DNA from: a virus
DNA: 64,000 nt
Reading direction: 5' to 3' (one strand)
IMG/VR virus record: IMGVR_UViG_3300017782_000002
Coordinates: 1-64,000 of that record
This document shows, piece after piece, positions 1-64,000 of the stretch (its first letter is position 1; the number at the start of each line of letters is the position of its first letter). The notes under the pieces were generated by a model, which was not told the DNA's origin, made no database searches, and saw only the letters and a program-made list of their open reading frames with translations. The position numbers were made by a program, and so were the translations under genes.

Positions 1-7
1 TCTTACA

Positions 8-2350
8 ATGAACGGTACAGCATCAACTTTTGCAGGTGATGTAAGATTACCAGCGAGTGGAAAACTATATTTGTGGACCGGTCACGATGCTAACTATTTA
101 AGGTATGACTTGTGGACTGCTTCAGCTTCAGCTGGAATCACAATACAAAACACATCTACCGCTGGTGAAATATATCTTAAATCTGGAAACGCTTTAACTC
201 TTACGTTGGATGATAGCCAAAATGCAACTTTTGCAGGGGCTGTAACTACTGGTGGTACTGTTAATATAAATAATGCTGGGTCAGATAAAAAAATGTCTTT
301 TGACAGAACTGGAGGTAAAGGTATTTCAATAGAACATGATTCTAGTGGAATGTACTTTTACAACGAAACAGACGCTAGCGTTATGTTTAGAATGTATAAT
401 GCTGGTAACATACAAACATCTGGTGAAATAGAAGGAGGTAGCTTAGACATTAATGGTGCTGCCGCTATTAATGGTAAAGTAGTGATAGAAGGTGATTCAG
501 CTGCTTGGAATACATCAGCGCCTGGTACAACTACAGGTTCTTTACATTTTGATCCTGGTGTTGGCACTGATCATTATGGTAATGCTATAACATTTGGTGC
601 TTCAGACTCCGGTAATGGGGCTACCGCTCAAGCTGGTATATATCTTAGAACAGATGGTAGCTATGGTAGTAAAATGTATTTTGCAACTACAGATAGCTAT
701 GCTTCTGGATCTAAAATAGCCATGTATATAAATCATAATAAAGATGTTTATTTTAATGATGATATAAATGTTGCTGGTAATATAGCTGTATCTGGCACGG
801 TTGATGGTGTAGATATATCAGCTCTACCAACTTCTTTTTTTAATGGAGCATATGGTTCTTTATCAGGTGTACCAAGTACATTTACACCATCTTCTCATAC
901 TCACACTTTTGGTTCCTTAACAAGTAAGCCAACCACATTAGCAGGATATGGTATAACTGATGCGTCAACTACAACAGCTATGAATAGTGCTATAAGTACT
1001 GCAGTAGCAAATTTAGTAGATAGTTCACCAGCTGCTTTAGATACATTAAATGAATTAGCAGCTGCTATTGGAGACGATGCTAACTTTTCAACAACTATTA
1101 CAACTAGTATAGGTACAAAAGCTGCAGACAATGCTGTTGTTAAATTAACAGGTAATCAAACTATAGCTGGTAATAAAACTTTTAGTGGACAAATAACTGC
1201 AAACAATAGTATATATCTACAAGATGGAGATGGGATATATATTACTGGTCAAACATATCCAAATCTAACTTTATCAGGAGATGAACCAACATTAAGTTCA
1301 GCTCAAGGAGATACGTGTTATCTTTCTGACAATGTTAGAGTAAACGGTGATCTTACTGTTAATGGTGGGGATATAACATTAAATGGAACAGGTAAAATAA
1401 CAGGTATTGATACAGTAACTGCAGCTACACATGCAGCAAATAAATCATATGTAGATACACAAGTTGCAACTAGAGCTGCTTCATCACATACACACGCTTA
1501 TAATACTCTTACAGGTATACCAAGTACTTTTGCTCCTTCATCACATACACATACGTTTAGTTCTATAACAAGTAAACCAACAACTATAAGTGGTTATGGA
1601 ATCACAGATGCATTAGTAATTGGAACAACAAATACCACAGCAAAAAGAGGAGACACAACAACAATAACAACAGGACAAGCTAATGCTATAAGTGCTAATA
1701 CCACACATGCTGCATCAGCTCATGCTCCTTCTAATGCAACAGCAAATTCATCTGATGCTACATTATTAGCTAGAGCAAACCATACGGGTACACAAGCCTA
1801 CAGTACTTTAACTGGAATACCAACTAAAGCAACATATGATTTAGATCATTTATTTACTCTAGTAGGTGCTGCTGCAGATACGTCTACAAATATGGGTGTT
1901 TATACTTCAGCAACTGTTCCACCAAATCAAACTATAAGACAAAACATAGATGCCCTAGCTACAAGAAAAGAAAATTTCATTGTAGCTTGCTCTGATGAAA
2001 CTAGTGATCTAACAACAGGTACAGCTAAGGTTACATTTAGAATGCCTTATACTATGCAAATAACAGATGTAAGAGCAAGTTTAACAACAGCTACTAGCTC
2101 TGGTATAGTAACTGTAGATATTAATTTAAGTGGTAGTAGTATATTTGGAAATGGAGAAACAGGTACACGTTTAACAATAGACGCAGGAGAAAGAACATCA
2201 ACAACCGCAGCAACTGCTTACAATTTTGTTAGTAGTGCAACTCTAGTAACTTTTGGAGATGATACAGAAGTAAGTATAGATATAGATACTGTAGGTACAG
2301 AAGGTACAGGTAAAGGATTAAAAGTAACATTAATAGGATACCAAAGATAA
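8..2350 (+). CDS. Tail fibre protein, 5'-truncated by window edge
   Basis: Frame is open from position 2. Contains duplicated PSTFxPSSHTHTF..TSKPTT..GYGITDA fibre repeats, the VDSSPAALDTLNELAAAIGDDANFSTT motif typical of phage fibres, and a C-terminal beta domain ending GKGLKVTLIG. Confidence 0.8.
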   Translation: MNGTASTFAGDVRLPASGKLYLWTGHDANYLRYDLWTASASAGITIQNTSTAGEIYLKSGNALTLTLDDSQNATFAGAVTTGGTVNINNAGSDKKMSFDRTGGKGISIEHDSSGMYFYNETDASVMFRMYNAGNIQTSGEIEGGSLDINGAAAINGKVVIEGDSAAWNTSAPGTTTGSLHFDPGVGTDHYGNAITFGASDSGNGATAQAGIYLRTDGSYGSKMYFATTDSYASGSKIAMYINHNKDVYFNDDINVAGNIAVSGTVDGVDISALPTSFFNGAYGSLSGVPSTFTPSSHTHTFGSLTSKPTTLAGYGITDASTTTAMNSAISTAVANLVDSSPAALDTLNELAAAIGDDANFSTTITTSIGTKAADNAVVKLTGNQTIAGNKTFSGQITANNSIYLQDGDGIYITGQTYPNLTLSGDEPTLSSAQGDTCYLSDNVRVNGDLTVNGGDITLNGTGKITGIDTVTAATHAANKSYVDTQVATRAASSHTHAYNTLTGIPSTFAPSSHTHTFSSITSKPTTISGYGITDALVIGTTNTTAKRGDTTTITTGQANAISANTTHAASAHAPSNATANSSDATLLARANHTGTQAYSTLTGIPTKATYDLDHLFTLVGAAADTSTNMGVYTSATVPPNQTIRQNIDALATRKENFIVACSDETSDLTTGTAKVTFRMPYTMQITDVRASLTTATSSGIVTVDINLSGSSIFGNGETGTRLTIDAGERTSTTAATAYNFVSSATLVTFGDDTEVSIDIDTVGTEGTGKGLKVTLIGYQR

Positions 2351-3210
2351 TGGGAATGATAATTAATCCATATCTCCCTTTTCCATCTGCTAGTTTTGCA
2401 GATGATAAAGCCTTATATAGAACTTGGGCTACAGGTGCGGGTAATTTTGCAGGTGTAGATGACTCAAATGGTATGGGTGTAGAATGGGATGAATATGATG
2501 AATTTAGTATATCTTTATGGGTAAAACCAGGATGGAGCTCATCTTTAAATACTAATGTGCATTTATTTTGTATGAATGATGTGGGTGTAACTACATCTAG
2601 CGGAGGTTTAATAAGAATATATTATCATGAATCAAATAATAGAATGTATTTTGATTGGAGATCAAATGGTAGTAATAGAACAAGTAACTTTTGGTTGTTT
2701 CATTCAACATCATCACAATATTTAGCTGCATACAATGCTGCAGGCTTAGGTAGTTCATATTGGAGTAATACTAATAGAGGTAACGTTGGAGATGATGATT
2801 ATACTATGATAACAGTAACAAAAGGATCAGATGATCAAGCTAAAAGAACTAATGTGTCTCTATATTGGAATGCTGCTAGTTGTGGTAACGGTTATTATAC
2901 AAATGGATATAACGCAGGTACACCGGCTTTAAATAATAATGATAGAAAATTAGCATTTGGTAGTTCATCATGGAATAACTATAGAGCAGGTAACTATAGT
3001 ACTACTAGATATAATGATATAACTTTTTGGGACAAAAGGCTTAGTGCTGCTGAAGTGTCAGAACTATATAACAATGGTACAAGAATGGACGCAACAACTC
3101 ATTCAGCAGCTAGTGATCTAAAAGGCTACTATACATTTGAGACAGCAGCCGCTACAATAGGAGAAGATACTAATTTACCAAACGGTGGATCAACAATAGG
3201 AAACGTATGA
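2350..3210 (+). CDS. LamG/concanavalin A-like lectin-domain tail protein
   Basis: FSISLWVKP, YNDITFWDKRLSAAEVSELYNNG and LKGYYTFE are LamG-like signatures; start overlaps the fibre stop (TAATG). Confidence 0.75.
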   Translation: MGMIINPYLPFPSASFADDKALYRTWATGAGNFAGVDDSNGMGVEWDEYDEFSISLWVKPGWSSSLNTNVHLFCMNDVGVTTSSGGLIRIYYHESNNRMYFDWRSNGSNRTSNFWLFHSTSSQYLAAYNAAGLGSSYWSNTNRGNVGDDDYTMITVTKGSDDQAKRTNVSLYWNAASCGNGYYTNGYNAGTPALNNNDRKLAFGSSSWNNYRAGNYSTTRYNDITFWDKRLSAAEVSELYNNGTRMDATTHSAASDLKGYYTFETAAATIGEDTNLPNGGSTIGNV

Positions 3211-3485
3211 TAAAATACTATATAATACCAAAACACGTTTTTGCATGGGTAGACAAGCAACGAGTATCATATTTACTTAAGAGTATAGATAGAACAAAAT
3301 ACATTATAGGATACGAAGGAGTTTTTGAGCATTTACATGAGGCTACAAAAACATTTGATACAGTTAACGATTTGTCAGCATATACGTATAAAGAACCGGA
3401 GGATTGGTTTGGTGATAACGATGGATTAGATGTAGATATGATAGAGGAAAACGAATATTTACCAGACATTGATGATAGTGAATGA
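3207..3485 (+). CDS. Small hypothetical protein coupled to the LamG gene
   Basis: ATGA overlap with the upstream stop, acidic C-terminus. Confidence 0.6.
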   Translation: MIKYYIIPKHVFAWVDKQRVSYLLKSIDRTKYIIGYEGVFEHLHEATKTFDTVNDLSAYTYKEPEDWFGDNDGLDVDMIEENEYLPDIDDSE

Positions 3486-3805
3486 TGTATAGAATAGTAG
3501 CAATTATAATGTTATTGTGTATAAATCTACAAGCACAACGTTTAAACGAAGTGTTAGATATGCACAAGGATAAACAACTACACGTAGGTTATACGTACAT
3601 TATATCCTCTGCTACAACAAGCTATGTTTTGAAAAAAACTGGCAATAAAAAAAAGGCTATATTAATAGGTATAGGAACAGGTATGACAATTGGGATTGTA
3701 AAAGAAATACACGATGCAAGATTTAAAGGTGCAGAGCGTGGTGATATAATAGCTGACATTGCTGGATCAGTGATGGGGTCCTTGGTTGTAACAATACCTT
3801 TTTAA
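3482..3805 (+). CDS. Membrane protein, VanZ/YfiM-like
   Basis: Signal-like N-terminus, DKQLH motif, GIVKEIHD and DIIADIAG motifs, hydrophobic helices. Confidence 0.5.
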   Translation: MMYRIVAIIMLLCINLQAQRLNEVLDMHKDKQLHVGYTYIISSATTSYVLKKTGNKKKAILIGIGTGMTIGIVKEIHDARFKGAERGDIIADIAGSVMGSLVVTIPF

Positions 3806-3824
3806 ATAATTAAAATTAAAAACG

Positions 3825-4217
3825 ATGAGTATAATAAGTAAAATTTTCAGTGGAGGTGCAACAGAACTTGTTAAAGGAGTAGGTGACGTAATAGATAATC
3901 TACATACTTCTAAAGAAGAAAAGCTTGCTGCTGAGCAAAAAGTTAAGGAGTTAATAGCTTCTTACGAAACACAAATGGAAAAAGAAATCTCTACCAGGTG
4001 GAGCGCAGACATGAACAGTGATTCATGGTTGTCCAAGAACGTAAGACCTATGGTTCTTATATTTTTAGTAGTGTGTACTGTCCTTATGATCTTTATAGAT
4101 GCTGGTACAATAGCATTTGAAGTAGAAGATAAGTGGACGGATTTACTACAATTAGTGTTAATAACCGTAATTGGGGCCTACTTTGGAGGACGTTCATTAG
4201 AGAAAACTAAAAAATAA
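3825..4217 (+). CDS. Holin-like protein (3TM holin family)
   Basis: ISTRWSADMNSDSWLSKNVRPMVL followed by TM helices and AYFGGRSLEK C-terminus. Confidence 0.7.
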   Translation: MSIISKIFSGGATELVKGVGDVIDNLHTSKEEKLAAEQKVKELIASYETQMEKEISTRWSADMNSDSWLSKNVRPMVLIFLVVCTVLMIFIDAGTIAFEVEDKWTDLLQLVLITVIGAYFGGRSLEKTKK

Positions 4218-4221
4218 TCCG

Positions 4222-4229
4222 TATCTTTG
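4222..4229 (+). promoter_or_regulatory. Bacteroidota-type -7 promoter element (TATCTTTG)
   Basis: Matches TAnnTTTG, 8 nt upstream of the 4237 start. Confidence 0.6.
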
Positions 4230-4236
4230 TATAGTA

Positions 4237-4491
4237 ATGGCTAAGAAAAGAAATTATAAAAAAGAATACGCTAAGTTCCAAGCCTCTGATAAACAAAAAA
4301 AGGATAGAGCCAAAAGGAACGCTGCTAGACGTAAGGCTACTAAAGCAGGTAGAGTAAAAAAAGGTGATGGAAAAGATGTACATCATCCTAATGGTGTTAA
4401 TTCTAAAAAGACTAAAGTATTGTCTAAGTCTAAGAACAGAGGAATGAAAGAAGAATCTAGATTAAAAGGATCAAAAAGAAAAAAAAGATAA
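4237..4491 (+). CDS. Small basic HNH-like protein
   Basis: Very K/R-rich; GDGKDVHHPNG...SKSKNRG resembles a minimal HNH motif. Confidence 0.55.
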   Translation: MAKKRNYKKEYAKFQASDKQKKDRAKRNAARRKATKAGRVKKGDGKDVHHPNGVNSKKTKVLSKSKNRGMKEESRLKGSKRKKR

Positions 4492-4727
4492 TGGGAAAAA
4501 TAGACAGAAAAAGAACTAGGTGCTGCAACAAGTATGTTTGCACGTGTATGAAAAATAGAACTCTAGAACAAAAGTATCCGTGGAAATCTTCAATCAACGG
4601 AGATAAGAATAATAGAAAACTAGATGCTCAAATGACTGAGAGAAAAGATACATCTAGCAGACTTAAATATCAAGATGGTAGAAACAAAAAGTCAGGATTC
4701 CGAGTAAATAAACTCCCCTGGTCTTAA
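4491..4727 (+). CDS. Small basic hypothetical protein
   Basis: TAATG-coupled ORF with a CCNKYVCTC Cys cluster. Confidence 0.55.
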   Translation: MGKIDRKRTRCCNKYVCTCMKNRTLEQKYPWKSSINGDKNNRKLDAQMTERKDTSSRLKYQDGRNKKSGFRVNKLPWS

Positions 4728-4730
4728 ATG

Positions 4731-4759
4731 AGTGCAGGGACTTAACGGTCCCTGGCACT
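4731..4759. terminator. Hairpin at the convergence of the + and - transcription blocks
   Basis: AGTGCAGGGAC-TTAACG-GTCCCTGGCACT inverted repeat. Confidence 0.6.
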
Positions 4760-4811
4760 ACATTCTAACAAATAATCTAACAATAAAACAGTAGCTATAA
4801 TTAATATAGTA

Positions 4812-5033
4812 TTAATCATCTAACTTAGACATAAGGTATAATTCTATCCAAACCATACCTTTTGTTATAGTTTTAAATTGTTTACTTTCTATTGAATTCC
4901 AGCTTCCGCTAGGATTTTTCTTATATATAGAACATCTCCAAGGCTTTTTAGGATCTGAGTCAGCAGTAGGTATTACACTAAACCACCAGCCTCTTTGAAG
5001 TATGTAATCAAACTCTTCTTTAAATTCAGACAT
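4812..5033 (-). CDS. Hypothetical protein, Trp-rich
   Basis: 73-aa ORF directly downstream of groEL. Confidence 0.6.
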   Translation of the reverse strand: MSEFKEEFDYILQRGWWFSVIPTADSDPKKPWRCSIYKKNPSGSWNSIESKQFKTITKGMVWIELYLMSKLDD

Positions 5034-5035
5034 AT

Positions 5036-6682
<1,647 letters not shown>

Positions 6683-6687
6683 TTAAT

Positions 6688-7434
6688 TTACTCTCTTGTA
6701 TATGGGTCATCAGCCTGTCCCTTAAGATAGGCTTTACCCGCTACTTCTATAATTTTATATTGTGCTTTCTGAACAAGACCTAAGTCATCCCAGTTATCTT
6801 CACAGTATTTTAAATAACTTTCTATTATTGGTTGTATCATGTTCTCATAATTAACATATTCATTATTCTTATGAGCACCATACTTTTTTGCTACAGTGTA
6901 ACCCCCGGTTATCCAACCTAAGAAGCTTTTCTCTATGCAGCCTATATATAAACGATCAGGCCTAGATTGGCTAACAAAATGCACAGGTCCTTGTTTTTGA
7001 AATGGAGACTCTATCCAAGTACCTGAAAAGAGTTTAGCTTTCCCCCACATAACAACATCATCTTTAATTATAGCATCACCTTCAACTAATGCTTGACCCT
7101 GTACTATAGCTCTACCCATAACCTGAGCCTTATCAGATACTATAGCTTTGTCTTTAACTTGAGCATCACCAGATATTACAGCATTCTTTTGTATTCTAGA
7201 TTGACCACTAACAACAGCATTATCTTTAATTAGAGCATTATCTGTAAGTATAGCTAGCCCCATTAACATTGCTTCATCAGCAATCCATGTTTCTTTACCA
7301 CAACTTCCTAGGTTTTCTACCCAACCTCCTTTGTCTCCTTTCTTACCGTATTTACAATCTTTAGCTAGTTCAACTCTTGACAACAAGGTTCTTCCTATTG
7401 TTTTTGTTTCATCTGTTAGCTTAATATATTCCAT
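6688..7434 (-). CDS. Left-handed beta-helix (hexapeptide repeat) protein
   Basis: KKGDKGGWVE N-terminus followed by about 10 [IV]xxxA hexapeptides (ILTDNA LIKDNA VVSGQS ... IVSDKA QVMGRA). Confidence 0.75.
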   Translation of the reverse strand: MEYIKLTDETKTIGRTLLSRVELAKDCKYGKKGDKGGWVENLGSCGKETWIADEAMLMGLAILTDNALIKDNAVVSGQSRIQKNAVISGDAQVKDKAIVSDKAQVMGRAIVQGQALVEGDAIIKDDVVMWGKAKLFSGTWIESPFQKQGPVHFVSQSRPDRLYIGCIEKSFLGWITGGYTVAKKYGAHKNNEYVNYENMIQPIIESYLKYCEDNWDDLGLVQKAQYKIIEVAGKAYLKGQADDPYTRE

Positions 7435-7452
7435 AGTATAATTTACGAAAAT

Positions 7453-7713
7453 TTAGTGGTATTGTATGTCAAATTTCAAACTATTTATCAGATCCTCAAG
7501 CTCTTCAGGAGAGGAGACAGCTTTTTTAAGCTGCTTAACCTCTTCCTTAAGAATCTTTTTAATCAAGACACGTGTATGTACAGAATGAGATTTCTCTACT
7601 TCACAATTAAACAGTGTATTATATCTGTTAGTTATCTCTTCTATTGTTTGGGATTGGTATACTTCTTTCTTCAACGCTTCCCATAGTGCTAGTTTACTTT
7701 TTGACAAAGCCAT
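7453..7713 (-). CDS. Hypothetical protein
   Basis: ORF in the - strand block; GTAAATT promoter-like motif lies just downstream at 7440-7446, upstream of the LbH gene. Confidence 0.55.
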   Translation of the reverse strand: MALSKSKLALWEALKKEVYQSQTIEEITNRYNTLFNCEVEKSHSVHTRVLIKKILKEEVKQLKKAVSSPEELEDLINSLKFDIQYH

Positions 7714-7867
7714 ACTTCTGTTTATATCTTTTAAGTTTCTTTACTTCTTTTTCATACTTATAATAGTCAGGATTAATTTTTTCAATCTGCCCACTATATT
7801 TCCATAATTGATCTGATGTTAGCTGTATAGGACCATTGTGTTTATCATGTTCTTTTTTTGCTACCAT
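7694..7867 (-). CDS. Hypothetical protein (probable start MVAKKEH at 7867)
   Basis: Start lies 1 nt after the stop of the 7869-8012 micro-ORF; the longer track start (7909) would overlap that ORF. Confidence 0.5.
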   Translation of the reverse strand: MVAKKEHDKHNGPIQLTSDQLWKYSGQIEKINPDYYKYEKEVKKLKRYKQKYGFVKK

Positions 7868-7868
7868 C

Positions 7869-8012
7869 TCATTTATTACTGCTCTTGTACTTTCTTTCAT
7901 TTTCTTCAAATTTTTTTAAATTATTTACAAGGTCATTATTATCTCCTATAAGTAAATGATTAGTTAAGGATATAGCAATGATAAGCGCTATAATTATTAA
8001 AAGGTAAATCAT
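7869..8012 (-). CDS. 47-aa single-TM membrane peptide (not in ORF track)
   Basis: MIYLLIIIALIIAISLTNHLLIGDNNDLVNNLKKFEENERKYKSSNK; ATGA overlap with the 8009 stop. Confidence 0.65.
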   Translation of the reverse strand: MIYLLIIIALIIAISLTNHLLIGDNNDLVNNLKKFEENERKYKSSNK

Positions 8013-8650
8013 ATCTTAGCTTCCCCAAACATTGGATCCTGTGCTTGTGCATCAGCTGCAGCTTCCTTTTGTTTTCTTTTTTCTTCACAACTAAGACATT
8101 TACCCGTATCATCAGGTAAGATAGGCATAGGTGGGGCTTTTTGTAAATTAGGATTAAACATTACACCACTCTTTATGGTGTTATGATGCATCATCAATGC
8201 TTTCTGGCGTTGTAACTCCTCTATTTCAAAGCCTATATGATTCTTAGCTTTAACTAAATCCTCAATATGTTTATCTATAGTTTCTAATCCTACTTCTTTT
8301 TTCTTACCTGCACGAAGTATGTAAGAACAAACATTACCTATGTTGTAAGATAACTGAAAGTCTTCAATAATTTTACGTGCTTCATAGCCAAATGTTTTTC
8401 CTATATAATAACTAGGTGTAGGTGTCTTTTCATAATTAGGTTTATCTGTCATTTTTCTTTTAGGTTTTGTGTATTCTCCAAAGATTTCAGCTTGGTTACC
8501 ATACATGGCCTTATCAGCTATTTCATGTAAAGAATACGGTTTATTAAATTCCAAACCTTCAGGCACAGACATCTTTACTTGATTGTGCCCGTAAGGTAGG
8601 TTTCTTGTTGTGTCCCAATAATGCTCACTATAATTGCTGTCTTTTGTCAT
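8009..8650 (-). CDS. DUF3310 (T7 gp1.7/SaV-like) domain protein
   Basis: TPSYYIG...EARKIIEDFQLSYNIGNVCSYILRAGKK...IEDLVKAKNHIGFEIE. Confidence 0.7.
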   Translation of the reverse strand: MTKDSNYSEHYWDTTRNLPYGHNQVKMSVPEGLEFNKPYSLHEIADKAMYGNQAEIFGEYTKPKRKMTDKPNYEKTPTPSYYIGKTFGYEARKIIEDFQLSYNIGNVCSYILRAGKKKEVGLETIDKHIEDLVKAKNHIGFEIEELQRQKALMMHHNTIKSGVMFNPNLQKAPPMPILPDDTGKCLSCEEKRKQKEAAADAQAQDPMFGEAKI

Positions 8651-9480
8651 ATGTTAAAAGATTCAAAAATAGATTCTACAGATGTCTCATCTTCTGGGAC
8701 TACTTCTATATCCGGTTTAGTTGTAGCAGTGTCCTGTTGCTGAGGTGTATGCGCTGTATATACTTCAGCCATCATAAATTTATGGAACTTACTTTGATAG
8801 TTCATCCAGTTACGTGGGTGTGTTTGCTTAAATGCATGTGTTACATTATTATAAAACATCCATGCTGTATCAGGGTCTACTCCATAATTAAAAGAAGGGG
8901 TTTCTATTTCAGACTTAACTATACCTATCTGTTGTGTATCAAGGAGTTTTTCCTCAACAAATAATCTGCCTAATAATTCACTTTGATTAGTTATAGACAA
9001 CTTATGAATTTTCATTGCGTCTTTATCTGTAACAAGTGTTTTAAATTTATTATTAGCCATACCTATTTGTGCTACAATATGTGATGCAATTTCTGCATTA
9101 GCAGTTCCAGTATGTTTTCTTCCGTATGTAGATAAGTCTCCGTGTATAAGTCCGTTGTTACAAACAAATACTTGAGCACCTATCCCGCATTGGAATCTTG
9201 TGCTTTTATCATAAGAGTTAGTCCATGCAAACATCATACCCATATCTGAGTCTGTAGTGCTGCTAGCATGTGCTAGATGATAAATACCCTGAGCTATTTT
9301 AGCATTCAGGTTAGCTCTATATAATTCTCTAGTTATTGTAAATCCTCCCTTGTTCAAGGCCTTAGTTACACCGTCCATCACTTCTTTGTGTGATACAACG
9401 GTGTAAGTGTCCCCGTGACTAGGAAGAGGCGCTGACTCAAGCCAGGCTCTTGTGGTTTCATTTGGTTTTCTATGTCCCAT
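8647..9480 (-). CDS. DUF932-family protein
   Basis: NSYDKSTRFQCGIGAQVFVCNNGL..RKHTG and AWMFYNNVTHAFK motifs. Confidence 0.75.
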   Translation of the reverse strand: MGHRKPNETTRAWLESAPLPSHGDTYTVVSHKEVMDGVTKALNKGGFTITRELYRANLNAKIAQGIYHLAHASSTTDSDMGMMFAWTNSYDKSTRFQCGIGAQVFVCNNGLIHGDLSTYGRKHTGTANAEIASHIVAQIGMANNKFKTLVTDKDAMKIHKLSITNQSELLGRLFVEEKLLDTQQIGIVKSEIETPSFNYGVDPDTAWMFYNNVTHAFKQTHPRNWMNYQSKFHKFMMAEVYTAHTPQQQDTATTKPDIEVVPEDETSVESIFESFNI

Positions 9481-9499
9481 ATTAGTTGATTTTAATGTT

Positions 9500-9507
9500 C
9501 AAAAATA
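9500..9507 (-). promoter_or_regulatory. -7 promoter element (TATTTTTG on - strand)
   Basis: TAnnTTTG match 20 nt upstream of the 9480 start. Confidence 0.5.
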
Positions 9508-9520
9508 ATAAATTTTCTGA

Positions 9521-11431
9521 TTAAAACAAAGATAATTGATTACAATTTACATTAAGAATATTGTTTATCTCTTTTTCAATTGCTTGCAGATAATACTTCT
9601 CATTTATGTTGTAATCTTCCCATTTCCTTGAGTCAACCTTATTAAATACAGTTTGTATCCATTTACCGGCTTCTAACTGTATCTCTCTACCATCATTTTT
9701 GTTACGCTTAATAAGCTTAACACCCTTGTCTGAGATGTAATACCTGTTAATCTTTTGTAGATTCTCTTGGATATATTCACCTTTCTCTAGGCTGTCAGCT
9801 ACTACTTGCCAACCGCTGTTAGTCTTAGATCCTATACAATAGTCTAATATGTTTTTATTAGTCTTAAGATAGTCTTCAGGTAACATGTCATTAACAAAGT
9901 ATTCATAGATTGCTTTAGGTATAACTAATTTAGATTTATTCTTATGCAAAGCAAGATTCTTAAACTCAAACCTACCTTTACATTTAGCTTTATCATCTAG
10001 ATTAATTGCAATGTAATTGTTGACGTCTGCTAGTATAAGCTTCTTGTATTCATCATGCTCAAGATTAAAGTTAGTTATATCTTCCCACTGTTTACATACT
10101 TCCATGTACTTTTCTTTATACTTCTTAGGTATGATTGTCTCTATACCATCAGTATTCTGAAGCAAGGGGATAGCATCCGGTATAGCCTCCATGATCATCT
10201 CATAAAGCATCATAAGTGTGAGTTGACCATTAATTGTTATACGCATGGTAAACTCAGGGTCATATAGAAAAGAATTCTTATCATTAGATAAACCATATGT
10301 ACTATTTAATATAATTTTATATACATAGTTCATAGGATTACTCTTAGGTATTTTCTTTCTTTCCGTAAAGAACCACTCATACAGTGTACAAAACTGTTTA
10401 CTTGGTAAATGCGCAGGAGACCATCCATTCTTAATAGCTAAGTTAGGATAGAAACTAGTAACATCTGAAGACATTATAATATTATCTTCATCAGCTTCAT
10501 ATACTCCAGGCTGATTAGCACCGTGTGCACCACCTAAACCAAAGTGTGTCTTAACACCTTTATAAACAACTGAATGCTTAAAAGCTCCTTTAATATTTTG
10601 TGGGTCCAACTCTACAGTTTTGAATCTAGCTAAAAGATTATTAAACTCCGGTGTAACAAATGCAACACAAGGTAATATAATCCTATCAAGCTTTATAACT
10701 TTCCTAAATGTTCTAAGTTTTTTAAGTTCACGTTTTTCTATGTTCAGTTCTTTACTTAAATAGAAACTAAACAACTCCTTAGATATACGTGGCTCAGAAG
10801 CATTCATAAGATTTATATTATACTCTTTAGTCAGATTCATCCTCAATGCTATAAGATCCTTAGATCTATTATAGATTTCATGAGTTGCGTCTACATCATT
10901 AATACAATACTCAACAATAGTATTTAACTCCTCTTGCGTATTTATATCTGCTTCATGATGTATAGGCATATCTAGAATGTTATCCCAATCCATAGTATAT
11001 TCAATCCACTTAAGACTAGAGCGCTTAGCCATATTGTCCCAGTGATTAAGTTTAAATACATCTATCTGCTTGATTAACATTTGCCATTCAGGAAACTCAG
11101 AAAATTCTCTATTGTTTGATCTTCTAATAGCTTCTTGTGCGTATCCATATATTTCTTCAGTGATACCGTCAGGGTCCATACCTTCCCATTCTTTATAATG
11201 CTTAAGAATATTATGTGTTACCTGTGAATCAAAGCCAATACCATTAAATGAGATGTGGTATTCATTATTTTTTATATTTTCTTTTAAGAACTTGATTAGC
11301 TCTACAGAATCATCTTGAAGTTTATGAATTATAAAAGTCTTATAAGTATTTGTTTTATAATGTTTAAATACACCAACAAAACAGTTCTTAAGAGTCTCAT
11401 AATCCATTACCCAGTGATTCATGACGGCCAT
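9521..11431 (-). CDS. polB: Family B DNA polymerase (crAss-like)
   Basis: Exo I DYE, motif A SSDVTSFYPN, motif B YKIILNSTYG, motif C QNTDGI, DVNNYIA. Confidence 0.92.
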   Translation of the reverse strand: MAVMNHWVMDYETLKNCFVGVFKHYKTNTYKTFIIHKLQDDSVELIKFLKENIKNNEYHISFNGIGFDSQVTHNILKHYKEWEGMDPDGITEEIYGYAQEAIRRSNNREFSEFPEWQMLIKQIDVFKLNHWDNMAKRSSLKWIEYTMDWDNILDMPIHHEADINTQEELNTIVEYCINDVDATHEIYNRSKDLIALRMNLTKEYNINLMNASEPRISKELFSFYLSKELNIEKRELKKLRTFRKVIKLDRIILPCVAFVTPEFNNLLARFKTVELDPQNIKGAFKHSVVYKGVKTHFGLGGAHGANQPGVYEADEDNIIMSSDVTSFYPNLAIKNGWSPAHLPSKQFCTLYEWFFTERKKIPKSNPMNYVYKIILNSTYGLSNDKNSFLYDPEFTMRITINGQLTLMMLYEMIMEAIPDAIPLLQNTDGIETIIPKKYKEKYMEVCKQWEDITNFNLEHDEYKKLILADVNNYIAINLDDKAKCKGRFEFKNLALHKNKSKLVIPKAIYEYFVNDMLPEDYLKTNKNILDYCIGSKTNSGWQVVADSLEKGEYIQENLQKINRYYISDKGVKLIKRNKNDGREIQLEAGKWIQTVFNKVDSRKWEDYNINEKYYLQAIEKEINNILNVNCNQLSLF

Positions 11432-11452
11432 ACTACTATGATATTTTCCATA

Positions 11453-12316
11453 TTAAAATATATATCTGATTTTATTCCAAGGGATTTTCTTTTTGTGCAG
11501 TCTTTTAAACTGATCTATGTATTCCCTTTTTAATTCATAATTATACCTTATGTTTTTCCCACCATACTGTGACTGTTTAGTCTCTTGTATATTAGGTGTC
11601 CATAAAGTTAGTTCTGTTTCTGGATGTTTTTCTAAGTTAACAACATGCTTACTAAAATTATGTGTTAAGAATATTACTTCTGCTAACACTTCTTTTTTGT
11701 AACCGTGGTCAACATAATCATTCATCATGTCAAACAAAAGCTCATAGTCTTCTAACCATCCATCATAAACTATAACTGGACTGTAGTTGACATGTACATC
11801 ATAACCAGCATCTATAAATGCACTGATAGCTTTTATTCTATCAATAATTTTAGATGTGTTTGGCTCATGTATATCTGCCATTTTTTGTGGCATTAAACTA
11901 AATCTTATACGTATTTTACCTTCAGGGTCAAACGTGGTAAGATTAGGGTTAACATACTTAGTAGCGAAACTACCCATAGCAACTGGGTGCGTCCTAAAAA
12001 ATTCAAATATTCTTTCCCAGTCATGATGCTTTGCATGCAAACAAAAGTCTTCATTACAACTAATATCATATGTTGTAAATTCAGGATGTGTTTGATTAGG
12101 CTTATCTACTGGTGTAAAATATGCATGATTATTTATTTCTGTAAGTATATCTCCAGTGTTTTTTGCAACACTTAAACCTTTTGGTTTGTGACGTTTCATA
12201 TAACAATATGAACAATCATATAAACAACCGTGACCGAAGCTAGGTGATATAAAATCTGTACTCCTACCTGATGGTCTTATGGTGAAAGTTTTTCTATTTA
12301 CTTTTTTTATTAGCAT
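11453..12316 (-). CDS. splB: Spore photoproduct lyase-like radical SAM protein
   Basis: GCLYDCSYCYM (CxxxCxxC) plus SCNEDF, FATKYVN, RIRFSL and VNYSPVI segments like the SplB family. Confidence 0.8.
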   Translation of the reverse strand: MLIKKVNRKTFTIRPSGRSTDFISPSFGHGCLYDCSYCYMKRHKPKGLSVAKNTGDILTEINNHAYFTPVDKPNQTHPEFTTYDISCNEDFCLHAKHHDWERIFEFFRTHPVAMGSFATKYVNPNLTTFDPEGKIRIRFSLMPQKMADIHEPNTSKIIDRIKAISAFIDAGYDVHVNYSPVIVYDGWLEDYELLFDMMNDYVDHGYKKEVLAEVIFLTHNFSKHVVNLEKHPETELTLWTPNIQETKQSQYGGKNIRYNYELKREYIDQFKRLHKKKIPWNKIRYIF

Positions 12317-12333
12317 ATGATAAAATTGGACCC

Positions 12334-12360
12334 AAAAAAAGGGGACAACAAGGCCCCCTT
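12334..12360 (-). terminator. Intrinsic terminator
   Basis: On - strand AGGGGG-CCTTGTTGT-CCCCT followed by a T run. Confidence 0.7.
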
Positions 12361-12385
12361 AATTTGGAAGAAAGGAAAATTAATC

Positions 12386-12838
12386 CTAAGTGACTATTTC
12401 TAAGTTAGTAGCTTTTTCAGCTGGCATTGGATTACCTGCTGGTGTTACTTCTGACTCAAGGTGTGTTGTATAATCATATGTATCTGCATTAATAGCAAAT
12501 GCATTGATTAAAGTTTTTACCTCTTCTAAGTCATTAACGTAATACTCTTGATAAGTATCCATCATGACTCTTTGTTCTTTAATTTCTTTTCCATTAGGTC
12601 TTTTACCTAGTTTAACTGTAACTTGATCACCGTTGTCATCTAATTTAGGAACCATATGGTAAGAAGGTTTACTTAATTTAGATATGATTGCAAGTATTTT
12701 GCTACTTGGATCAAAGATTGCCTCTACATAAGGGCATTCTGTATTTATAGGGATAAGTTTAAATGTTTTATAAGGTCCCCAGTTAGAGGATACTAAAATC
12801 ATTGACTTTTCAATATTCATTTCTTTCTTTTTTGACAT
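12386..12838 (-). CDS. Hypothetical protein
   Basis: 150-aa ORF with a plausible start. Confidence 0.7.
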   Translation of the reverse strand: MSKKKEMNIEKSMILVSSNWGPYKTFKLIPINTECPYVEAIFDPSSKILAIISKLSKPSYHMVPKLDDNGDQVTVKLGKRPNGKEIKEQRVMMDTYQEYYVNDLEEVKTLINAFAINADTYDYTTHLESEVTPAGNPMPAEKATNLEIVT

Positions 12839-12849
12839 AATAATTAGGT

Positions 12850-13425
12850 TTATTTCTTAGGCAAAGATACATTATCTTTTGTAATAATCTCAATTAGCTT
12901 GACATTTTTTTCTAATGTTTCTTTTTCTAAGTTTGGTGGATCACATACTTCCCAAACATCTGTTATTGATCCTAGTTTAACGTTTAACAATTCTGCATAA
13001 TCTTCATGATAGAATTCAGGGTACATATAACTTTCTACCGTTTCAGCTACAACACCTGCTTGCCCAAAGAACTTTAATATTTTCTTTTTTTCTCTTTCAT
13101 TTATTTTTGAATATACTCCTGTTAGAACAGCTATCCATGTTTGTGGATAATTTCCAAGATCAAAGATATACAAGTGTGTATTATCTTCAAGTTTTTTATA
13201 GTCAAAAAAGTTTTTATTTTTTAATAATCTTTTCTCTTCAAATTCTAAAAAGCCCTTAGTTTGTTTGTGCTTATACACACAAAACAACTTCATATCCCCT
13301 GTAGGGTTATGGTTTTTCCAAGACATGTATGTTTCTTTAGGTATATATTTTGCACCCTTTGCTATTCCTAGCAAGGGATACAAAAATACTTTACTCTTTT
13401 GAAAATAAGTCTTAAAGAGTTTCAT
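12850..13425 (-). CDS. Hypothetical protein
   Basis: 191-aa ORF coupled to the nuclease gene. Confidence 0.7.
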   Translation of the reverse strand: MKLFKTYFQKSKVFLYPLLGIAKGAKYIPKETYMSWKNHNPTGDMKLFCVYKHKQTKGFLEFEEKRLLKNKNFFDYKKLEDNTHLYIFDLGNYPQTWIAVLTGVYSKINEREKKKILKFFGQAGVVAETVESYMYPEFYHEDYAELLNVKLGSITDVWEVCDPPNLEKETLEKNVKLIEIITKDNVSLPKK

Positions 13426-14423
13426 TATAATGATGGATTGTCTTTAAGAAACATATATGGTAGGTCATATCTATTTTCTGTTACATGATATTCAGCTTCA
13501 TCTAAGACGTCAGTCATAGCAAGGCCCCATTCACTCAAAGTGTTCTGTTTAACTGGGAATGCATATATTTGATTATACTTGTCTATTACTATAAAGTTAA
13601 AACTAATTTTATAATCTTTAGCATCTTCTCCTAGGTTTTTAGTAACTAAAACCATATAAACAGCTGCTTGAAGCCAATATTTATAGAAAGAAACAGTTTC
13701 TGGAAAGTCTGTTATAGTTTTTCCAGTTGTTTTAACATCTATAATTTTAACTTCCTTTTTATCATGATCAATAACATATCTGTCAATATAACCCTTAAGT
13801 CCAAAGCTGTAGTTGCCAAGATCACATTCTAAATATGCCTCATTGAACACTTCTAAGTTGTCCATTTCAAAATCAGTTGGTTCATCTTGGAGTAATGCAA
13901 ATACATCTGCATTTTCCTTTATTAATTCAACTGACTCAGTACATTTAACAAATGTATCTTCATCAACTACGTCTTTATCTGTAGTAGAAGCAACAGCATA
14001 GTAGTCATTGCACTCTACAGTGCGGACCTTAGCTATACGTTTAGCTTCATCTTTCAGTGACTGATATAATCCAACTTCTTTAAGTGAGTTTAAGATAATC
14101 CTATCTTCTACTTTATCTAATGTTATAGCGTCAGTATATAATGTGATATTCTTTATAACTTTCTTTAAAGAGTCAGAAGGAAGTTTAGATGGCATCAGCA
14201 CAAACTGATTGTTAAACTCCTCTGGTTGTAATAATAATAAATGAATTAGTTTACCTGCAATAAGATGCTTGTCTAACCTTTCCTCTTTTTCTTTAAGAAT
14301 ATAATCCTTATAGAATAGAGACGGGGCAAACTGAAGCCTGTTGAGAGAGGAGTAGCTAAATTTAAACTCTCCTTTCTCAATCTTTTGCTTGAAAACCTTT
14401 TCTTTGTTAAGGTCTTTTTTCAT
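13425..14423 (-). CDS. PD-(D/E)XK exonuclease (RecB/Cas4-like)
   Basis: FSYSSL N-terminus, GKLIH, KGYIDRY...IIDVKTT and YWLQAAVY motifs. Confidence 0.85.
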   Translation of the reverse strand: MKKDLNKEKVFKQKIEKGEFKFSYSSLNRLQFAPSLFYKDYILKEKEERLDKHLIAGKLIHLLLLQPEEFNNQFVLMPSKLPSDSLKKVIKNITLYTDAITLDKVEDRIILNSLKEVGLYQSLKDEAKRIAKVRTVECNDYYAVASTTDKDVVDEDTFVKCTESVELIKENADVFALLQDEPTDFEMDNLEVFNEAYLECDLGNYSFGLKGYIDRYVIDHDKKEVKIIDVKTTGKTITDFPETVSFYKYWLQAAVYMVLVTKNLGEDAKDYKISFNFIVIDKYNQIYAFPVKQNTLSEWGLAMTDVLDEAEYHVTENRYDLPYMFLKDNPSL

Positions 14424-14432
14424 AATGTAATT

Positions 14433-15647
14433 TTAAAATGGTAAATCACTTTGCATGTCTAATGCAATTTGTGACAAATCTACATCATTTTTAACTTTAG
14501 CCTTAGCTGCAGGCGCTAGTTTTACTGATGCTTTGTCTAATATAAACATATTATTGTCACTGTTAATACCTGTACTTTGATTTATAACGTTATCAAACAT
14601 TATTGTAATCAAATGTTCAGCAGCATTTACAGTTAACGCTCCGTCTTCAGCTAAATACTGCACACATTGCGAGTATCTATTAGAGTGGTAATGATTGTAT
14701 TCTAAACAATACTTTTCAAACTCACGTCTAAGAGATTTAAAAGCAACCTGATTCCACATAGGCGTACCTCTTAAAGTCTCACTAAAGTGAAAGAATAACA
14801 ATGCCAGGTAAGTTCTAGACTTCTGTATATTACAATTAGACATAATAGACATACCTACAGCTTTATCTTCTTTGTTTGTAGACTTAAGTAAAGAACGTAT
14901 TTGCTTGTAATCTTTACCAGAAAGAACATGAGAGTCCTCAGAAGCAAGATTATTCATAAATACGTCACTTACAAGCATTCCTGTTTTTGAGTTCAAGATC
15001 TCTTCAAAAGTATCCATATGCTCTTCTTTAACTGTGTTAAGATAGCTTTCAGATTTGGTTATTTTTCTAAAATCTTCTAACCACGCCTCTGCAGGATTAG
15101 CCTTATCATTAGTGTATCTATAATAATTATGAGGATTAACACTAACGGGAAATTCTACACCGTGTTCTTCTATTAGCTTTGTAAGATTAGCAATTATAAT
15201 ATCTTTAGCGTTATCAACATACAATGCAGAGTCAGATATGTCTATGAAAGAGAGTATTGAACCTAGTGATGATAGTGACATACGCCAATGTTGCTGTACA
15301 GTTTTCTCAATCATTTTCTGACCAATGATACTAAAATCAGCTTTATCCTTATTAAGAACTTTAGCCATACCATATTTTTGTTTACAGTTATCCATCTTAT
15401 CTCTTGATAAGTTTATGTTAGGATACCTATAATATTTTTTATGTATCTTAGAATCAAAATTGCTTTCACCTTGTTTACACAATGTCTGTGTTAGGTCTTG
15501 AAGCTTTTTTTCTACGTCACTGTAAGAGATGTTTTTGTCAAGAAAAATACTTCTTTTAAAAAGAAATACATCTTTATCTATTTTTGCATCAGTCTTAGAA
15601 AAATCTGTGTAATTTACTGTTAAATGTAAGGATTTATTAATTTTCAT
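14433..15647 (-). CDS. Uncharacterised protein with BRCT-like and helical S..ED motifs; ends in DLPF
   Basis: Shares two motifs with 15637-16671 (see findings). Confidence 0.75.
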   Translation of the reverse strand: MKINKSLHLTVNYTDFSKTDAKIDKDVFLFKRSIFLDKNISYSDVEKKLQDLTQTLCKQGESNFDSKIHKKYYRYPNINLSRDKMDNCKQKYGMAKVLNKDKADFSIIGQKMIEKTVQQHWRMSLSSLGSILSFIDISDSALYVDNAKDIIIANLTKLIEEHGVEFPVSVNPHNYYRYTNDKANPAEAWLEDFRKITKSESYLNTVKEEHMDTFEEILNSKTGMLVSDVFMNNLASEDSHVLSGKDYKQIRSLLKSTNKEDKAVGMSIMSNCNIQKSRTYLALLFFHFSETLRGTPMWNQVAFKSLRREFEKYCLEYNHYHSNRYSQCVQYLAEDGALTVNAAEHLITIMFDNVINQSTGINSDNNMFILDKASVKLAPAAKAKVKNDVDLSQIALDMQSDLPF

Positions 15648-16671
15648 CTTTTTTATTTTTAAAATATTTTCTATATTCTGGTTTTATTTGAACTTTAAAT
15701 ACATACAGTTCTCTATTATGTATACTTATCTCTGATCTAACTATGGGTTCTAACATCTTAAATGTTTTCTTATCTAGTTCACCAGTTTGTTCAAAGTATA
15801 ATATAGCATCTTGTGCACTCATACGTGAAAGTTTTCTTATCCTAGCTTTCTCTGCCCAATAAGTAATGTCTTTATTTCTAAAGTCATAGTCTATTCTTTG
15901 AGCAGCTTCACCGGCTAACTTCCACATAAGACCTGGTTCATATCTATAATCAATTGTAGGTAATATAGTACCTGCCATTTCTCTATCTTCTCTACTATTT
16001 AACATTGCTGTAAGCTGATCAACTAGCTCAGGCGTCAAACGTTGTTTAGTATTAGAAGAATTCATTACAGTTTCTACATCAACTACTTGCATATCTCCAT
16101 CTTTAATCTTGCTAGCAAGTTCAATAGCTAGGCCGGATATACCATATAAATCATATTCTGCTGATTCATAGTCACAATTATATAATGGACAAGAGTTTTT
16201 TACTTTATCACAATAAATAGTCCAGTTACCTGTTCTATCAAAGTAATCTTCAGCAAAACCTTCTTTAAGTATATACATGTTAGTTTTATGATGTAACGGT
16301 TTTGTAGTTCTAAACGTTGAGTCATGCTCATCTGCGCACAAACCATCATTTACTAATACATCTGCCAACTCATAATCATTAGTGACAACTACCTTATGTT
16401 CTCTAAGAGCTTCTTTAAGTCTATCAGCACTCATACCTACACCAGGCATTATAAAAGCTTTCTTGGCCGTAGATAGATCATCAGTAGTCTCATCTTCTAA
16501 TGTACCTTTTATCTCAGTATAATCAGAATAAGATTCAGTAACTAAAATAGTTTGTATGTTATTACCAGCAGTATCAGTTGGTATACCATACTGTGTAATA
16601 CAATCTACATCATATCCTAAGTCTTCATATTTTTGTAAATCAATGTCTTGAAATATTGTCTTCTTTGCCAT
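15637..16671 (-). CDS. Uncharacterised protein, distant paralogue of 14433-15647
   Basis: KKAFIMPGVGMSADRL...LADVLV and LTPELVDQLTAMLNSREDRE motifs. Confidence 0.75.
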   Translation of the reverse strand: MAKKTIFQDIDLQKYEDLGYDVDCITQYGIPTDTAGNNIQTILVTESYSDYTEIKGTLEDETTDDLSTAKKAFIMPGVGMSADRLKEALREHKVVVTNDYELADVLVNDGLCADEHDSTFRTTKPLHHKTNMYILKEGFAEDYFDRTGNWTIYCDKVKNSCPLYNCDYESAEYDLYGISGLAIELASKIKDGDMQVVDVETVMNSSNTKQRLTPELVDQLTAMLNSREDREMAGTILPTIDYRYEPGLMWKLAGEAAQRIDYDFRNKDITYWAEKARIRKLSRMSAQDAILYFEQTGELDKKTFKMLEPIVRSEISIHNRELYVFKVQIKPEYRKYFKNKKDEN

Positions 16672-16672
16672 G

Positions 16673-16933
16673 TTAAACTATTTTTGCTAGGATATGTGAC
16701 TCTTCTAGTATAATAAGATCATTGTCTTCAAAGTTAATCTTCTGACCCGCATACTCTCCGTATACTACAGTGTCTCCAACTTCAACAACATCACTACTAG
16801 TTTCTATAACTAATCCCATTAATGGTTTCTTTTGATTTGCGTCAGGAATAATAAGTCCTTGGGCTGTCTTTTCTTCAGCCTTTATAGTTGTTATAATAAT
16901 TCTCTTTCCTACAGGAATAATTTGTTTAGCCAT
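16673..16933 (-). CDS. groES: Co-chaperonin GroES (start at MAKQIIP)
   Basis: PVGKRIII, mobile loop EEKTAQGLIIP, VEVGDTVVYGEYAG and LEESHILAKI motifs. Confidence 0.93.
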   Translation of the reverse strand: MAKQIIPVGKRIIITTIKAEEKTAQGLIIPDANQKKPLMGLVIETSSDVVEVGDTVVYGEYAGQKINFEDNDLIILEESHILAKIV

Positions 16934-16953
16934 AATTTTTGTGTTGTAAATAC

Positions 16954-16973
16954 GGGGAGACATAAGCCTCCCC
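16954..16973 (-). terminator. Hairpin between the MoxR gene and groES
   Basis: GGGAGGC-TTAT-GTCTCCC on - strand with a weak U tract; may be a processing or stability hairpin. Confidence 0.45.
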
Positions 16974-16987
16974 ACATTCAGGTTAAT

Positions 16988-18250
16988 TTATTTTACAGTC
17001 ATCTTAATGATCTGCGGGTTCATCATCATCTTGTTAAATTTCTGCTTGTTACCACTGTAAATAGTTCTTACAATAAGATATTGCAGGTCATCAGCAAAAT
17101 GATTACTAGTACATAACTCAATCAATCTATCAGTAATCTTCTTATTGATTGTGTTTTCTGTAGAATATACTACAGCATAGTTAGCTAATCTTGTAGCTAA
17201 TGCAGATGCAATATCAGCACGATATGCATCATCTTTACCAATTGCTGAAGTTAGCAAGCCTGTTACATATGCATCATTCTCATTAGTTAAAAGATCCTTT
17301 GGTGTAGGTAACTTATCTAACTTGTTGTTAATGAACATAGTAAACATAGAAGAAAATTCATCTCCTACTGAACCTTCACCAATCATTTGGATTAGCGCCA
17401 AGCTATCAGAAAAACTTTCTATACCAGAAATAGCATTAAAGAATGTAGATATAGATCTAGCATTAGTCTCTTGCGTAACTAGTTCAGGATTTAACAATAA
17501 GAAGTTAATACATCTTGTGTCAATGCCTTCTGCTTCTGCCCACTTAGCCCACACATCTATATCAAACTTAAGATTAGCTGTAATATAACGTGTTTTCTGT
17601 GCTGCATCTACAGAATTTACCATGTAGTCACCATTATCCGGGTTAGCTGTTAAGATAATATGCCAGTCTTTAGGTAAAGCCCATGAGATATAAGTCTGAC
17701 GGTCAACTAATTCCATAACTGCCTGAATAAATCTGACATCTGCACGGTTCCAGTCATCTAACAATAGTATACCGCCTGCTTTTTTATCAGCAATCCATTC
17801 TGGTGCACAATAAGACATTCTGTTCTTACCGGTCATTTTCCAACCACTCTTAAGATAATCAGATACAGCTAACTCGTCAACCCACTGACCAACTTTCTTA
17901 GTAACAGGTGCAGTCATTTTAGCTAGATCTTCTGATGCTGCTAATCTAGAGTTATAATTTAGATCATTACTCTTAGAAGGTATTTGTTTCTCTCTATACA
18001 TTTGAAACTGTCTAACAGGAAAACCTACAAGGTCACCTAACTCTTCTATCTGTGCTAAGTTTAACTTAACAAAATCTAATTCATGCTTCTTAGCCATATC
18101 CATAATACTAGTAGTTTTACCTATACCGGATTCACCTACTACTTCAATTGCCACAGGCTTCTTGCCTTGGTCTTGTAAAAATCTGTTGTTTGTAATGATG
18201 TGATTTACAAATCCATCTAGTTCCTCAATGTTTAAATTTACTTGAGCCAT
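16988..18250 (-). CDS. MoxR-type AAA+ ATPase
   Basis: Walker A GESGIGKTT, LAQIEELGDLVGFP, Walker B ILLLDDWNRAD, sensor LTANP, DAAQKTR. Confidence 0.85.
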   Translation of the reverse strand: MAQVNLNIEELDGFVNHIITNNRFLQDQGKKPVAIEVVGESGIGKTTSIMDMAKKHELDFVKLNLAQIEELGDLVGFPVRQFQMYREKQIPSKSNDLNYNSRLAASEDLAKMTAPVTKKVGQWVDELAVSDYLKSGWKMTGKNRMSYCAPEWIADKKAGGILLLDDWNRADVRFIQAVMELVDRQTYISWALPKDWHIILTANPDNGDYMVNSVDAAQKTRYITANLKFDIDVWAKWAEAEGIDTRCINFLLLNPELVTQETNARSISTFFNAISGIESFSDSLALIQMIGEGSVGDEFSSMFTMFINNKLDKLPTPKDLLTNENDAYVTGLLTSAIGKDDAYRADIASALATRLANYAVVYSTENTINKKITDRLIELCTSNHFADDLQYLIVRTIYSGNKQKFNKMMMNPQIIKMTVK

Positions 18251-18271
18251 AATTTCCTTTCTTTTTTTTGG

Positions 18272-19426
18272 TTAATTAATTTGAATTTTTTGTCCTGGTA
18301 ACTCTTCATTGATGCTACATCTTGAACTGTGTACCCACAAGGCATTTTTTGGACAGTCTTCTGGTGGATATGCCTCACCATCTGTTAAATATATAAGAGC
18401 AGTATAATCTTTTTCATTATAATGATCAATGACAGGTTGGAAGCTTGTGCCACCCCTGCCTTTTATGTCCCAATCCTTTTTAGGATTGAATATCTCAACT
18501 GAATTAATTTCTGTATCACATTGTACTACAGTAATTTGATGTCCAGTTTTGTGCATATGGCACAACTCATTCATAAATTCTTGTAGTTCACTGTTAGATA
18601 CTGAGCCAGATGTATCTACACCTACACAAATATGATTCTTAAACTTAATCTTAAGGCCAGGATTACCTGTATACCTTTTATTATATTTACGTCTAAGCTT
18701 CTTTGTATAAGAAATAGATGAATTACCAACAAATCTTCTTAAGTATTGTTTCCACGGGAATGCCGGTGGTTCAATAGTCATAAGTCTTCTGATAGTATCA
18801 GCAAGTTCTCCAGGTACATTACCTTGTCTCTTGACTGTTTGCTCAGCAGTTTCTTTAAGTTGGTGCTCTATCTGTTTCTGTACTAGTTTCTTGTCAGCTT
18901 CAGATAACTCATCAAACTCATCCCATGTAGGATGGTCATATGCACTGTTACCATTCATTTGATTAAGTATATTATCTAGTGCGCTACAGTTACCCTGTTG
19001 CTGGGCTTTTTCTAGCTTCTCATAATAATATGTAGTACCTGCTCTTGAGTCTAGATTTAGATCAGCAAACATTTCCATAGTTATACCACCTTCAGGTAGG
19101 CAATCACTTTCAATGTATTGATTAATTTCTAAATCTGCAGCTATATTAAATAGCTTATGACATTTAAACCGGTCTCTCATTATTAAGTGACCAAATGATA
19201 CATGCAGCAGCTCGTGCTTTAGTAATCCTATTTGTTGTTTCTCATTAAGACCCTCAAAGAATTCAGGGTTTACGGCTAACTGTACGTTAATCCCATGCTT
19301 ACTAACACCTGCTGTAGGTATAGTTTTAATATATTTTTTGTTAAGTCCTATAAGAAAGTAACCGTAAAAAGGTTCTTTCAGCATCAACGACTTACTTGCT
19401 TTGGCTAATTGTTCTATTGCTTTCAT
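18272..19426 (-). CDS. Metallopeptidase-vWA protein (DUF2201-like)
   Basis: HELLH (HExxH), FNIAADLEINQ, MIDAS VDTSGSVS, GRGGTSF and YLTDGE. Confidence 0.88.
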   Translation of the reverse strand: MKAIEQLAKASKSLMLKEPFYGYFLIGLNKKYIKTIPTAGVSKHGINVQLAVNPEFFEGLNEKQQIGLLKHELLHVSFGHLIMRDRFKCHKLFNIAADLEINQYIESDCLPEGGITMEMFADLNLDSRAGTTYYYEKLEKAQQQGNCSALDNILNQMNGNSAYDHPTWDEFDELSEADKKLVQKQIEHQLKETAEQTVKRQGNVPGELADTIRRLMTIEPPAFPWKQYLRRFVGNSSISYTKKLRRKYNKRYTGNPGLKIKFKNHICVGVDTSGSVSNSELQEFMNELCHMHKTGHQITVVQCDTEINSVEIFNPKKDWDIKGRGGTSFQPVIDHYNEKDYTALIYLTDGEAYPPEDCPKNALWVHSSRCSINEELPGQKIQIN

Positions 19427-19491
19427 ATTGATCTTATTATATGCGTGTTAGGTTGTTCATCACCAGGGTCAGATATTATAACTTCATTCAT
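19423..19491 (-). CDS. 22-aa peptide MNEVIISDPGDEQPNTHIIRSI (not in ORF track)
   Basis: ATGA overlaps at both ends, with the 19488 stop and the 19426 start. Confidence 0.6.
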   Translation of the reverse strand: MNEVIISDPGDEQPNTHIIRSI

Positions 19492-19685
19492 AACCCTAGT
19501 CTTTCTTCATCCATTCTATCTTCTGCTATATCATCCAAGCGTCTTTGTCTATATTCATAGTCTTCTATAGGTTCATTGAACGCTTCTTTACAATTGTGAT
19601 TGTCACAAATGTAGATGTCATAGCCTTCATCATCTACATGATCGCTGTAATCTCCCCCACAGCAAGGGCTTACTAGTTCTGCCAT
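19488..19685 (-). CDS. Small acidic zinc-ribbon-like protein
   Basis: SPCCGG...ICDNHNCKE. Confidence 0.6.
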   Translation of the reverse strand: MAELVSPCCGGDYSDHVDDEGYDIYICDNHNCKEAFNEPIEDYEYRQRRLDDIAEDRMDEERLGL

Positions 19686-20074
19686 TTTATTTTTAATTTA
19701 ATTGGTTTAATATTCTTTCCTATTCCTTCATTTATTAATTTCTGGTTCACATAATTAGTAAATTCCTGCTCTATTATATCTCTATACTTAACGTATTCTT
19801 TATTAGCTATTAGATAATCCATAATAACTGACCAAGTTAATCTATTATTAATAGACCACTTTCCTTCTTCTTTTTGCGTTATTAAGAATTTTCTAGTTCT
19901 AATTTCATGGCACTGTTTTTTCAATATTACAGTGAGTAGCTCAGGTGGATCCATTGCAAACCATGTCTTTAGACCAATAAAAAAGTCCTCATCATCAGAG
20001 GACCTTATTAATTTAACTATGTTGTTATATATATCAAGTGTTATCTCTATCTTTTCTTCTATTTCTTTTGTCAT
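19673..20074 (-). CDS. Hypothetical protein carrying the helical S..ED motif
   Basis: ITLDIYNNIVKLIRSSDDEDFFIGL aligns with the 14433 and 15637 proteins. Confidence 0.65.
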   Translation of the reverse strand: MTKEIEEKIEITLDIYNNIVKLIRSSDDEDFFIGLKTWFAMDPPELLTVILKKQCHEIRTRKFLITQKEEGKWSINNRLTWSVIMDYLIANKEYVKYRDIIEQEFTNYVNQKLINEGIGKNIKPIKLKIKWQN

Positions 20075-20432
20075 TTAAATTAATTATTACTCCTGCATTT
20101 TCTTTGTCATACTCATATGGTTCAAACACAGGTATGATATATTCACAATTGTCATCAGGTATCCATTCATGCTTTTGCATGTCATCCTGTACTGTCTGTA
20201 AAGGATTAACGTAATCAAACTTACGTCTGCTATTCCTAATAAACTTAAAGGTTACATACACGGGTAACTCCAATTGATTGAATTCTTTAACAAAGGACTC
20301 TTTCAACTCTATATAAGAAGCATTAGTGGCCTGTCTGTATTTAGTAACTGTCTTACTAGTTATAAAATACTTACCTGTCCATTGCCTGCTGTTCTTAGAG
20401 CTTGGTGTGTTACCCGGTATAAACCATTCCAT
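20034..20432 (-). CDS. RusA-like Holliday junction resolvase
   Basis: IPGNTPSSKNSRQW...RRKFDYVNPLQTVQDDM..IPDDN. Confidence 0.7.
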   Translation of the reverse strand: MEWFIPGNTPSSKNSRQWTGKYFITSKTVTKYRQATNASYIELKESFVKEFNQLELPVYVTFKFIRNSRRKFDYVNPLQTVQDDMQKHEWIPDDNCEYIIPVFEPYEYDKENAGVIINLNDKRNRRKDRDNT

Positions 20433-20436
20433 AATA

Positions 20437-21414
20437 TTATATTGAGTCCTTAATTAGTTTAAACAACTTAGGCTGCACTGCACTGAATCCATACTTGGCA
20501 ACTACATCTGCTATATCTTTCTCTGATTTGAGGTAGATACCGTCAATGTTGTATGCTTTTTTGTATTTATCCATAGCAGCGTGTCCTGCGTCATCATTGT
20601 CTAGCAAAGATAACAATTTTTTGTATTTAGACTGTAGGTTCTGTATAATATACGGTTTGATGATAGTGTTCTCTGAATCAGGAGCTATGACATCTAAGCC
20701 AAAGTTAAATGACTTAAGACACATTGCGTCCTTGAGTGATGAACATATCACTAGATAGTCCTTGTCATACTTGAGTTGTTCAAGTCCTTGAAGGTGGCTA
20801 TCTATCTTAATAAATTTGTAACTCTTCTGCTTGGGTTGATATATCTTGTAACATTCACCACTGTCTGTATAGTAACCATACATCAATTGGTTTCTTATCA
20901 CAAGTTTGTCAATACCTTCAGCTGAAGCTTTGACCATATTATAATATTCAATAGGGTGTACGTTATACTCATTAAGCATAGACGTACCTATATTATATTG
21001 TAACCAGTACTTAGCATCATTTGAATTCCATTCTCTTTTAGAAATATAATCTACTGCATATCTAGATACAGGCTTGTACTCCGGATCAGGCTCAAGAAAT
21101 CCCCCGTCCATAATCCATTTGTTGTAATCCTCTGTAATCTTAAACAATGCCTCACTATATGTTAAATCAAATAGATGTTGAACTATATCAATTTTACTAC
21201 CTTGTTTCCCTGTAGAGAAATCCTTAAATTTATATTCCATACAAGAAGGGTCAAGGTATATATACATGCTTGGCGTGCGCTCACTAGGATTGAATATGGA
21301 TTTGATTTGTATATCTTGTCCGGTCAATTGTTCAGGCAGGCTAAGGTAGTATTGAAATACCCAACCACTCTTGATCTCTTCATGTTGACTGATAAAATTC
21401 TTTGTACTAAACAT
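20437..21414 (-). CDS. DNA primase (crAss-type Toprim)
   Basis: SIFNPSERTPS, FKDFSTG, ICSSLKDAMCL, APDSEN, LDNDDAG and KDIAD motifs. Confidence 0.85.
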   Translation of the reverse strand: MFSTKNFISQHEEIKSGWVFQYYLSLPEQLTGQDIQIKSIFNPSERTPSMYIYLDPSCMEYKFKDFSTGKQGSKIDIVQHLFDLTYSEALFKITEDYNKWIMDGGFLEPDPEYKPVSRYAVDYISKREWNSNDAKYWLQYNIGTSMLNEYNVHPIEYYNMVKASAEGIDKLVIRNQLMYGYYTDSGECYKIYQPKQKSYKFIKIDSHLQGLEQLKYDKDYLVICSSLKDAMCLKSFNFGLDVIAPDSENTIIKPYIIQNLQSKYKKLLSLLDNDDAGHAAMDKYKKAYNIDGIYLKSEKDIADVVAKYGFSAVQPKLFKLIKDSI

Positions 21415-21421
21415 AATAAAT

Positions 21422-21442
21422 GAGGGGGCATGATACCCCCTC
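21422..21442. terminator. Hairpin terminator
   Basis: GAGGGGG-CATGATA-CCCCCTC flanked by A/T tracts. Confidence 0.6.
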
Positions 21443-21449
21443 TATTTAA

Positions 21450-22130
21450 TTATAATTCAAAGTCAGATGCTCCACCATTAGAAGCAACAGGCTCAAATGT
21501 AGCTGCCGCTTTAGGCGCATCATTTGTCTTGTTGATACTTCTCACATGTGTAGCTTTGTCAAACTTAATTAATCTAGTATTATCTACACCTAACTTCTCC
21601 ATTGGTACACCATCTCTAGATAGTTTAGGTAAGTATAGATCATTGTTAACATAACCTTCTTTGTTTTCCCATTCACGTGAACCTAAACATACGTTAAAGA
21701 ATTCACTGTTAGAAAACAAACCATTACATTTAGTAATAAAGTCCTCAATTGTAGCAGCTTCTATAGCATCTAGCTTTTCACGGCCACCAACAACTTCACT
21801 AACAAATATCATAGCTTTTAAGATCTCTTGATCTTTACTTATCTCTCTACCATTATCTAATGTAGCATCTTTGTAAGGAAATGGAGACATTCTTACTCTT
21901 GCAATCTGACCATCATATCTTCCTAATGACTCATTATTTTGGTCACGTAGGAATCCTTCAAAGTCTCCTTTGATAGGCTCACTTTCTACATGTAGATGTA
22001 TCTGATATGCATTAGCATCCCACGGAGTCTTGTCCATAGATATACTATTAATTCTTACTACTGCGTTGCCTGGTCCCATTAAAGGTCTAAGCTTGCCACC
22101 ACCTGTGGCCATGTCTTTTGTACTTAACAT
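21450..22130 (-). CDS. Putative ssDNA-binding/recombination protein
   Basis: Lies between AAA_24 and primase; flexible C-tail ending SDFEL. Confidence 0.45.
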   Translation of the reverse strand: MLSTKDMATGGGKLRPLMGPGNAVVRINSISMDKTPWDANAYQIHLHVESEPIKGDFEGFLRDQNNESLGRYDGQIARVRMSPFPYKDATLDNGREISKDQEILKAMIFVSEVVGGREKLDAIEAATIEDFITKCNGLFSNSEFFNVCLGSREWENKEGYVNNDLYLPKLSRDGVPMEKLGVDNTRLIKFDKATHVRSINKTNDAPKAAATFEPVASNGGASDFEL

Positions 22131-22158
22131 ACTTTCTTTTTTTTAATTAATTAATTGA

Positions 22159-22839
22159 TTATTGTTCATACTCTGTTATACAGTCTTTCACAAACTGTAA
22201 GTCATTATCTATAAATGGTTCTTTAAACATGTCAATTGGAGACTTACATGTGTTCTCTCCATTATTAACTGTATCAAACCCATACTCTAGTCCATCATCA
22301 GTTTTGTTTACTCTACCAAATAATACTATAGAAAACAAACCTTCTAGTGTTAAAGTGTTGTCAATCATTTTACCTATTGTCTTAGCTTTAACTTTTCTAT
22401 TACCATTACCGTCTACTGAATCTTCTGAGTGAGTCAAGAAAAATATAGTTAAGTCTTCTCTCATATCTTTAGGCATCTTAGCAACCTGTGCTAAGTTAGC
22501 TGCAATCTGAGTAAACTTATCATATCCCTTTTCATGTGCTCTGTCAAAGTATTCAAAACTAGACATGTACTGCCAGTCATCTATGACTAACGTTTTTATA
22601 TGAGGCATCTTATCATTAACATGATTCATAGCCTTAATGATACCTGCAGCTGAACTAGCAGATGTCATGTTACCTTTAGGAGTTTCCTTAGATATACTAG
22701 TATAATTCTTTTTCCATCCCTTAAATGGTAAAGGTTTGTTAGCTATGTTAATTATAAATGTTTCTTTAGGATTTAATTTCCTAATTGATGTAGACTTTCC
22801 AGTCCCTGAGTCAGCTATGACTAATACGCTTTGTGCCAT
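22159..22839 (-). CDS. AAA_24/Sak4-like P-loop ATPase
   Basis: IADSGTGKSTS, LVIDDWQY, FLTHSE, KTIGKMID and LEGLFSIVLF motifs. Confidence 0.85.
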   Translation of the reverse strand: MAQSVLVIADSGTGKSTSIRKLNPKETFIINIANKPLPFKGWKKNYTSISKETPKGNMTSASSAAGIIKAMNHVNDKMPHIKTLVIDDWQYMSSFEYFDRAHEKGYDKFTQIAANLAQVAKMPKDMREDLTIFFLTHSEDSVDGNGNRKVKAKTIGKMIDNTLTLEGLFSIVLFGRVNKTDDGLEYGFDTVNNGENTCKSPIDMFKEPFIDNDLQFVKDCITEYEQ

Positions 22840-22840
22840 T

Positions 22841-23326
22841 CTATTTTAATTTTGAGTTAATACTTAATAATGCTCTTTCTATTCCTTTTAATACATCAAC
22901 TATGTCCCTCTCTGTCTCCGGGTTAGGTAATGTAGTAAACTCTTTGCTTACAGCAGCTTCAACAGTATTCCTAGATGTTACATCATTTAGTGCTTTTAAT
23001 TCACTGACAGGTACAATGTGTCTCTGAAATCCTGAGTTACTTGTAATCATTTCATACTCATCTTTCCAATGAGGATTATACTTAAGTAAGTATAGTGTTC
23101 TCTTTGGATCTTCTGATTTATAATCAATGCTAACAAATTCTGTATATATATCCATATTATTTTCTAGTTCACTAGGGAAGAATGTAATATGTAATTCATC
23201 TTTACCTTGAGGTCTATATGCCATCTTAGGTATGTACGCAGGCTTGTTTATCTTTTCATTTTTAAAATAATCAGCATGCTCTTTATATAATTCTTTAATA
23301 CTTGCTTTACGTTCTTGTGGTGTCAT
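22841..23326 (-). CDS. Hypothetical protein (start MTPQERK)
   Basis: The upstream extension in the ORF track overlaps dnaB out of frame; start lies 10 nt after the dnaB stop. Confidence 0.7.
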   Translation of the reverse strand: MTPQERKASIKELYKEHADYFKNEKINKPAYIPKMAYRPQGKDELHITFFPSELENNMDIYTEFVSIDYKSEDPKRTLYLLKYNPHWKDEYEMITSNSGFQRHIVPVSELKALNDVTSRNTVEAAVSKEFTTLPNPETERDIVDVLKGIERALLSINSKLK

Positions 23327-23336
23327 ATATTTTATT

Positions 23337-24287
23337 TTATTGTCTAACTTGTTGAGGTGGCGTGTCCATCTCCATAATTTCCATACGTTCAAATGCTGCT
23401 TTAAAGAATGACATACGTGCATCACCATTTCTTGCTTTAAGAAAGTGAAGCACAAGAGTCTTGTCATCTTGTATAACATATCTGTCTGGACCATAAAATC
23501 TAATCTTCTGCTTAGCTGGCCTGTTAATACCAATCAATGTGTCAGCATGTTGTAACATTGCATCTGAGCCAAATATATCTGACTCAAGTACATAGTTACC
23601 ATACTTGCCATCAACTGCACGATCAGGATTATCTATGTTCCTATTCAATTGAGACAATGCTATAAACATTACAGGATACTCACGCTTAACTTGTGTAAAG
23701 AATTCACCTAACTCAAACAACATGTCTAATCTATTGTTTTGATATGGTGCTCTCTTTACTAGAATAGTATGGTCTAATGTTATTATAGTCTTTTGTCCTC
23801 TGTGCTCATTCATATAAGCATCAACTTGTTCTCTCATTTGATTGACAGTCATAGGTGTAGATATAATATCAACCGGGTTCTTAACTCTAGTCTTTGCATA
23901 CTGATGACACTTGTCAAAGGTTTGCTGATCTAGTATAGTACCTGCACTACATAGTTCTTTATATGTTTTACCTGTAATTGAACTAAACTCTCTTATTGCT
24001 GATGTTCTACCCACCATCTCAAACTGAAACTCAAGTACACGGTAATCCTCTGCAGGATTATGTATAAATGATTCTCTAATGATCTGATCTTTTATCAATG
24101 TTTTACCTGAACCAGGTCTACCACCTATAACAGTTAATGTATTCCATTCTAAACCGTCAGTGATTGCGTCATTGAACTTAGGCCATGGAGTCTGTATGGA
24201 TTTCTCCTTACCACTCTGCCTATCAAGCATATATTTAAGTGCCTCATTAAAGGCTGTGTATTGTCCGCCCCATGCGTTATCACTCAT
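23337..24287 (-). CDS. dnaB: Replicative DnaB-like helicase (SF4)
   Basis: IGGRPGSGKT, FQFEM, ITLDH, LSQLNR, SDAMLQHAD and LKARNG motifs. Confidence 0.9.
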   Translation of the reverse strand: MSDNAWGGQYTAFNEALKYMLDRQSGKEKSIQTPWPKFNDAITDGLEWNTLTVIGGRPGSGKTLIKDQIIRESFIHNPAEDYRVLEFQFEMVGRTSAIREFSSITGKTYKELCSAGTILDQQTFDKCHQYAKTRVKNPVDIISTPMTVNQMREQVDAYMNEHRGQKTIITLDHTILVKRAPYQNNRLDMLFELGEFFTQVKREYPVMFIALSQLNRNIDNPDRAVDGKYGNYVLESDIFGSDAMLQHADTLIGINRPAKQKIRFYGPDRYVIQDDKTLVLHFLKARNGDARMSFFKAAFERMEIMEMDTPPQQVRQ

Positions 24288-24877
24288 ACTACTTTCTCTT
24301 TAAAATGGTTATTGTTATCATCTGTTCCTTCTTTAATCATGTCACAATAATCAGCTAGCTCTGACACTTTCTGCTTATTAGGTGCAGTCTTTACAATAAA
24401 GTATTGACTAGTTTTCATGTACATATAATTATTATCTTCATACTCATTAAGATACTTACGTGTTGCTGCATATATATCAGACCAAGTATAATCATATGTA
24501 TCAAAGAACCAACGAAAACAATCAATAAGGGTTTTTTCATTTACTCTTGCAGGCTTACCACTTGGTAGTTTCATTTTAGGAAACATAGTTCTGTAGTTTT
24601 GCACTGACACAGTATAATCTTTACCCATCAATTGTATACTAGTTCTTTTCTTTGCTTTAACAAAGTAGTTGTTATACTTTGCCATGATTTTTTTACCAGC
24701 TGGAGTGATAATATATTTACTCTCCACCTTCTTCATATATCCTTCAGCAAGTAAACCTCTTAACTCTAAGTGAGGATTTATCTGTGATATAGCAAGGCTC
24801 TGATCAAATGCATATAATAATAACAGCTGATTAGGCGTTATCTTGTCTTGTAGTATTTTCTGTAATATCTCCCACAT
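24284..24877 (-). CDS. Hypothetical protein, possible winged-helix replication initiator or helicase loader
   Basis: Coupled to dnaB; YIITPAGKK wing-like segment, LPSGKPAR motif. Confidence 0.5.
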   Translation of the reverse strand: MWEILQKILQDKITPNQLLLLYAFDQSLAISQINPHLELRGLLAEGYMKKVESKYIITPAGKKIMAKYNNYFVKAKKRTSIQLMGKDYTVSVQNYRTMFPKMKLPSGKPARVNEKTLIDCFRWFFDTYDYTWSDIYAATRKYLNEYEDNNYMYMKTSQYFIVKTAPNKQKVSELADYCDMIKEGTDDNNNHFKEKVV

Positions 24878-25304
24878 GTGTTAAATAATAATTAGTTAAG
24901 TATCTGTATCTTTCTAGTAAGTATGGGTTATACCCATCTAATGCATCTTGTGTTTTCTTTATGCTGCTAATAACTGTAGCATGATTCTTTAATAAACTTC
25001 TACCTATATCTAATTTAGAATGACCATGCATCCATGCAATGTAAGCAAAGACTTGTTGCCAAGATACAAACTCTCTCTTTCTAGATTTATTTCTAATAGA
25101 TAAATACTTTTGTAATGCATAATCATAGTCACACATAGCGTGATATGTCTCATCTCTAAGTATTTCTAAAGCAATCTTATTACCACTTTTTTGGTCCAAT
25201 ATAGTACCACCAAGTATAACATTAACGTCAAGGTTATACTTATGCTTAACCCTTTTTACAAAGTCCTGAGTTTCAGTGGCTAAGCTATTTTTTTCTATAG
25301 TCAT
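24831..25304 (-). CDS. DnaA domain IV-like HTH protein
   Basis: SRKREFVSWQQVFAYIAWMHGHSKLDIGRSLLKNHATVISSIKK resembles DnaA-C (R..I...RQ.AMY......S...IG......HTTV.H...K). Confidence 0.65.
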   Translation of the reverse strand: MTIEKNSLATETQDFVKRVKHKYNLDVNVILGGTILDQKSGNKIALEILRDETYHAMCDYDYALQKYLSIRNKSRKREFVSWQQVFAYIAWMHGHSKLDIGRSLLKNHATVISSIKKTQDALDGYNPYLLERYRYLTNYYLTHVGDITENTTRQDNA

Positions 25305-25323
25305 ATGTCTTAATTTTGGTTTA

Positions 25324-25382
25324 CAAATATAATAAATTTTGTGTTAATATCTTGTGTATTTACTAGAGAATATATATCTTTG
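25324..25382. promoter_or_regulatory. Back-to-back divergent -7 promoter elements
   Basis: TATATTTG on - strand (25324-25331) and TATCTTTG on + strand (25375-25382), the latter with CTTG about 20 nt upstream. Confidence 0.65.
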
Positions 25383-25398
25383 TAGCAAATAATATATT

Positions 25399-26043
25399 AT
25401 GAGTGAAGAATACACAGAAGAACAAATAGCACAGATGAAAATGAAAGCTGCGCTGGAAGCATCAGAAGCATTACCAAGTGATACATTTGCTGCTGTACCT
25501 GATGAAGAAATAGTTACTCTTGAAGTATCAGGCCAATTTGGGCGTGTACTAAATAGAGTTGTTGAATATCTATATCAGTGTGAAGATGAAAAAACTGTAA
25601 TAAAATCAGCAAACTTAGTTGCTAATAACTTTGAAGGTTTAAAACCTGATGAAATAAACTTACATGCTTTATCTTTATGGGCTATGTCAAACCTACTAGC
25701 AAATTTTAGTATGCAAGCAGGTATACAAAACAAAACCAAAATATATGACAAGGATAAAATCATGACACATATATTTGGTGGTGTTACTAGTGATGACCCA
25801 CTAACTCCTCTAACTCCTGAAGAATTAGAAGAAAGAAAATTAAAAGTTAAGCCATCAGATAAACCAAGAGAAGAAGCAATTGTTAATCTTGATGATGTTG
25901 ATGCTGAAAAAGCAAGAGATGCTAGAAGAGCACACAGACATGCACAACGTGCTAAATCAATGAGAGGTCCTAAAAATTATATTAGTGATGAAGAGTTATC
26001 TGCTAGAGAAAGTAAGGCTAAAGACTCTAATCCCGAAGATTAG
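25399..26043 (+). CDS. Hypothetical protein, lone + strand gene in the replication block
   Basis: 214-aa ORF with its own promoter and phage-like codon usage. Confidence 0.75.
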   Translation: MSEEYTEEQIAQMKMKAALEASEALPSDTFAAVPDEEIVTLEVSGQFGRVLNRVVEYLYQCEDEKTVIKSANLVANNFEGLKPDEINLHALSLWAMSNLLANFSMQAGIQNKTKIYDKDKIMTHIFGGVTSDDPLTPLTPEELEERKLKVKPSDKPREEAIVNLDDVDAEKARDARRAHRHAQRAKSMRGPKNYISDEELSARESKAKDSNPED

Positions 26044-26386
26044 AACCAAGGAAATCACCCATAGTAAGTATAACTTGTATTACACTACTTAACTCATGCT
26101 TATCACAATCTGCAAATGATTTATCAATGTCAGCTCTCTCTTTGACTTGAGCTTTCATTGACATAGTATCTTCACCTACATCATCAGCTAACTGTCTGAT
26201 CATAGCATGTATCTTAGCTAACTGAGCTTTACTACCTTTACTACCAGACACATCCATAAATATATCTACTTTGGTGTCTTCAGGTAATGACTTGACATAC
26301 TCTTTATACAATTGTTCTTTTGCATCTAAAGTATGTACAAGCTTATCACCTTTCTTTATTAATATTGATGTAAAAATCTTTTTCAT
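26027..26386 (-). CDS. Hypothetical protein (NinB/Orf-like)
   Basis: SKAQLAKIHAMIRQLADDVG...MKAQVKE...SFADCDKHELS. Confidence 0.5.
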   Translation of the reverse strand: MKKIFTSILIKKGDKLVHTLDAKEQLYKEYVKSLPEDTKVDIFMDVSGSKGSKAQLAKIHAMIRQLADDVGEDTMSMKAQVKERADIDKSFADCDKHELSSVIQVILTMGDFLGSNLRD

Positions 26387-26478
26387 TTCTTTTTATCTTT
26401 ATCTAAACAGTGATGCCAATACATTCCTGATACTAGACCTATAATAAAAACTATTAATGTTATTATAAATTCTCCCAT
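26383..26478 (-). CDS. 31-aa single-TM peptide (not in ORF track)
   Basis: MGEFIITLIVFIIGLVSGMYWHHCLDKDKKK; ATGA overlap with the 26386 start. Confidence 0.65.
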   Translation of the reverse strand: MGEFIITLIVFIIGLVSGMYWHHCLDKDKKK

Positions 26479-26479
26479 A

Positions 26480-26695
26480 TTATCTAAACCTTACGGTATT
26501 TGCATCAACTAATACAAACTCCTGGGCACAGCCATTACATTTTATATCAGTTGAAGAGTTAAACTTCAGTTTATTTGTAAAACAGTTGGGACACTTTATA
26601 TCTAAAGACACTGGTTCTTTAGGTACATGATGTGACACCATCTCATACAATTCTTTCTCACGCATTTCTGCCCATAGTTGTTTCATTTTACCCAT
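26480..26695 (-). CDS. Small zinc-ribbon protein
   Basis: CPNC...CNGC. Confidence 0.65.
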   Translation of the reverse strand: MGKMKQLWAEMREKELYEMVSHHVPKEPVSLDIKCPNCFTNKLKFNSSTDIKCNGCAQEFVLVDANTVRFR

Positions 26696-26877
26696 ATCAT
26701 ACGTCTTAATTCTTTACCTATAACAAAGATAAATAGTTCTAATAATAAAACAATACATGCTCTTGCAAATTCTCCTTGGAATAATAAGTACAAGAATACT
26801 GCAGCTGTACAAGTAGCAATAAGATATACTACACATATTGCTAGCATAATCATAAACATTTTCTTTTTGTGTTCCAT
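26683..26877 (-). CDS. Small two-TM membrane protein
   Basis: Two hydrophobic stretches with basic flanks. Confidence 0.6.
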   Translation of the reverse strand: MEHKKKMFMIMLAICVVYLIATCTAAVFLYLLFQGEFARACIVLLLELFIFVIGKELRRMIWVK

Positions 26878-26879
26878 AT

Positions 26880-27977
26880 TTAATTATCTAAAGGGTTATA
26901 ATATTTAATTTTACTCTTATCAAAGCTAGATAATGCTGACTCAACCCATTTTTCATCTATTGTATCTTTATAACATAAGATGTGACATGTTGCAGTCTCT
27001 CTTGGATTAAGGCGTAACAGCCTACCTATACGTTGTGATGATTTTCTATTGTTACCATATGCATGCAAGATAATACCTTGCTTAAGCCCAGGTATACTAA
27101 CACCTTCACTTAATTGTAATACACACGATAGCTGATCAATTCTACCATCACTAAATAGTTCTAAGTTTTCTTCTGAACTACTATTACCTGAATGATAACT
27201 ATGCTTACATATTCTATCTGCTTGTTTCTGAGTGTTAGCAAATACTATACATTTCTGATTCATATGCTTAAGCATTCCCTTGGCATATGCTTCTTTAGAT
27301 GTATACTCCATCATAGATCTCATTCTCATAATACTATTAAATTGCTTTTGTTTTTGTGTGCCAGACTCATGGACCCTCTTGCTAGAGTATTCATAGTCTT
27401 TCTTCTCACTAGTATACCATTGTCTACCATCTTTAGTTTTCTTTTGTAAACTTGAGACTTTAGACAACTCTAACTGGTGTATAATTATCTGATACTGATT
27501 AAGAATCTTATTATCAGAGGCATCATCAACACTGAAAGTATATTTAATAGGACAATACTTGTTGACCATGAAGTATTTATCTGTACCTCTCCTCTCTGGT
27601 GGTGTCCCGGTTAAACCTAGGATCTTACCAGTGTATTGAGATAAGAATAACTCATGACCTAACAACAAACTGTGGCATTCGTCCAAGTATACCACATCAT
27701 AATCATTTGGATTATGCTTATTTATACTGAGATACGTAGTGTAAGTGATGTGACTACCTAGGTAATCATTATCTATCTTAGCTATCTCATCTTTCCACGA
27801 TTGAAATATAGACTTCTTTGGTGCTACTACTAAATAGCTTACCATTGGGTTAAAGTTCTTGATCATGTGCTGGAGACCTATTCTAGTCTTACCTACGCCC
27901 ATAGATATACCTAAACCACAACGTTTATTATTAGTAGCAATTCCAAGAGCCTGCTCCTGAACTTGTTCTCTACTCAT
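26880..27977 (-). CDS. Superfamily 2 helicase
   Basis: MGVGKT, LDECH, GLTGTP, EGVSIP and QRIGRLLR motifs. Confidence 0.88.
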   Translation of the reverse strand: MSREQVQEQALGIATNNKRCGLGISMGVGKTRIGLQHMIKNFNPMVSYLVVAPKKSIFQSWKDEIAKIDNDYLGSHITYTTYLSINKHNPNDYDVVYLDECHSLLLGHELFLSQYTGKILGLTGTPPERRGTDKYFMVNKYCPIKYTFSVDDASDNKILNQYQIIIHQLELSKVSSLQKKTKDGRQWYTSEKKDYEYSSKRVHESGTQKQKQFNSIMRMRSMMEYTSKEAYAKGMLKHMNQKCIVFANTQKQADRICKHSYHSGNSSSEENLELFSDGRIDQLSCVLQLSEGVSIPGLKQGIILHAYGNNRKSSQRIGRLLRLNPRETATCHILCYKDTIDEKWVESALSSFDKSKIKYYNPLDN

Positions 27978-28212
27978 TGATGTCTTCTATGTTTATACCA
28001 TGTCTTTTACAGATTTTGTCTAATTGTTGTTGTAATACGTTTTTAGACGGCTTTGTGCCTGTAAATATGGTGTTTTTGATTGAACCATTGCCTATAACAG
28101 TGCTGCCACTGTATTTTTGAATAGTTTTATTTAGATTCCTAGCAATTTCTAATGCTTTATCTCTGTCTGTCATAATATAATATGTTTTAGTCTCTCTTCT
28201 GTGAATAACCAA
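27970..28212 (-). CDS. Hypothetical protein
   Basis: ORF in a tightly packed operon; true start may be internal (MTDRDK). Confidence 0.55.
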   Translation of the reverse strand: MVIHRRETKTYYIMTDRDKALEIARNLNKTIQKYSGSTVIGNGSIKNTIFTGTKPSKNVLQQQLDKICKRHGINIEDINE

Positions 28213-28609
28213 GCTCTATAGCTTCTTTTGGGTGTTCTTCTATCCATATGTGACATGTCCTGCACACTGATAACCATGTGGTTGGATCATTATGATATTT
28301 GCCTCTGCCTGCCTTGTGGTGGATGTCGTGCGATGATAGTGAACAACCTGTTAAGCGTGCTTGACACATTGGATACCGTTCTAAGTATGTTTTTCTGAGT
28401 GCTGAATAGACTGTATCAAGAGCATTCATCTTGGATGATTTCTTTCTCATTGGTTTTTGAGAATGCTTGATAGGTGTACGCTTGATAGGTTTTGTTGGGA
28501 CCTTAGTTAGCCAACAAGCCTTACAATATCTATACCCTCCATCATTCTTCCAGATGAATTGCTCTTTGTTACAGCCAACACACAGTTTACGTTTAGGTTT
28601 TATTGCCAT
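28187..28609 (-). CDS. Zinc-finger HNH endonuclease
   Basis: CVGC..CKAC, CQARLTGC...DIHHKAGRG...VCRTCHIWIE. Confidence 0.75.
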   Translation of the reverse strand: MAIKPKRKLCVGCNKEQFIWKNDGGYRYCKACWLTKVPTKPIKRTPIKHSQKPMRKKSSKMNALDTVYSALRKTYLERYPMCQARLTGCSLSSHDIHHKAGRGKYHNDPTTWLSVCRTCHIWIEEHPKEAIELGYSQKRD

Positions 28610-28631
28610 TTGTCTCTAGTTTTACCAAGTA

Positions 28632-28639
28632 CAAATATA
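28632..28639 (-). promoter_or_regulatory. -7 promoter element (TATATTTG on - strand)
   Basis: TAnnTTTG match 23 nt upstream of the 28609 start. Confidence 0.55.
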
Positions 28640-28673
28640 ACAATTAACCACAATATAACTGATACTATGTATA

Positions 28674-29171
28674 TCATATCTCCTTTAGATTAAAGTAATT
28701 CTTAGGTAATAATCCTTCAGTATAGAACTTGATAATCAAATCCTCATACTTGATACCTAATACCTTGAGTGACATCTTGTTAATGAACTGATCATCTGTA
28801 TCCTCAATTGGTGTATTTAATATACTCTTAGCTAATGGACTATGATCAAACACAGCCAAGATCTCATTGGATCTCTTATTACATATACGTTGCTTAAATC
28901 TATTGATAACTCTTTGGGCTCTCCTCCATACTTTCTTTATCCTTCTCTTCTTGTCCCAGTGCATAGTCTCTAATTGTTCATGATCATATGCGTTAAGTCC
29001 ATGTAGTACTCTCTTAAATAAGAATACTTGATGTGTGTTTAGTTCTGTGTATACAATAGTTTGTACAACTTTACTGCTAACTGTTTGATATTCAGATAAC
29101 ATACCTAAGTATGTGTATCTCTCTATTTCTCTCTGTTGATTTAATTTATTTAACTGCTGTTGTGTTAACAT
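28674..29171 (-). CDS. Hypothetical protein
   Basis: 165-aa ORF with a basic helix WDKKRRIKKVWRRAQ. Confidence 0.7.
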   Translation of the reverse strand: MLTQQQLNKLNQQREIERYTYLGMLSEYQTVSSKVVQTIVYTELNTHQVFLFKRVLHGLNAYDHEQLETMHWDKKRRIKKVWRRAQRVINRFKQRICNKRSNEILAVFDHSPLAKSILNTPIEDTDDQFINKMSLKVLGIKYEDLIIKFYTEGLLPKNYFNLKEI

Positions 29172-29228
29172 GATTTTATTTATTTATAGTTTACATTTAA
29201 TTTATTATTTACGTAATATTTGTTTATA

Positions 29229-29301
29229 TAAAAGGAAGAGAAGAGTGGCACAAAAACATTTAATAATTATTATTAGCCACAAATGGCATACCACTCCTCT
29301 C
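29229..29301 (-). terminator. Long large-loop hairpin with U-rich tail
   Basis: GAGAGGAGTGG...CCACTCTTCTC (11 bp, one G-U on - strand) followed by TTCCTTTT. Confidence 0.55.
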
Positions 29302-29319
29302 AACCTATAAAATTAAAGA

Positions 29320-30087
29320 TTAAAGATCAAACTTGATGTCGTCTTCATCTGCATCAACCTCTACTAATTCTTCAGTATCTATATCATCATTTAATATAGT
29401 TTCATCAGGTACAGTAGTGTCAGTATCAACTTCTTCTTCATCATCATCCTCATCAAAAGGATTGTTAGCACCTATAGTATTCTCTTGTTCATATCCTACT
29501 GGTGTCTCAACTTCATCTGATTCAGCATCTTCTGACTCAACTTCTGCAATCATTTCTTCTAAGTTTCTTTGATTGGCAGGCTGTCCATTAACAGAGTCTT
29601 CATCACTAATCATACTATTTATAAAGTCAGCTTCAGCTTCTTTGCTGCCTTCAACCATAGCATTACGGATGTCTTCACTGTTTGTATGAGCTACGAACTC
29701 ATCTACTTCAAGCATTGTAGGATCATAGAAACCTTTTCTATAAATAGGTTCTCCATGTCTTGCACATATAAGTGCATCATCACCGCTACCAGCTCTCTTT
29801 AAATCCATATCAGGATTCTCTAAGTTAAATGGTGTTGTTGATTCTTTCACTACTATTTGACCAGGTAAGTAATCTTTGTTAGCTATACCTATATCTTGTA
29901 TACTTTCAACCTTACCATGAAGTAATGCATGTACTGTCTTGCTGTTGACCCAACCTTTAGGACTGATGACAGTCTTTTGTTGTCTTAGCAATACATGTGC
30001 AAACTCTGGATTGTTGGTTGATACTCTAATTTTAGCACCTAAATCATTAGGTACAATTTCTACTAAATTTTCTTTCTTGTCTGACAT
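29320..30087 (-). CDS. Putative ssDNA-binding protein with long acidic tail
   Basis: Beta-rich N-domain (STNNPEF..RQ..GW..ALLHG..PGQIVVKES..PIYR) and a very acidic C-tail ending DDIKFDL. Confidence 0.55.
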   Translation of the reverse strand: MSDKKENLVEIVPNDLGAKIRVSTNNPEFAHVLLRQQKTVISPKGWVNSKTVHALLHGKVESIQDIGIANKDYLPGQIVVKESTTPFNLENPDMDLKRAGSGDDALICARHGEPIYRKGFYDPTMLEVDEFVAHTNSEDIRNAMVEGSKEAEADFINSMISDEDSVNGQPANQRNLEEMIAEVESEDAESDEVETPVGYEQENTIGANNPFDEDDDEEEVDTDTTVPDETILNDDIDTEELVEVDADEDDIKFDL

Positions 30088-30107
30088 AATTTAAATAAAA
30101 GGGTTAA

Positions 30108-30141
30108 TAAAAGGGAAAGGCCGCATGTATAATATGCAGCC
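30108..30141 (-). terminator. Intrinsic terminator
   Basis: GGCTGCAT-ATTATAC-ATGCGGCC followed by TTTCCCTTTT on - strand. Confidence 0.7.
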
Positions 30142-30173
30142 TAACTAGGAATTCTTATGTATATCAGATGATG

Positions 30174-30431
30174 TTAATCATCATCCTTGTTGTGGAAGTA
30201 AGTGTCATCTCTCTTTACTTGCTCAGGTATGTCTGTAAGTTTATGTTCATCATTAAGCTCAGGTTTCTTTGGTTCTCTACCTTTACTATATGATCCATAG
30301 AAAGGATTGTTAAGCTCCATAGTATTACCATGGCCCAAGCAATCTAACTCTCTTAGTTCTTCATCAGTCATATCTAAGTATTGTTCTACTGAGATTTCAA
30401 TTGTTCTTCCACTTGGAAGTTGGTATAACAT
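30174..30431 (-). CDS. Small hypothetical protein
   Basis: MLYQLPSGRTIEISVEQYL; TAATTTTG -7 element at 30454-30461. Confidence 0.7.
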   Translation of the reverse strand: MLYQLPSGRTIEISVEQYLDMTDEELRELDCLGHGNTMELNNPFYGSYSKGREPKKPELNDEHKLTDIPEQVKRDDTYFHNKDDD

Positions 30432-30537
30432 TGTAATTGTGTGTTTGTTCCCACAAAATTAAACAATATTATACTACTTCTTTATGTATACGTATGTAAA
30501 TAACTCTGACTCTGCAAAGTTTATTGCAGATATATAG

Positions 30538-30996
30538 CTATACACTACGTAATGCATGTTGATATTGGCTCATCAAGGTATCTATATCTACTGAAATCAA
30601 TTTAATTTCATTAGTATATGTAGACGTTTCTGTCACACTAACCTTGTTATCAGCATTCAAACCCAACATGTTTATCTTCATCTTATAGTAATAAGGATTA
30701 AACTCATCTCTGTAATCATCTGATCCAATTATAACACCTCTACGGTATTGATTACAAGCTAATCCAAAATCTATAAGTTGAACTGAAGGTTCTTCACCTT
30801 GTTTAAATTGAACCAAGTCACCAACCTTAAAAGGTCTGTACTTTTGATTCATCATGTTAAGTTCTACTACTTGCTCTAAAACATTAGAGTCTAACGTTTG
30901 CATAAGCATATCAATAAGTATATCTTTATTGATAAAGTCTTTGATGTTACTACCAAGTATCATCTTGACTGTTGCGTCATTAATTCTTACACTCAT
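30538..30996 (-). CDS. Hypothetical protein with SH3/KOW-like segment (start MSVRIND)
   Basis: PFKVGDLVQF motif; the longer track start overlaps the upstream gene. Confidence 0.6.
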   Translation of the reverse strand: MSVRINDATVKMILGSNIKDFINKDILIDMLMQTLDSNVLEQVVELNMMNQKYRPFKVGDLVQFKQGEEPSVQLIDFGLACNQYRRGVIIGSDDYRDEFNPYYYKMKINMLGLNADNKVSVTETSTYTNEIKLISVDIDTLMSQYQHALRSV

Positions 30997-31573
30997 GAGG
31001 AGATTGTTTAAGATTAAAAAATAAATTAGGAGAAATACCACTCAAGCTTATTCTATATGTGTCAGCTATATCTTCTACAGCATTATACCTGAATACTTTT
31101 TTAATAGCTTTCATTACTTCTCTAAGCTCTCTAAGTGCATCAATGTTATGTAGATTATTCTTAAAAGCAAATCCTTCATACTCTTTTGTTTGTTTTATAT
31201 CAATACAAAAGTTCATAAGACTTACTTCATAATCATTAGTCTTCATAACAAGACAATCTAATAGACCATTATTACTACGATCAACACCACAATGATGTAG
31301 ATATGCTACTAATGCTTCCATTTTCTTTTGGATATACTTAGGTGTTATAACATTATAAATATAATTTATATCAGTTAAATTTGTACTCACATAATACTCT
31401 TGTCTAGCATAACCACCATAATATGTATTTAACAATATTATAGTACTGTGACCTTCATCACAACGATGTGTGAGTTCACTCATGTTACCTTTAAACTGAC
31501 TATGCTTAGGAAGAATGCTATATAAATAGTTCTTCTCAACACCTACTGGACTTTCAAAACTATGCTTTTTCAT
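30980..31573 (-). CDS. Hypothetical protein
   Basis: 197-aa ORF in the early block. Confidence 0.65.
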   Translation of the reverse strand: MKKHSFESPVGVEKNYLYSILPKHSQFKGNMSELTHRCDEGHSTIILLNTYYGGYARQEYYVSTNLTDINYIYNVITPKYIQKKMEALVAYLHHCGVDRSNNGLLDCLVMKTNDYEVSLMNFCIDIKQTKEYEGFAFKNNLHNIDALRELREVMKAIKKVFRYNAVEDIADTYRISLSGISPNLFFNLKQSPHECKN

Positions 31574-31862
31574 CTAATTTCTTTTTTATGTGTTTAAGAG
31601 TCAAGTAACAATGACCCAACGATTCAATTAATTTCTCTTTACTCATATAGAATACATCTATACCAAAAGGATTAAGATTCTCACGAGAACCAACGTCCTC
31701 CCATTCTCTTATCTCTCCTATCTCAGTATTTATATCATTCTCTATTTTCTGTGCTCTCATAAAGTCACGAGTATTACGCTCAGCTTGTGCTTGAGCCTCT
31801 AGTGCTTTATTATCAGGTGATGTTCCAAACATATCCTTGATTATTTCATTAATTCTTTTCAT
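31560..31862 (-). CDS. Hypothetical protein
   Basis: 100-aa ORF. Confidence 0.65.
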   Translation of the reverse strand: MKRINEIIKDMFGTSPDNKALEAQAQAERNTRDFMRAQKIENDINTEIGEIREWEDVGSRENLNPFGIDVFYMSKEKLIESLGHCYLTLKHIKKKLDEKA

Positions 31863-31971
31863 ATCTATCTATTATTATTGCTCTATGTATAAGCATAGCA
31901 CTAAATATAATTAATGCTAATACCAACCACAAAGCTTTTACTGTTACGTATGTTATTATAAATTTTATCAC
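31849..31971 (-). CDS. 40-aa membrane peptide, GTG start (not in ORF track)
   Basis: MIKFIITYVTVKALWLVLALIIFSAMLIHRAIIIDRYEKN; AT-rich leader. Confidence 0.5.
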   Translation of the reverse strand: MIKFIITYVTVKALWLVLALIIFSAMLIHRAIIIDRYEKN

Positions 31972-31994
31972 TTTATTGTATTTTAATTGTTATT

Positions 31995-32026
31995 AAAAAA
32001 ATACCTACTGCATAATACACAGTAGG
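31995..32026 (-). terminator. Intrinsic terminator
   Basis: CCTACTG-N9-CAGTAGG followed by TATTTTTTT on - strand. Confidence 0.7.
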
Positions 32027-32029
32027 ATT

Positions 32030-32230
32030 ACAAGTTACCCTGCGATGGGAGTAGTGTCTTGTTAACTACAAACGGCTGTCTAGGGAACCACCCCGCTTAG
32101 TAGAGACATCTAGTATTATTAGGAGAAGTCATCATCTTCATTGCCTCCATTAGTAGCATCAACACTGATTAAGTGGCTAGTTAATTGCGTATAAACAGGG
32201 CCCATCTACCACAACTAACGCTTTTATTGT
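32030..32230 (-). ncRNA. Candidate structured RNA, or 28-aa micro-ORF
   Basis: GC-richer non-coding stretch bounded by two terminator-like elements, with complementary blocks GATGGG/CCCATC and CCCTG/CAGGG. Confidence 0.3.
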
Positions 32231-32333
32231 AAAAAAAAACAACAACTCTCCACTGATACACCACGTGTGTGAGCATACAATGGTCTTAGCACTGTACTCT
32301 TGGTATGCAATAAACGCTTCAAGGAGTTGTTGT
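32231..32333 (-). ncRNA. Multibranch hairpin followed by U9
   Basis: 10-bp outer stem ACAACAACTC/GAGTTGTTGT, inner GCATAC/GTATGC stem, then a T run. Confidence 0.45.
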
Positions 32334-32338
32334 ATTAT

Positions 32339-32662
32339 TTAATTATATTTATTATCATAAGCATGTACTTCCAACATTCTTTCTTGTACATTCTTACCTG
32401 TTAGCTTACCTTCTGAATCACGAACTTGCATCCTGAGAACCCAGTAATCCATCTTAGTGTAAAGTGTAACATACTCAAGATTGATTAGATCAATACGTTC
32501 ATTATTCAACATGAAGTCTAGTGTCCATGATACACCATTATCACATTCTTGACAATACACATCTGTATCATCAACTGTTGTGAATGGTGTTTGGTTTATA
32601 CCTGTGTTTATAAATGTTAACATGATTATTGTTTTTAAGATTGCGGATACATATATGCTCAT
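32339..32662 (-). CDS. Secreted or membrane-anchored hypothetical protein
   Basis: Hydrophobic N-terminal signal-like segment, CQEC. Confidence 0.6.
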   Translation of the reverse strand: MSIYVSAILKTIIMLTFINTGINQTPFTTVDDTDVYCQECDNGVSWTLDFMLNNERIDLINLEYVTLYTKMDYWVLRMQVRDSEGKLTGKNVQERMLEVHAYDNKYN

Positions 32663-32689
32663 TCTACATAGAGAGAGTATACTAACTAC

Positions 32690-32900
32690 AGATAAGAGAA
32701 TAGAGTGGTAAGACTATCTCTACCATGAGGAACTTATTACAGGCTGATCAGTGCCAGACCTCTACTCCCATCTCTTACTATAGCTATATCCTTTATATAT
32801 TGTACTTGTAGTCAGTTGTGGTAAATAATGGTAAAAAGTGGGTATGTATGCCACTCACACAGAGTTTAACACACACACCACTACATTTTTACCAACTAAT
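32690..32900 (-). ncRNA. Two tandem long imperfect hairpins
   Basis: TGGTAAAA/TTTTACCA + AGTGG/CCACT + G-U-rich stem (32828-32895); TAAGAGA/TCTCTTA-closed stem (32693-32778). Confidence 0.4.
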
Positions 32901-32949
32901 CACACAATTAACTATTATTCACGTAAGTATACTCTGATGATAGTGAATT

Positions 32950-32975
32950 AAAAGGAAGAAAGGCACATTAGTGCC
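32950..32975 (-). terminator. Intrinsic terminator of the first early gene
   Basis: GGCAC-TAAT-GTGCC followed by TTTCTTCCTTTT. Confidence 0.65.
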
Positions 32976-32994
32976 AATCTTCACTCACATTCTA

Positions 32995-33360
32995 CTAGCA
33001 GTCAAGCTTGCCAAGGTAACGGAACGTTGACTTGTTGCCAGACTTGTACTCTACAGCGTCACCCTTGAGGATGTTGTGCTTTTTAGCACGCATCTTCTCA
33101 AGTTGTTCATCAGTGAACTCATACTTGCCGTTCAATGGAACAATGACCTGGTCTCCTGAATCAACTTGCTTGAAGGAACCATACGTTTGCACGGCTACAC
33201 CTGCAAACTTAGTGGTGATACTACCACTTCTCACAACCTCGTTGTGTTGTTGTACATCTGTTAACTCATCTTGGTCAACTTGTTTGTCAGAAAAGACTAG
33301 CATAGTCTTGCCTGATCTAGGAGAGTTATAAGTCTCCATGAAAAACATTTTTTTAGACAT
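32995..33360 (-). CDS. First gene of the leftward block, hypothetical
   Basis: 121-aa ORF with strikingly C/G-ending codons; own terminator. Confidence 0.75.
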   Translation of the reverse strand: MSKKMFFMETYNSPRSGKTMLVFSDKQVDQDELTDVQQHNEVVRSGSITTKFAGVAVQTYGSFKQVDSGDQVIVPLNGKYEFTDEQLEKMRAKKHNILKGDAVEYKSGNKSTFRYLGKLDC

Positions 33361-33393
33361 TTTTTTACTTTTTAATTAATACTTCATTTCTTT

Positions 33394-33520
33394 GGGGGGT
33401 GACCCCAGTCCAAGATTTTGTTGGGGAGTCTAAGTGTAGGACCCTTAGAGAACGCCATGCTCACAACATTTTTCCCTACGGACATGGGGGTAGTTGACTC
33501 AGGTGTACCCCGGTGGGGGC
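33394..33520. other. GC-rich G/C-tract region at the divergent transcription junction
   Basis: G6, G4, G5 and G5 tracts plus C4 tracts forming several alternative hairpins in an AT-rich genome. Confidence 0.6.
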
Positions 33521-33560
33521 TGGTTTGTTAAAGATTACTTGGCTAAGTTTTGTTTTTTCC

Positions 33561-33568
33561 GTATATTT
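33561..33568 (+). promoter_or_regulatory. GTATATT-type promoter
   Basis: Motif recurs upstream of structural genes at 45069, 50067, 51438, 57122 and 60094; TTG about 20 nt upstream. Confidence 0.5.
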
Positions 33569-33573
33569 ATAAT

Positions 33574-35619
33574 ATGGGTATAAAGAAATACATGCACGGG
33601 GGTAATCATCATGAGGCAGCTAATTATGGGCTATCTTCAGTGTATGATAAAAATCGTTATTCTAAAAAGGCACAGAGTTATAGAAGATTTAAAAAAGGCG
33701 GTCAGGTTTTAGACGTGTATTCTTCTAAAGGAGAAAAGAAAGGTAAAGGAGTAAATGGCCGTGAGCTTTACAATGGTCCTTATAAAGATATGACATTAAA
33801 AGATTTCTTTGACTTTTCTAATGGTGTATTTAAAACAAATAGTGAAGGTATCTCTTTTGCTAATGATCCAGAATATAAAAATTGGAGAAGTAAAAAACGT
33901 GGTTATTCAGCTGATGAATTATTAAAATATTATATCCATACTCAAGTATACATAGATGGGGCTGACGTTAATCCAATGGATAGGTCAACATGGGAAGGTA
34001 AAAACTTTGGTTCTCCAAGAAGATATAAAGTAAATAAAGAAACTGGAGAACTAGAGTTTAATAGTAAAGGTCAACCTAAATATATGGGACATGATGAAGA
34101 ATTACATCAAACGTATTTAAATAGAAAAAACGCAGGTGATCCTGAAGCTTCTTGGTATCCATCTTCTCAAAGTGAAGCTTTCGGTATGGCAAAAGATCTA
34201 GGTCTAGGCGTTTTCTTTTATGAAGGTAAACCTGTACTAACGCAAACTGAAGAAGAAAGGGTTAAAGAGCAGAAAAAACATGGTATTTACTGGACAACTA
34301 ATAAATCACCTCAGCTTTTAGAATTAATGAAAGAAAATAAAGAGGTAAATTATAGCGACCTTAACCGTGAATCTTTAATCTATCTTGGTACTGATGAAAA
34401 TAAAAATGAAGCTTTACCGTTTTTACAAAATGTAGTACGTAATTTTAATAGTAATGAAGAAGCTTTAGAATTTGTAAATGAATTTGGAACACAAGGTTTA
34501 AAGAAAATAACAGTAAATGGTAAAAATTTCTTATTAGAACATGGACCTAACAGTGATATTGCTGGGCAGTACTATGATGAGAATAGAAAAGATTATCTTG
34601 ATAAACTACAAAAAGAGTTTGATAATCATCCAAAAACAAAAGCACTTAATAAAAGACTTAATGATATTAACAATGCTAAAGAAAATTATGGTATAGATGC
34701 AATCAGTGGTGCAGGTTTTGAAGGTTGGAGCCCAGAACAATTTTTCTCTGAGTATGATCATTCTCAATATAAATCTAATTTTGTACCTATAACTAAAGAA
34801 AACAGCAAACACGCTTTACTTAGTTATGCTGAAAAATTTCATGCAAACAGTACACGATTGGGTTATGATCTACCAGCCCGTATAGAAGGACCTGGTAAAT
34901 ATGGTTATAAGGTAAACGGTGAATATGTTGAGAATCCTAATGTTACTCATACTGAAAGTGGCCCTACAGGTATGCGTTCTGTTATGGGAGATATTGCACT
35001 GTTTTTTGCATTAGGAGGTCCTAGATTTGTAGGTAGTGGTATAACTAAAACTATTGGTCATTGGGGTAAAAATAGTTTAAGTAAATCAGCATGGTATGGA
35101 GCTAAACCTTTAGCAAATACAATATTTCAACCTCTAAAAGGCGCTGGTGATTATTATAAAAGATCAGCATTTAATAAATTTGTAGGTAGTCCTGCACTTC
35201 CAGGAACATTTGGTCTTGCTAATGTAAACAATGCAGCTAATGCTACTTTTGCAGCTATGGCAGGAGATCAAGCTATAACTGATTTTAGTGAAGGAAACTA
35301 TGGTATGGGTGCTCTAAATCTTGGATTTGCTGGACTTAATGCATATAACCCTTATAGAAAATTTCAAACTAATGCAAAATTGTTTAGTACAAAAAATGTA
35401 ATAGCACCAGCAAACTATGACCTTAAAGGATTAAAATCATTTGTAAATAATCAATTACCAGCACTTTCTTTAAAACAAGGTGTTAATAATATAGCAGGTA
35501 GTAATATATTCAACCCAGTATCTACACAATTAGGAGCTCAAAAATATATGAATAACATGATTAATTCAAATAAATTTACTCCTAATAATTCAGCATATGG
35601 AAAATTTATACTTCAATAA
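33574..35619 (+). CDS. Large hypothetical protein, possible virion cargo/ejection protein (start MGIKKYMHGG)
   Basis: N-terminal YMHGG and FKKGG motifs; Gly/Ala-rich hydrophobic C-terminal third. Confidence 0.6.
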   Translation: MGIKKYMHGGNHHEAANYGLSSVYDKNRYSKKAQSYRRFKKGGQVLDVYSSKGEKKGKGVNGRELYNGPYKDMTLKDFFDFSNGVFKTNSEGISFANDPEYKNWRSKKRGYSADELLKYYIHTQVYIDGADVNPMDRSTWEGKNFGSPRRYKVNKETGELEFNSKGQPKYMGHDEELHQTYLNRKNAGDPEASWYPSSQSEAFGMAKDLGLGVFFYEGKPVLTQTEEERVKEQKKHGIYWTTNKSPQLLELMKENKEVNYSDLNRESLIYLGTDENKNEALPFLQNVVRNFNSNEEALEFVNEFGTQGLKKITVNGKNFLLEHGPNSDIAGQYYDENRKDYLDKLQKEFDNHPKTKALNKRLNDINNAKENYGIDAISGAGFEGWSPEQFFSEYDHSQYKSNFVPITKENSKHALLSYAEKFHANSTRLGYDLPARIEGPGKYGYKVNGEYVENPNVTHTESGPTGMRSVMGDIALFFALGGPRFVGSGITKTIGHWGKNSLSKSAWYGAKPLANTIFQPLKGAGDYYKRSAFNKFVGSPALPGTFGLANVNNAANATFAAMAGDQAITDFSEGNYGMGALNLGFAGLNAYNPYRKFQTNAKLFSTKNVIAPANYDLKGLKSFVNNQLPALSLKQGVNNIAGSNIFNPVSTQLGAQKYMNNMINSNKFTPNNSAYGKFILQ

Positions 35620-35644
35620 TTAGGAACTTATTAATAAAAGTTTA

Positions 35645-35652
35645 TAACTTTG
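35645..35652 (+). promoter_or_regulatory. -7 promoter element (TAACTTTG)
   Basis: TAnnTTTG match 18 nt before the 35670 start. Confidence 0.6.
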
Positions 35653-35669
35653 CAACTAAAAAGTAATAC

Positions 35670-36059
35670 ATGGACAATACTGATCCTCTAGATGGTTATG
35701 ATGATTTAAATGAAAGTGAACAGTACATCTTAGAACAAGAGTTACTGAATAGAGCTTTTACTAACTCTTTTAACCTTATAACTAAAAGGAAAAAAATGAA
35801 AGATATAGTTGAAGAGTCAGGTGGATTACTTTTATCACATGACCCTTTTTCTGATTTATTTCCTAATGATTTAATAAACATGTTAGATTTTTTTATAGAA
35901 GAGGAAGATTATGAAAAATGTGCAGAAGTTAGAGATTATATTAATGATTTAAAGCGTAAACATGCTAGAAAACAGAAAGAAGACACCACCAAAGAACTCA
36001 GTGAAGTTCTCAATAACATTATCAGAGGAGCAAAAAGCCGCAAAAAAAGAAATTCTTAG
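35670..36059 (+). CDS. UVR (UvrB/C coiled-coil) motif protein
   Basis: FFIEEEDYEKCAEVRDYI. Confidence 0.65.
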   Translation: MDNTDPLDGYDDLNESEQYILEQELLNRAFTNSFNLITKRKKMKDIVEESGGLLLSHDPFSDLFPNDLINMLDFFIEEEDYEKCAEVRDYINDLKRKHARKQKEDTTKELSEVLNNIIRGAKSRKKRNS

Positions 36060-36621
36060 TCACCCATTTAATTTTTTAGTTGGAAAAGCAGGTAGTGGTA
36101 AAACATTACTAGCTGTACAAGTTGCTCTTGATCAATTTTTTAAGCGTCAATACAATAAAATTATAATAACTAGACCTACTGTTTCTACGGAAGATAACGG
36201 TTTTTTACCTGGTTCAGAAAAAGAAAAATTAGAACCCTGGTTAGTTCCTATTAAGTCTAACATGAGAAAAGTATATAACAAACCTGAAAAACTTGAAAAA
36301 ATGGAAGATCAGGAAGAGATAGAATTAGTATCTCTAGCTCATTTTAGAGGCCGTACGTTTGATGACAGCATAATAATCATAGATGAGTTCCAAAACCTTA
36401 CTAAATCTCAATTCAGCATGGCTTTAGGTAGGTTAGGTAAAGGATCAATGATGATATTTTGTGGAGATTATCAACAAATAGATATTAAAGATGAAAATTA
36501 TTCAGCTATACATGAAGTTGCTAAAATAAAAGATTCTGACTACGTATACAAGTGTGTATTACAAGATAATCATAGACATAGAGCTATAGGTGACGTTTTA
36601 AAGTTACTAACTGGTTATTAA
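35962..36621 (+). CDS. phoH: PhoH-family ATPase
   Basis: GKAGSGKT, IITRP, GFLPG, HFRGRTF, IIIDEFQN, TRLG-like GRLG, GDYQQ and HR motifs. Confidence 0.92.
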   Translation: MLENRKKTPPKNSVKFSITLSEEQKAAKKEILSHPFNFLVGKAGSGKTLLAVQVALDQFFKRQYNKIIITRPTVSTEDNGFLPGSEKEKLEPWLVPIKSNMRKVYNKPEKLEKMEDQEEIELVSLAHFRGRTFDDSIIIIDEFQNLTKSQFSMALGRLGKGSMMIFCGDYQQIDIKDENYSAIHEVAKIKDSDYVYKCVLQDNHRHRAIGDVLKLLTGY

Positions 36622-36663
36622 TAAATATTTAGTTTAAACCTTTTATATTTAAACTTATTTTAT

Positions 36664-36671
36664 TATCTTTG
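36664..36671 (+). promoter_or_regulatory. -7 promoter element (TATCTTTG)
   Basis: TAnnTTTG match upstream of 36702. Confidence 0.6.
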
Positions 36672-36701
36672 TACTATATTAATTAATAAAACCAAAGTAA
36701 A

Positions 36702-37082
36702 ATGGCAAAAAAATCTGAAAAGTCTGCTGAAGAATTAGCAGCTGAAGCATCAAAACTTGAGATGCAAGCAAAAAGAGATGAAATTACTGCATACTACAAA
36801 GATAGTATTAAACATCTTAAAGTTCAACAAGAATATGAAGCTCTATTGAAAGACATAGAAACTTCAAGAGCAGAAAGAATTCAAGCTCAAACATTTATAG
36901 CTAATGCAATGGCTCAACAACAAGCAGCACAACAAGCTCCTGCTCCTAATCCTGCTCCTACAGCAGATGCTGGATCTGGTAATGCTGTAGCTGGTACAGA
37001 CTGGGAAGCTTCTAGTGATAAAGCACCTCCAGCTGTAGATCCTGCTTTTGCAAACGCTGCAAGAAAGTTGAAAACCACTTAA
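36702..37082 (+). CDS. Coiled-coil hypothetical protein with Ala/Pro-rich tail
   Basis: Heptad-like N-half followed by APAPNPAP linker. Confidence 0.7.
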   Translation: MAKKSEKSAEELAAEASKLEMQAKRDEITAYYKDSIKHLKVQQEYEALLKDIETSRAERIQAQTFIANAMAQQQAAQQAPAPNPAPTADAGSGNAVAGTDWEASSDKAPPAVDPAFANAARKLKTT

Positions 37083-37096
37083 TAAATAGCAGTGAA

Positions 37097-37144
37097 CCCC
37101 TGGTGTTGAATCCTAATTAGTTGATGTCTTATAGCACCAGGGGG
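37097..37144 (+). other. GC-rich large-loop hairpin
   Basis: CCCCTGGTG-N29-CACCAGGGG, no U tract. Confidence 0.55.
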
Positions 37145-37165
37145 GATCTCTATAATAGTATTATT

Positions 37166-37516
37166 ATGGCAATAGTAAATAAAGTAGAAAAAAGAGTAAA
37201 AATCAATAGAGACAATGTAATTAAGTTTCAAATTATTACATATTGTTTTATGAATGATATTCAAATAAGTGCTTCTGATTTAAATTGTCTAACTGAACTT
37301 GCTAAAGAAGAATCTATTGATTTAACAAACTTTTGTGAAAATATATCAGGACAACTAATATTTAAAAGTCCTCAGTCTTGTAGAAATGCTATACAAAAAG
37401 CTAAAAGAAAAGATCTTGTAATAAAAGATGGTAAGAAAGTTATGTTAAATCCAACAATGAAAATTCAAACAACAGGAGACATATTTTTAGATTTTAAAAT
37501 ATTAGGTGTAGATTAA
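37166..37516 (+). CDS. Winged-helix-like protein (start MAIVNKVEK)
   Basis: ISASDLNCLTEL...IFKSPQSCRNAIQKAKRKDLVIK. Confidence 0.55.
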   Translation: MAIVNKVEKRVKINRDNVIKFQIITYCFMNDIQISASDLNCLTELAKEESIDLTNFCENISGQLIFKSPQSCRNAIQKAKRKDLVIKDGKKVMLNPTMKIQTTGDIFLDFKILGVD

Positions 37517-37902
37517 TGAATATTGAAACTAAGGATATGCAATTGAGTCCTAAGAATTACAGAGAATTCTTTAAAGAGATTGCGGAAGAATGTGAAGTAC
37601 ATCCAGATTTAGTAGATGAATTAGTTAGATTTTTCTATAATGAAGTAAGAAAGAATATTGAAAGTCTGGATCACACAAGAATAAGATTACCTAATCTTGG
37701 TACTTTTATAACTAGAAAAGGAAGGTTAGATAGAGCAATTAAAAGGCATAAAGATATGTTAGGTAATTTAGAAAAAAGAACATTCAAAGGTTACAACAAG
37801 CATGTACCTATTAAAGAAAAATTAGAACTAATGGAAAAAGCTGCTGATAGAATTAGTCAAGAAATTACAAATAAGAAAAATTGGAAAAATGAACATAGGT
37901 AA
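37516..37902 (+). CDS. HU/IHF-like DNA-binding protein
   Basis: IAEECEVH..LVDELVRFF..VRKNI......IRLPNLGTF. Confidence 0.7.
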   Translation: MNIETKDMQLSPKNYREFFKEIAEECEVHPDLVDELVRFFYNEVRKNIESLDHTRIRLPNLGTFITRKGRLDRAIKRHKDMLGNLEKRTFKGYNKHVPIKEKLELMEKAADRISQEITNKKNWKNEHR

Positions 37903-38233
37903 ATTATTAAATGGAGTAAAAAATATTACTCAAGTATATGAAGGTGTAAAAAATAAAATCTTTAAAAGAGAATATGTAGAACAGATAGCAGATCATAGAT
38001 GGCAGGTGTGTAAAGAGTGTGAACATTTAGATCTTAAAGGTGATCTATGTGCTGCACCTGGTACTCAACCTTGCTGTGCTGATTGTGGTTGTAGTTTAGC
38101 TTTTAAAACAAGATCTCTTGCATCAGCGTGCCCTAAAAGTAAATGGAAAGAATTAATGTCTGACCAAGAAGAAAAAGCTTTGTTTGAGCAATTAGTAGAA
38201 AATGAAAATAAACAAAGAAATAAAAATTTATAA
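37889..38233 (+). CDS. Cys-rich zinc-binding protein
   Basis: CKECEHL...CCADCGCSLAFKTRSLASACPKSKW. Confidence 0.7.
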   Translation: MNIGKLLNGVKNITQVYEGVKNKIFKREYVEQIADHRWQVCKECEHLDLKGDLCAAPGTQPCCADCGCSLAFKTRSLASACPKSKWKELMSDQEEKALFEQLVENENKQRNKNL

Positions 38234-39060
38234 TGGCAATCATATTTAAAGAAGAAAACCATATCTATGAAAGCATAGATGAAAACTTAGAAAAGGATAA
38301 TATAACCTGGACTAGTGTTACATCTTTTATAGGTCAATTTAAACCTAAGTTTGATGCTAAAAAACAAGCAAAAAAATCTAGTAAAAATAAAAGATCTAAG
38401 TGGTATGGTATGACTCCTAAAGAAATATTAGATGCTTGGGATGCAGAAACACAAAGAGCTATTAAATTAGGTAATTGGTATCATAACCAAAGAGAAGATG
38501 GTTTATTAGAATTTAGTACAATAGAAAGAGAAGGTATAGAAGTACCTATAATAAAACCAATTATTGATGCAAATGGTATTAAGATAGCACCAGAACAAAA
38601 ATTAAAAGATGGGGTTTATCCTGAACATTTTGCTTATTTAAAATCTGCAGCTATATGTGGTCAAGCTGATTTAGTAACTATTGTAAATGGTAAAGTAAAT
38701 ATTACAGATTATAAAACTAATAAAGAAATTAAGGAAAAAGGATTTACTAATTGGGAAGGTATAACATCAAAAATGTACAAACCTGTATCACACTTAGATG
38801 ACTGTAATATCAATCATTATAACTTACAATTGAGTATTTATATGTATATTATATTAAAGCATAACCCTAAACTTAAACCTGGTAAGTTAGTAATACAGCA
38901 TGTATCATTTAAGAAAGAAGGAGAAAATGCTCATGGTTACCCTATTACTAAATATGATGATCAAGGAGAACCTATAATAAATGAAATTAAAATATATGAT
39001 CTACCTTACATGAAAGAAGAAGTTAGATCATTAATAATGTGGCTAAAAGACAAAAAATAA
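38233..39060 (+). CDS. PD-(D/E)XK nuclease
   Basis: SVTSFI, GNWYH, ICGQADLV...ITDYKTNK and YNLQLSIY motifs. Confidence 0.85.
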   Translation: MAIIFKEENHIYESIDENLEKDNITWTSVTSFIGQFKPKFDAKKQAKKSSKNKRSKWYGMTPKEILDAWDAETQRAIKLGNWYHNQREDGLLEFSTIEREGIEVPIIKPIIDANGIKIAPEQKLKDGVYPEHFAYLKSAAICGQADLVTIVNGKVNITDYKTNKEIKEKGFTNWEGITSKMYKPVSHLDDCNINHYNLQLSIYMYIILKHNPKLKPGKLVIQHVSFKKEGENAHGYPITKYDDQGEPIINEIKIYDLPYMKEEVRSLIMWLKDKK

Positions 39061-39061
39061 T

Positions 39062-39445
39062 ATGGCAAAATTTAAACAATTAGACGTTCTAAAATTAGCA
39101 GATAATGAAGATCCGGATAATGGTACATGTTTTAACTATGACGGAGAAGTAGTAAATATTGGTTCTAATACAGCAGTTCCAGCAGGTACTTCTGATCCTG
39201 CAAGTGCAATGGGTTATTGTACTAATGCTGGTTACCAATGGGAAGGAGATCAAGCTGTTGACTTAAATGATTCTAGACCTACAACTATAGATTTAGAAAA
39301 AATAGCAAGTTATTCTGCTTTTTTAAATCCTGATACTGGTAATGATGATAATACTAAAACTGAAGTAATGATGGAATCAAATCAAAAATATGTAATCAAT
39401 GAAACATTAGAAAACTTTATGAAACTAATGTCTACAGCTGTATAA
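39062..39445 (+). CDS. Hypothetical protein
   Basis: Acidic 127-aa ORF in the packaging operon. Confidence 0.65.
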   Translation: MAKFKQLDVLKLADNEDPDNGTCFNYDGEVVNIGSNTAVPAGTSDPASAMGYCTNAGYQWEGDQAVDLNDSRPTTIDLEKIASYSAFLNPDTGNDDNTKTEVMMESNQKYVINETLENFMKLMSTAV

Positions 39446-39446
39446 T

Positions 39447-39965
39447 ATGCTAGTAAAGTTATTTGACATATCAAACGGAAAAGTAGTACCTTCAGAACAC
39501 TGTTATACTTTAAATTTTTTAAAAGCAATTATGGATAAATATCCTGACACACATTTAGATGTGTACATGTATTTATTTTATATGACATGTCCTGACCCAG
39601 ATCTAAATCCTTTTTTTAATGTACCAGAAGTAGACAAAGAAGAAATTATATTAGATGAAATTAATATGGAAGAATCTTTAGAGTGTTCTAAAATAAGATA
39701 CGCTCTAGATAAATGTGCTGAACTATATGAAACACCTACTTTTAGAGCATACAAAGGTATTAAGTCTATGATAGATAAATTAGCTAAATACATGGAGAGC
39801 ACACAAATTGAACACGGAAGAGATGGTAATATAAATTCATTAGTAAGTGCAGCTAAAAACTTTGACGCTATTAGACAATCATTTAAAGGAGCATATAAAG
39901 ACATGAAGGAAGAACAATCAACTTCCGTGCGTGGAGGTCAAGGACTAGCTTATGATCAATTATAA
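39447..39965 (+). CDS. Probable terminase small subunit or crAss-type pre-terminase protein
   Basis: Helical protein directly upstream of terL, ending VRGGQGLAYDQL. Confidence 0.5.
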   Translation: MLVKLFDISNGKVVPSEHCYTLNFLKAIMDKYPDTHLDVYMYLFYMTCPDPDLNPFFNVPEVDKEEIILDEINMEESLECSKIRYALDKCAELYETPTFRAYKGIKSMIDKLAKYMESTQIEHGRDGNINSLVSAAKNFDAIRQSFKGAYKDMKEEQSTSVRGGQGLAYDQL

Positions 39966-42147
39966 AACAATTCCTACCTGGAATGAAGGAGTTTGGGAAG
40001 AAACTGTATTTGAGCAGATAGATGACTTTAGACAATTTATAGAAGATATATTTAAAGAACCTGGTCTATATGAATTTGATGAAACAGCATATGTATTTAA
40101 TGAAGAAGCAACTAGATTTAATAAACTAGGATTCTATTGTGATAAACCAATGAGATCAAAAGATTTCATGAAGTATTGGGAAGATCAAAAAAATAAATGT
40201 AGAGAAGGTGTAATATACAAAAATAAAGGTAAGACATGGTATCTCACTAGAGATTACTACATGTGGTTAAATTTTTTACCTATTTTTGATAAAGAAGAAA
40301 AAGCATACGGATTTGCTAAAGTAAGAGATGCTCAGTATCATATGGCTCTATATGAAATAATGGCTGAGATAAACTATAAACATGTTGCTATTCTTAAAAA
40401 AAGACAGATAGCATCTTCTTATTTTCATATGGGTAAACTAATCAATATGTATTGGTTTGAAGAAGGTGCTACATTAAAAATTGGAGCAGCCTTAAAAGAT
40501 TATATAAATGATAAAGGTTCATGGAAGTTTTTAGATGAATATAAAACTTTTCTAAATGAACACACTGCTTGGTATAGACCATCTAACCCTGGTAAAGTAT
40601 TATTATGGGAACAAAAGATTGAAGTAACAATAAATACTAGAAAAACACAAAAAGGTCTAAGATCTAAAATACAAGGTGCCTCTTTTGAAAAAAATGCTAC
40701 TGCAGGGGTAGGGGGTCCATGTACGTACTTCTTTCATGAAGAAGCAGGTATTGCCCCTAAAATGGATCAAACATATGAATACTTACGTCCTGCAATGTCT
40801 TCTGGTATGATGACAACAGGTCAATTTATTGCAGCAGGATCTGTTGGTGATTTAGATCATTGTAAACCATTAAAGATGTTTATTCTAAATCCAGAAGCTA
40901 ATGGTATATTAGGTGTAGAAACAAATTTAATGGATGATAAAGGTACAGTTGGTATAGCAGGTTTATTTATACCAGAACAATGGTCTATGCCTCCATACAT
41001 AGATCAGTATGGTAACTCTAATATTGAAGGTGCACTTAAATCTATAAAACGTGAAAGAGAGCAATGGAAAAGAGATTTAGAAGCAGAAGCATTTCAGTTA
41101 AGAGTATCTCAGAAACCTATAGATATAGCAGAAGCTTTTGCATATAGAAAAGAATCAATATTTCCTCAAGGTTTTTTATCTAGACAAATGAAAAGAATTG
41201 AAGATAAAGAATATTCATATGAGTTACTTGCTTTAGAATTTGATGGTAATAAAATATTACCTAAGAGAACTAAAAAATTACCTATTAATGAATTCCCTGT
41301 AAACAAAAAGAGAGAAGATAAAACAGGAGCTTTAGTAGTTTGGGAAAGACCTATTAATGATCCACCTTTTGGTACATACTATGCATCTATTGACCCTGTG
41401 TCAGAAGGTAAAACTACTACAACAGATTCACTTTGTAGTATTTTTGTATATAAAAATCCTATAGAAGTAACAAAAGAAACACCAGAAGGTTTAGAAACAT
41501 TTGTTGAGGGAGATAAAATTGTAGCATCATGGTGTGGTAGATATGATGATATAAATCAAACACATGAACAGTTATTAAAAATTATAGAATGGTACAATGC
41601 TTGGACACTTGTAGAGAATAACATATCTTTGTTTATACAATACATGATTGCCAAAAGAAAACAAAAATATTTAGTACCTAAATCACAAATTGTATTCCTA
41701 AAAGATTTAGGATCTAACAAAACAGTATACCAAGAATATGGTTGGAAAAATACTGGTACTTTATTTAAAAGTCATTTGGTATCTTATGCTATTGAATTCA
41801 TTAGAGAAGTTATAGATGAAGATACAGATGAAGAAGGTAAAGTTTATAAAAGTAAATATGGTGTTGAACGTATCCCTGACAAAATGTTGATAACTGAAAT
41901 GCTACAATACCATGAAGGACTAAACGTGGATAGATTAGTCTCTTTTTCTGCCTTAGTAGCTTTTGCTAAAATGCAACAAGCAAATAGAGGTTATGTTAAA
42001 CGTAAAGAGAGAGATAAGTCACTAGAAATCTTGGATAAGTCAAAGAAATTTGGTAAATTATCTATGAGTCCGTTTAGGAACATTGGTAGGAATAAAAAGA
42101 CCTCTGCAAAAAAAATGAAGAAAAACCCTTTTAAAAATATAAAATAA
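39952..42147 (+). CDS. terL: Terminase large subunit
   Basis: crAss-type Walker A KKRQIASSY, Walker B FFHEEAG, nuclease SIDPV, ENN and VDRLVSF. Confidence 0.92.
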   Translation: MINYKTIPTWNEGVWEETVFEQIDDFRQFIEDIFKEPGLYEFDETAYVFNEEATRFNKLGFYCDKPMRSKDFMKYWEDQKNKCREGVIYKNKGKTWYLTRDYYMWLNFLPIFDKEEKAYGFAKVRDAQYHMALYEIMAEINYKHVAILKKRQIASSYFHMGKLINMYWFEEGATLKIGAALKDYINDKGSWKFLDEYKTFLNEHTAWYRPSNPGKVLLWEQKIEVTINTRKTQKGLRSKIQGASFEKNATAGVGGPCTYFFHEEAGIAPKMDQTYEYLRPAMSSGMMTTGQFIAAGSVGDLDHCKPLKMFILNPEANGILGVETNLMDDKGTVGIAGLFIPEQWSMPPYIDQYGNSNIEGALKSIKREREQWKRDLEAEAFQLRVSQKPIDIAEAFAYRKESIFPQGFLSRQMKRIEDKEYSYELLALEFDGNKILPKRTKKLPINEFPVNKKREDKTGALVVWERPINDPPFGTYYASIDPVSEGKTTTTDSLCSIFVYKNPIEVTKETPEGLETFVEGDKIVASWCGRYDDINQTHEQLLKIIEWYNAWTLVENNISLFIQYMIAKRKQKYLVPKSQIVFLKDLGSNKTVYQEYGWKNTGTLFKSHLVSYAIEFIREVIDEDTDEEGKVYKSKYGVERIPDKMLITEMLQYHEGLNVDRLVSFSALVAFAKMQQANRGYVKRKERDKSLEILDKSKKFGKLSMSPFRNIGRNKKTSAKKMKKNPFKNIK

Positions 42148-42242
42148 TGTATGAATACGTAACAACCTGTACAGATCCTTATTTATCTTTTGTGTATGTT
42201 TACATAACAGAGTATATAGATTATGTTGAAAAAGACAACTAA
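42147..42242 (+). CDS. 31-aa Tyr-rich peptide between terL and portal (not in ORF track)
   Basis: MYEYVTTCTDPYLSFVYVYITEYIDYVEKDN; TAATG overlap with the terL stop; fills the gap exactly. Confidence 0.55.
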   Translation: MYEYVTTCTDPYLSFVYVYITEYIDYVEKDN

Positions 42243-42245
42243 AAT

Positions 42246-44999
42246 ATGAAAGTATATAATGCACTACAATTAAAAAAAGGAGCTAAGGTTAAGAAGGACC
42301 TAAAATTTGCAAACCTAAATCAACCTTTACAATTTATACCATCTAAAGAAAAAGATGATGATTGGGCTGCTTGGAATTTAGATTGGCTAGAAACTAGAGG
42401 TATGGATCAGCTTAAGAAAAACTCTAGAAGACTTTTAAAAAATTATAAACTAGCTAAAGGTATAATTGATAAAACAGACTACATAGTTGAAGAAGAAAAT
42501 GACTATGCAGATTTAATGGATGTTTTAACAAAAGAGGATGAGTCAGCATTAGAGCTTAAATTTTATCCAATAATTCCAAACGTTGTAAATGTATTAACAG
42601 GAGAATTCAGTAAGAGATACACAAAAGTACAGTTTAGAGCTGTAGATGATACATCTTATAATGAGATGTTAGAACAAAAAAGAGCTATGATTGAGGAGAA
42701 TCTTTTAACAGATGCCTACAACAAGCTTATGATAAACATGATCCAGCAAGGAGCTGATCCTAATTCAGAAGAAGTACAACAACAATTATCTACAGAAAAT
42801 TTAAAAACATTACCTGAGATAGAAGATTTTTTTAGCAAAAGTTATAGAAGTTTAATAGAAGAATGGGCATCACATCAATTAAATGTAGATGAAGAAAGAT
42901 TTAAAATGCAAGAACTTGAAGAAAGAGCATTTAAAGATATGCTTATTTGTGATAGAGAGTTTTGGCATTTTAAAATGAATGAGGATGATTATGATGTAGA
43001 ATTATGGAATCCTGTTTTAACATTCTATCAAAAATCTCCTGAGTCAAGATATATATCAGAATCTAATTTTGCTGGTAAATGTGATATGATGACAGTTGCA
43101 GATGTTATTGACAAGTATGGTTACTTAATGGATGAAGAGCAATTAAGATCTATGCAAAATATACATCCTGCTAGAAACTCACAATATTTGTTAAATGGTA
43201 TGCAAAATGATGGTTCATATTATGATGCAAGTAGATCACACAAATGGAATACAGAATCACCTAGTTTAGATTACAGAAAGTTAATGAGTAACTATGGAAG
43301 TAATCCTGGTGTTGAAGGAGACATTGTAAATTGGATATTGCAAGAAGGAAATGACATAAGTCAATGGGGACAAGCAGACATGATGCGTGTTACTACAGTG
43401 TATTGGAAAACTCAAAGAAAAATAGGTCACCTTACAAGAATAGATACTACTGGTGAACTTATACAAAAAATAATTGATGAAGATTATAAAGTAAATGATA
43501 AACCTGTATATAACACAAGATTATTTAAAGATAAAACAAGAGATAATTTAATTGAAGGAGAACATATAGATTGGTTCTGGATCAATGAGGTGTGGGGAGG
43601 CGTTAAAATAGGACCAAATGGACCTCAGCATTGGAGATCAGAAGATAATGACGTAGATCCAATGTATTTAGGTATTAATGCTAAAAAACCAGGTAAAGTA
43701 AAATACCAGTTTAAAGGTGAAGATACTTTATACAATTGTAAACTACCTGTAGAGGGTAGAGTATTCTCAGACAGAAATACAAGATCAACTTCTTTAGTTG
43801 ATTTAATGAAACCATATCAAATTGGATATAATATGGTAAATAATCAAATAGCAGACATACTAGTAGATGAGCTAGGTACTGTTATTATGTTTGATCAAAA
43901 TGCTTTACCACGTCACTCAATGGGAGAAGACTGGGGTAAGAATAATTTAGAAAAAGCTTATGTAGCAATGAAAGATTTTGGTATGATGCCTTTAGACACA
44001 TCTATTACTAATACTGAAAATGCTGTAAACTTTAATCATTACCAAACATTAAACTTAGAACAAACTAATAGATTAATGTCTAGAATTCAATTAGCTAATC
44101 ATTTTAAACAACAGGCATTTGAATCTATAGGAATAAATCAACAACGTATGGGTACACCTATTGCACAACAAACAGCAACAGGAGTTACACAAGCAATGAA
44201 TCAATCATTTTCACAAACAGAACAGTACTTTACACAACACTCTGATCATCTAATGCCAAGAGTACATCAAATGAGAACTGACTTATCACAGTTTTACCAT
44301 AGTACTAAACCATCTGTTAGATTAAGTTATATGACATCAGAAGCAGAAAAGGTAAACTTTACTATTAATGGTCAAAAATTATTGTTAAGAGATTTTAATG
44401 TGTTTGCTACAACTAAAACAAACCATAGAGAAACATTACAACAATTAAAAGAAATGGCTTTACAGAACAATACAACAGGGGCATCTATTTACGACCTTGG
44501 TAATGTACTTAAGTCTAACTCTATTGCTGAAGTATCAGACATACTAAAAGATGCTGAAGCTAAAACACAGCAACAAAAACAAGCAGAAATGCAACAACAA
44601 CAAAAAATGCAAGAGCAACAATTACAAGCTCAGCAACAACAGCAACAAGCTCAACAACAGTTTGAAGCTGAACAAGCTGATGCTGAAAGGCAAAAAGACA
44701 TTACTGTTGCTGAAATAAGATCTGCAGGTTATGGTGCAATGCAAGATATTGATGAAAATAAACAAAGTGACTTCCAAGATGCTATGAAAGACATACGTGA
44801 AAGAGATCAATACAGAGAGCAAATGAACTTCAAAAGAGAACAAGCTACTAATGACAACTCAAATAAAAGAGCAAAAATGGACATTGATAGAGAAAAACTT
44901 GCTACTCAACGTGAAATAGCTGCTAAAAACTTAGAAATTGCACGTGAAAATAAAAACAAATATGATGTAAAACCTAAGAAAAAGGATAAGAAAAAATAA
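42246..44999 (+). CDS. Portal protein (crAss-like)
   Basis: KFYPIIPNVVNVLTGE, EFWHF, EVWGGVKIG, KPYQIGYN motifs and a Q-rich C-terminal barrel helix; position after terL. Confidence 0.9.
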   Translation: MKVYNALQLKKGAKVKKDLKFANLNQPLQFIPSKEKDDDWAAWNLDWLETRGMDQLKKNSRRLLKNYKLAKGIIDKTDYIVEEENDYADLMDVLTKEDESALELKFYPIIPNVVNVLTGEFSKRYTKVQFRAVDDTSYNEMLEQKRAMIEENLLTDAYNKLMINMIQQGADPNSEEVQQQLSTENLKTLPEIEDFFSKSYRSLIEEWASHQLNVDEERFKMQELEERAFKDMLICDREFWHFKMNEDDYDVELWNPVLTFYQKSPESRYISESNFAGKCDMMTVADVIDKYGYLMDEEQLRSMQNIHPARNSQYLLNGMQNDGSYYDASRSHKWNTESPSLDYRKLMSNYGSNPGVEGDIVNWILQEGNDISQWGQADMMRVTTVYWKTQRKIGHLTRIDTTGELIQKIIDEDYKVNDKPVYNTRLFKDKTRDNLIEGEHIDWFWINEVWGGVKIGPNGPQHWRSEDNDVDPMYLGINAKKPGKVKYQFKGEDTLYNCKLPVEGRVFSDRNTRSTSLVDLMKPYQIGYNMVNNQIADILVDELGTVIMFDQNALPRHSMGEDWGKNNLEKAYVAMKDFGMMPLDTSITNTENAVNFNHYQTLNLEQTNRLMSRIQLANHFKQQAFESIGINQQRMGTPIAQQTATGVTQAMNQSFSQTEQYFTQHSDHLMPRVHQMRTDLSQFYHSTKPSVRLSYMTSEAEKVNFTINGQKLLLRDFNVFATTKTNHRETLQQLKEMALQNNTTGASIYDLGNVLKSNSIAEVSDILKDAEAKTQQQKQAEMQQQQKMQEQQLQAQQQQQQAQQQFEAEQADAERQKDITVAEIRSAGYGAMQDIDENKQSDFQDAMKDIRERDQYREQMNFKREQATNDNSNKRAKMDIDREKLATQREIAAKNLEIARENKNKYDVKPKKKDKKK

Positions 45000-45118
45000 T
45001 CATAGCTATATACTACAAAAAACTTTACTAGACTTAAGAAATTTCTAAGGTTTATAAAAAAAACTTTAGTATATTGTATATGTAATAAACCAAAACATTA
45101 ACCAAACCAATATATATT

Positions 45119-46462
45119 ATGGAAGAATCCAACATGGAAACAACAAACGTACAGCAAGTAGATGTAGATTTAGATGAAATCTTTAATGGTGCTCCAGGAG
45201 CGTCATCTGTTACGTTACCATCAACTGAAGAAACTAGTGAAAAACCAAAACCAAATGTATTTTCTAGGAACGCAGAAGTAGATTTAGGTTTCTTAGAACC
45301 AAAAGAAAATGAAGATACAAAAGATGAATCCTCTAAAGAAGTTGACGCAGAAGCTAAAACTGAAGAGGGAACTGCAGAAATTGCAGATAAAGGAGTGGAG
45401 ACTAAACCAGCAGATACAAAAACTCAAGAAGGAGATAAAGTCTCTGAGTCAGAAATAGATGAAATTTTAAATGAAGGTTTAGAAGTAGCAGAAGATGAAG
45501 ATGAAAAGTCTACTGCTAAAGGTAGAAAAAGAATTAATGATATGGCTGACGTTTTCAAGAAGATGATTGAAAATGATGAAATCATTCCTTTTGATGATGA
45601 TAAAGACTTAGAAGAATATACAGCTAAAGATTGGAAAGAGCTTATTAAAGCTAACATGGATGAGAGAGCTAACAAAGTTAGAAGAGAAACTCCAAAACAG
45701 TTTTTTGACAGTTTACCACAAGAATTACAAGTTGCAGCAAAATATGTTGCAGATGGTGGTCAAGATTTAAAAGGTTTATTTGCAACTTTATCACAAGTTG
45801 AAGAAACAAGATCTTTAGACATGTCTACTGAAAAGGGACAAGAACATATTGTAAGAGAATACTTAACTGCTACAGGGTATGGTAATGTAGAAGAAGTTAA
45901 TGAAGAAATAGAAATTTGGAAAGATTTAGGAAAGCTTGAAAAACAAGCAACTAAATTTAAACCAAAATTAGATAAGATGTCAGAAGCAGTTGTTGCTAAA
46001 AAATTAGAAGAGCAGGAAATGAAACGTGCACAACAACAAAAAGCTTCAGAAAACTATATGGCTAATGTATATCACACATTAAAAGATGGTAAATTAGGAG
46101 ACATGAAAGTAAATAAGAAGACACAATCAATGTTATATAATGGTTTAGTTTCTCCTTCTTATCCTTCTATCTCTGGTGAGAATACTAATTTGCTAGGACA
46201 TTTATTAGAAAAATACCAATTTGTTGAGCCAAATTACAACTTAGTATCAGAAGCACTATGGTTACTAGCTGATCCAGAAGGATATAAAAGTCAACTAAAA
46301 ACACAAGGTACTAATGCAGCTGTAGAACAAACAGTAAGAAAACTAAAAACAGCACAAGCAAGTAAAAACGCATCTTCTAGTAAAACAGGAGGAGAGAAAT
46401 CTAGCAGTAGAGGACCAAAAAGAACTTTACCTAGAAACAACAACATATTTAAAAGATTTTAA
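45119..46462 (+). CDS. Acidic capsid scaffolding-like protein
   Basis: Very acidic N-half, between portal and MCP as in crAss-like phages. Confidence 0.7.
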   Translation: MEESNMETTNVQQVDVDLDEIFNGAPGASSVTLPSTEETSEKPKPNVFSRNAEVDLGFLEPKENEDTKDESSKEVDAEAKTEEGTAEIADKGVETKPADTKTQEGDKVSESEIDEILNEGLEVAEDEDEKSTAKGRKRINDMADVFKKMIENDEIIPFDDDKDLEEYTAKDWKELIKANMDERANKVRRETPKQFFDSLPQELQVAAKYVADGGQDLKGLFATLSQVEETRSLDMSTEKGQEHIVREYLTATGYGNVEEVNEEIEIWKDLGKLEKQATKFKPKLDKMSEAVVAKKLEEQEMKRAQQQKASENYMANVYHTLKDGKLGDMKVNKKTQSMLYNGLVSPSYPSISGENTNLLGHLLEKYQFVEPNYNLVSEALWLLADPEGYKSQLKTQGTNAAVEQTVRKLKTAQASKNASSSKTGGEKSSSRGPKRTLPRNNNIFKRF

Positions 46463-46507
46463 AAATAGACAACAACAATAATTATTAATTAAAAACAATT
46501 TCAAAAA

Positions 46508-48136
46508 ATGGCAACACCAGTTTTAAACAACGGTCTCTTCCTCAGAGACACTAATTACAAAGCTAGTTCCCATATTGATTCTTATCACTTAACGAATATG
46601 TTAGGTAATGCTGAGCCAACTGACATGGGTCCTGTGGACTTATGGGCTATGACGCAGAAGGTAGAAATGCCTTTATACCAAATGGCTTCTTTTGGTGGAA
46701 AGAATACAATCATGGTTGACAACGCTCGTGGGGAGTACAAATGGCAAACACCAGTAGCTCAAGAATTACCTGTTTCTTTAGGGAAAATTGACACTATGGC
46801 TGCCGGAACAAGAGGTATTGATGGACAATCATTCAAAATTAAACTATCTAAAAGAGAGTTTGGTCACGGTGACATCATTACTTATGATAAGTATAATGGA
46901 CTTGAACTTTACATTACTGCAGATGATATTTTGCAAGTAGGTGATGGTTGGATTTATACTTGTGAGTTAGTTAACAGTAACTCAACTACAGGTCTAGCTG
47001 ACAAATATCTTGTAGCTGGAACTAAATTCTTTAGAAAAGGTTCTGCAAGAGGTGAGTATGGAGAAAGATTCTCTGACATCACTACAGGAGCTGGCTTCAG
47101 AGAGTACTACAACTTTGTTGGAGGTGCTGAAGCTCACGTACACTATTCTATTTCTAGCCGTGCTGATCTTATGATCAAAGGTGGTATGAATGCTGATGGT
47201 TCTGTACCAGTAACTGAAATCTGGAGAAACTTTGATAAGTCTGTAGATCCATCATTAAACTCTATTGAAGATATTGCTTCTGCAATGGGTAAAGACTATG
47301 TTAAAAAAGCATTTGATAACGGATCTCTTTCTAGAACTTTCTTAACTTCTATGGAAGGTGCTCACTTATCTAAAATTGCTAATGACATTGAAACTTACTT
47401 AATGTGGGGTCATGGTGGTAGAGTTAAGCAAGACGGTCCGGATGACTTAAGATTATCTGTAGGTCTTTGGAAGCAATTAGACAACTCTTTCAAGAGAGTA
47501 TACAACAAATCAGGATTTGATTTAGATATGTTCAAAAATGAACTATATAACTTCTATGCTGGTAAAGTTGAGTTTGATGGTCCAGATCCAAAACGTCAAC
47601 TAGTTGTTCAAACTGGTATTGGTGGTATGCAACTAATCAACACTGCTATTGCTGCTGAGGCAGGTGGTGCTGCAGGTGCAGGTGTACAAACGTCATTAAC
47701 TGACATTGGTGCAATCACTGGTAAAGGAATGGACTTAGGATACGGATTTGCGTACACTAGCTTCATCATTCCTTTCTTAGCTAATGTTAAGTTTGTATTA
47801 AACCCAGCGTTTGATAACTTACATACTAATGACATTGAGAATCCTTTAGTAGATGGTCGTCCATTATCTTCTTACAGCTACATCATCTTTGATGTTACTG
47901 ATTCAGGAAGTGATAACATCCACTTATTAAAACTATCTTGGGATAACCAATTAAAATGGTTCTACCAAAATGGTACTATGGATTACATGGGAAGAACTCA
48001 AGGGTTTGCTTCTACAGGACACTTTAACGGGTATAGAGTTATGATGACTCAAACAATGCCTGCTATATGGGTAGAAGATCCAACTAAGGTTCTTAAAATT
48101 GTAATGAAGAATCCAATTACTGGAGGATCATTCTAA
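46508..48136 (+). CDS. Major capsid protein (crAss-like)
   Basis: Highly expressed codon bias, conserved position, GLWKQL, YIIFDVT and PAIWVEDPTKVL motifs, followed by a strong terminator. Confidence 0.9.
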   Translation: MATPVLNNGLFLRDTNYKASSHIDSYHLTNMLGNAEPTDMGPVDLWAMTQKVEMPLYQMASFGGKNTIMVDNARGEYKWQTPVAQELPVSLGKIDTMAAGTRGIDGQSFKIKLSKREFGHGDIITYDKYNGLELYITADDILQVGDGWIYTCELVNSNSTTGLADKYLVAGTKFFRKGSARGEYGERFSDITTGAGFREYYNFVGGAEAHVHYSISSRADLMIKGGMNADGSVPVTEIWRNFDKSVDPSLNSIEDIASAMGKDYVKKAFDNGSLSRTFLTSMEGAHLSKIANDIETYLMWGHGGRVKQDGPDDLRLSVGLWKQLDNSFKRVYNKSGFDLDMFKNELYNFYAGKVEFDGPDPKRQLVVQTGIGGMQLINTAIAAEAGGAAGAGVQTSLTDIGAITGKGMDLGYGFAYTSFIIPFLANVKFVLNPAFDNLHTNDIENPLVDGRPLSSYSYIIFDVTDSGSDNIHLLKLSWDNQLKWFYQNGTMDYMGRTQGFASTGHFNGYRVMMTQTMPAIWVEDPTKVLKIVMKNPITGGSF

Positions 48137-48151
48137 TAACAACTGAAAGAC

Positions 48152-48180
48152 GGAGGGGTGTTATGCCCCTCCTTATTTCT
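48152..48180 (+). terminator. Intrinsic terminator after MCP
   Basis: GGAGGGG-TGTTATG-CCCCTCC-TTATTTCT. Confidence 0.75.
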
Positions 48181-48218
48181 TAAACCAATAATTAATAATT
48201 AACCAATAAAAAAGTATT

Positions 48219-49241
48219 ATGAAAGTAAATGATGTAACAATTACTGAAAAGTATCAAGCAACTAAAAACAAACAAGTTGCAATAAAACCTTATTTTAATC
48301 CTGATATATCTAATATGGGATTAGAAAAATATAACCAAACATTATTTGATGGTGTATGGCATCACGAAAGTTTGGCATGTTTAGAAAGAAATGGAATAGC
48401 AAGATATGTAACAGGATTAAATGAATTTGCACCTAGTGTTAAAACATTACCTCCTGCAGAAAAAAAGGCTAAAATAAAAGAAATTAGAGAAGTGGTTTCA
48501 CAATTAGAAAAAGAACTAGCAGCAAATGTTATTGATCCAGAAGATAAAGACTTTTGGAACAAAGTTCAAGTTTTGAGACCTGATAATCATAAGTTTTGGG
48601 ATAAAATTGAACTAAAGGTAGGTAATGAACCATTATTTCTTGATCCTTCTGTTGATCCTTATGATTTAATAAAAATATATGCAATAGAAGCTGGAGGTTT
48701 TTCTATAGTATCTCCTAACTTACGTCAAGCAAAGATAGACGGAACTAGGTTTTATTTAAATAGAACAAAAGATTCAGCTAGCACTAGAACATCTGTATCT
48801 AAAACTAAAAACAGAGCTCTAGCAGCATTGCAAAATTTATATGATACTGACACAACCAAGTTATTATATGTAGCAAAAGTTGTTGACTCAAACAGTACAC
48901 AGTATATAAAAGGAACTCCTATTGATGTATTATATGAGAATATGGATGCATACATAAATGGACAAGGAGCTGAAAGACGTACAAAAGAAGCAGCTGAAAA
49001 TTTTGTTAAAACAGCTAATTCTAATATGGAAGATCTTAAAATTAGAGCTGTCATAAAAGATGCAATAACATATAACTTAATGACTAGTAAGTCAGACGGT
49101 CATATTTATGATAAGTATTCTGGTTCTAAGTTAGGTGCAAGACCTTCAGAAGTACTTGAGTTTCTTAAGAACCCAAAAAATGATGATGTACTACAACGTT
49201 TCTTAGATGAAGTAGAAGAGTTGTGGGATAACGAAAACTAG
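48219..49241 (+). CDS. Conserved crAss-like protein downstream of MCP
   Basis: 340-aa ORF in the structural operon. Confidence 0.65.
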   Translation: MKVNDVTITEKYQATKNKQVAIKPYFNPDISNMGLEKYNQTLFDGVWHHESLACLERNGIARYVTGLNEFAPSVKTLPPAEKKAKIKEIREVVSQLEKELAANVIDPEDKDFWNKVQVLRPDNHKFWDKIELKVGNEPLFLDPSVDPYDLIKIYAIEAGGFSIVSPNLRQAKIDGTRFYLNRTKDSASTRTSVSKTKNRALAALQNLYDTDTTKLLYVAKVVDSNSTQYIKGTPIDVLYENMDAYINGQGAERRTKEAAENFVKTANSNMEDLKIRAVIKDAITYNLMTSKSDGHIYDKYSGSKLGARPSEVLEFLKNPKNDDVLQRFLDEVEELWDNEN

Positions 49242-49244
49242 AAC

Positions 49245-49952
49245 ATGGCAATTAACAACACTACATTACAAATAAAGTTTAAACAAAGACTTAACAAGCT
49301 AGCTAGTAATGACTATGATAATATAGAGTGTTGGCAGATTGTAGAAGCTTTTAATAAAGCTCAAATAGAGTGGTGTAGAAGAAACTTACATGGTAATAAT
49401 ATGTTTAAAGAAGGGGATGAGGCATCTAAACGTAGGATAGATGACCTCCAACCTCTTTTAAATAGATTAGTTTTAACAGGAGTTAACAATGCTGATCATT
49501 TTGAAGGTAATAACTTTCCTGCAGATTATCTAGAATATAAGAGAGTTAGTATTAATGCTACTAATGATTGTTGTACAACAGAAAGATCTATGACTGTATA
49601 TTTAGCTGAAGAAGCTAATGTTGATCTTATAATGAGAGATCCTTTAAAAAGACCAGATTTTGAGTGGGGTGAAACTTTTTGTACAATGCAACAAAATACA
49701 GTAAGGATATATCATAGAGACTTTAATATTGTTAGTCCTGTATTAACTTATTATAGAAGACCTAGAATGATAGAAATAATGAATTGTACAGATCCATATA
49801 CTCAAGCAGCATCAGCAGCGGATGTTACTTGTGAATTTAAAGATGACGTTGTAGAATTATTAATTGATGAAGCTGTAGCAATCATAGCAGGAGACATAGA
49901 TTATGTACAACAGCAAATGAGAGGAACACAATCATCAGAAAGAAACAATTAA
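49245..49952 (+). CDS. Tail ring/adaptor protein
   Basis: FKQRLNKLASND...FNKAQ...RRIDDL...YYRRP...ELLIDEAV pattern of crAss ring proteins. Confidence 0.65.
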   Translation: MAINNTTLQIKFKQRLNKLASNDYDNIECWQIVEAFNKAQIEWCRRNLHGNNMFKEGDEASKRRIDDLQPLLNRLVLTGVNNADHFEGNNFPADYLEYKRVSINATNDCCTTERSMTVYLAEEANVDLIMRDPLKRPDFEWGETFCTMQQNTVRIYHRDFNIVSPVLTYYRRPRMIEIMNCTDPYTQAASAADVTCEFKDDVVELLIDEAVAIIAGDIDYVQQQMRGTQSSERNN

Positions 49953-49954
49953 AT

Positions 49955-50062
49955 ATGCCAGCAAAAAAGAAACAAGCAAGTTTAGGAAAAACAAAAAATA
50001 CAACTACTTATAAGAAAGGTGGAGAGAAAAAAAGTAAAAGAAAAGCTTACAAAAGAAAATAA
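49955..50062 (+). CDS. 35-aa very basic peptide (not in ORF track)
   Basis: MPAKKKQASLGKTKNTTTYKKGGEKKSKRKAYKRK, 2 nt after the upstream stop. Confidence 0.6.
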   Translation: MPAKKKQASLGKTKNTTTYKKGGEKKSKRKAYKRK

Positions 50063-50087
50063 AGTAGTATATTATAGTATACAATAG

Positions 50088-50168
50088 TAAAGGTTAAGAT
50101 TCGGCTACCTTTATTATGGTGATATAAAGCCGTTCTTTTTATTATAAATAAAGACCTGCTAAAACAGG
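50088..50168 (+). promoter_or_regulatory. Structured 5' leader of the 50179 gene
   Basis: Mutually overlapping stems TAAAGGT/ACCTTTA and CGGC..TTTAT/ATAAAGCCG, plus CCTG/CAGG hairpin before the ATG. Confidence 0.4.
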
Positions 50169-50178
50169 CATTTTAAAA

Positions 50179-51357
50179 ATGAGTTATTTCAATCACGCTT
50201 ACAAAAAAACTTTGTTAGCAAACACAGTGAGCACTACAACTGCACACAAAGCGCATACTCTTGCGCCTGCTGCTGTTGCAATGTGTTCTTCAAGCACGTA
50301 TGGTGTAATTAATTACGCTACTACACCAGATGAATTCCTTTTAGTGCAAGGAAACTTAAATAAGACTACGGCTGCAGGTACTGCTGCTACTGTTGCTAAT
50401 GACACTTTAGGTGGAAATAAGCATCACGGTGGTTACGCACACTCAATCAAGTCTAAAGTAATCAAAACTAAATACATTAATAAATTGTGGAAAGAAGCTT
50501 CTGTAGATAATTCAGAACAAACAATTACATTAAGAGTTACAGATGACTGCTATACTTGTACAAAGCATGCTCAATTACGTATTGACCTTAAAGGTGAAGA
50601 GGTACAAAGAGCATTTAACAGAAACTACTACACTGTAGTATCTTCTGAAGGATGTTGTACAATGACTGGTGATTCTGCATCTCTTACTTCTAAAAACATT
50701 GTTGACGGTTGGGCTGCAGCAATTAATGAAGATGAAATGTTATCAGAATTTGTTTCTGCTGCAACTGCTGATCCAGGTGGTCAAACATACTCAACTATAA
50801 CACTTACGTTAAAAGCTGACCGTATGACTAAATTTGATGACTGTTCTTTTGATACAAGAGACTGGTACAATACTGAGCCATTAAAATTAATCTTATCTGA
50901 GATTGATGATGAAGGTGATGCATGTTCTACAGGATGTATTAAAGATAATTCAGGAGTTGATATGCCAGTTGAAGGTTTAAATATTCTTGATTTAGCTGAT
51001 GCAACAAGTGGTGAAACAATCCTTAGAGATCTTATCATGGACGGAAGATACAGAAATGATGGTGGATTTAATCAAGGTAACAGAGATTCTGCACGTTTCA
51101 GAGAAATTGAAAAGTCTGGAAAAGCTGTTATTGGTGCAATTGATAGAAACAGTAGATTTGATGTATTCTATTTACAACACAGTGTGCCACGTTTCAATAA
51201 CCCAACAGGTGTATTTGACAATGATCAGTACGTAATTCAAGTTGCTGCTGACAAAGTTAACAATGCTGCTGCGGTTACTGCATTAGGTAATATGTGGACT
51301 GCAATTGCTGCTAATGCTAAAACTAGTGTTGGTGTTGATACGTACCCTGTAGTATAA
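50179..51357 (+). CDS. Auxiliary capsid/structural protein (crAss-like)
   Basis: MSYFNHAYKK start, HSVPRFNNPTGVFDNDQY motif, highly expressed codon bias, own promoter and terminator. Confidence 0.7.
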   Translation: MSYFNHAYKKTLLANTVSTTTAHKAHTLAPAAVAMCSSSTYGVINYATTPDEFLLVQGNLNKTTAAGTAATVANDTLGGNKHHGGYAHSIKSKVIKTKYINKLWKEASVDNSEQTITLRVTDDCYTCTKHAQLRIDLKGEEVQRAFNRNYYTVVSSEGCCTMTGDSASLTSKNIVDGWAAAINEDEMLSEFVSAATADPGGQTYSTITLTLKADRMTKFDDCSFDTRDWYNTEPLKLILSEIDDEGDACSTGCIKDNSGVDMPVEGLNILDLADATSGETILRDLIMDGRYRNDGGFNQGNRDSARFREIEKSGKAVIGAIDRNSRFDVFYLQHSVPRFNNPTGVFDNDQYVIQVAADKVNNAAAVTALGNMWTAIAANAKTSVGVDTYPVV

Positions 51358-51384
51358 TACTATAGAGTTAGTTAATATTCTTAG

Positions 51385-51414
51385 AAGGGTGGGATTAAGT
51401 TCTCACCCTTTTTT
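51385..51414 (+). terminator. Intrinsic terminator
   Basis: AAGGGTGGGA-TTAAGT-TCTCACCCTT-TTTT. Confidence 0.75.
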
Positions 51415-51484
51415 GTTTTATAATTGAGTGTTTTTTTGTATATTATTAATAGATACTAAATGCATTTTAATTAACTATACATAA

Positions 51485-52069
51485 ATGGCTGCCAAACACA
51501 TACTAAGTTTAGAAGTTCTTGATGTCTCAAATACTAAATATTTATCTATTAGAGATACTAGTAAGTACGCAAAAGGTCTTGGTACTGACTGTGCAGAACT
51601 ACTAATAACTCCGCCACCTGCTACAGGTACAACAAATAAAAAAACATCTATAATAGAAGTCAAGCCTGGATTTGATTTAAACATTACTGCATGTGCTATG
51701 AATTTACAGCTTATGAGTTGTAATGAAATTAGAACAGATATACCTGACGGAGTGTATGTTATTAAATACCAATTATCACCTCATGATAAAACTTATGTAG
51801 AATATAACTACTTAAGAACCACAGGTTTAATGAAGATGTATTATGAAAAATTATGTAAATTAGAATTAGCTGCATGTGAACCTGACTCTACTAGAAAGAA
51901 ATTAATGTCAGAAATGAATGTTATAAGAATGTTAATAGATGGAGCTAAATCAAAAGTTGAATATTGTTCACAACCTGATGCGGGTATGGAACTATTTAAC
52001 TATGCAAAGAAAAAATTAGAAAGAATAGTCTGCAAACAATGTGAAGGACTAAGTAAAGTAAATAGATAA
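51485..52069 (+). CDS. Structural protein (tail hub/collar-like)
   Basis: IPDGVYVIKYQLSP...YNYLRT motif; Cys-containing helical C-half. Confidence 0.55.
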   Translation: MAAKHILSLEVLDVSNTKYLSIRDTSKYAKGLGTDCAELLITPPPATGTTNKKTSIIEVKPGFDLNITACAMNLQLMSCNEIRTDIPDGVYVIKYQLSPHDKTYVEYNYLRTTGLMKMYYEKLCKLELAACEPDSTRKKLMSEMNVIRMLIDGAKSKVEYCSQPDAGMELFNYAKKKLERIVCKQCEGLSKVNR

Positions 52070-52088
52070 TAACCAAAACCAATAAGTA

Positions 52089-52250
52089 ATGCCAGGAGTA
52101 GTAAACGGAGTCAATTGCAATCATTGTCACAAACCATTTAGTTGTGGATGTCAAAAAACAACAGATGACAACGGAAATACAGTTCACAAAGGATGCGTAA
52201 ACCAAGCAAATGCAATAATAAGAACACAAAATGCTAATCAAAACGCATAG
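52089..52250 (+). CDS. 53-aa Cys/His-rich peptide (not in ORF track)
   Basis: MPGVVNGVNCNHCHKPFSCGCQKTTDDNGNTVHKGCVNQANAIIRTQNANQNA. Confidence 0.65.
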   Translation: MPGVVNGVNCNHCHKPFSCGCQKTTDDNGNTVHKGCVNQANAIIRTQNANQNA

Positions 52251-52261
52251 AAAATTAAAAG

Positions 52262-55200
52262 ATGACCTTAAATAACACTCTTTATTACAATTGGAAAAAG
52301 CATGACGGAAGCTGTGGATCAGGAGCAATTACAGGTTCAATAACTAGTGCATCTGCAGTTGATACATTATATACAAAAAGATTAGGTTCTTGGTATTTTT
52401 ATCAGGGTATGGGTCAACCTTCTATTGGTACATTTGTATGTTATAATGGTATTTGTTATGAATACATGGGTACTACGCAAGATGCTGCAGGCGGTGGAGT
52501 AGAATATGATGCTATAATACCATCACCTGCATTAACATCATCAAATCATTTTCCTAATTGTTTTGGATGTTTGTCTGGATGTGCTGCACAACAAACATAC
52601 CATGCTTTTGAAATGTGTAACAATTTAGGTGCTGTAGGTATAGGACTAGAAAATACTAGTACAATAACTGTAGGATCAAATGCTAATGTTTATGCAGGAT
52701 TAGGTTCTCCAGCATTAAACAAAACAGCTACATATAACGGAATATGCATTATATATAAAGGAATGTATATGAGTAATGATGCTGTAATAACAAGCAGTCC
52801 ATTTATATTTAATGTAAACACAACACCTTATACAACTCCTCATGTACATAATGATAATTGTGCTGCATGTCAAGGTACAGGTGTAGATACATTCCATGAA
52901 TGGAAAGTGTGTGGTGGTACTGAAGTCATAAATTTATTAGCCGTGGGTGATGCTAATAGTGCTGCTAATAATGAAACATTTTATTTAAGTGCAGGATCAC
53001 CTAGTGTAGGAACTGTTACTAATTTAAACCCTGCTGTTTCAAGTAGAGCTGGTAATTGTTGGGAGTATGTGGGAACAAATGCTGCACCTGCTGCTTCAGG
53101 AATGCAAAATATTGCGGTAGTATCACCAGCATCATATGCTGATTGCACAACATGTTTAAACCCAGGCACAGGAGGTTGTACTGACATTACAGCAACAAAC
53201 TATAATCCTTCAGCTACTTTTGATGATGGTTCATGTTTATATTCTGCAGGTTGTACGGATCCAACAGCTTCTAATTATAATGCTGCAGCTACTGTAGATG
53301 ATGGTAGTTGTTATTATTGTGTATATGGTTGTATGGACCAAAGTGCTAACAACTATAATGCTGCTGCTACATGTGATGATTCAACTTGTAGGTATACTGT
53401 AGGAGGTGGAGCAGGTACATGTGATATATCTTTTTCAGAACTTTGTGCTGCAGATGGAACTTCTACAGTAACAGTAGATCTATCAGCAGGAACAGGAATA
53501 AAAAATATAACAGCAAAACTTCAAGGTACAACAGTAAGTTCACAAACATGTGGAACACCTACTGATATTAATATTACAGGGGTATTACAAAATCAAACAA
53601 TAAATGTTACTGGAGAATGCTCATATGAAAAAGAAGATTATGATGCAGCTAGTGCAGCACCACAACCAGGATGGGCTGGTGCAGAATGTGGTCAAGTTAC
53701 TGTAAGTTCTAATACAAAAGTATATGCATTTTATGATGGTACATCTTTAGGTGCAACACCAGCTAAAAATGCTTATAAAGCATTAATGGGATGGTTAAAA
53801 GGTGTTGCAAATTTTACTGTAGATACAGTACATGGTTCTCCTACACAAAATGTATTTCATACTACAGTAGCAGGAGAAAGATGGTTAGATTGGGGAACAT
53901 CAGTATTAACAGGTAAATTTAACAATGATAATTTACCTCAACAAATTTCATTAAATGGTGGAGCTTTAAGCACTATATATAACTGTACTGCAGGATCAGA
54001 TTGTGCAACAAAAAAGAATGCTACAGCAGATGAATTTATAGGTGCTGCCTTTGAATCACCTGTTAGCGGCTCTAAAGCAATAGCAATAGCTAACTGGGCT
54101 TATGATACAGCTACTGAAAGTGCTAACGGATATACTTGGACTGTAGATGAATTTTATGATACTGCTGAAGGTACTTTAATAGGTCAACCAATGCTTGATT
54201 ATAATACTTCTAATAATAACGGTGCACAAACTTGGAATGGTTATCCACCACAAGCATCAAATACAGATGATGTATTAGTAGTTATTTTTGCAGATGAGTC
54301 TATGTGGGCTTATCATGTAGGTCAACAAAATGAATTTACAAATTCTACTAATCCTTATACACATTCTTCTGGTGGAAATAGTTACGCAAATATTGATCCT
54401 CAACAACCTACTCCCCAATATAAAGCTGATTATGATAAGTTTAAAGCAATTTATACAGGACACGGAGGATCATACAGAGCTTTCTTATACCCTTCTAGAC
54501 CTACTAGCGTATCTACATCTGGTGGACATAAAATGTTCCCACTACACGCTCTAGCGTCAATTCATAGTGGTAATAATGTTCCTGCAGATGGTATGTGGCA
54601 AACAGGTACTTCTCCTACTAATGCTTATAGTACTATAGATATAATAGAAACTGAAAATCCTTATTGGACAGGTTTATCACCAACTTATGGTGGATTAGAT
54701 CAATCTGGATGGGGAGTTAATGTAGCAGGTGTCTCTTTTGATGCAACTACTTTTCAAAATGACTTAGAAGTATTTCTTGGTTTAAATGCACAAACTTGTG
54801 ATGGATCACAATGTACAGTTATACAAGTATTAGATGAAAACGGTGTTCCTGTTTCAAGTTACCCAATAGACGTAAACGGTACAAACATTGGCTCAACGGA
54901 TGCTGCTGGACAAATTACAACAACTATTAATGCATCTGGCTCAGTAGTTATAAACGGTTGTTATACATTTAATGCTACTGGTAATTGTTTACAATCTCTA
55001 ATTACAATAAATACAATAAGTGCAAATTATACTTCTAATTTAAATTGTATTACGGGTTGTACAGATCCTCTATCTTGGAATTATAACGCTCTTGCAGGTA
55101 TAGATGACGGTTCTTGTATGTACCCTTTAACAGAAGAAGAAGAACTTTCAAGATGTGAAAAAGTTAAATTAGATACAGAGTGTCAATTTGCTACTGATGT

Positions 55201-57091
55201 ATTTAACTTATACAAATATGAAAGATATGGTTTAGATAAGGGATGCTTATATAACTTTGATGGACATATTAGCAAAAAATATTCAATGGATTGGGATGAT
55301 AAATTATTACCAGACTTTGGAACAGAATCATATACTAAGACATTACACACAAAAGGTGCAACACCAAAACCACTTTGGGTAGATTCTGCATGCGGAGGCT
55401 CTTCTTGTGACGGATCAGAATGTGTATACTTTTATGTAAAAGATAAAAATGATAAAGCTGTTGAAGACTATGAAATAGTATTAGATGGTATAGTTATAGG
55501 TAAAACAGATGAAAATGGTGAGCTAAGACATTCTATACCAAATGCAGCAGAAGATACAGAACATAAAGTTAATTTCTGCCACTGTTTTACAACAACAGGA
55601 GGTTGCAATTCACAAAGAATAAAAATAACAGTAGAAGGTATAACTGAATGTAATACTTGCGGTTTAGAATCAGTAGCATGCACATGTATACCTACAGAAA
55701 CAGCAGCTGGAGACATAGCTTTAGAAGTATTAGGTTGTACAGATTCTACTGCTACTAATTACAATGCTCTTGCAAATTGTGACGATGGAAGTTGTATAGA
55801 AACAATAGTAGGATGTATGGACCCTACTTCTTTAAATTATAATCCTTGTGCTAATGTTGCATGTAGTAGCTGCTGTTGTTCAGTAGCAGGATGTATGGAT
55901 GCAACAGCTGATAATTATAATGCTTCAGCTTGTTTAGATGATGGTTCTTGTGAATACACAGGATGTATGGATACTGCTGCTAGTAATTACAACTCTAGTG
56001 CAAACGTAGCATGTAGTAGTTGTTGTACATACCCTGGTTGTACAAATGCAACAGCGTTAAACTATGATCCAAATGCTAATGTAGATGACGGATCATGTAT
56101 ATTACCTGTGTATGGTTGTATGGATTCAACTGCTTTAAACTATAATGCAGCTGCAAACGTAGATGATGGTTCATGTACTTACTGTGTGTATGGATGTATG
56201 GATGCTACAGCGTCTAACTACAACTCTTTAGCTACATGTACTGACGGAAGCTGTACTTATCCAATTCAAGGATGTACTGACGCTAGTGCTTGTAATTATG
56301 ATCCTCTTGCAACACAAGATGACGGTTCTTGTTTAACAGTTCCTACAATGGATCTTGGTTCTACAAACTTTGGTATTAATACTCCTAACTTATTACAACA
56401 AGATGGTAGTGGTGTTAGTGGTCTTGGTTGTGCAACTTACTATATGCAAGCTTATCCTTATGAAGTAGGTGAGCCATTCTATGGTGGACACGTTACAAAA
56501 AATATTTCTGGTAGTTTTGTTTTAGGTGGTACAGGTAATCATGTAGGAAATGTATGGACAGAATCTTATTTCTTTGAATTAGGTACTGATGCTGCAAATG
56601 GTAATCCTCCATTAACTATAGGTAATCAATATTGTATAACATGGGCTGAGATTGTAATGGCTTTAAGATCTAGTGGTCAATGTTCTGATTGTTTAATGGG
56701 AGGTTGGGGTGTTAGAATAGATCAAGGTACAGGTACTCCTACTACAGCTGATCTTAATAGTGCAACTAATTTATATGATCCTGTAGCTCTTGGTACTTTA
56801 AGTACAGCTAATGCTTTAATTCATAACTCTGCATGTCAAACAAACGATGTTGGAAATGCTAATGGTGTTAACTCACCAGGTGCTCCAAATGGAAGTCACT
56901 CTAATTGGGTTGACAAATGTATTACGTTTACAGCTACTGCATCACAACACAGAATACACATGTATGTAATTACTGATTATAACCAATGTACTTCTTGTAC
57001 TTCACATTCTGGATCTAGTGTCCACGGATCATACATGGGTATATCAAAAGTACAGATAAGTACAAGCTGTAGTGGTAGTTGTAATTGCTAG
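52262..57091 (+). CDS. Giant Cys-rich multi-domain adhesin/fibre protein
   Basis: 12 GC[TM][DN]..A.NY...A..DDGSC-type repeats, three N-terminal G.P...G.C..Y.G..C..C repeats, vWA-like segment, two Ig-like repeats. Confidence 0.8.
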   Translation: MTLNNTLYYNWKKHDGSCGSGAITGSITSASAVDTLYTKRLGSWYFYQGMGQPSIGTFVCYNGICYEYMGTTQDAAGGGVEYDAIIPSPALTSSNHFPNCFGCLSGCAAQQTYHAFEMCNNLGAVGIGLENTSTITVGSNANVYAGLGSPALNKTATYNGICIIYKGMYMSNDAVITSSPFIFNVNTTPYTTPHVHNDNCAACQGTGVDTFHEWKVCGGTEVINLLAVGDANSAANNETFYLSAGSPSVGTVTNLNPAVSSRAGNCWEYVGTNAAPAASGMQNIAVVSPASYADCTTCLNPGTGGCTDITATNYNPSATFDDGSCLYSAGCTDPTASNYNAAATVDDGSCYYCVYGCMDQSANNYNAAATCDDSTCRYTVGGGAGTCDISFSELCAADGTSTVTVDLSAGTGIKNITAKLQGTTVSSQTCGTPTDINITGVLQNQTINVTGECSYEKEDYDAASAAPQPGWAGAECGQVTVSSNTKVYAFYDGTSLGATPAKNAYKALMGWLKGVANFTVDTVHGSPTQNVFHTTVAGERWLDWGTSVLTGKFNNDNLPQQISLNGGALSTIYNCTAGSDCATKKNATADEFIGAAFESPVSGSKAIAIANWAYDTATESANGYTWTVDEFYDTAEGTLIGQPMLDYNTSNNNGAQTWNGYPPQASNTDDVLVVIFADESMWAYHVGQQNEFTNSTNPYTHSSGGNSYANIDPQQPTPQYKADYDKFKAIYTGHGGSYRAFLYPSRPTSVSTSGGHKMFPLHALASIHSGNNVPADGMWQTGTSPTNAYSTIDIIETENPYWTGLSPTYGGLDQSGWGVNVAGVSFDATTFQNDLEVFLGLNAQTCDGSQCTVIQVLDENGVPVSSYPIDVNGTNIGSTDAAGQITTTINASGSVVINGCYTFNATGNCLQSLITINTISANYTSNLNCITGCTDPLSWNYNALAGIDDGSCMYPLTEEEELSRCEKVKLDTECQFATDVFNLYKYERYGLDKGCLYNFDGHISKKYSMDWDDKLLPDFGTESYTKTLHTKGATPKPLWVDSACGGSSCDGSECVYFYVKDKNDKAVEDYEIVLDGIVIGKTDENGELRHSIPNAAEDTEHKVNFCHCFTTTGGCNSQRIKITVEGITECNTCGLESVACTCIPTETAAGDIALEVLGCTDSTATNYNALANCDDGSCIETIVGCMDPTSLNYNPCANVACSSCCCSVAGCMDATADNYNASACLDDGSCEYTGCMDTAASNYNSSANVACSSCCTYPGCTNATALNYDPNANVDDGSCILPVYGCMDSTALNYNAAANVDDGSCTYCVYGCMDATASNYNSLATCTDGSCTYPIQGCTDASACNYDPLATQDDGSCLTVPTMDLGSTNFGINTPNLLQQDGSGVSGLGCATYYMQAYPYEVGEPFYGGHVTKNISGSFVLGGTGNHVGNVWTESYFFELGTDAANGNPPLTIGNQYCITWAEIVMALRSSGQCSDCLMGGWGVRIDQGTGTPTTADLNSATNLYDPVALGTLSTANALIHNSACQTNDVGNANGVNSPGAPNGSHSNWVDKCITFTATASQHRIHMYVITDYNQCTSCTSHSGSSVHGSYMGISKVQISTSCSGSCNC

Positions 57092-57155
57092 GTAAATGTT
57101 TGCTTATAAGATGAATAATTTGTATATTATTATATACTAGTAAAGAAAATTAACT

Positions 57156-58202
57156 ATGGCTTTTGAAAGTTCAGATAAATCAGGTTTAAATAACGGGCGT
57201 ACAGCACGTTTAGATATTAGCAATATTAACCAAGGTGGTCTTAAAGGTGAAAGAGCTGCTACTGATGAACAGTTATTGCAATTGATTATTGATAATCTTG
57301 CAGGAGCACAAGTACCAGCAGGAACACAAGACTTAAATAATGATGGTAAAATTGATGTTAATGATTTGATATTCAGTGTTTCAGAAGCTTACAAAAGATA
57401 TGCAAAAACACAATCTGATAAAGTTACATTACCTAACTTAATAGATTCTCTTACAAAAGGTATAGCTGTTTTACATACAGATTTAAGCATACAGAAAAAA
57501 ATATCACAAGGTTTAGAAGCACAATTATTAGAGCAAAAGAAAAAAGCTGTTGGTGAAGCTAATCCAAGAATATACTCTAGTGGTACAGTAGAACAAAATA
57601 AACTGCATCCTATAGAAAAAATAGTACAAGCTACTGAAGCAAAGGTTGTAAGTACTGAAAAATTAGTAGGAACAACTACAGATATAGCAAAAAGTATTAG
57701 TGCACAAATAACAGATTTACATAAACCATTAACAGAATATGCAGGACCTGTAGTTCATGGTGCTAACAATTTAGCAGATACTATAAAAAATATGTGGACA
57801 GTTATTGGTGATCTTAGAAACACAGTTACTATATTACTAGAAGAAACAAGTAACACACTTAAAGTTGGAAGAATGGGAGATATATATACTTTCTTTTTAA
57901 GTAGAAATACTTGTGAAAATCTAATAGCAAATGCACAATCAATAGATGGTGCAGGAGGAAATGCAAGAGATTTATGGAATGAAACTGGAGCTTTATATGA
58001 TCCTAGTGTACCGGCATTCACAAGTAACGTACCTTCAGTTTCATCTGAATGTTTAAATGGAGCTTGGTATTGTGTAACGGGAAGTAAAGGTGGAAACACT
58101 CTAGCTCAATATAGCAGGACTGCACCATTTTGGAAAAATATTGGTTCAGTTTGTCCAGCACCTAAGAAAACATACAGTGACCCAAGTAGTTTAGAAGTAT
58201 AA
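57156..58202 (+). CDS. Coiled-coil protein with EF-hand/dockerin-like loop
   Basis: DLNNDGKIDVNDL Ca-binding-type loop, long helical region, Cys-containing C-domain. Confidence 0.6.
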   Translation: MAFESSDKSGLNNGRTARLDISNINQGGLKGERAATDEQLLQLIIDNLAGAQVPAGTQDLNNDGKIDVNDLIFSVSEAYKRYAKTQSDKVTLPNLIDSLTKGIAVLHTDLSIQKKISQGLEAQLLEQKKKAVGEANPRIYSSGTVEQNKLHPIEKIVQATEAKVVSTEKLVGTTTDIAKSISAQITDLHKPLTEYAGPVVHGANNLADTIKNMWTVIGDLRNTVTILLEETSNTLKVGRMGDIYTFFLSRNTCENLIANAQSIDGAGGNARDLWNETGALYDPSVPAFTSNVPSVSSECLNGAWYCVTGSKGGNTLAQYSRTAPFWKNIGSVCPAPKKTYSDPSSLEV

Positions 58203-58215
58203 AAAAATAAAAAAA

Positions 58216-58752
58216 ATGAGCAATTGTACAGACAATCCATGTGATAAATTACCTTGCGGGTGTGATCAAACAGCTTACACACATACGTGTGAGTTATCAA
58301 ACTGTAACACACCTATTGAAAGATGTGAAGAATTACTATGCTCAAATTGTGTTTCTCATTGTTATGATAAATTTAGCTATACTGTAAATGGTGCTAATGA
58401 TATTATAGTAGAAAATGGAGAAAGATTATTATCAACACTACAAAGAATGATTATATCAACTGCAGGTGGAGATTGTTTTACAAAAGCAGCAGTTGGTGTA
58501 AGAACTTCTGGTATAACTGCTACAAGTATATTTGTTACATGGACTGCACCGCAAACACCAGCAGCTCCTACTTATACTGTTCAGTATAGAGTAGCAGGTA
58601 CTGCAACATGGACAGATGCTGTTACAGGTTTATCTGCAACAACATTTAGTTATAACATAGCTTGTTTAACTGCAGCAACTGCTTATGAATTAAGAATAAT
58701 AGCATCAGATGCAAATTGTCCTTCTGTGACTATTTATGCATCAACATTATAA
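58216..58752 (+). CDS. Cys-rich protein with C-terminal fibronectin type III domain
   Basis: ITATSIFVTWTAP...YTVQYRVAGTATW...YNIACLTAATAYELRI. Confidence 0.75.
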   Translation: MSNCTDNPCDKLPCGCDQTAYTHTCELSNCNTPIERCEELLCSNCVSHCYDKFSYTVNGANDIIVENGERLLSTLQRMIISTAGGDCFTKAAVGVRTSGITATSIFVTWTAPQTPAAPTYTVQYRVAGTATWTDAVTGLSATTFSYNIACLTAATAYELRIIASDANCPSVTIYASTL

Positions 58753-58800
58753 AGAGACAAGAAAGTGAAGGTTTATTGGTTTTCCAACACTTAATTGTAT

Positions 58801-58836
58801 GAGGCCTGGGGTTAACACCGGGCCTCTTTCTTTTTT
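58801..58836 (+). terminator. Intrinsic terminator
   Basis: GAGGCCTGG-GGTTAACA-CCGGGCCTC-TTTCTTTTTT. Confidence 0.75.
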
Positions 58837-58853
58837 GTGAATAAATTTTTTTG

Positions 58854-58861
58854 TATCTTTG
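58854..58861 (+). promoter_or_regulatory. -7 promoter element (TATCTTTG)
   Basis: TAnnTTTG match upstream of 58889. Confidence 0.6.
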
Positions 58862-58888
58862 CTTCATATTAACTAAATAAAATTATAA

Positions 58889-60070
58889 ATGGATTCATTA
58901 TTTGACAAGATTAAGGCATCATTCAAATGGAAAAAAACATCAGACTATTGTGCAGAAAAATTAGATTTAACAATAGAAGACTATGACAAACTAAAAGACA
59001 TAGTAAAAGGACAAGATCTCCTAGAAAACTCATCAACATCATATGAGTATAATTTAGAAAAAGGTGAAGCAAAAATGGAAACAATAAGTGCTTCAGAACC
59101 TAAATCACCAGAAGAAATAATTGATATATTAAACATTGATACAACACAATGGAAACTATCTAGTTATTGGAATAAACAAATGGGAGATCATTGGAGAGTT
59201 TCTGCAATGGTTACAAGGCTAAAAGATAATGAGGTAGATAATGTAGCTGAGTTATTAAAAGGTTTTAAACCAAAAAAACATAATCTAGTTAAAAGAATAA
59301 AAACTCCAGGTAAAGTAAAGACAGCTGGAGTTTTGTCATTACAAGACATACACTTTGGTAAAGAAGGTAATGAAACTATAGACCAAGATTTTGAAGAAAC
59401 AATAATTGATTTAGCAAATAGAGCTACAAGAGCTCATCATCTTGAAAAGCTGTATTACGTCATAGGAGGAGATCTAATCAACATGGATACCTGGAATGGT
59501 AGTACCACTAGTGGAACACCTTTAGACAACTGCTCAACAGCTACAGAAGCTTATATGCAAGCTTTTGATGCTATACAATGGAGTATAAATTATTTAAAAC
59601 AATTCTGTGATGAATTACAAATTGTATATATACCAGGCAATCATGATAGGTTATCTTCTTTTCATTTAGCACATGCTTTATCTAAATGTTTTAAAGACAA
59701 AAAGATTATATGGGATGTAGTATATCTAGAAAGAAAAGTATATACCTATAAAGATAACTTTTTTGCATTTGAACATGGAGATGTAAATACTAAAAACTCA
59801 TTGTTATTATATTCTATGGAATACCCAAAACAATGGGGTAAGACTTTATATAGAACATTATATACAGGACATTACCATCACAAGAAAAAAATAGAATATA
59901 TTACTGAGCATGAGCGTACTGGCTTTATGCTAAAGATATTACCAAGTTTATCACGTACAGATTATTATCATTACCATAATAAATTTGTAGGATCAAGAAG
60001 ATCTGGTGTATTGTCTATACATGATCCAAACAAAGGTGAAATTTGTGAACTAACATATTCACCCAATTAA
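58889..60070 (+). CDS. Calcineurin-like metallophosphoesterase
   Basis: DIHFG, GGDLIN, PGNHD, FEHGD and TGHYHH motifs. Confidence 0.85.
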   Translation: MDSLFDKIKASFKWKKTSDYCAEKLDLTIEDYDKLKDIVKGQDLLENSSTSYEYNLEKGEAKMETISASEPKSPEEIIDILNIDTTQWKLSSYWNKQMGDHWRVSAMVTRLKDNEVDNVAELLKGFKPKKHNLVKRIKTPGKVKTAGVLSLQDIHFGKEGNETIDQDFEETIIDLANRATRAHHLEKLYYVIGGDLINMDTWNGSTTSGTPLDNCSTATEAYMQAFDAIQWSINYLKQFCDELQIVYIPGNHDRLSSFHLAHALSKCFKDKKIIWDVVYLERKVYTYKDNFFAFEHGDVNTKNSLLLYSMEYPKQWGKTLYRTLYTGHYHHKKKIEYITEHERTGFMLKILPSLSRTDYYHYHNKFVGSRRSGVLSIHDPNKGEICELTYSPN

Positions 60071-60114
60071 CTTGAATAACTCCTCTTTTTTTTGTAAATT
60101 ATAATGTATGTAAT

Positions 60115-60639
60115 ATGATAAGTAACTTTAAAGGACCAGATTTAAATAAACCTAGATATAAAGAAAAGGTTTTGAATCTATTAAACACAGATACATTAAC
60201 AAGATTTAAAGATAAAAACCCAATGTATTCAAGTGTAGATAATGTTAAACTAAAAAAAGTTATACAAAAGTTTAACTCTAAAATTTGGGAAACTGTTATA
60301 AACAACAGAAACGGAGTTGAATTACCTGAATCTTTAGGTTACTTATTTATAGGAAGTTGTCCTGCTGCAAAGAAAATAAATGTTGACTATGCCCTATCTA
60401 AACAATATGGAAAGTTAATACAAAACAAAAACTGGGATACAGATGGTAATGTAGGAAAAATATTCTACACAAATTATTCTCCCAAGTATAAGTTTAAGAC
60501 TAGAGAGTTATGGCAGTTTACAGCAGTAAGACAATTTAAAAGAGCAGTAGCAAAGTTTTATCCAAAAAATTGGAAAAAGTTTGTTACTATGAAAACAAAG
60601 ATCAGGGTTACTGATATGTATAAAAACAAAAAGAAGTAA
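60115..60639 (+). CDS. IHF/HU-like protein
   Basis: KVIQKFNSKIWETVINNRNGVELPESLGYLFI; position before tail genes as in crAss-like phages. Confidence 0.55.
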   Translation: MISNFKGPDLNKPRYKEKVLNLLNTDTLTRFKDKNPMYSSVDNVKLKKVIQKFNSKIWETVINNRNGVELPESLGYLFIGSCPAAKKINVDYALSKQYGKLIQNKNWDTDGNVGKIFYTNYSPKYKFKTRELWQFTAVRQFKRAVAKFYPKNWKKFVTMKTKIRVTDMYKNKKK

Positions 60640-60640
60640 T

Positions 60641-61315
60641 ATGACAACAATAGGTGAAGCAATATCAAGACTCAGAGGAGCTCTTAAAGCAACCTCACAA
60701 GATGCGTTTGTTACAGATAGATACCTTTATAGTCTTATATTGAAATACGCTCAGCTATTAATGAGAAGGCAAGATCACTCTAACAAACTTATGAAGTTTA
60801 GCGCAGTATGGCAAACTTTACCTCATGTAGAATTAGTAGAAGTAGATAAGTTAGAAGCAGGTTGTGTAGGTATTTCTTCAGGACAAACTATAAAAAAGAG
60901 CAAGCATAAGTTACCAACATTCATGCAAGGTTATTGGGGCCCTTTAGTTAGAACTGTATCATCATTAGATGGTTCTACTGAAATACAACCAACAACTCCT
61001 GGCTCATACGTTTCTATGTCTAAAACAACTACATTTAAATATAATAACACTAAGTACTATTGGTTTTTAGATGGTTATTTGTATTTTCCAAATATAGAGT
61101 GGGATGCTGTTAAATTAGAAGGTGTGTTTGAAGCAGACATATCTTCTTGGACATGTGATACAGAAGATGACTGTACTCCAAGGTATTTACAAAATATGTA
61201 TATACCAGAATTTTTATTTGCAGAAATAGAAAATCAAATTTTAAACATACAGTTTAATACATTAAAAGTTACACCAGAAGACTCTCATAATAAAATAAAT
61301 ATAAATAGACAATAA
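60641..61315 (+). CDS. Tail ring protein
   Basis: MTTIGEAISR...TDRYLYS...YYWFLDGYLYFPN pattern. Confidence 0.65.
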   Translation: MTTIGEAISRLRGALKATSQDAFVTDRYLYSLILKYAQLLMRRQDHSNKLMKFSAVWQTLPHVELVEVDKLEAGCVGISSGQTIKKSKHKLPTFMQGYWGPLVRTVSSLDGSTEIQPTTPGSYVSMSKTTTFKYNNTKYYWFLDGYLYFPNIEWDAVKLEGVFEADISSWTCDTEDDCTPRYLQNMYIPEFLFAEIENQILNIQFNTLKVTPEDSHNKININRQ

Positions 61316-62202
61316 TGGCAGTATCACACAAATATAGAACCTTTAATCAGTTGCTAGAAGATGTTACTGTTGATTTTAGAACTTACGCATTAGAAGGTAT
61401 GATAGAACCTCAACAGTTAATTAAAGTTGCTGTAAGGGTTAATTATGATTTAGGTCTTAGAATACAAAGAACAAAAAATGCAATAATTGATATAGAAAAC
61501 AGTAAAGGTAAATTACCTTCTGATTTTAATGTATTAAATTATGGATCACTTTGTGGTACATATCAAGTAAAGACAACACAACCTAGCGGTACAAACACTG
61601 AAGAAGTTATAAAAGGAACATACAAGCCAGAACCAGGATACAGTGGTCCATGTGATGATCCTGCTGCTAATTGTACTAACGTTTGTGTAGTTAAAAAGGA
61701 TTGCGATGACAATGAACTAATGTTAGTACAAAAGATTAGCCCAGATAGTTATAGAGAATATAGTTATATGATACCTATAAATATTGTGGATAATCAAGGA
61801 GATAGTTGTAATGAATGTCCTATATATAAAGGAGCAGATGATGTTGAAATTAGAGATGGTTTTTTTATAACTAATTTTAAATCTGGTAAAATATATATAA
61901 GTTATCAAGGGGCAATGGAAGATGACAATGGAGAACTTCTAGTTTTAGATCATCCTTATTGTAATGAGTATTATGAATATGCATTAAAAGAAAGGATATT
62001 AGAAAACATGATGTTTGCTGGAGAGAATGTAGTGAATCAATTATCATTTATGCAACAAAAACTTAGAGCTGCTAGAAACAATGCTTTGACGTTTGTAAAC
62101 ACTCCAGACTTTGCACAATTAAAGAAATTATGGGAAAAGAACAGAAAAGCTCAATACCATAATTACTATAACATGTTTAAGAGTGTAGCTACAAACGGAT
62201 AG
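61315..62202 (+). CDS. Tail ring protein
   Basis: LIKVAVRVNYDLG...NFKSGKIYISY...DHPYCNEYYEYALK. Confidence 0.65.
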   Translation: MAVSHKYRTFNQLLEDVTVDFRTYALEGMIEPQQLIKVAVRVNYDLGLRIQRTKNAIIDIENSKGKLPSDFNVLNYGSLCGTYQVKTTQPSGTNTEEVIKGTYKPEPGYSGPCDDPAANCTNVCVVKKDCDDNELMLVQKISPDSYREYSYMIPINIVDNQGDSCNECPIYKGADDVEIRDGFFITNFKSGKIYISYQGAMEDDNGELLVLDHPYCNEYYEYALKERILENMMFAGENVVNQLSFMQQKLRAARNNALTFVNTPDFAQLKKLWEKNRKAQYHNYYNMFKSVATNG

Positions 62203-62205
62203 AAA

Positions 62206-64000
62206 ATGGCAAAGAAGAAAAAACAACAGCAACAACCAAAACCTAAAAGTACTTCTAGTGTTTTTACAAATACTCCTATGAAGGGTATGATTAAAGACAC
62301 ACATGATGGCTACCTTAATAAAGATAATTGGTCACATGCTAGAAATGCTATAAATAATTCTGTTGATGGTGATACTGGAGTTATAGGTAATGAGCCTGCA
62401 AACATACTGTGTGCTAACATACCTTATACTGTTATAGGTGGAATACATCTTTATGGTGATAAATGGATAATTTACTCAACAGATAATGAAGGTACATTAA
62501 ATGATAAGTCTTCTGAGATAGGAGAGTTTGATGACAGCACATGTACATATAATACATTAATAAATGATTCTTGTTTAAACTTTCACAAAGACCATTTAGT
62601 TATAGGTGTTGCAAAAGAAAATTTTGATTGTTCATGGCAAGTATATTGGGATGATGGTAACAATCCTTCAAGAACTATTAATTTAAGTGATATACCTTTT
62701 AAGAAAGAAATAGCACCATCAAGTACACCTGCATGTACTATATATCAAAATATTACACCATTACAACTTGACTGTGAAAAAATTAGATTAGCTCCATTAT
62801 TAGATACACCAAATTTAGAACTAACAAAAGCTAGTGAGGGAGGACAACTACCTAACGGTATGTATCAAGTTTTTATTGCATACTCAATCAATGATCAAAT
62901 AATAGGTGATTACTTGGGTGCATCTAACATGCAATCATTATGGTCTCATGAAAATAATCAGGGTTCTTTAAATCTAAAAATATCTGGAGTAGATAAAGAG
63001 TTTGAATGGATGCAAGTTGTAGTTAGAACAAGAGTACACAACGGTTTTACATCATATGTTTTAGGTTATTATAGTACTGAAACTACAAATCTTAACATTG
63101 ATTATTTAGATCCTGATCTTACAAAAGTCAAATCATCAAGATTACTTTTAAGAAATCCTGCATATGAAAAATCATCAGGAATGTTTGAAGTAAATGATTA
63201 TTTAATTAGAGCACAACCTACAGAACAATTTGATTTTAATTATCAACCTCTTGCAAATAATATAAAAACAGAATGGGTTTCTGCTACTTACCCAGCAGAA
63301 TACTATAGAGAAGGAGGAAACAAGCCTACATTTCTAAGAGATGAAGTATACACATTCTTTATAAGATTTATATACAACACAGGAGAAAAATCAAAATCAT
63401 ACCATATACCAGGAAGATCTGCAACAGGAAATGAAGTTTCTTTAGATTTAACAGCTAACTCATGGGATGGTGTAGCTCTTCAATACAAAACACAAAACAC
63501 TGCAACATTTACAGCAACTACAAATGTAGTTTTACCTGACGGAGGAATTATACAATCCTACGGTGATATGGCATATTGGGAATCTGGTGAAAAATATCCA
63601 GCTACTGATCCTATAAGGTACAATAATGGAAGTATGGATTTATGTGGTATGCCTATTAGACATCACAAGATGCCTGATGAAAATACACACGTTACAACTA
63701 GACTGTCAACAAATGGTGCAGGAGGTACAGGTTCTACACATATACAAATAATAGGTGCTCAATTTTCTAATATTGCTGCACCGTTAGATAATAGTGGAAA
63801 TGTAATACCTAATATTGTAGGATATGAAGTATTAGTTGGTAATAGAGACGGTAACAAATCTATTATTGCAAAAGGTATTATAAGGAATATGATGTCATAC
63901 GAAAGGTATGAACATAAAAGAAGTTTACAAGCAGGGGCAGGTACAAACTATTACAGTCCTCTTGGTGATATACAAAATAGCCCAACATCATTTAATGGTG
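62206..64000 (+). CDS. Tail muzzle/stabilisation protein (P22 gp10-like), 3'-truncated by window edge
   Basis: KGMIKD..WSHARNA..GNEPAN, YWDDGNNPSRTINL and RDEVYTFFIRFIYNTGEKSKSYHIPGR; not in ORF track because no stop falls in the window. Confidence 0.75.
   Translation, partial: MAKKKKQQQQPKPKSTSSVFTNTPMKGMIKDTHDGYLNKDNWSHARNAINNSVDGDTGVIGNEPANILCANIPYTVIGGIHLYGDKWIIYSTDNEGTLNDKSSEIGEFDDSTCTYNTLINDSCLNFHKDHLVIGVAKENFDCSWQVYWDDGNNPSRTINLSDIPFKKEIAPSSTPACTIYQNITPLQLDCEKIRLAPLLDTPNLELTKASEGGQLPNGMYQVFIAYSINDQIIGDYLGASNMQSLWSHENNQGSLNLKISGVDKEFEWMQVVVRTRVHNGFTSYVLGYYSTETTNLNIDYLDPDLTKVKSSRLLLRNPAYEKSSGMFEVNDYLIRAQPTEQFDFNYQPLANNIKTEWVSATYPAEYYREGGNKPTFLRDEVYTFFIRFIYNTGEKSKSYHIPGRSATGNEVSLDLTANSWDGVALQYKTQNTATFTATTNVVLPDGGIIQSYGDMAYWESGEKYPATDPIRYNNGSMDLCGMPIRHHKMPDENTHVTTRLSTNGAGGTGSTHIQIIGAQFSNIAAPLDNSGNVIPNIVGYEVLVGNRDGNKSIIAKGIIRNMMSYERYEHKRSLQAGAGTNYYSPLGDIQNSPTSFNG

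What the first reader, a model, noticed from the sequence alone, without database searches (positions are those of the whole stretch)
11453..12316. Phage-encoded spore photoproduct lyase-like radical SAM enzyme next to PolB
CxxxCxxC and the other SplB-like segments are present, and the gene lies directly upstream of polB. Established: SplB repairs the spore photoproduct that forms in dehydrated, protein-bound A-like DNA under UV. Inference: densely packed capsid DNA could form similar lesions that the phage repairs after entry, or the enzyme could make a modified base.
Basis: partly seen in the sequence, partly recalled or inferred. Interest (0 to 1): 0.7.

Follow-up and report, generated by a model that had tools for sequence, protein, structure and literature searches.

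The report
Shortened spore-photoproduct-lyase gene in marine phage
A complete 120-kb ocean phage of non-sporulating bacteria carries an intact, strongly conserved, shortened relative of the enzyme that repairs UV-damaged spore DNA, which suggests that sunlit virus particles may build up a "spore-type" DNA lesion nobody has looked for there.

Summary
ORF 11453-12316 (-) encodes a 287-aa radical SAM protein with CLYDCSYC. It ends 21 nt before the DNA polymerase gene.

It is a true SplB-fold protein. VIA-align gives Z 30.9 and 2.0 Å over 277 residues against SplB residues 61-341. The next radical SAM enzyme scores Z 14.5.

It keeps SplB's cluster cysteines, the Tyr-Tyr relay, the H-donor Cys and the residues that grip the damaged thymine. 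It lacks the first 60 residues (the N-terminal domain) and the two phosphate-binding residues. It falls below both curated NCBIfam cut-offs, so it is a shortened variant, not an SplB orthologue.

The family is very large (over 4,000 clusters at 90% identity, at least 592 IMG/VR contigs), under strong purifying selection, mostly phage-borne and absent from cultured phages.

The polymerase adjacency is incidental. The gene fills a cargo slot and sits elsewhere, or is absent, in close relatives.

No hypermodification partner genes exist in the genome. Light-independent reversal of spore-photoproduct-like thymine dimers is therefore the best reading (about 0.5). Nobody has shown that such lesions form in capsids.

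This scan has flagged the same family on other DNA about 18 times.

The parts
11453..12316 (-). SPL-like radical SAM gene, 287 aa ('mini-SPL', type 1, canonical CX3CX2C)
   Evidence: ORF. PF20903 at 102.6 bits. TIGR03886 at 322.9 bits, covering profile positions 62-346 only. Fold Z 30.9 against SplB residues 61-341. dN/dS about 0.09.
12203..12226 (-). Codons for C31-L-Y-D-C35-S-Y37-C38: the [4Fe-4S]/SAM cluster motif with the first relay Tyr. Y39 follows directly.
   Evidence: Read from the sequence. Aligns with SplB C90/C94/Y96/C97/Y98. 100% conserved in 120 close homologues.
12056..12058 (-). Codon for Cys87, which aligns with the SplB hydrogen-atom donor Cys140/141 (DISCNED against AACTSD)
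   Evidence: Alignment. Role of this Cys from PMC3467042. Cys in 120 of 120 close homologues and 33 of 63 diverse ones. Also kept in type 2.
11543..11587 (-). Residues 244-258: beta-hairpin with Tyr251 at its tip. This corresponds to the SplB lesion-flipping hairpin (R304/Y305).
   Evidence: Model strands E244-248 and E254-258. Y251 aligns with Y305. Role from PMC3467042.
12326..12360 (-). Terminator-like hairpin (8 bp, 5 GC) plus T-run and TTTTTGGGTCCAA, lying between orf150 and the SPL-like gene. It marks the upstream edge of a cargo-insertion slot.
   Evidence: Terminator scan. The same hairpin and tail follow orf150 in all backbone relatives. After it comes either about 20 nt and then PolB, small variable ORFs, or the SPL-like gene.
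9521..11431 (-). DNA polymerase (crAss-type, putative family B), immediately downstream. Adjacent but not functionally linked.
   Evidence: phrog_1252 at E 1.9e-137. 36% identity to the phi14:2 polymerase. Adjacency holds in 3 of 54 SPL loci that have room for it.
12386..12838 (-). orf150, a conserved backbone gene of unknown function upstream. It is not an SPL partner and not the missing N-terminal domain.
   Evidence: No Pfam or PHROG hit. It always precedes PolB, wherever the SPL gene lies or whether it is present at all.

Best explanation
The gene encodes an active, minimal spore-photoproduct-lyase-type radical SAM enzyme. [quoted passage not shown] It is transcribed with the phage's replication genes. 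It most likely performs light-independent direct reversal of a methylene-bridged thymine dimer in the phage's own DNA after injection. That dimer would be 5-thyminyl-5,6-dihydrothymine (the spore photoproduct) or a very similar lesion.

Inferred mechanism, by homology to SplB:
1. C31/C35/C38 hold a [4Fe-4S] cluster that reductively cleaves SAM. K120 and S140 bind the SAM carboxylate.
2. The 5'-deoxyadenosyl radical abstracts H from C6 of the dihydrothymine, which is held by R138, E213 and Y285.
3. The bridge fragments.
4. Cys87 gives a hydrogen atom to the thymine allyl radical.
5. Y39/Y37 relay the radical back to regenerate SAM.
6. The Tyr251 hairpin flips the lesion out of the helix.

Reducing power must come from the host, because the phage encodes no flavodoxin.

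Shown here: the fold, residue conservation, purifying selection, phage-borne distribution, lack of fixed partner genes, and dispensability. Inferred: the substrate, and that it arises in packaged virion DNA exposed to sunlight.
For: Fold: SplB structures are the top hits at TM 0.87-0.88 and at Z 30.7-30.9, rmsd 2.0 Å over 277 of 287 residues. Every other radical SAM enzyme scores Z 14.5 or less.

Residue map, from the alignment with roles taken from PMC3467042: C90/94/97 = C31/35/38; Y96/Y98 = Y37/Y39; C140 = C87; K174 = K120; R193 = R138; S195 = S140; E268 = E213; Y339 = Y285; Y305 = Y251; S76/S79 = S16/S19.

Conservation: these positions are 100% conserved in 120 close homologues. In 63 diverse representatives they are 84-100% conserved, against a column mean of 36%.

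An alternative subfamily (type 2, CX3CX4C, only 30-36% identical) in the same phage backbone keeps the whole set. A decayed copy (L144) has lost most of the set together.

dN/dS is about 0.09.

The gene stands alone, with at least five different neighbour pairs inside replication modules. That fits a self-sufficient direct-reversal enzyme.

Distant members sit beside RecA, PolA and UDG in unrelated phages.

The genome has no photolyase and no T4 endoV-type gene, so this would be its only photodamage-specific function.

No modification-pathway partners were found.
Against: No experiment links any member of this clade, or of the cellular TIGR03886 family, to SP repair.

SP is known from A-form, dehydrated, SASP/Ca-DPA-loaded spore DNA and from dry films (PMC3742179). 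Its formation in tailed-phage capsids is unshown, and I found no paper on it.

The two SplB residues that bind the intra-lesion phosphate are replaced: R273 by N220 and K309 by N255. The 60-residue N-terminal domain is missing.

Scores are below both curated cut-offs: TIGR04070 96 against 400, and TIGR03886 323 against 437.55.

The only characterised phage SPL-fold enzyme, M6 gp53, is a DNA-modification isomerase and not a repair enzyme (PMC8989533).

Two near-complete relatives lack the gene, so it is not essential.
Confidence: 0.5

Rival explanations
1. It is a DNA base-modification or tailoring enzyme. It would use thymine-allyl-radical chemistry to install or rearrange a thymidine hypermodification on phage DNA, as the SPL-fold isomerase gp53 of Pseudomonas phage M6 does. 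The purpose would be to evade host nucleases.
For: [quoted passage not shown] The gene lies in the replication module. R273/K309 and the N-terminal domain of SplB are lost, so substrate handling differs. Some distant members sit in accessory islands.
Against: M6 gp53 is only remotely related: hhalign probability 70% over 156 columns, no Pfam SPL hit, and no Cys at the H-donor position. The genome has no thymidylate-synthase-like hydroxymethylase, no ThyX, no ParB, no TET/JBP, no second radical SAM gene, and no homologue of M6 gp51/52/54/58 (best E 0.2). The gene has no conserved partner in 80 loci. It is missing from two near-complete relatives. The complete SplB repair-type residue set, including the H-donor Cys and the Tyr relay, is conserved.
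Confidence: 0.15
2. It is a repair or counter-defence enzyme for a different thymine adduct. Candidates are UV-induced thymine-protein crosslinks to packaged capsid or cargo proteins, inter-strand or non-adjacent SP-type bridges, or a host-inflicted thymine adduct. It would use the same radical scission but not act on the canonical intrastrand SP.
For: The thymine-base-binding residues are kept, but the two residues that bind the phosphate between the dimerised nucleotides are lost, and R257 is conserved instead. The N-terminal domain is missing, which should open the substrate side. The cellular TIGR03886 family occurs sparsely in non-sporulators, where classical SP is not expected (5 of 401 Pseudomonadota sampled). 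One homologue is fused to DUF4326, a predicted ADP-ribose-phosphate-processing domain. Macro and Acb2/Tad1-like genes lie nearby in two distant phages.
Against: No such radical repair activity is known. The fusion is a single sequence. The neighbouring anti-defence genes may only reflect shared accessory islands. The S16/S19 loop that holds the 3'-thymine in SplB is retained, which fits a two-thymine substrate.
Confidence: 0.2
3. It acts on something other than DNA (a free nucleotide, RNA or a small molecule). Or it is a non-catalytic DNA-binding remnant.
For: Radical SAM folds are versatile. A few family members have lost cluster cysteines: P0177, P0180 and P0182 and L144.
Against: This protein and all 120 close homologues keep the three cluster cysteines, the SAM contacts, the hairpin Tyr and the basic residues. 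dN/dS is about 0.09. The fold match to a DNA-lesion enzyme is twice as strong as to any other radical SAM enzyme. Genomic contexts are consistently DNA replication and recombination.
Confidence: 0.05

Closest known systems
Spore photoproduct lyase SplB (Geobacillus thermodenitrificans SPL, PDB 4FHC/4FHD/4FHF; B. subtilis SplB; NCBIfam TIGR04070)
   Same: Same fold over SplB residues 61-341 (Z 30.9, rmsd 2.0 Å). Same CX3CX2C cluster motif flanked by the two tyrosines. The H-donor Cys sits at the same position. The SAM contacts (K174, S195) and the dihydrothymine contacts (R193, E268, Y339) are the same. The 3'-thymine loop serines and the hairpin aromatic tip are kept.
   Different: Only about 22% identical. 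[quoted passage not shown] R273 is replaced by N and K309 by N. It scores 96 bits against the 400-bit TIGR04070 cut-off. It is encoded by a lytic-type crAss-like phage of non-sporulating Bacteroidota, with no splA and no SASP context.
NCBIfam TIGR03886 'spore photoproduct lyase family protein' (uncharacterised SPL relatives of non-sporulating bacteria, about 346-370 aa)
   Same: It is the best-scoring curated model (322.9 bits, E 2.4e-96). In the tree the cellular members form one clade inside the same radiation.
   Different: The match covers profile positions 62-346 only and is below the 437.55-bit cut-off. True members (P0138 at 567 bits, P0174 at 465 bits, and genomic hits above 600 bits) have the N-terminal domain and a CAMACAYC motif. 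The two I aligned have Thr (P0138) or Glu (L103 = P0174) at the H-donor position. The function of that family is also unknown.
Pseudomonas phage M6 gp53, a radical SAM isomerase of thymidine hypermodification (PMC8989533)
   Same: Phage-encoded, SPL-related radical SAM enzyme that acts on thymine-derived radicals in DNA.
   Different: 480 aa. Only remote similarity (hhalign probability 70%). No PF20903 hit. It is embedded in a fixed gene cluster (aGPT-Pplase, PLP enzyme, kinase, TS-like hydroxymethylase), and none of those genes exist in this genome.
Type-2 short phage SPL homologues with a CX3CX4C motif
   Same: Same length class and same phage backbone. Same complete SplB-like catalytic and base-binding set. 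They appear to be alternatives: 124 loci have type 1, 30 have type 2 and none has both.
   Different: 30-36% identical. There is a two-residue insertion in the cluster motif and a shorter hairpin tip. They occupy other positions in the replication module.

Membership tests
Radical SAM superfamily / Pfam PF20903 (SPL) | Score at or above the Pfam gathering threshold (27 bits), and three-Cys CX3CX2C cluster motif | tested here: met
   102.6 bits, E 2.7e-29. C31/C35/C38 read from the sequence.
SplB sensu stricto (TIGR04070) | Score at or above the curated equivalog cut-off (400 bits) | tested here: not met
   96.3 bits.
SplB sensu stricto (TIGR04070) | Overall SplB fold: partial TIM barrel plus C-terminal helices and beta-hairpin | tested here: met
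   TM 0.88. Z 30.9, rmsd 2.0 Å over 277 residues, against chain residues 61-341.
SplB sensu stricto (TIGR04070) | N-terminal alpha/beta domain (four-stranded sheet plus three helices, about residues 1-80) | tested here: not met
   The model aligns from SplB residue 61 onward. The stop-to-stop frame is only 301 aa. The whole clade is 284-287 aa. Only the last strands and the S76-S79 loop are retained.
SplB sensu stricto (TIGR04070) | Hydrogen-donor Cys (C140/C141) and Tyr relay (Y96, Y98) | tested here: met
   C87, Y37 and Y39. 120 of 120 close homologues keep them.
SplB sensu stricto (TIGR04070) | Dihydrothymine-binding residues R193, E268 and Y339, and SAM-binding K174 and S195 | tested here: met
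   R138, E213, Y285, K120 and S140.
SplB sensu stricto (TIGR04070) | Intra-lesion phosphate-binding residues R273 and K309 | tested here: not met
   N220 and N255 at the aligned positions, in 120 of 120 close homologues. Conserved R257 may compensate, but that is inference.
SplB sensu stricto (TIGR04070) | SAM-dependent conversion of 5R-SP to two thymines | not testable with these tools
   Needs anaerobic biochemistry.
SplB sensu stricto (TIGR04070) | Occurs in endospore formers, typically in an splAB operon | tested here: not met
   The genome is a 119.8-kb crAss-like phage. Neighbours are orf150 and a DNA polymerase.
TIGR03886 (SPL family protein of non-sporulators) | Full-length match at or above 437.55 bits | tested here: not met
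   322.9 bits, covering profile positions 62-346 of 346. True members score 465-631 bits over positions 1-346.
M6 gp53-type radical SAM isomerase (thymidine hypermodification) | Sequence membership, and co-occurrence with 5-hmdU synthesis, kinase, aGPT-Pplase and PLP genes | tested here: not met
   hhalign probability 70%, E 4e-5, 156 columns. No homologues of gp51/52/54/58. No TS or ThyX.
   No ParB_N match anywhere in the genome. No TET/JBP match either.

The most novel reading that the evidence does not exclude
The spore photoproduct, or a close methylene-bridged thymine dimer, is not specific to spores. On this reading it forms in the densely packed, water-poor DNA of tailed-phage capsids under sunlight. 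A large share of marine phages (crAss-like, T4-like and others) then carry a minimal, N-terminally truncated radical SAM lyase that reverses it in the dark straight after injection, before replication. That would add a third, light-independent direct-reversal pathway to marine virus UV ecology and reveal a lesion class in virions that has not been measured.
Probability: 0.35. Interest if true: 0.8.

Novelty: new variant of a known kind. Interest (0 to 1): 0.58.

Why it matters
Sunlight is held to be the main killer of marine viruses (general knowledge, not checked here). Their recovery is usually credited to host photolyases and excision repair.

A radical SAM spore-photoproduct-lyase-type gene is abundant, strongly conserved and carried mostly by phages of non-sporulating hosts. 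This implies one of two things. Either packaged phage DNA suffers a lesion so far tied to spores and dry DNA, or the SPL scaffold has a second natural substrate that is still unknown.

Either answer is directly testable with one recombinant protein and LC-MS of irradiated virions.

The protein is also the smallest natural SPL scaffold seen here. It shows that the N-terminal domain and the R273/K309 phosphate clamp are dispensable in nature, which is useful for mechanistic enzymology. It also warns against reading gene adjacency (here to polB) as functional linkage in phage cargo slots.

Tried and rejected

2. The first genome-contig scan, with the wide alignment, had no usable pattern. The retry with closer sequences found only 5 loci, mostly phage contigs binned into MAGs.

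3. Host origin: 301 genomes of the Kordia MAG's class gave no strong TIGR03886 hit apart from the MAG contig itself. 301 genomes of the order of Alkanindiges gave only Alkanindiges. I rejected 'recent host-derived auxiliary gene'. These were sampled genomes only.

4. Neighbours of cellular TIGR03886 genes (5 loci) gave no recurrent informative partner.

5. Literature: I found no paper on SP in capsids or on marine viral SPL genes in the searchable library. One search was badly posed and one timed out.

6. orf150 as a split-off N-terminal domain or partner: rejected. It is a backbone gene that stays in front of PolB wherever the SPL gene sits.

7. The L084 'long' form is an assembly artefact and the P0201 match is low-complexity noise.

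8. A Bacteroidetes-type promoter (TAnnTTTG) in the 69-nt upstream gap: none found. The sigma-70 scan was not above chance.

9. The hairpin-tail motif as a genome-wide repeat: not enriched.

10. phmmer of the polymerase against PDB sequences: no hit.

11. The first fold search attempt failed for technical reasons.

Full report
**1. Observation**

The finding's coordinates are exact. ORF 11453-12316 on the minus strand encodes 287 aa. The stop-to-stop frame is only 301 aa, so a longer N-terminus cannot be hidden upstream.

Residues 31-39 read C-L-Y-D-C-S-Y-C-Y. Family and structure matches are:
- Pfam PF20903 (SPL): 102.6 bits against a cut-off of 27.
- phmmer against PDB sequences: only spore photoproduct lyase entries, 4fhc at E 6.8e-16.

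The gene ends 21 nt before the start of a 636-aa DNA polymerase on the same strand. That polymerase matches phrog_1252 at E 1.9e-137 and is 36% identical to the Cellulophaga phage phi14:2 polymerase. Its 'family B' label is only weakly supported here: Pfam DNA_pol_B gives E 5.9e-4, and there is no PDB sequence match.

**2. Genome setting**

The window is the first 64 kb of a 119,816-bp IMG/VR virus record that CheckV rates as complete.
- The large terminase's best matches are crAss-like phages of Bacteroides, Flavobacterium and Cellulophaga.
- Portal, major capsid and tail-fibre genes are present.
- The SPL-like gene lies in a long leftward replication module. That module holds a DnaA-HTH protein, DnaB helicase, a Toprim protein, AAA_24, an SF2 helicase, a PD-(D/E)XK exonuclease, the polymerase, DUF932 and a DUF3310 kinase-like protein.

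**3. What the protein is**

The AlphaFold2 model is confident (pLDDT 94.5, pTM 0.91).
- Foldseek ranks the six SplB entries first, at TM 0.87-0.88 and E about 1e-20. The next radical SAM enzymes reach TM 0.56 or less.
- VIA-align gives Z 30.7-30.9 and rmsd 2.0 Å over 277 of 287 residues. Model residues 1-287 align with SplB residues 61-341. The runner-up, RlmN, has Z 14.5.

I mapped the residues that paper defines through the alignment, where chain numbering equals native numbering plus 27:

| SplB residue(s) | Role | Window protein |
|---|---|---|
| C90 / C94 / C97 | cluster ligands | C31 / C35 / C38 |
| Y96 / Y98 | radical relay | Y37 / Y39 |
| C140 | H-atom donor | C87 |
| K174, S195 | SAM carboxylate contacts | K120, S140 |
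| R193, E268, Y339 | dihydrothymine contacts | R138, E213, Y285 |
| S76, S79 | 3'-thymine loop | S16, S19 |
| Y305 | hairpin tip | Y251 |
| R273, K309 | intra-lesion phosphate contacts | N220, N255 (not kept) |

**4. Is this conservation meaningful?**

- In 120 close homologues, every mapped residue is invariant.
- In 63 diverse full-length representatives they are 84-100% conserved, against a 36% column average. The exception is the H-donor Cys at 52%, which is also variable among clostridial SplBs according to PMC3467042.
- A second subfamily ('type 2') is only 30-36% identical and has a CX3CX4C cluster motif. It keeps the entire set.
- One decayed copy (L144) has lost the third cluster Cys, the H-donor Cys, and the residues aligned with R193, S195 and E268, all together.
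- Pairwise dN/dS against 35 homologues has a median of 0.09 with saturated dS.

The gene is functional, and its function depends on the SplB active-site residues.

**5. Family placement**

- The best curated model is TIGR03886 ('SPL family protein' of non-sporulating bacteria), at 322.9 bits. It is not true SplB (TIGR04070, 96 bits). Both scores are below their cut-offs.
- The TIGR03886 match covers profile positions 62-346 only.
- Cellular long forms pass the cut-off at 465-631 bits over the full length. Every short form tested matches only from about position 62.
- In a quick maximum-likelihood tree, the window's protein lies in a supported clade (SH-aLRT 98) of canonical short forms from marine viral contigs. 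Type 2 forms a separate viral clade. Cellular TIGR03886 forms one tight clade within the wider radiation. The careful tree search did not finish and the root is uncertain, so I draw no direction of transfer.

**6. Distribution**

- 4,270 clusters at 90% identity match at E of 1e-5 or better, almost all 284-287 aa. They come from Tara, JGI and ENA marine data.
- No cultured phage in INPHARED has a homologue at E of 1e-5 or better. At a relaxed threshold there are only two gut 'Bacteriophage sp.' contigs at 22-24% identity.
- PHROGs has no family for it.
- Contexts I sampled:
  - Phage-borne: the window's lineage; a 340-aa long form between PolA/RecA and UDG/helicase; a 287-aa form right after RecA; and two forms in accessory islands with homing endonucleases, DUF3310, Macro and Acb2/Tad1-like genes.
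  - Cellular: P0174, and one isolate chromosome (Alkanindiges illinoisensis) where the gene is flanked by CysN/D, SmpB and CoaD.
  - Two further contigs were too short to judge.
- The Alkanindiges copy is unique among 301 sampled genomes of its order.
- Among 301 genomes of the class of a Flavobacteriaceae MAG, only that MAG's own contig scored strongly. The likely hosts therefore do not appear to be the recent source.

**7. The polB adjacency**

- Among 54 SPL-bearing viral loci with room downstream, only 3 have this PolB next to the gene. The gene occupies at least five different positions in otherwise syntenic replication modules, always co-oriented with them.
- Starting from PolB instead, 80 loci share the backbone MoxR-orf344-orf404-PDDEXK-orf191-orf150-PolB-DUF932. 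In that backbone:
  - The SPL gene lies between orf150 and PolB only in the closest relatives.
  - Copies that are 61-82% identical lie downstream of DUF932.
  - Type 2 lies after PolB, after DUF932 or before PDDEXK.
  - 22 of 67 loci have none within 6 kb.
- Of five such near-complete genomes, three carry type 2 elsewhere and two (99% and 94% complete) carry none.
- No locus has both types: 124 have type 1 and 30 have type 2.
- At the junction itself, a conserved terminator-like hairpin plus T-run follows orf150 in every relative. After it comes either about 20 nt and then PolB, small variable ORFs, or the SPL gene.

The adjacency therefore reflects a cargo-insertion slot, not functional coupling. 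The gene is a very common but dispensable accessory gene.

**8. Repair or modification?**

The documented precedent for a phage SPL-fold enzyme is M6 gp53. It is an isomerase in thymidine hypermodification and sits in a fixed cluster with an aGPT-Pplase, a PLP enzyme, a kinase and a TS-like hydroxymethylase (PMC8989533). For this phage:
- gp53 is only remotely similar (hhalign probability 70%) and has no PF20903 hit.
- None of its partners has a homologue (best E 0.2).
- The genome lacks thymidylate-synthase-like and ThyX genes, ParB, TET/JBP and any second radical SAM gene.
- It also lacks photolyase, T4 endoV-type and flavodoxin genes.

Four features fit a self-sufficient direct-reversal enzyme better than a pathway component: the solitary and mobile gene, its dispensability, the either/or pattern of two divergent subfamilies, and the full repair-type residue set.

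**9. What remains inferred**

SP is documented in A-form, dehydrated, SASP/Ca-DPA-loaded spore DNA and in dry films (PMC3742179). I found no data on SP in phage capsids.

The loss of R273/K309 and of the N-terminal domain leaves room for a related but different thymine adduct as the substrate. I could not test depth or light distribution, or expression.

My estimates are:

| Reading | Estimate |
|---|---|
| SP or SP-like dimer reversal in phage DNA | about 0.5 |
| A different thymine adduct | about 0.2 |
| DNA modification | about 0.15 |
| Non-DNA substrate or non-catalytic remnant | about 0.05 |

The remainder is unassigned.

**10. Novelty and prior notes**

Pipelines already label these proteins 'spore photoproduct lyase' or 'DNA repair photolyase'. 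I found no description of the clade in the searchable literature.

This scan has flagged the same family on other DNA. About 18 genomes hold look-alike sequences, including the type-2 form next to PolB (e1-5922794).

New in this report:
- the residue-level and structural definition of the truncated form;
- the demonstration that the PolB adjacency is a cargo-slot effect;
- the type 1 / type 2 either-or pattern;
- the decayed copy as an internal control;
- the explicit exclusion of known hypermodification partners.

I class it as a new variant of a known kind.

Noticed in passing
window 5036-6655 (-) and 16673-16975 (-): The phage encodes a full-length GroEL (phrog_5725, E 3e-156) and, about 10 kb away, a GroES-like 100-aa protein inside the MoxR/vWA cluster.
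   Followed up: no
window 16988-18250 (-) and 18272-19426 (-): A MoxR-type AAA+ ATPase (phrog_1297) sits next to a DUF2201 metallopeptidase/vWA protein. The pair is conserved across the related phage backbones (69-87% identity for MoxR).
   Followed up: partly
window 12326-12360 (-); same site in L114-L133, L165, L173: A conserved terminator-like hairpin plus TTTTTTTGG(C/G)TCTAA follows orf150 and marks a hot spot. Relatives carry different small ORFs, or nothing, between it and the PolB start.
   Followed up: partly
L133:9896-10729, L180:2913-3743, L164:8189-9019 and others: These loci carry a type-2 SPL subfamily with a CX3CX4C cluster motif (CFGGCVDTYC). It is 30-36% identical to the window's protein but keeps all SplB-like active-site residues. 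It occupies other positions in the same backbone and was never found together with type 1 in one locus.
   Followed up: partly
L144:8893-9732 (IMGVR_UViG_3300030098_004828, 245.6 kb): This is a decayed SPL-like copy. The third cluster Cys is replaced by Met and the H-donor Cys by His, and the R138, S140 and E213 equivalents are lost. The same 245-kb contig holds a second backbone copy with an intact gene (L145), so it may be a chimeric or concatenated assembly.
   Followed up: no
L086:6001-6867 (Alkanindiges illinoisensis NZ_SNTY01000058.1): A lone short-form SPL gene (288 aa, 49% identical) sits in an ordinary chromosomal neighbourhood (CysN/D, SmpB, CoaD, hydrolases). It was not found in 300 other sampled genomes of that order. 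It is possibly a phage-to-cell transfer.
   Followed up: partly
protein P0122 (451 aa, Logan contig of 45 kb): A singleton fusion of DUF4326 to an SPL domain that is 56% identical to the window's protein. DUF4326 is a predicted ADP-ribose-phosphate-processing rhodanese-phosphatase clade (PMC9503650).
   Followed up: partly
L195:4066-6677 and L194:1526-4056: In distant phages the SPL-like gene lies in accessory islands beside Acb2/Tad1-hairpin, dGTP_diPhyd_N, Macro, DUF3310 and homing-endonuclease genes.
   Followed up: no
proteins P0177, P0180, P0182 (276-292 aa): These full-length family members lack two of the three cluster cysteines. They may be non-radical derivatives of the SPL fold.
   Followed up: no
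window 8009-8650 (-): A DUF3310 / 'nucleotide kinase'-like protein (phrog_236) overlaps the end of the DUF932 gene. DUF3310 genes recur near SPL-like genes in unrelated phages (L104, L194).
   Followed up: no
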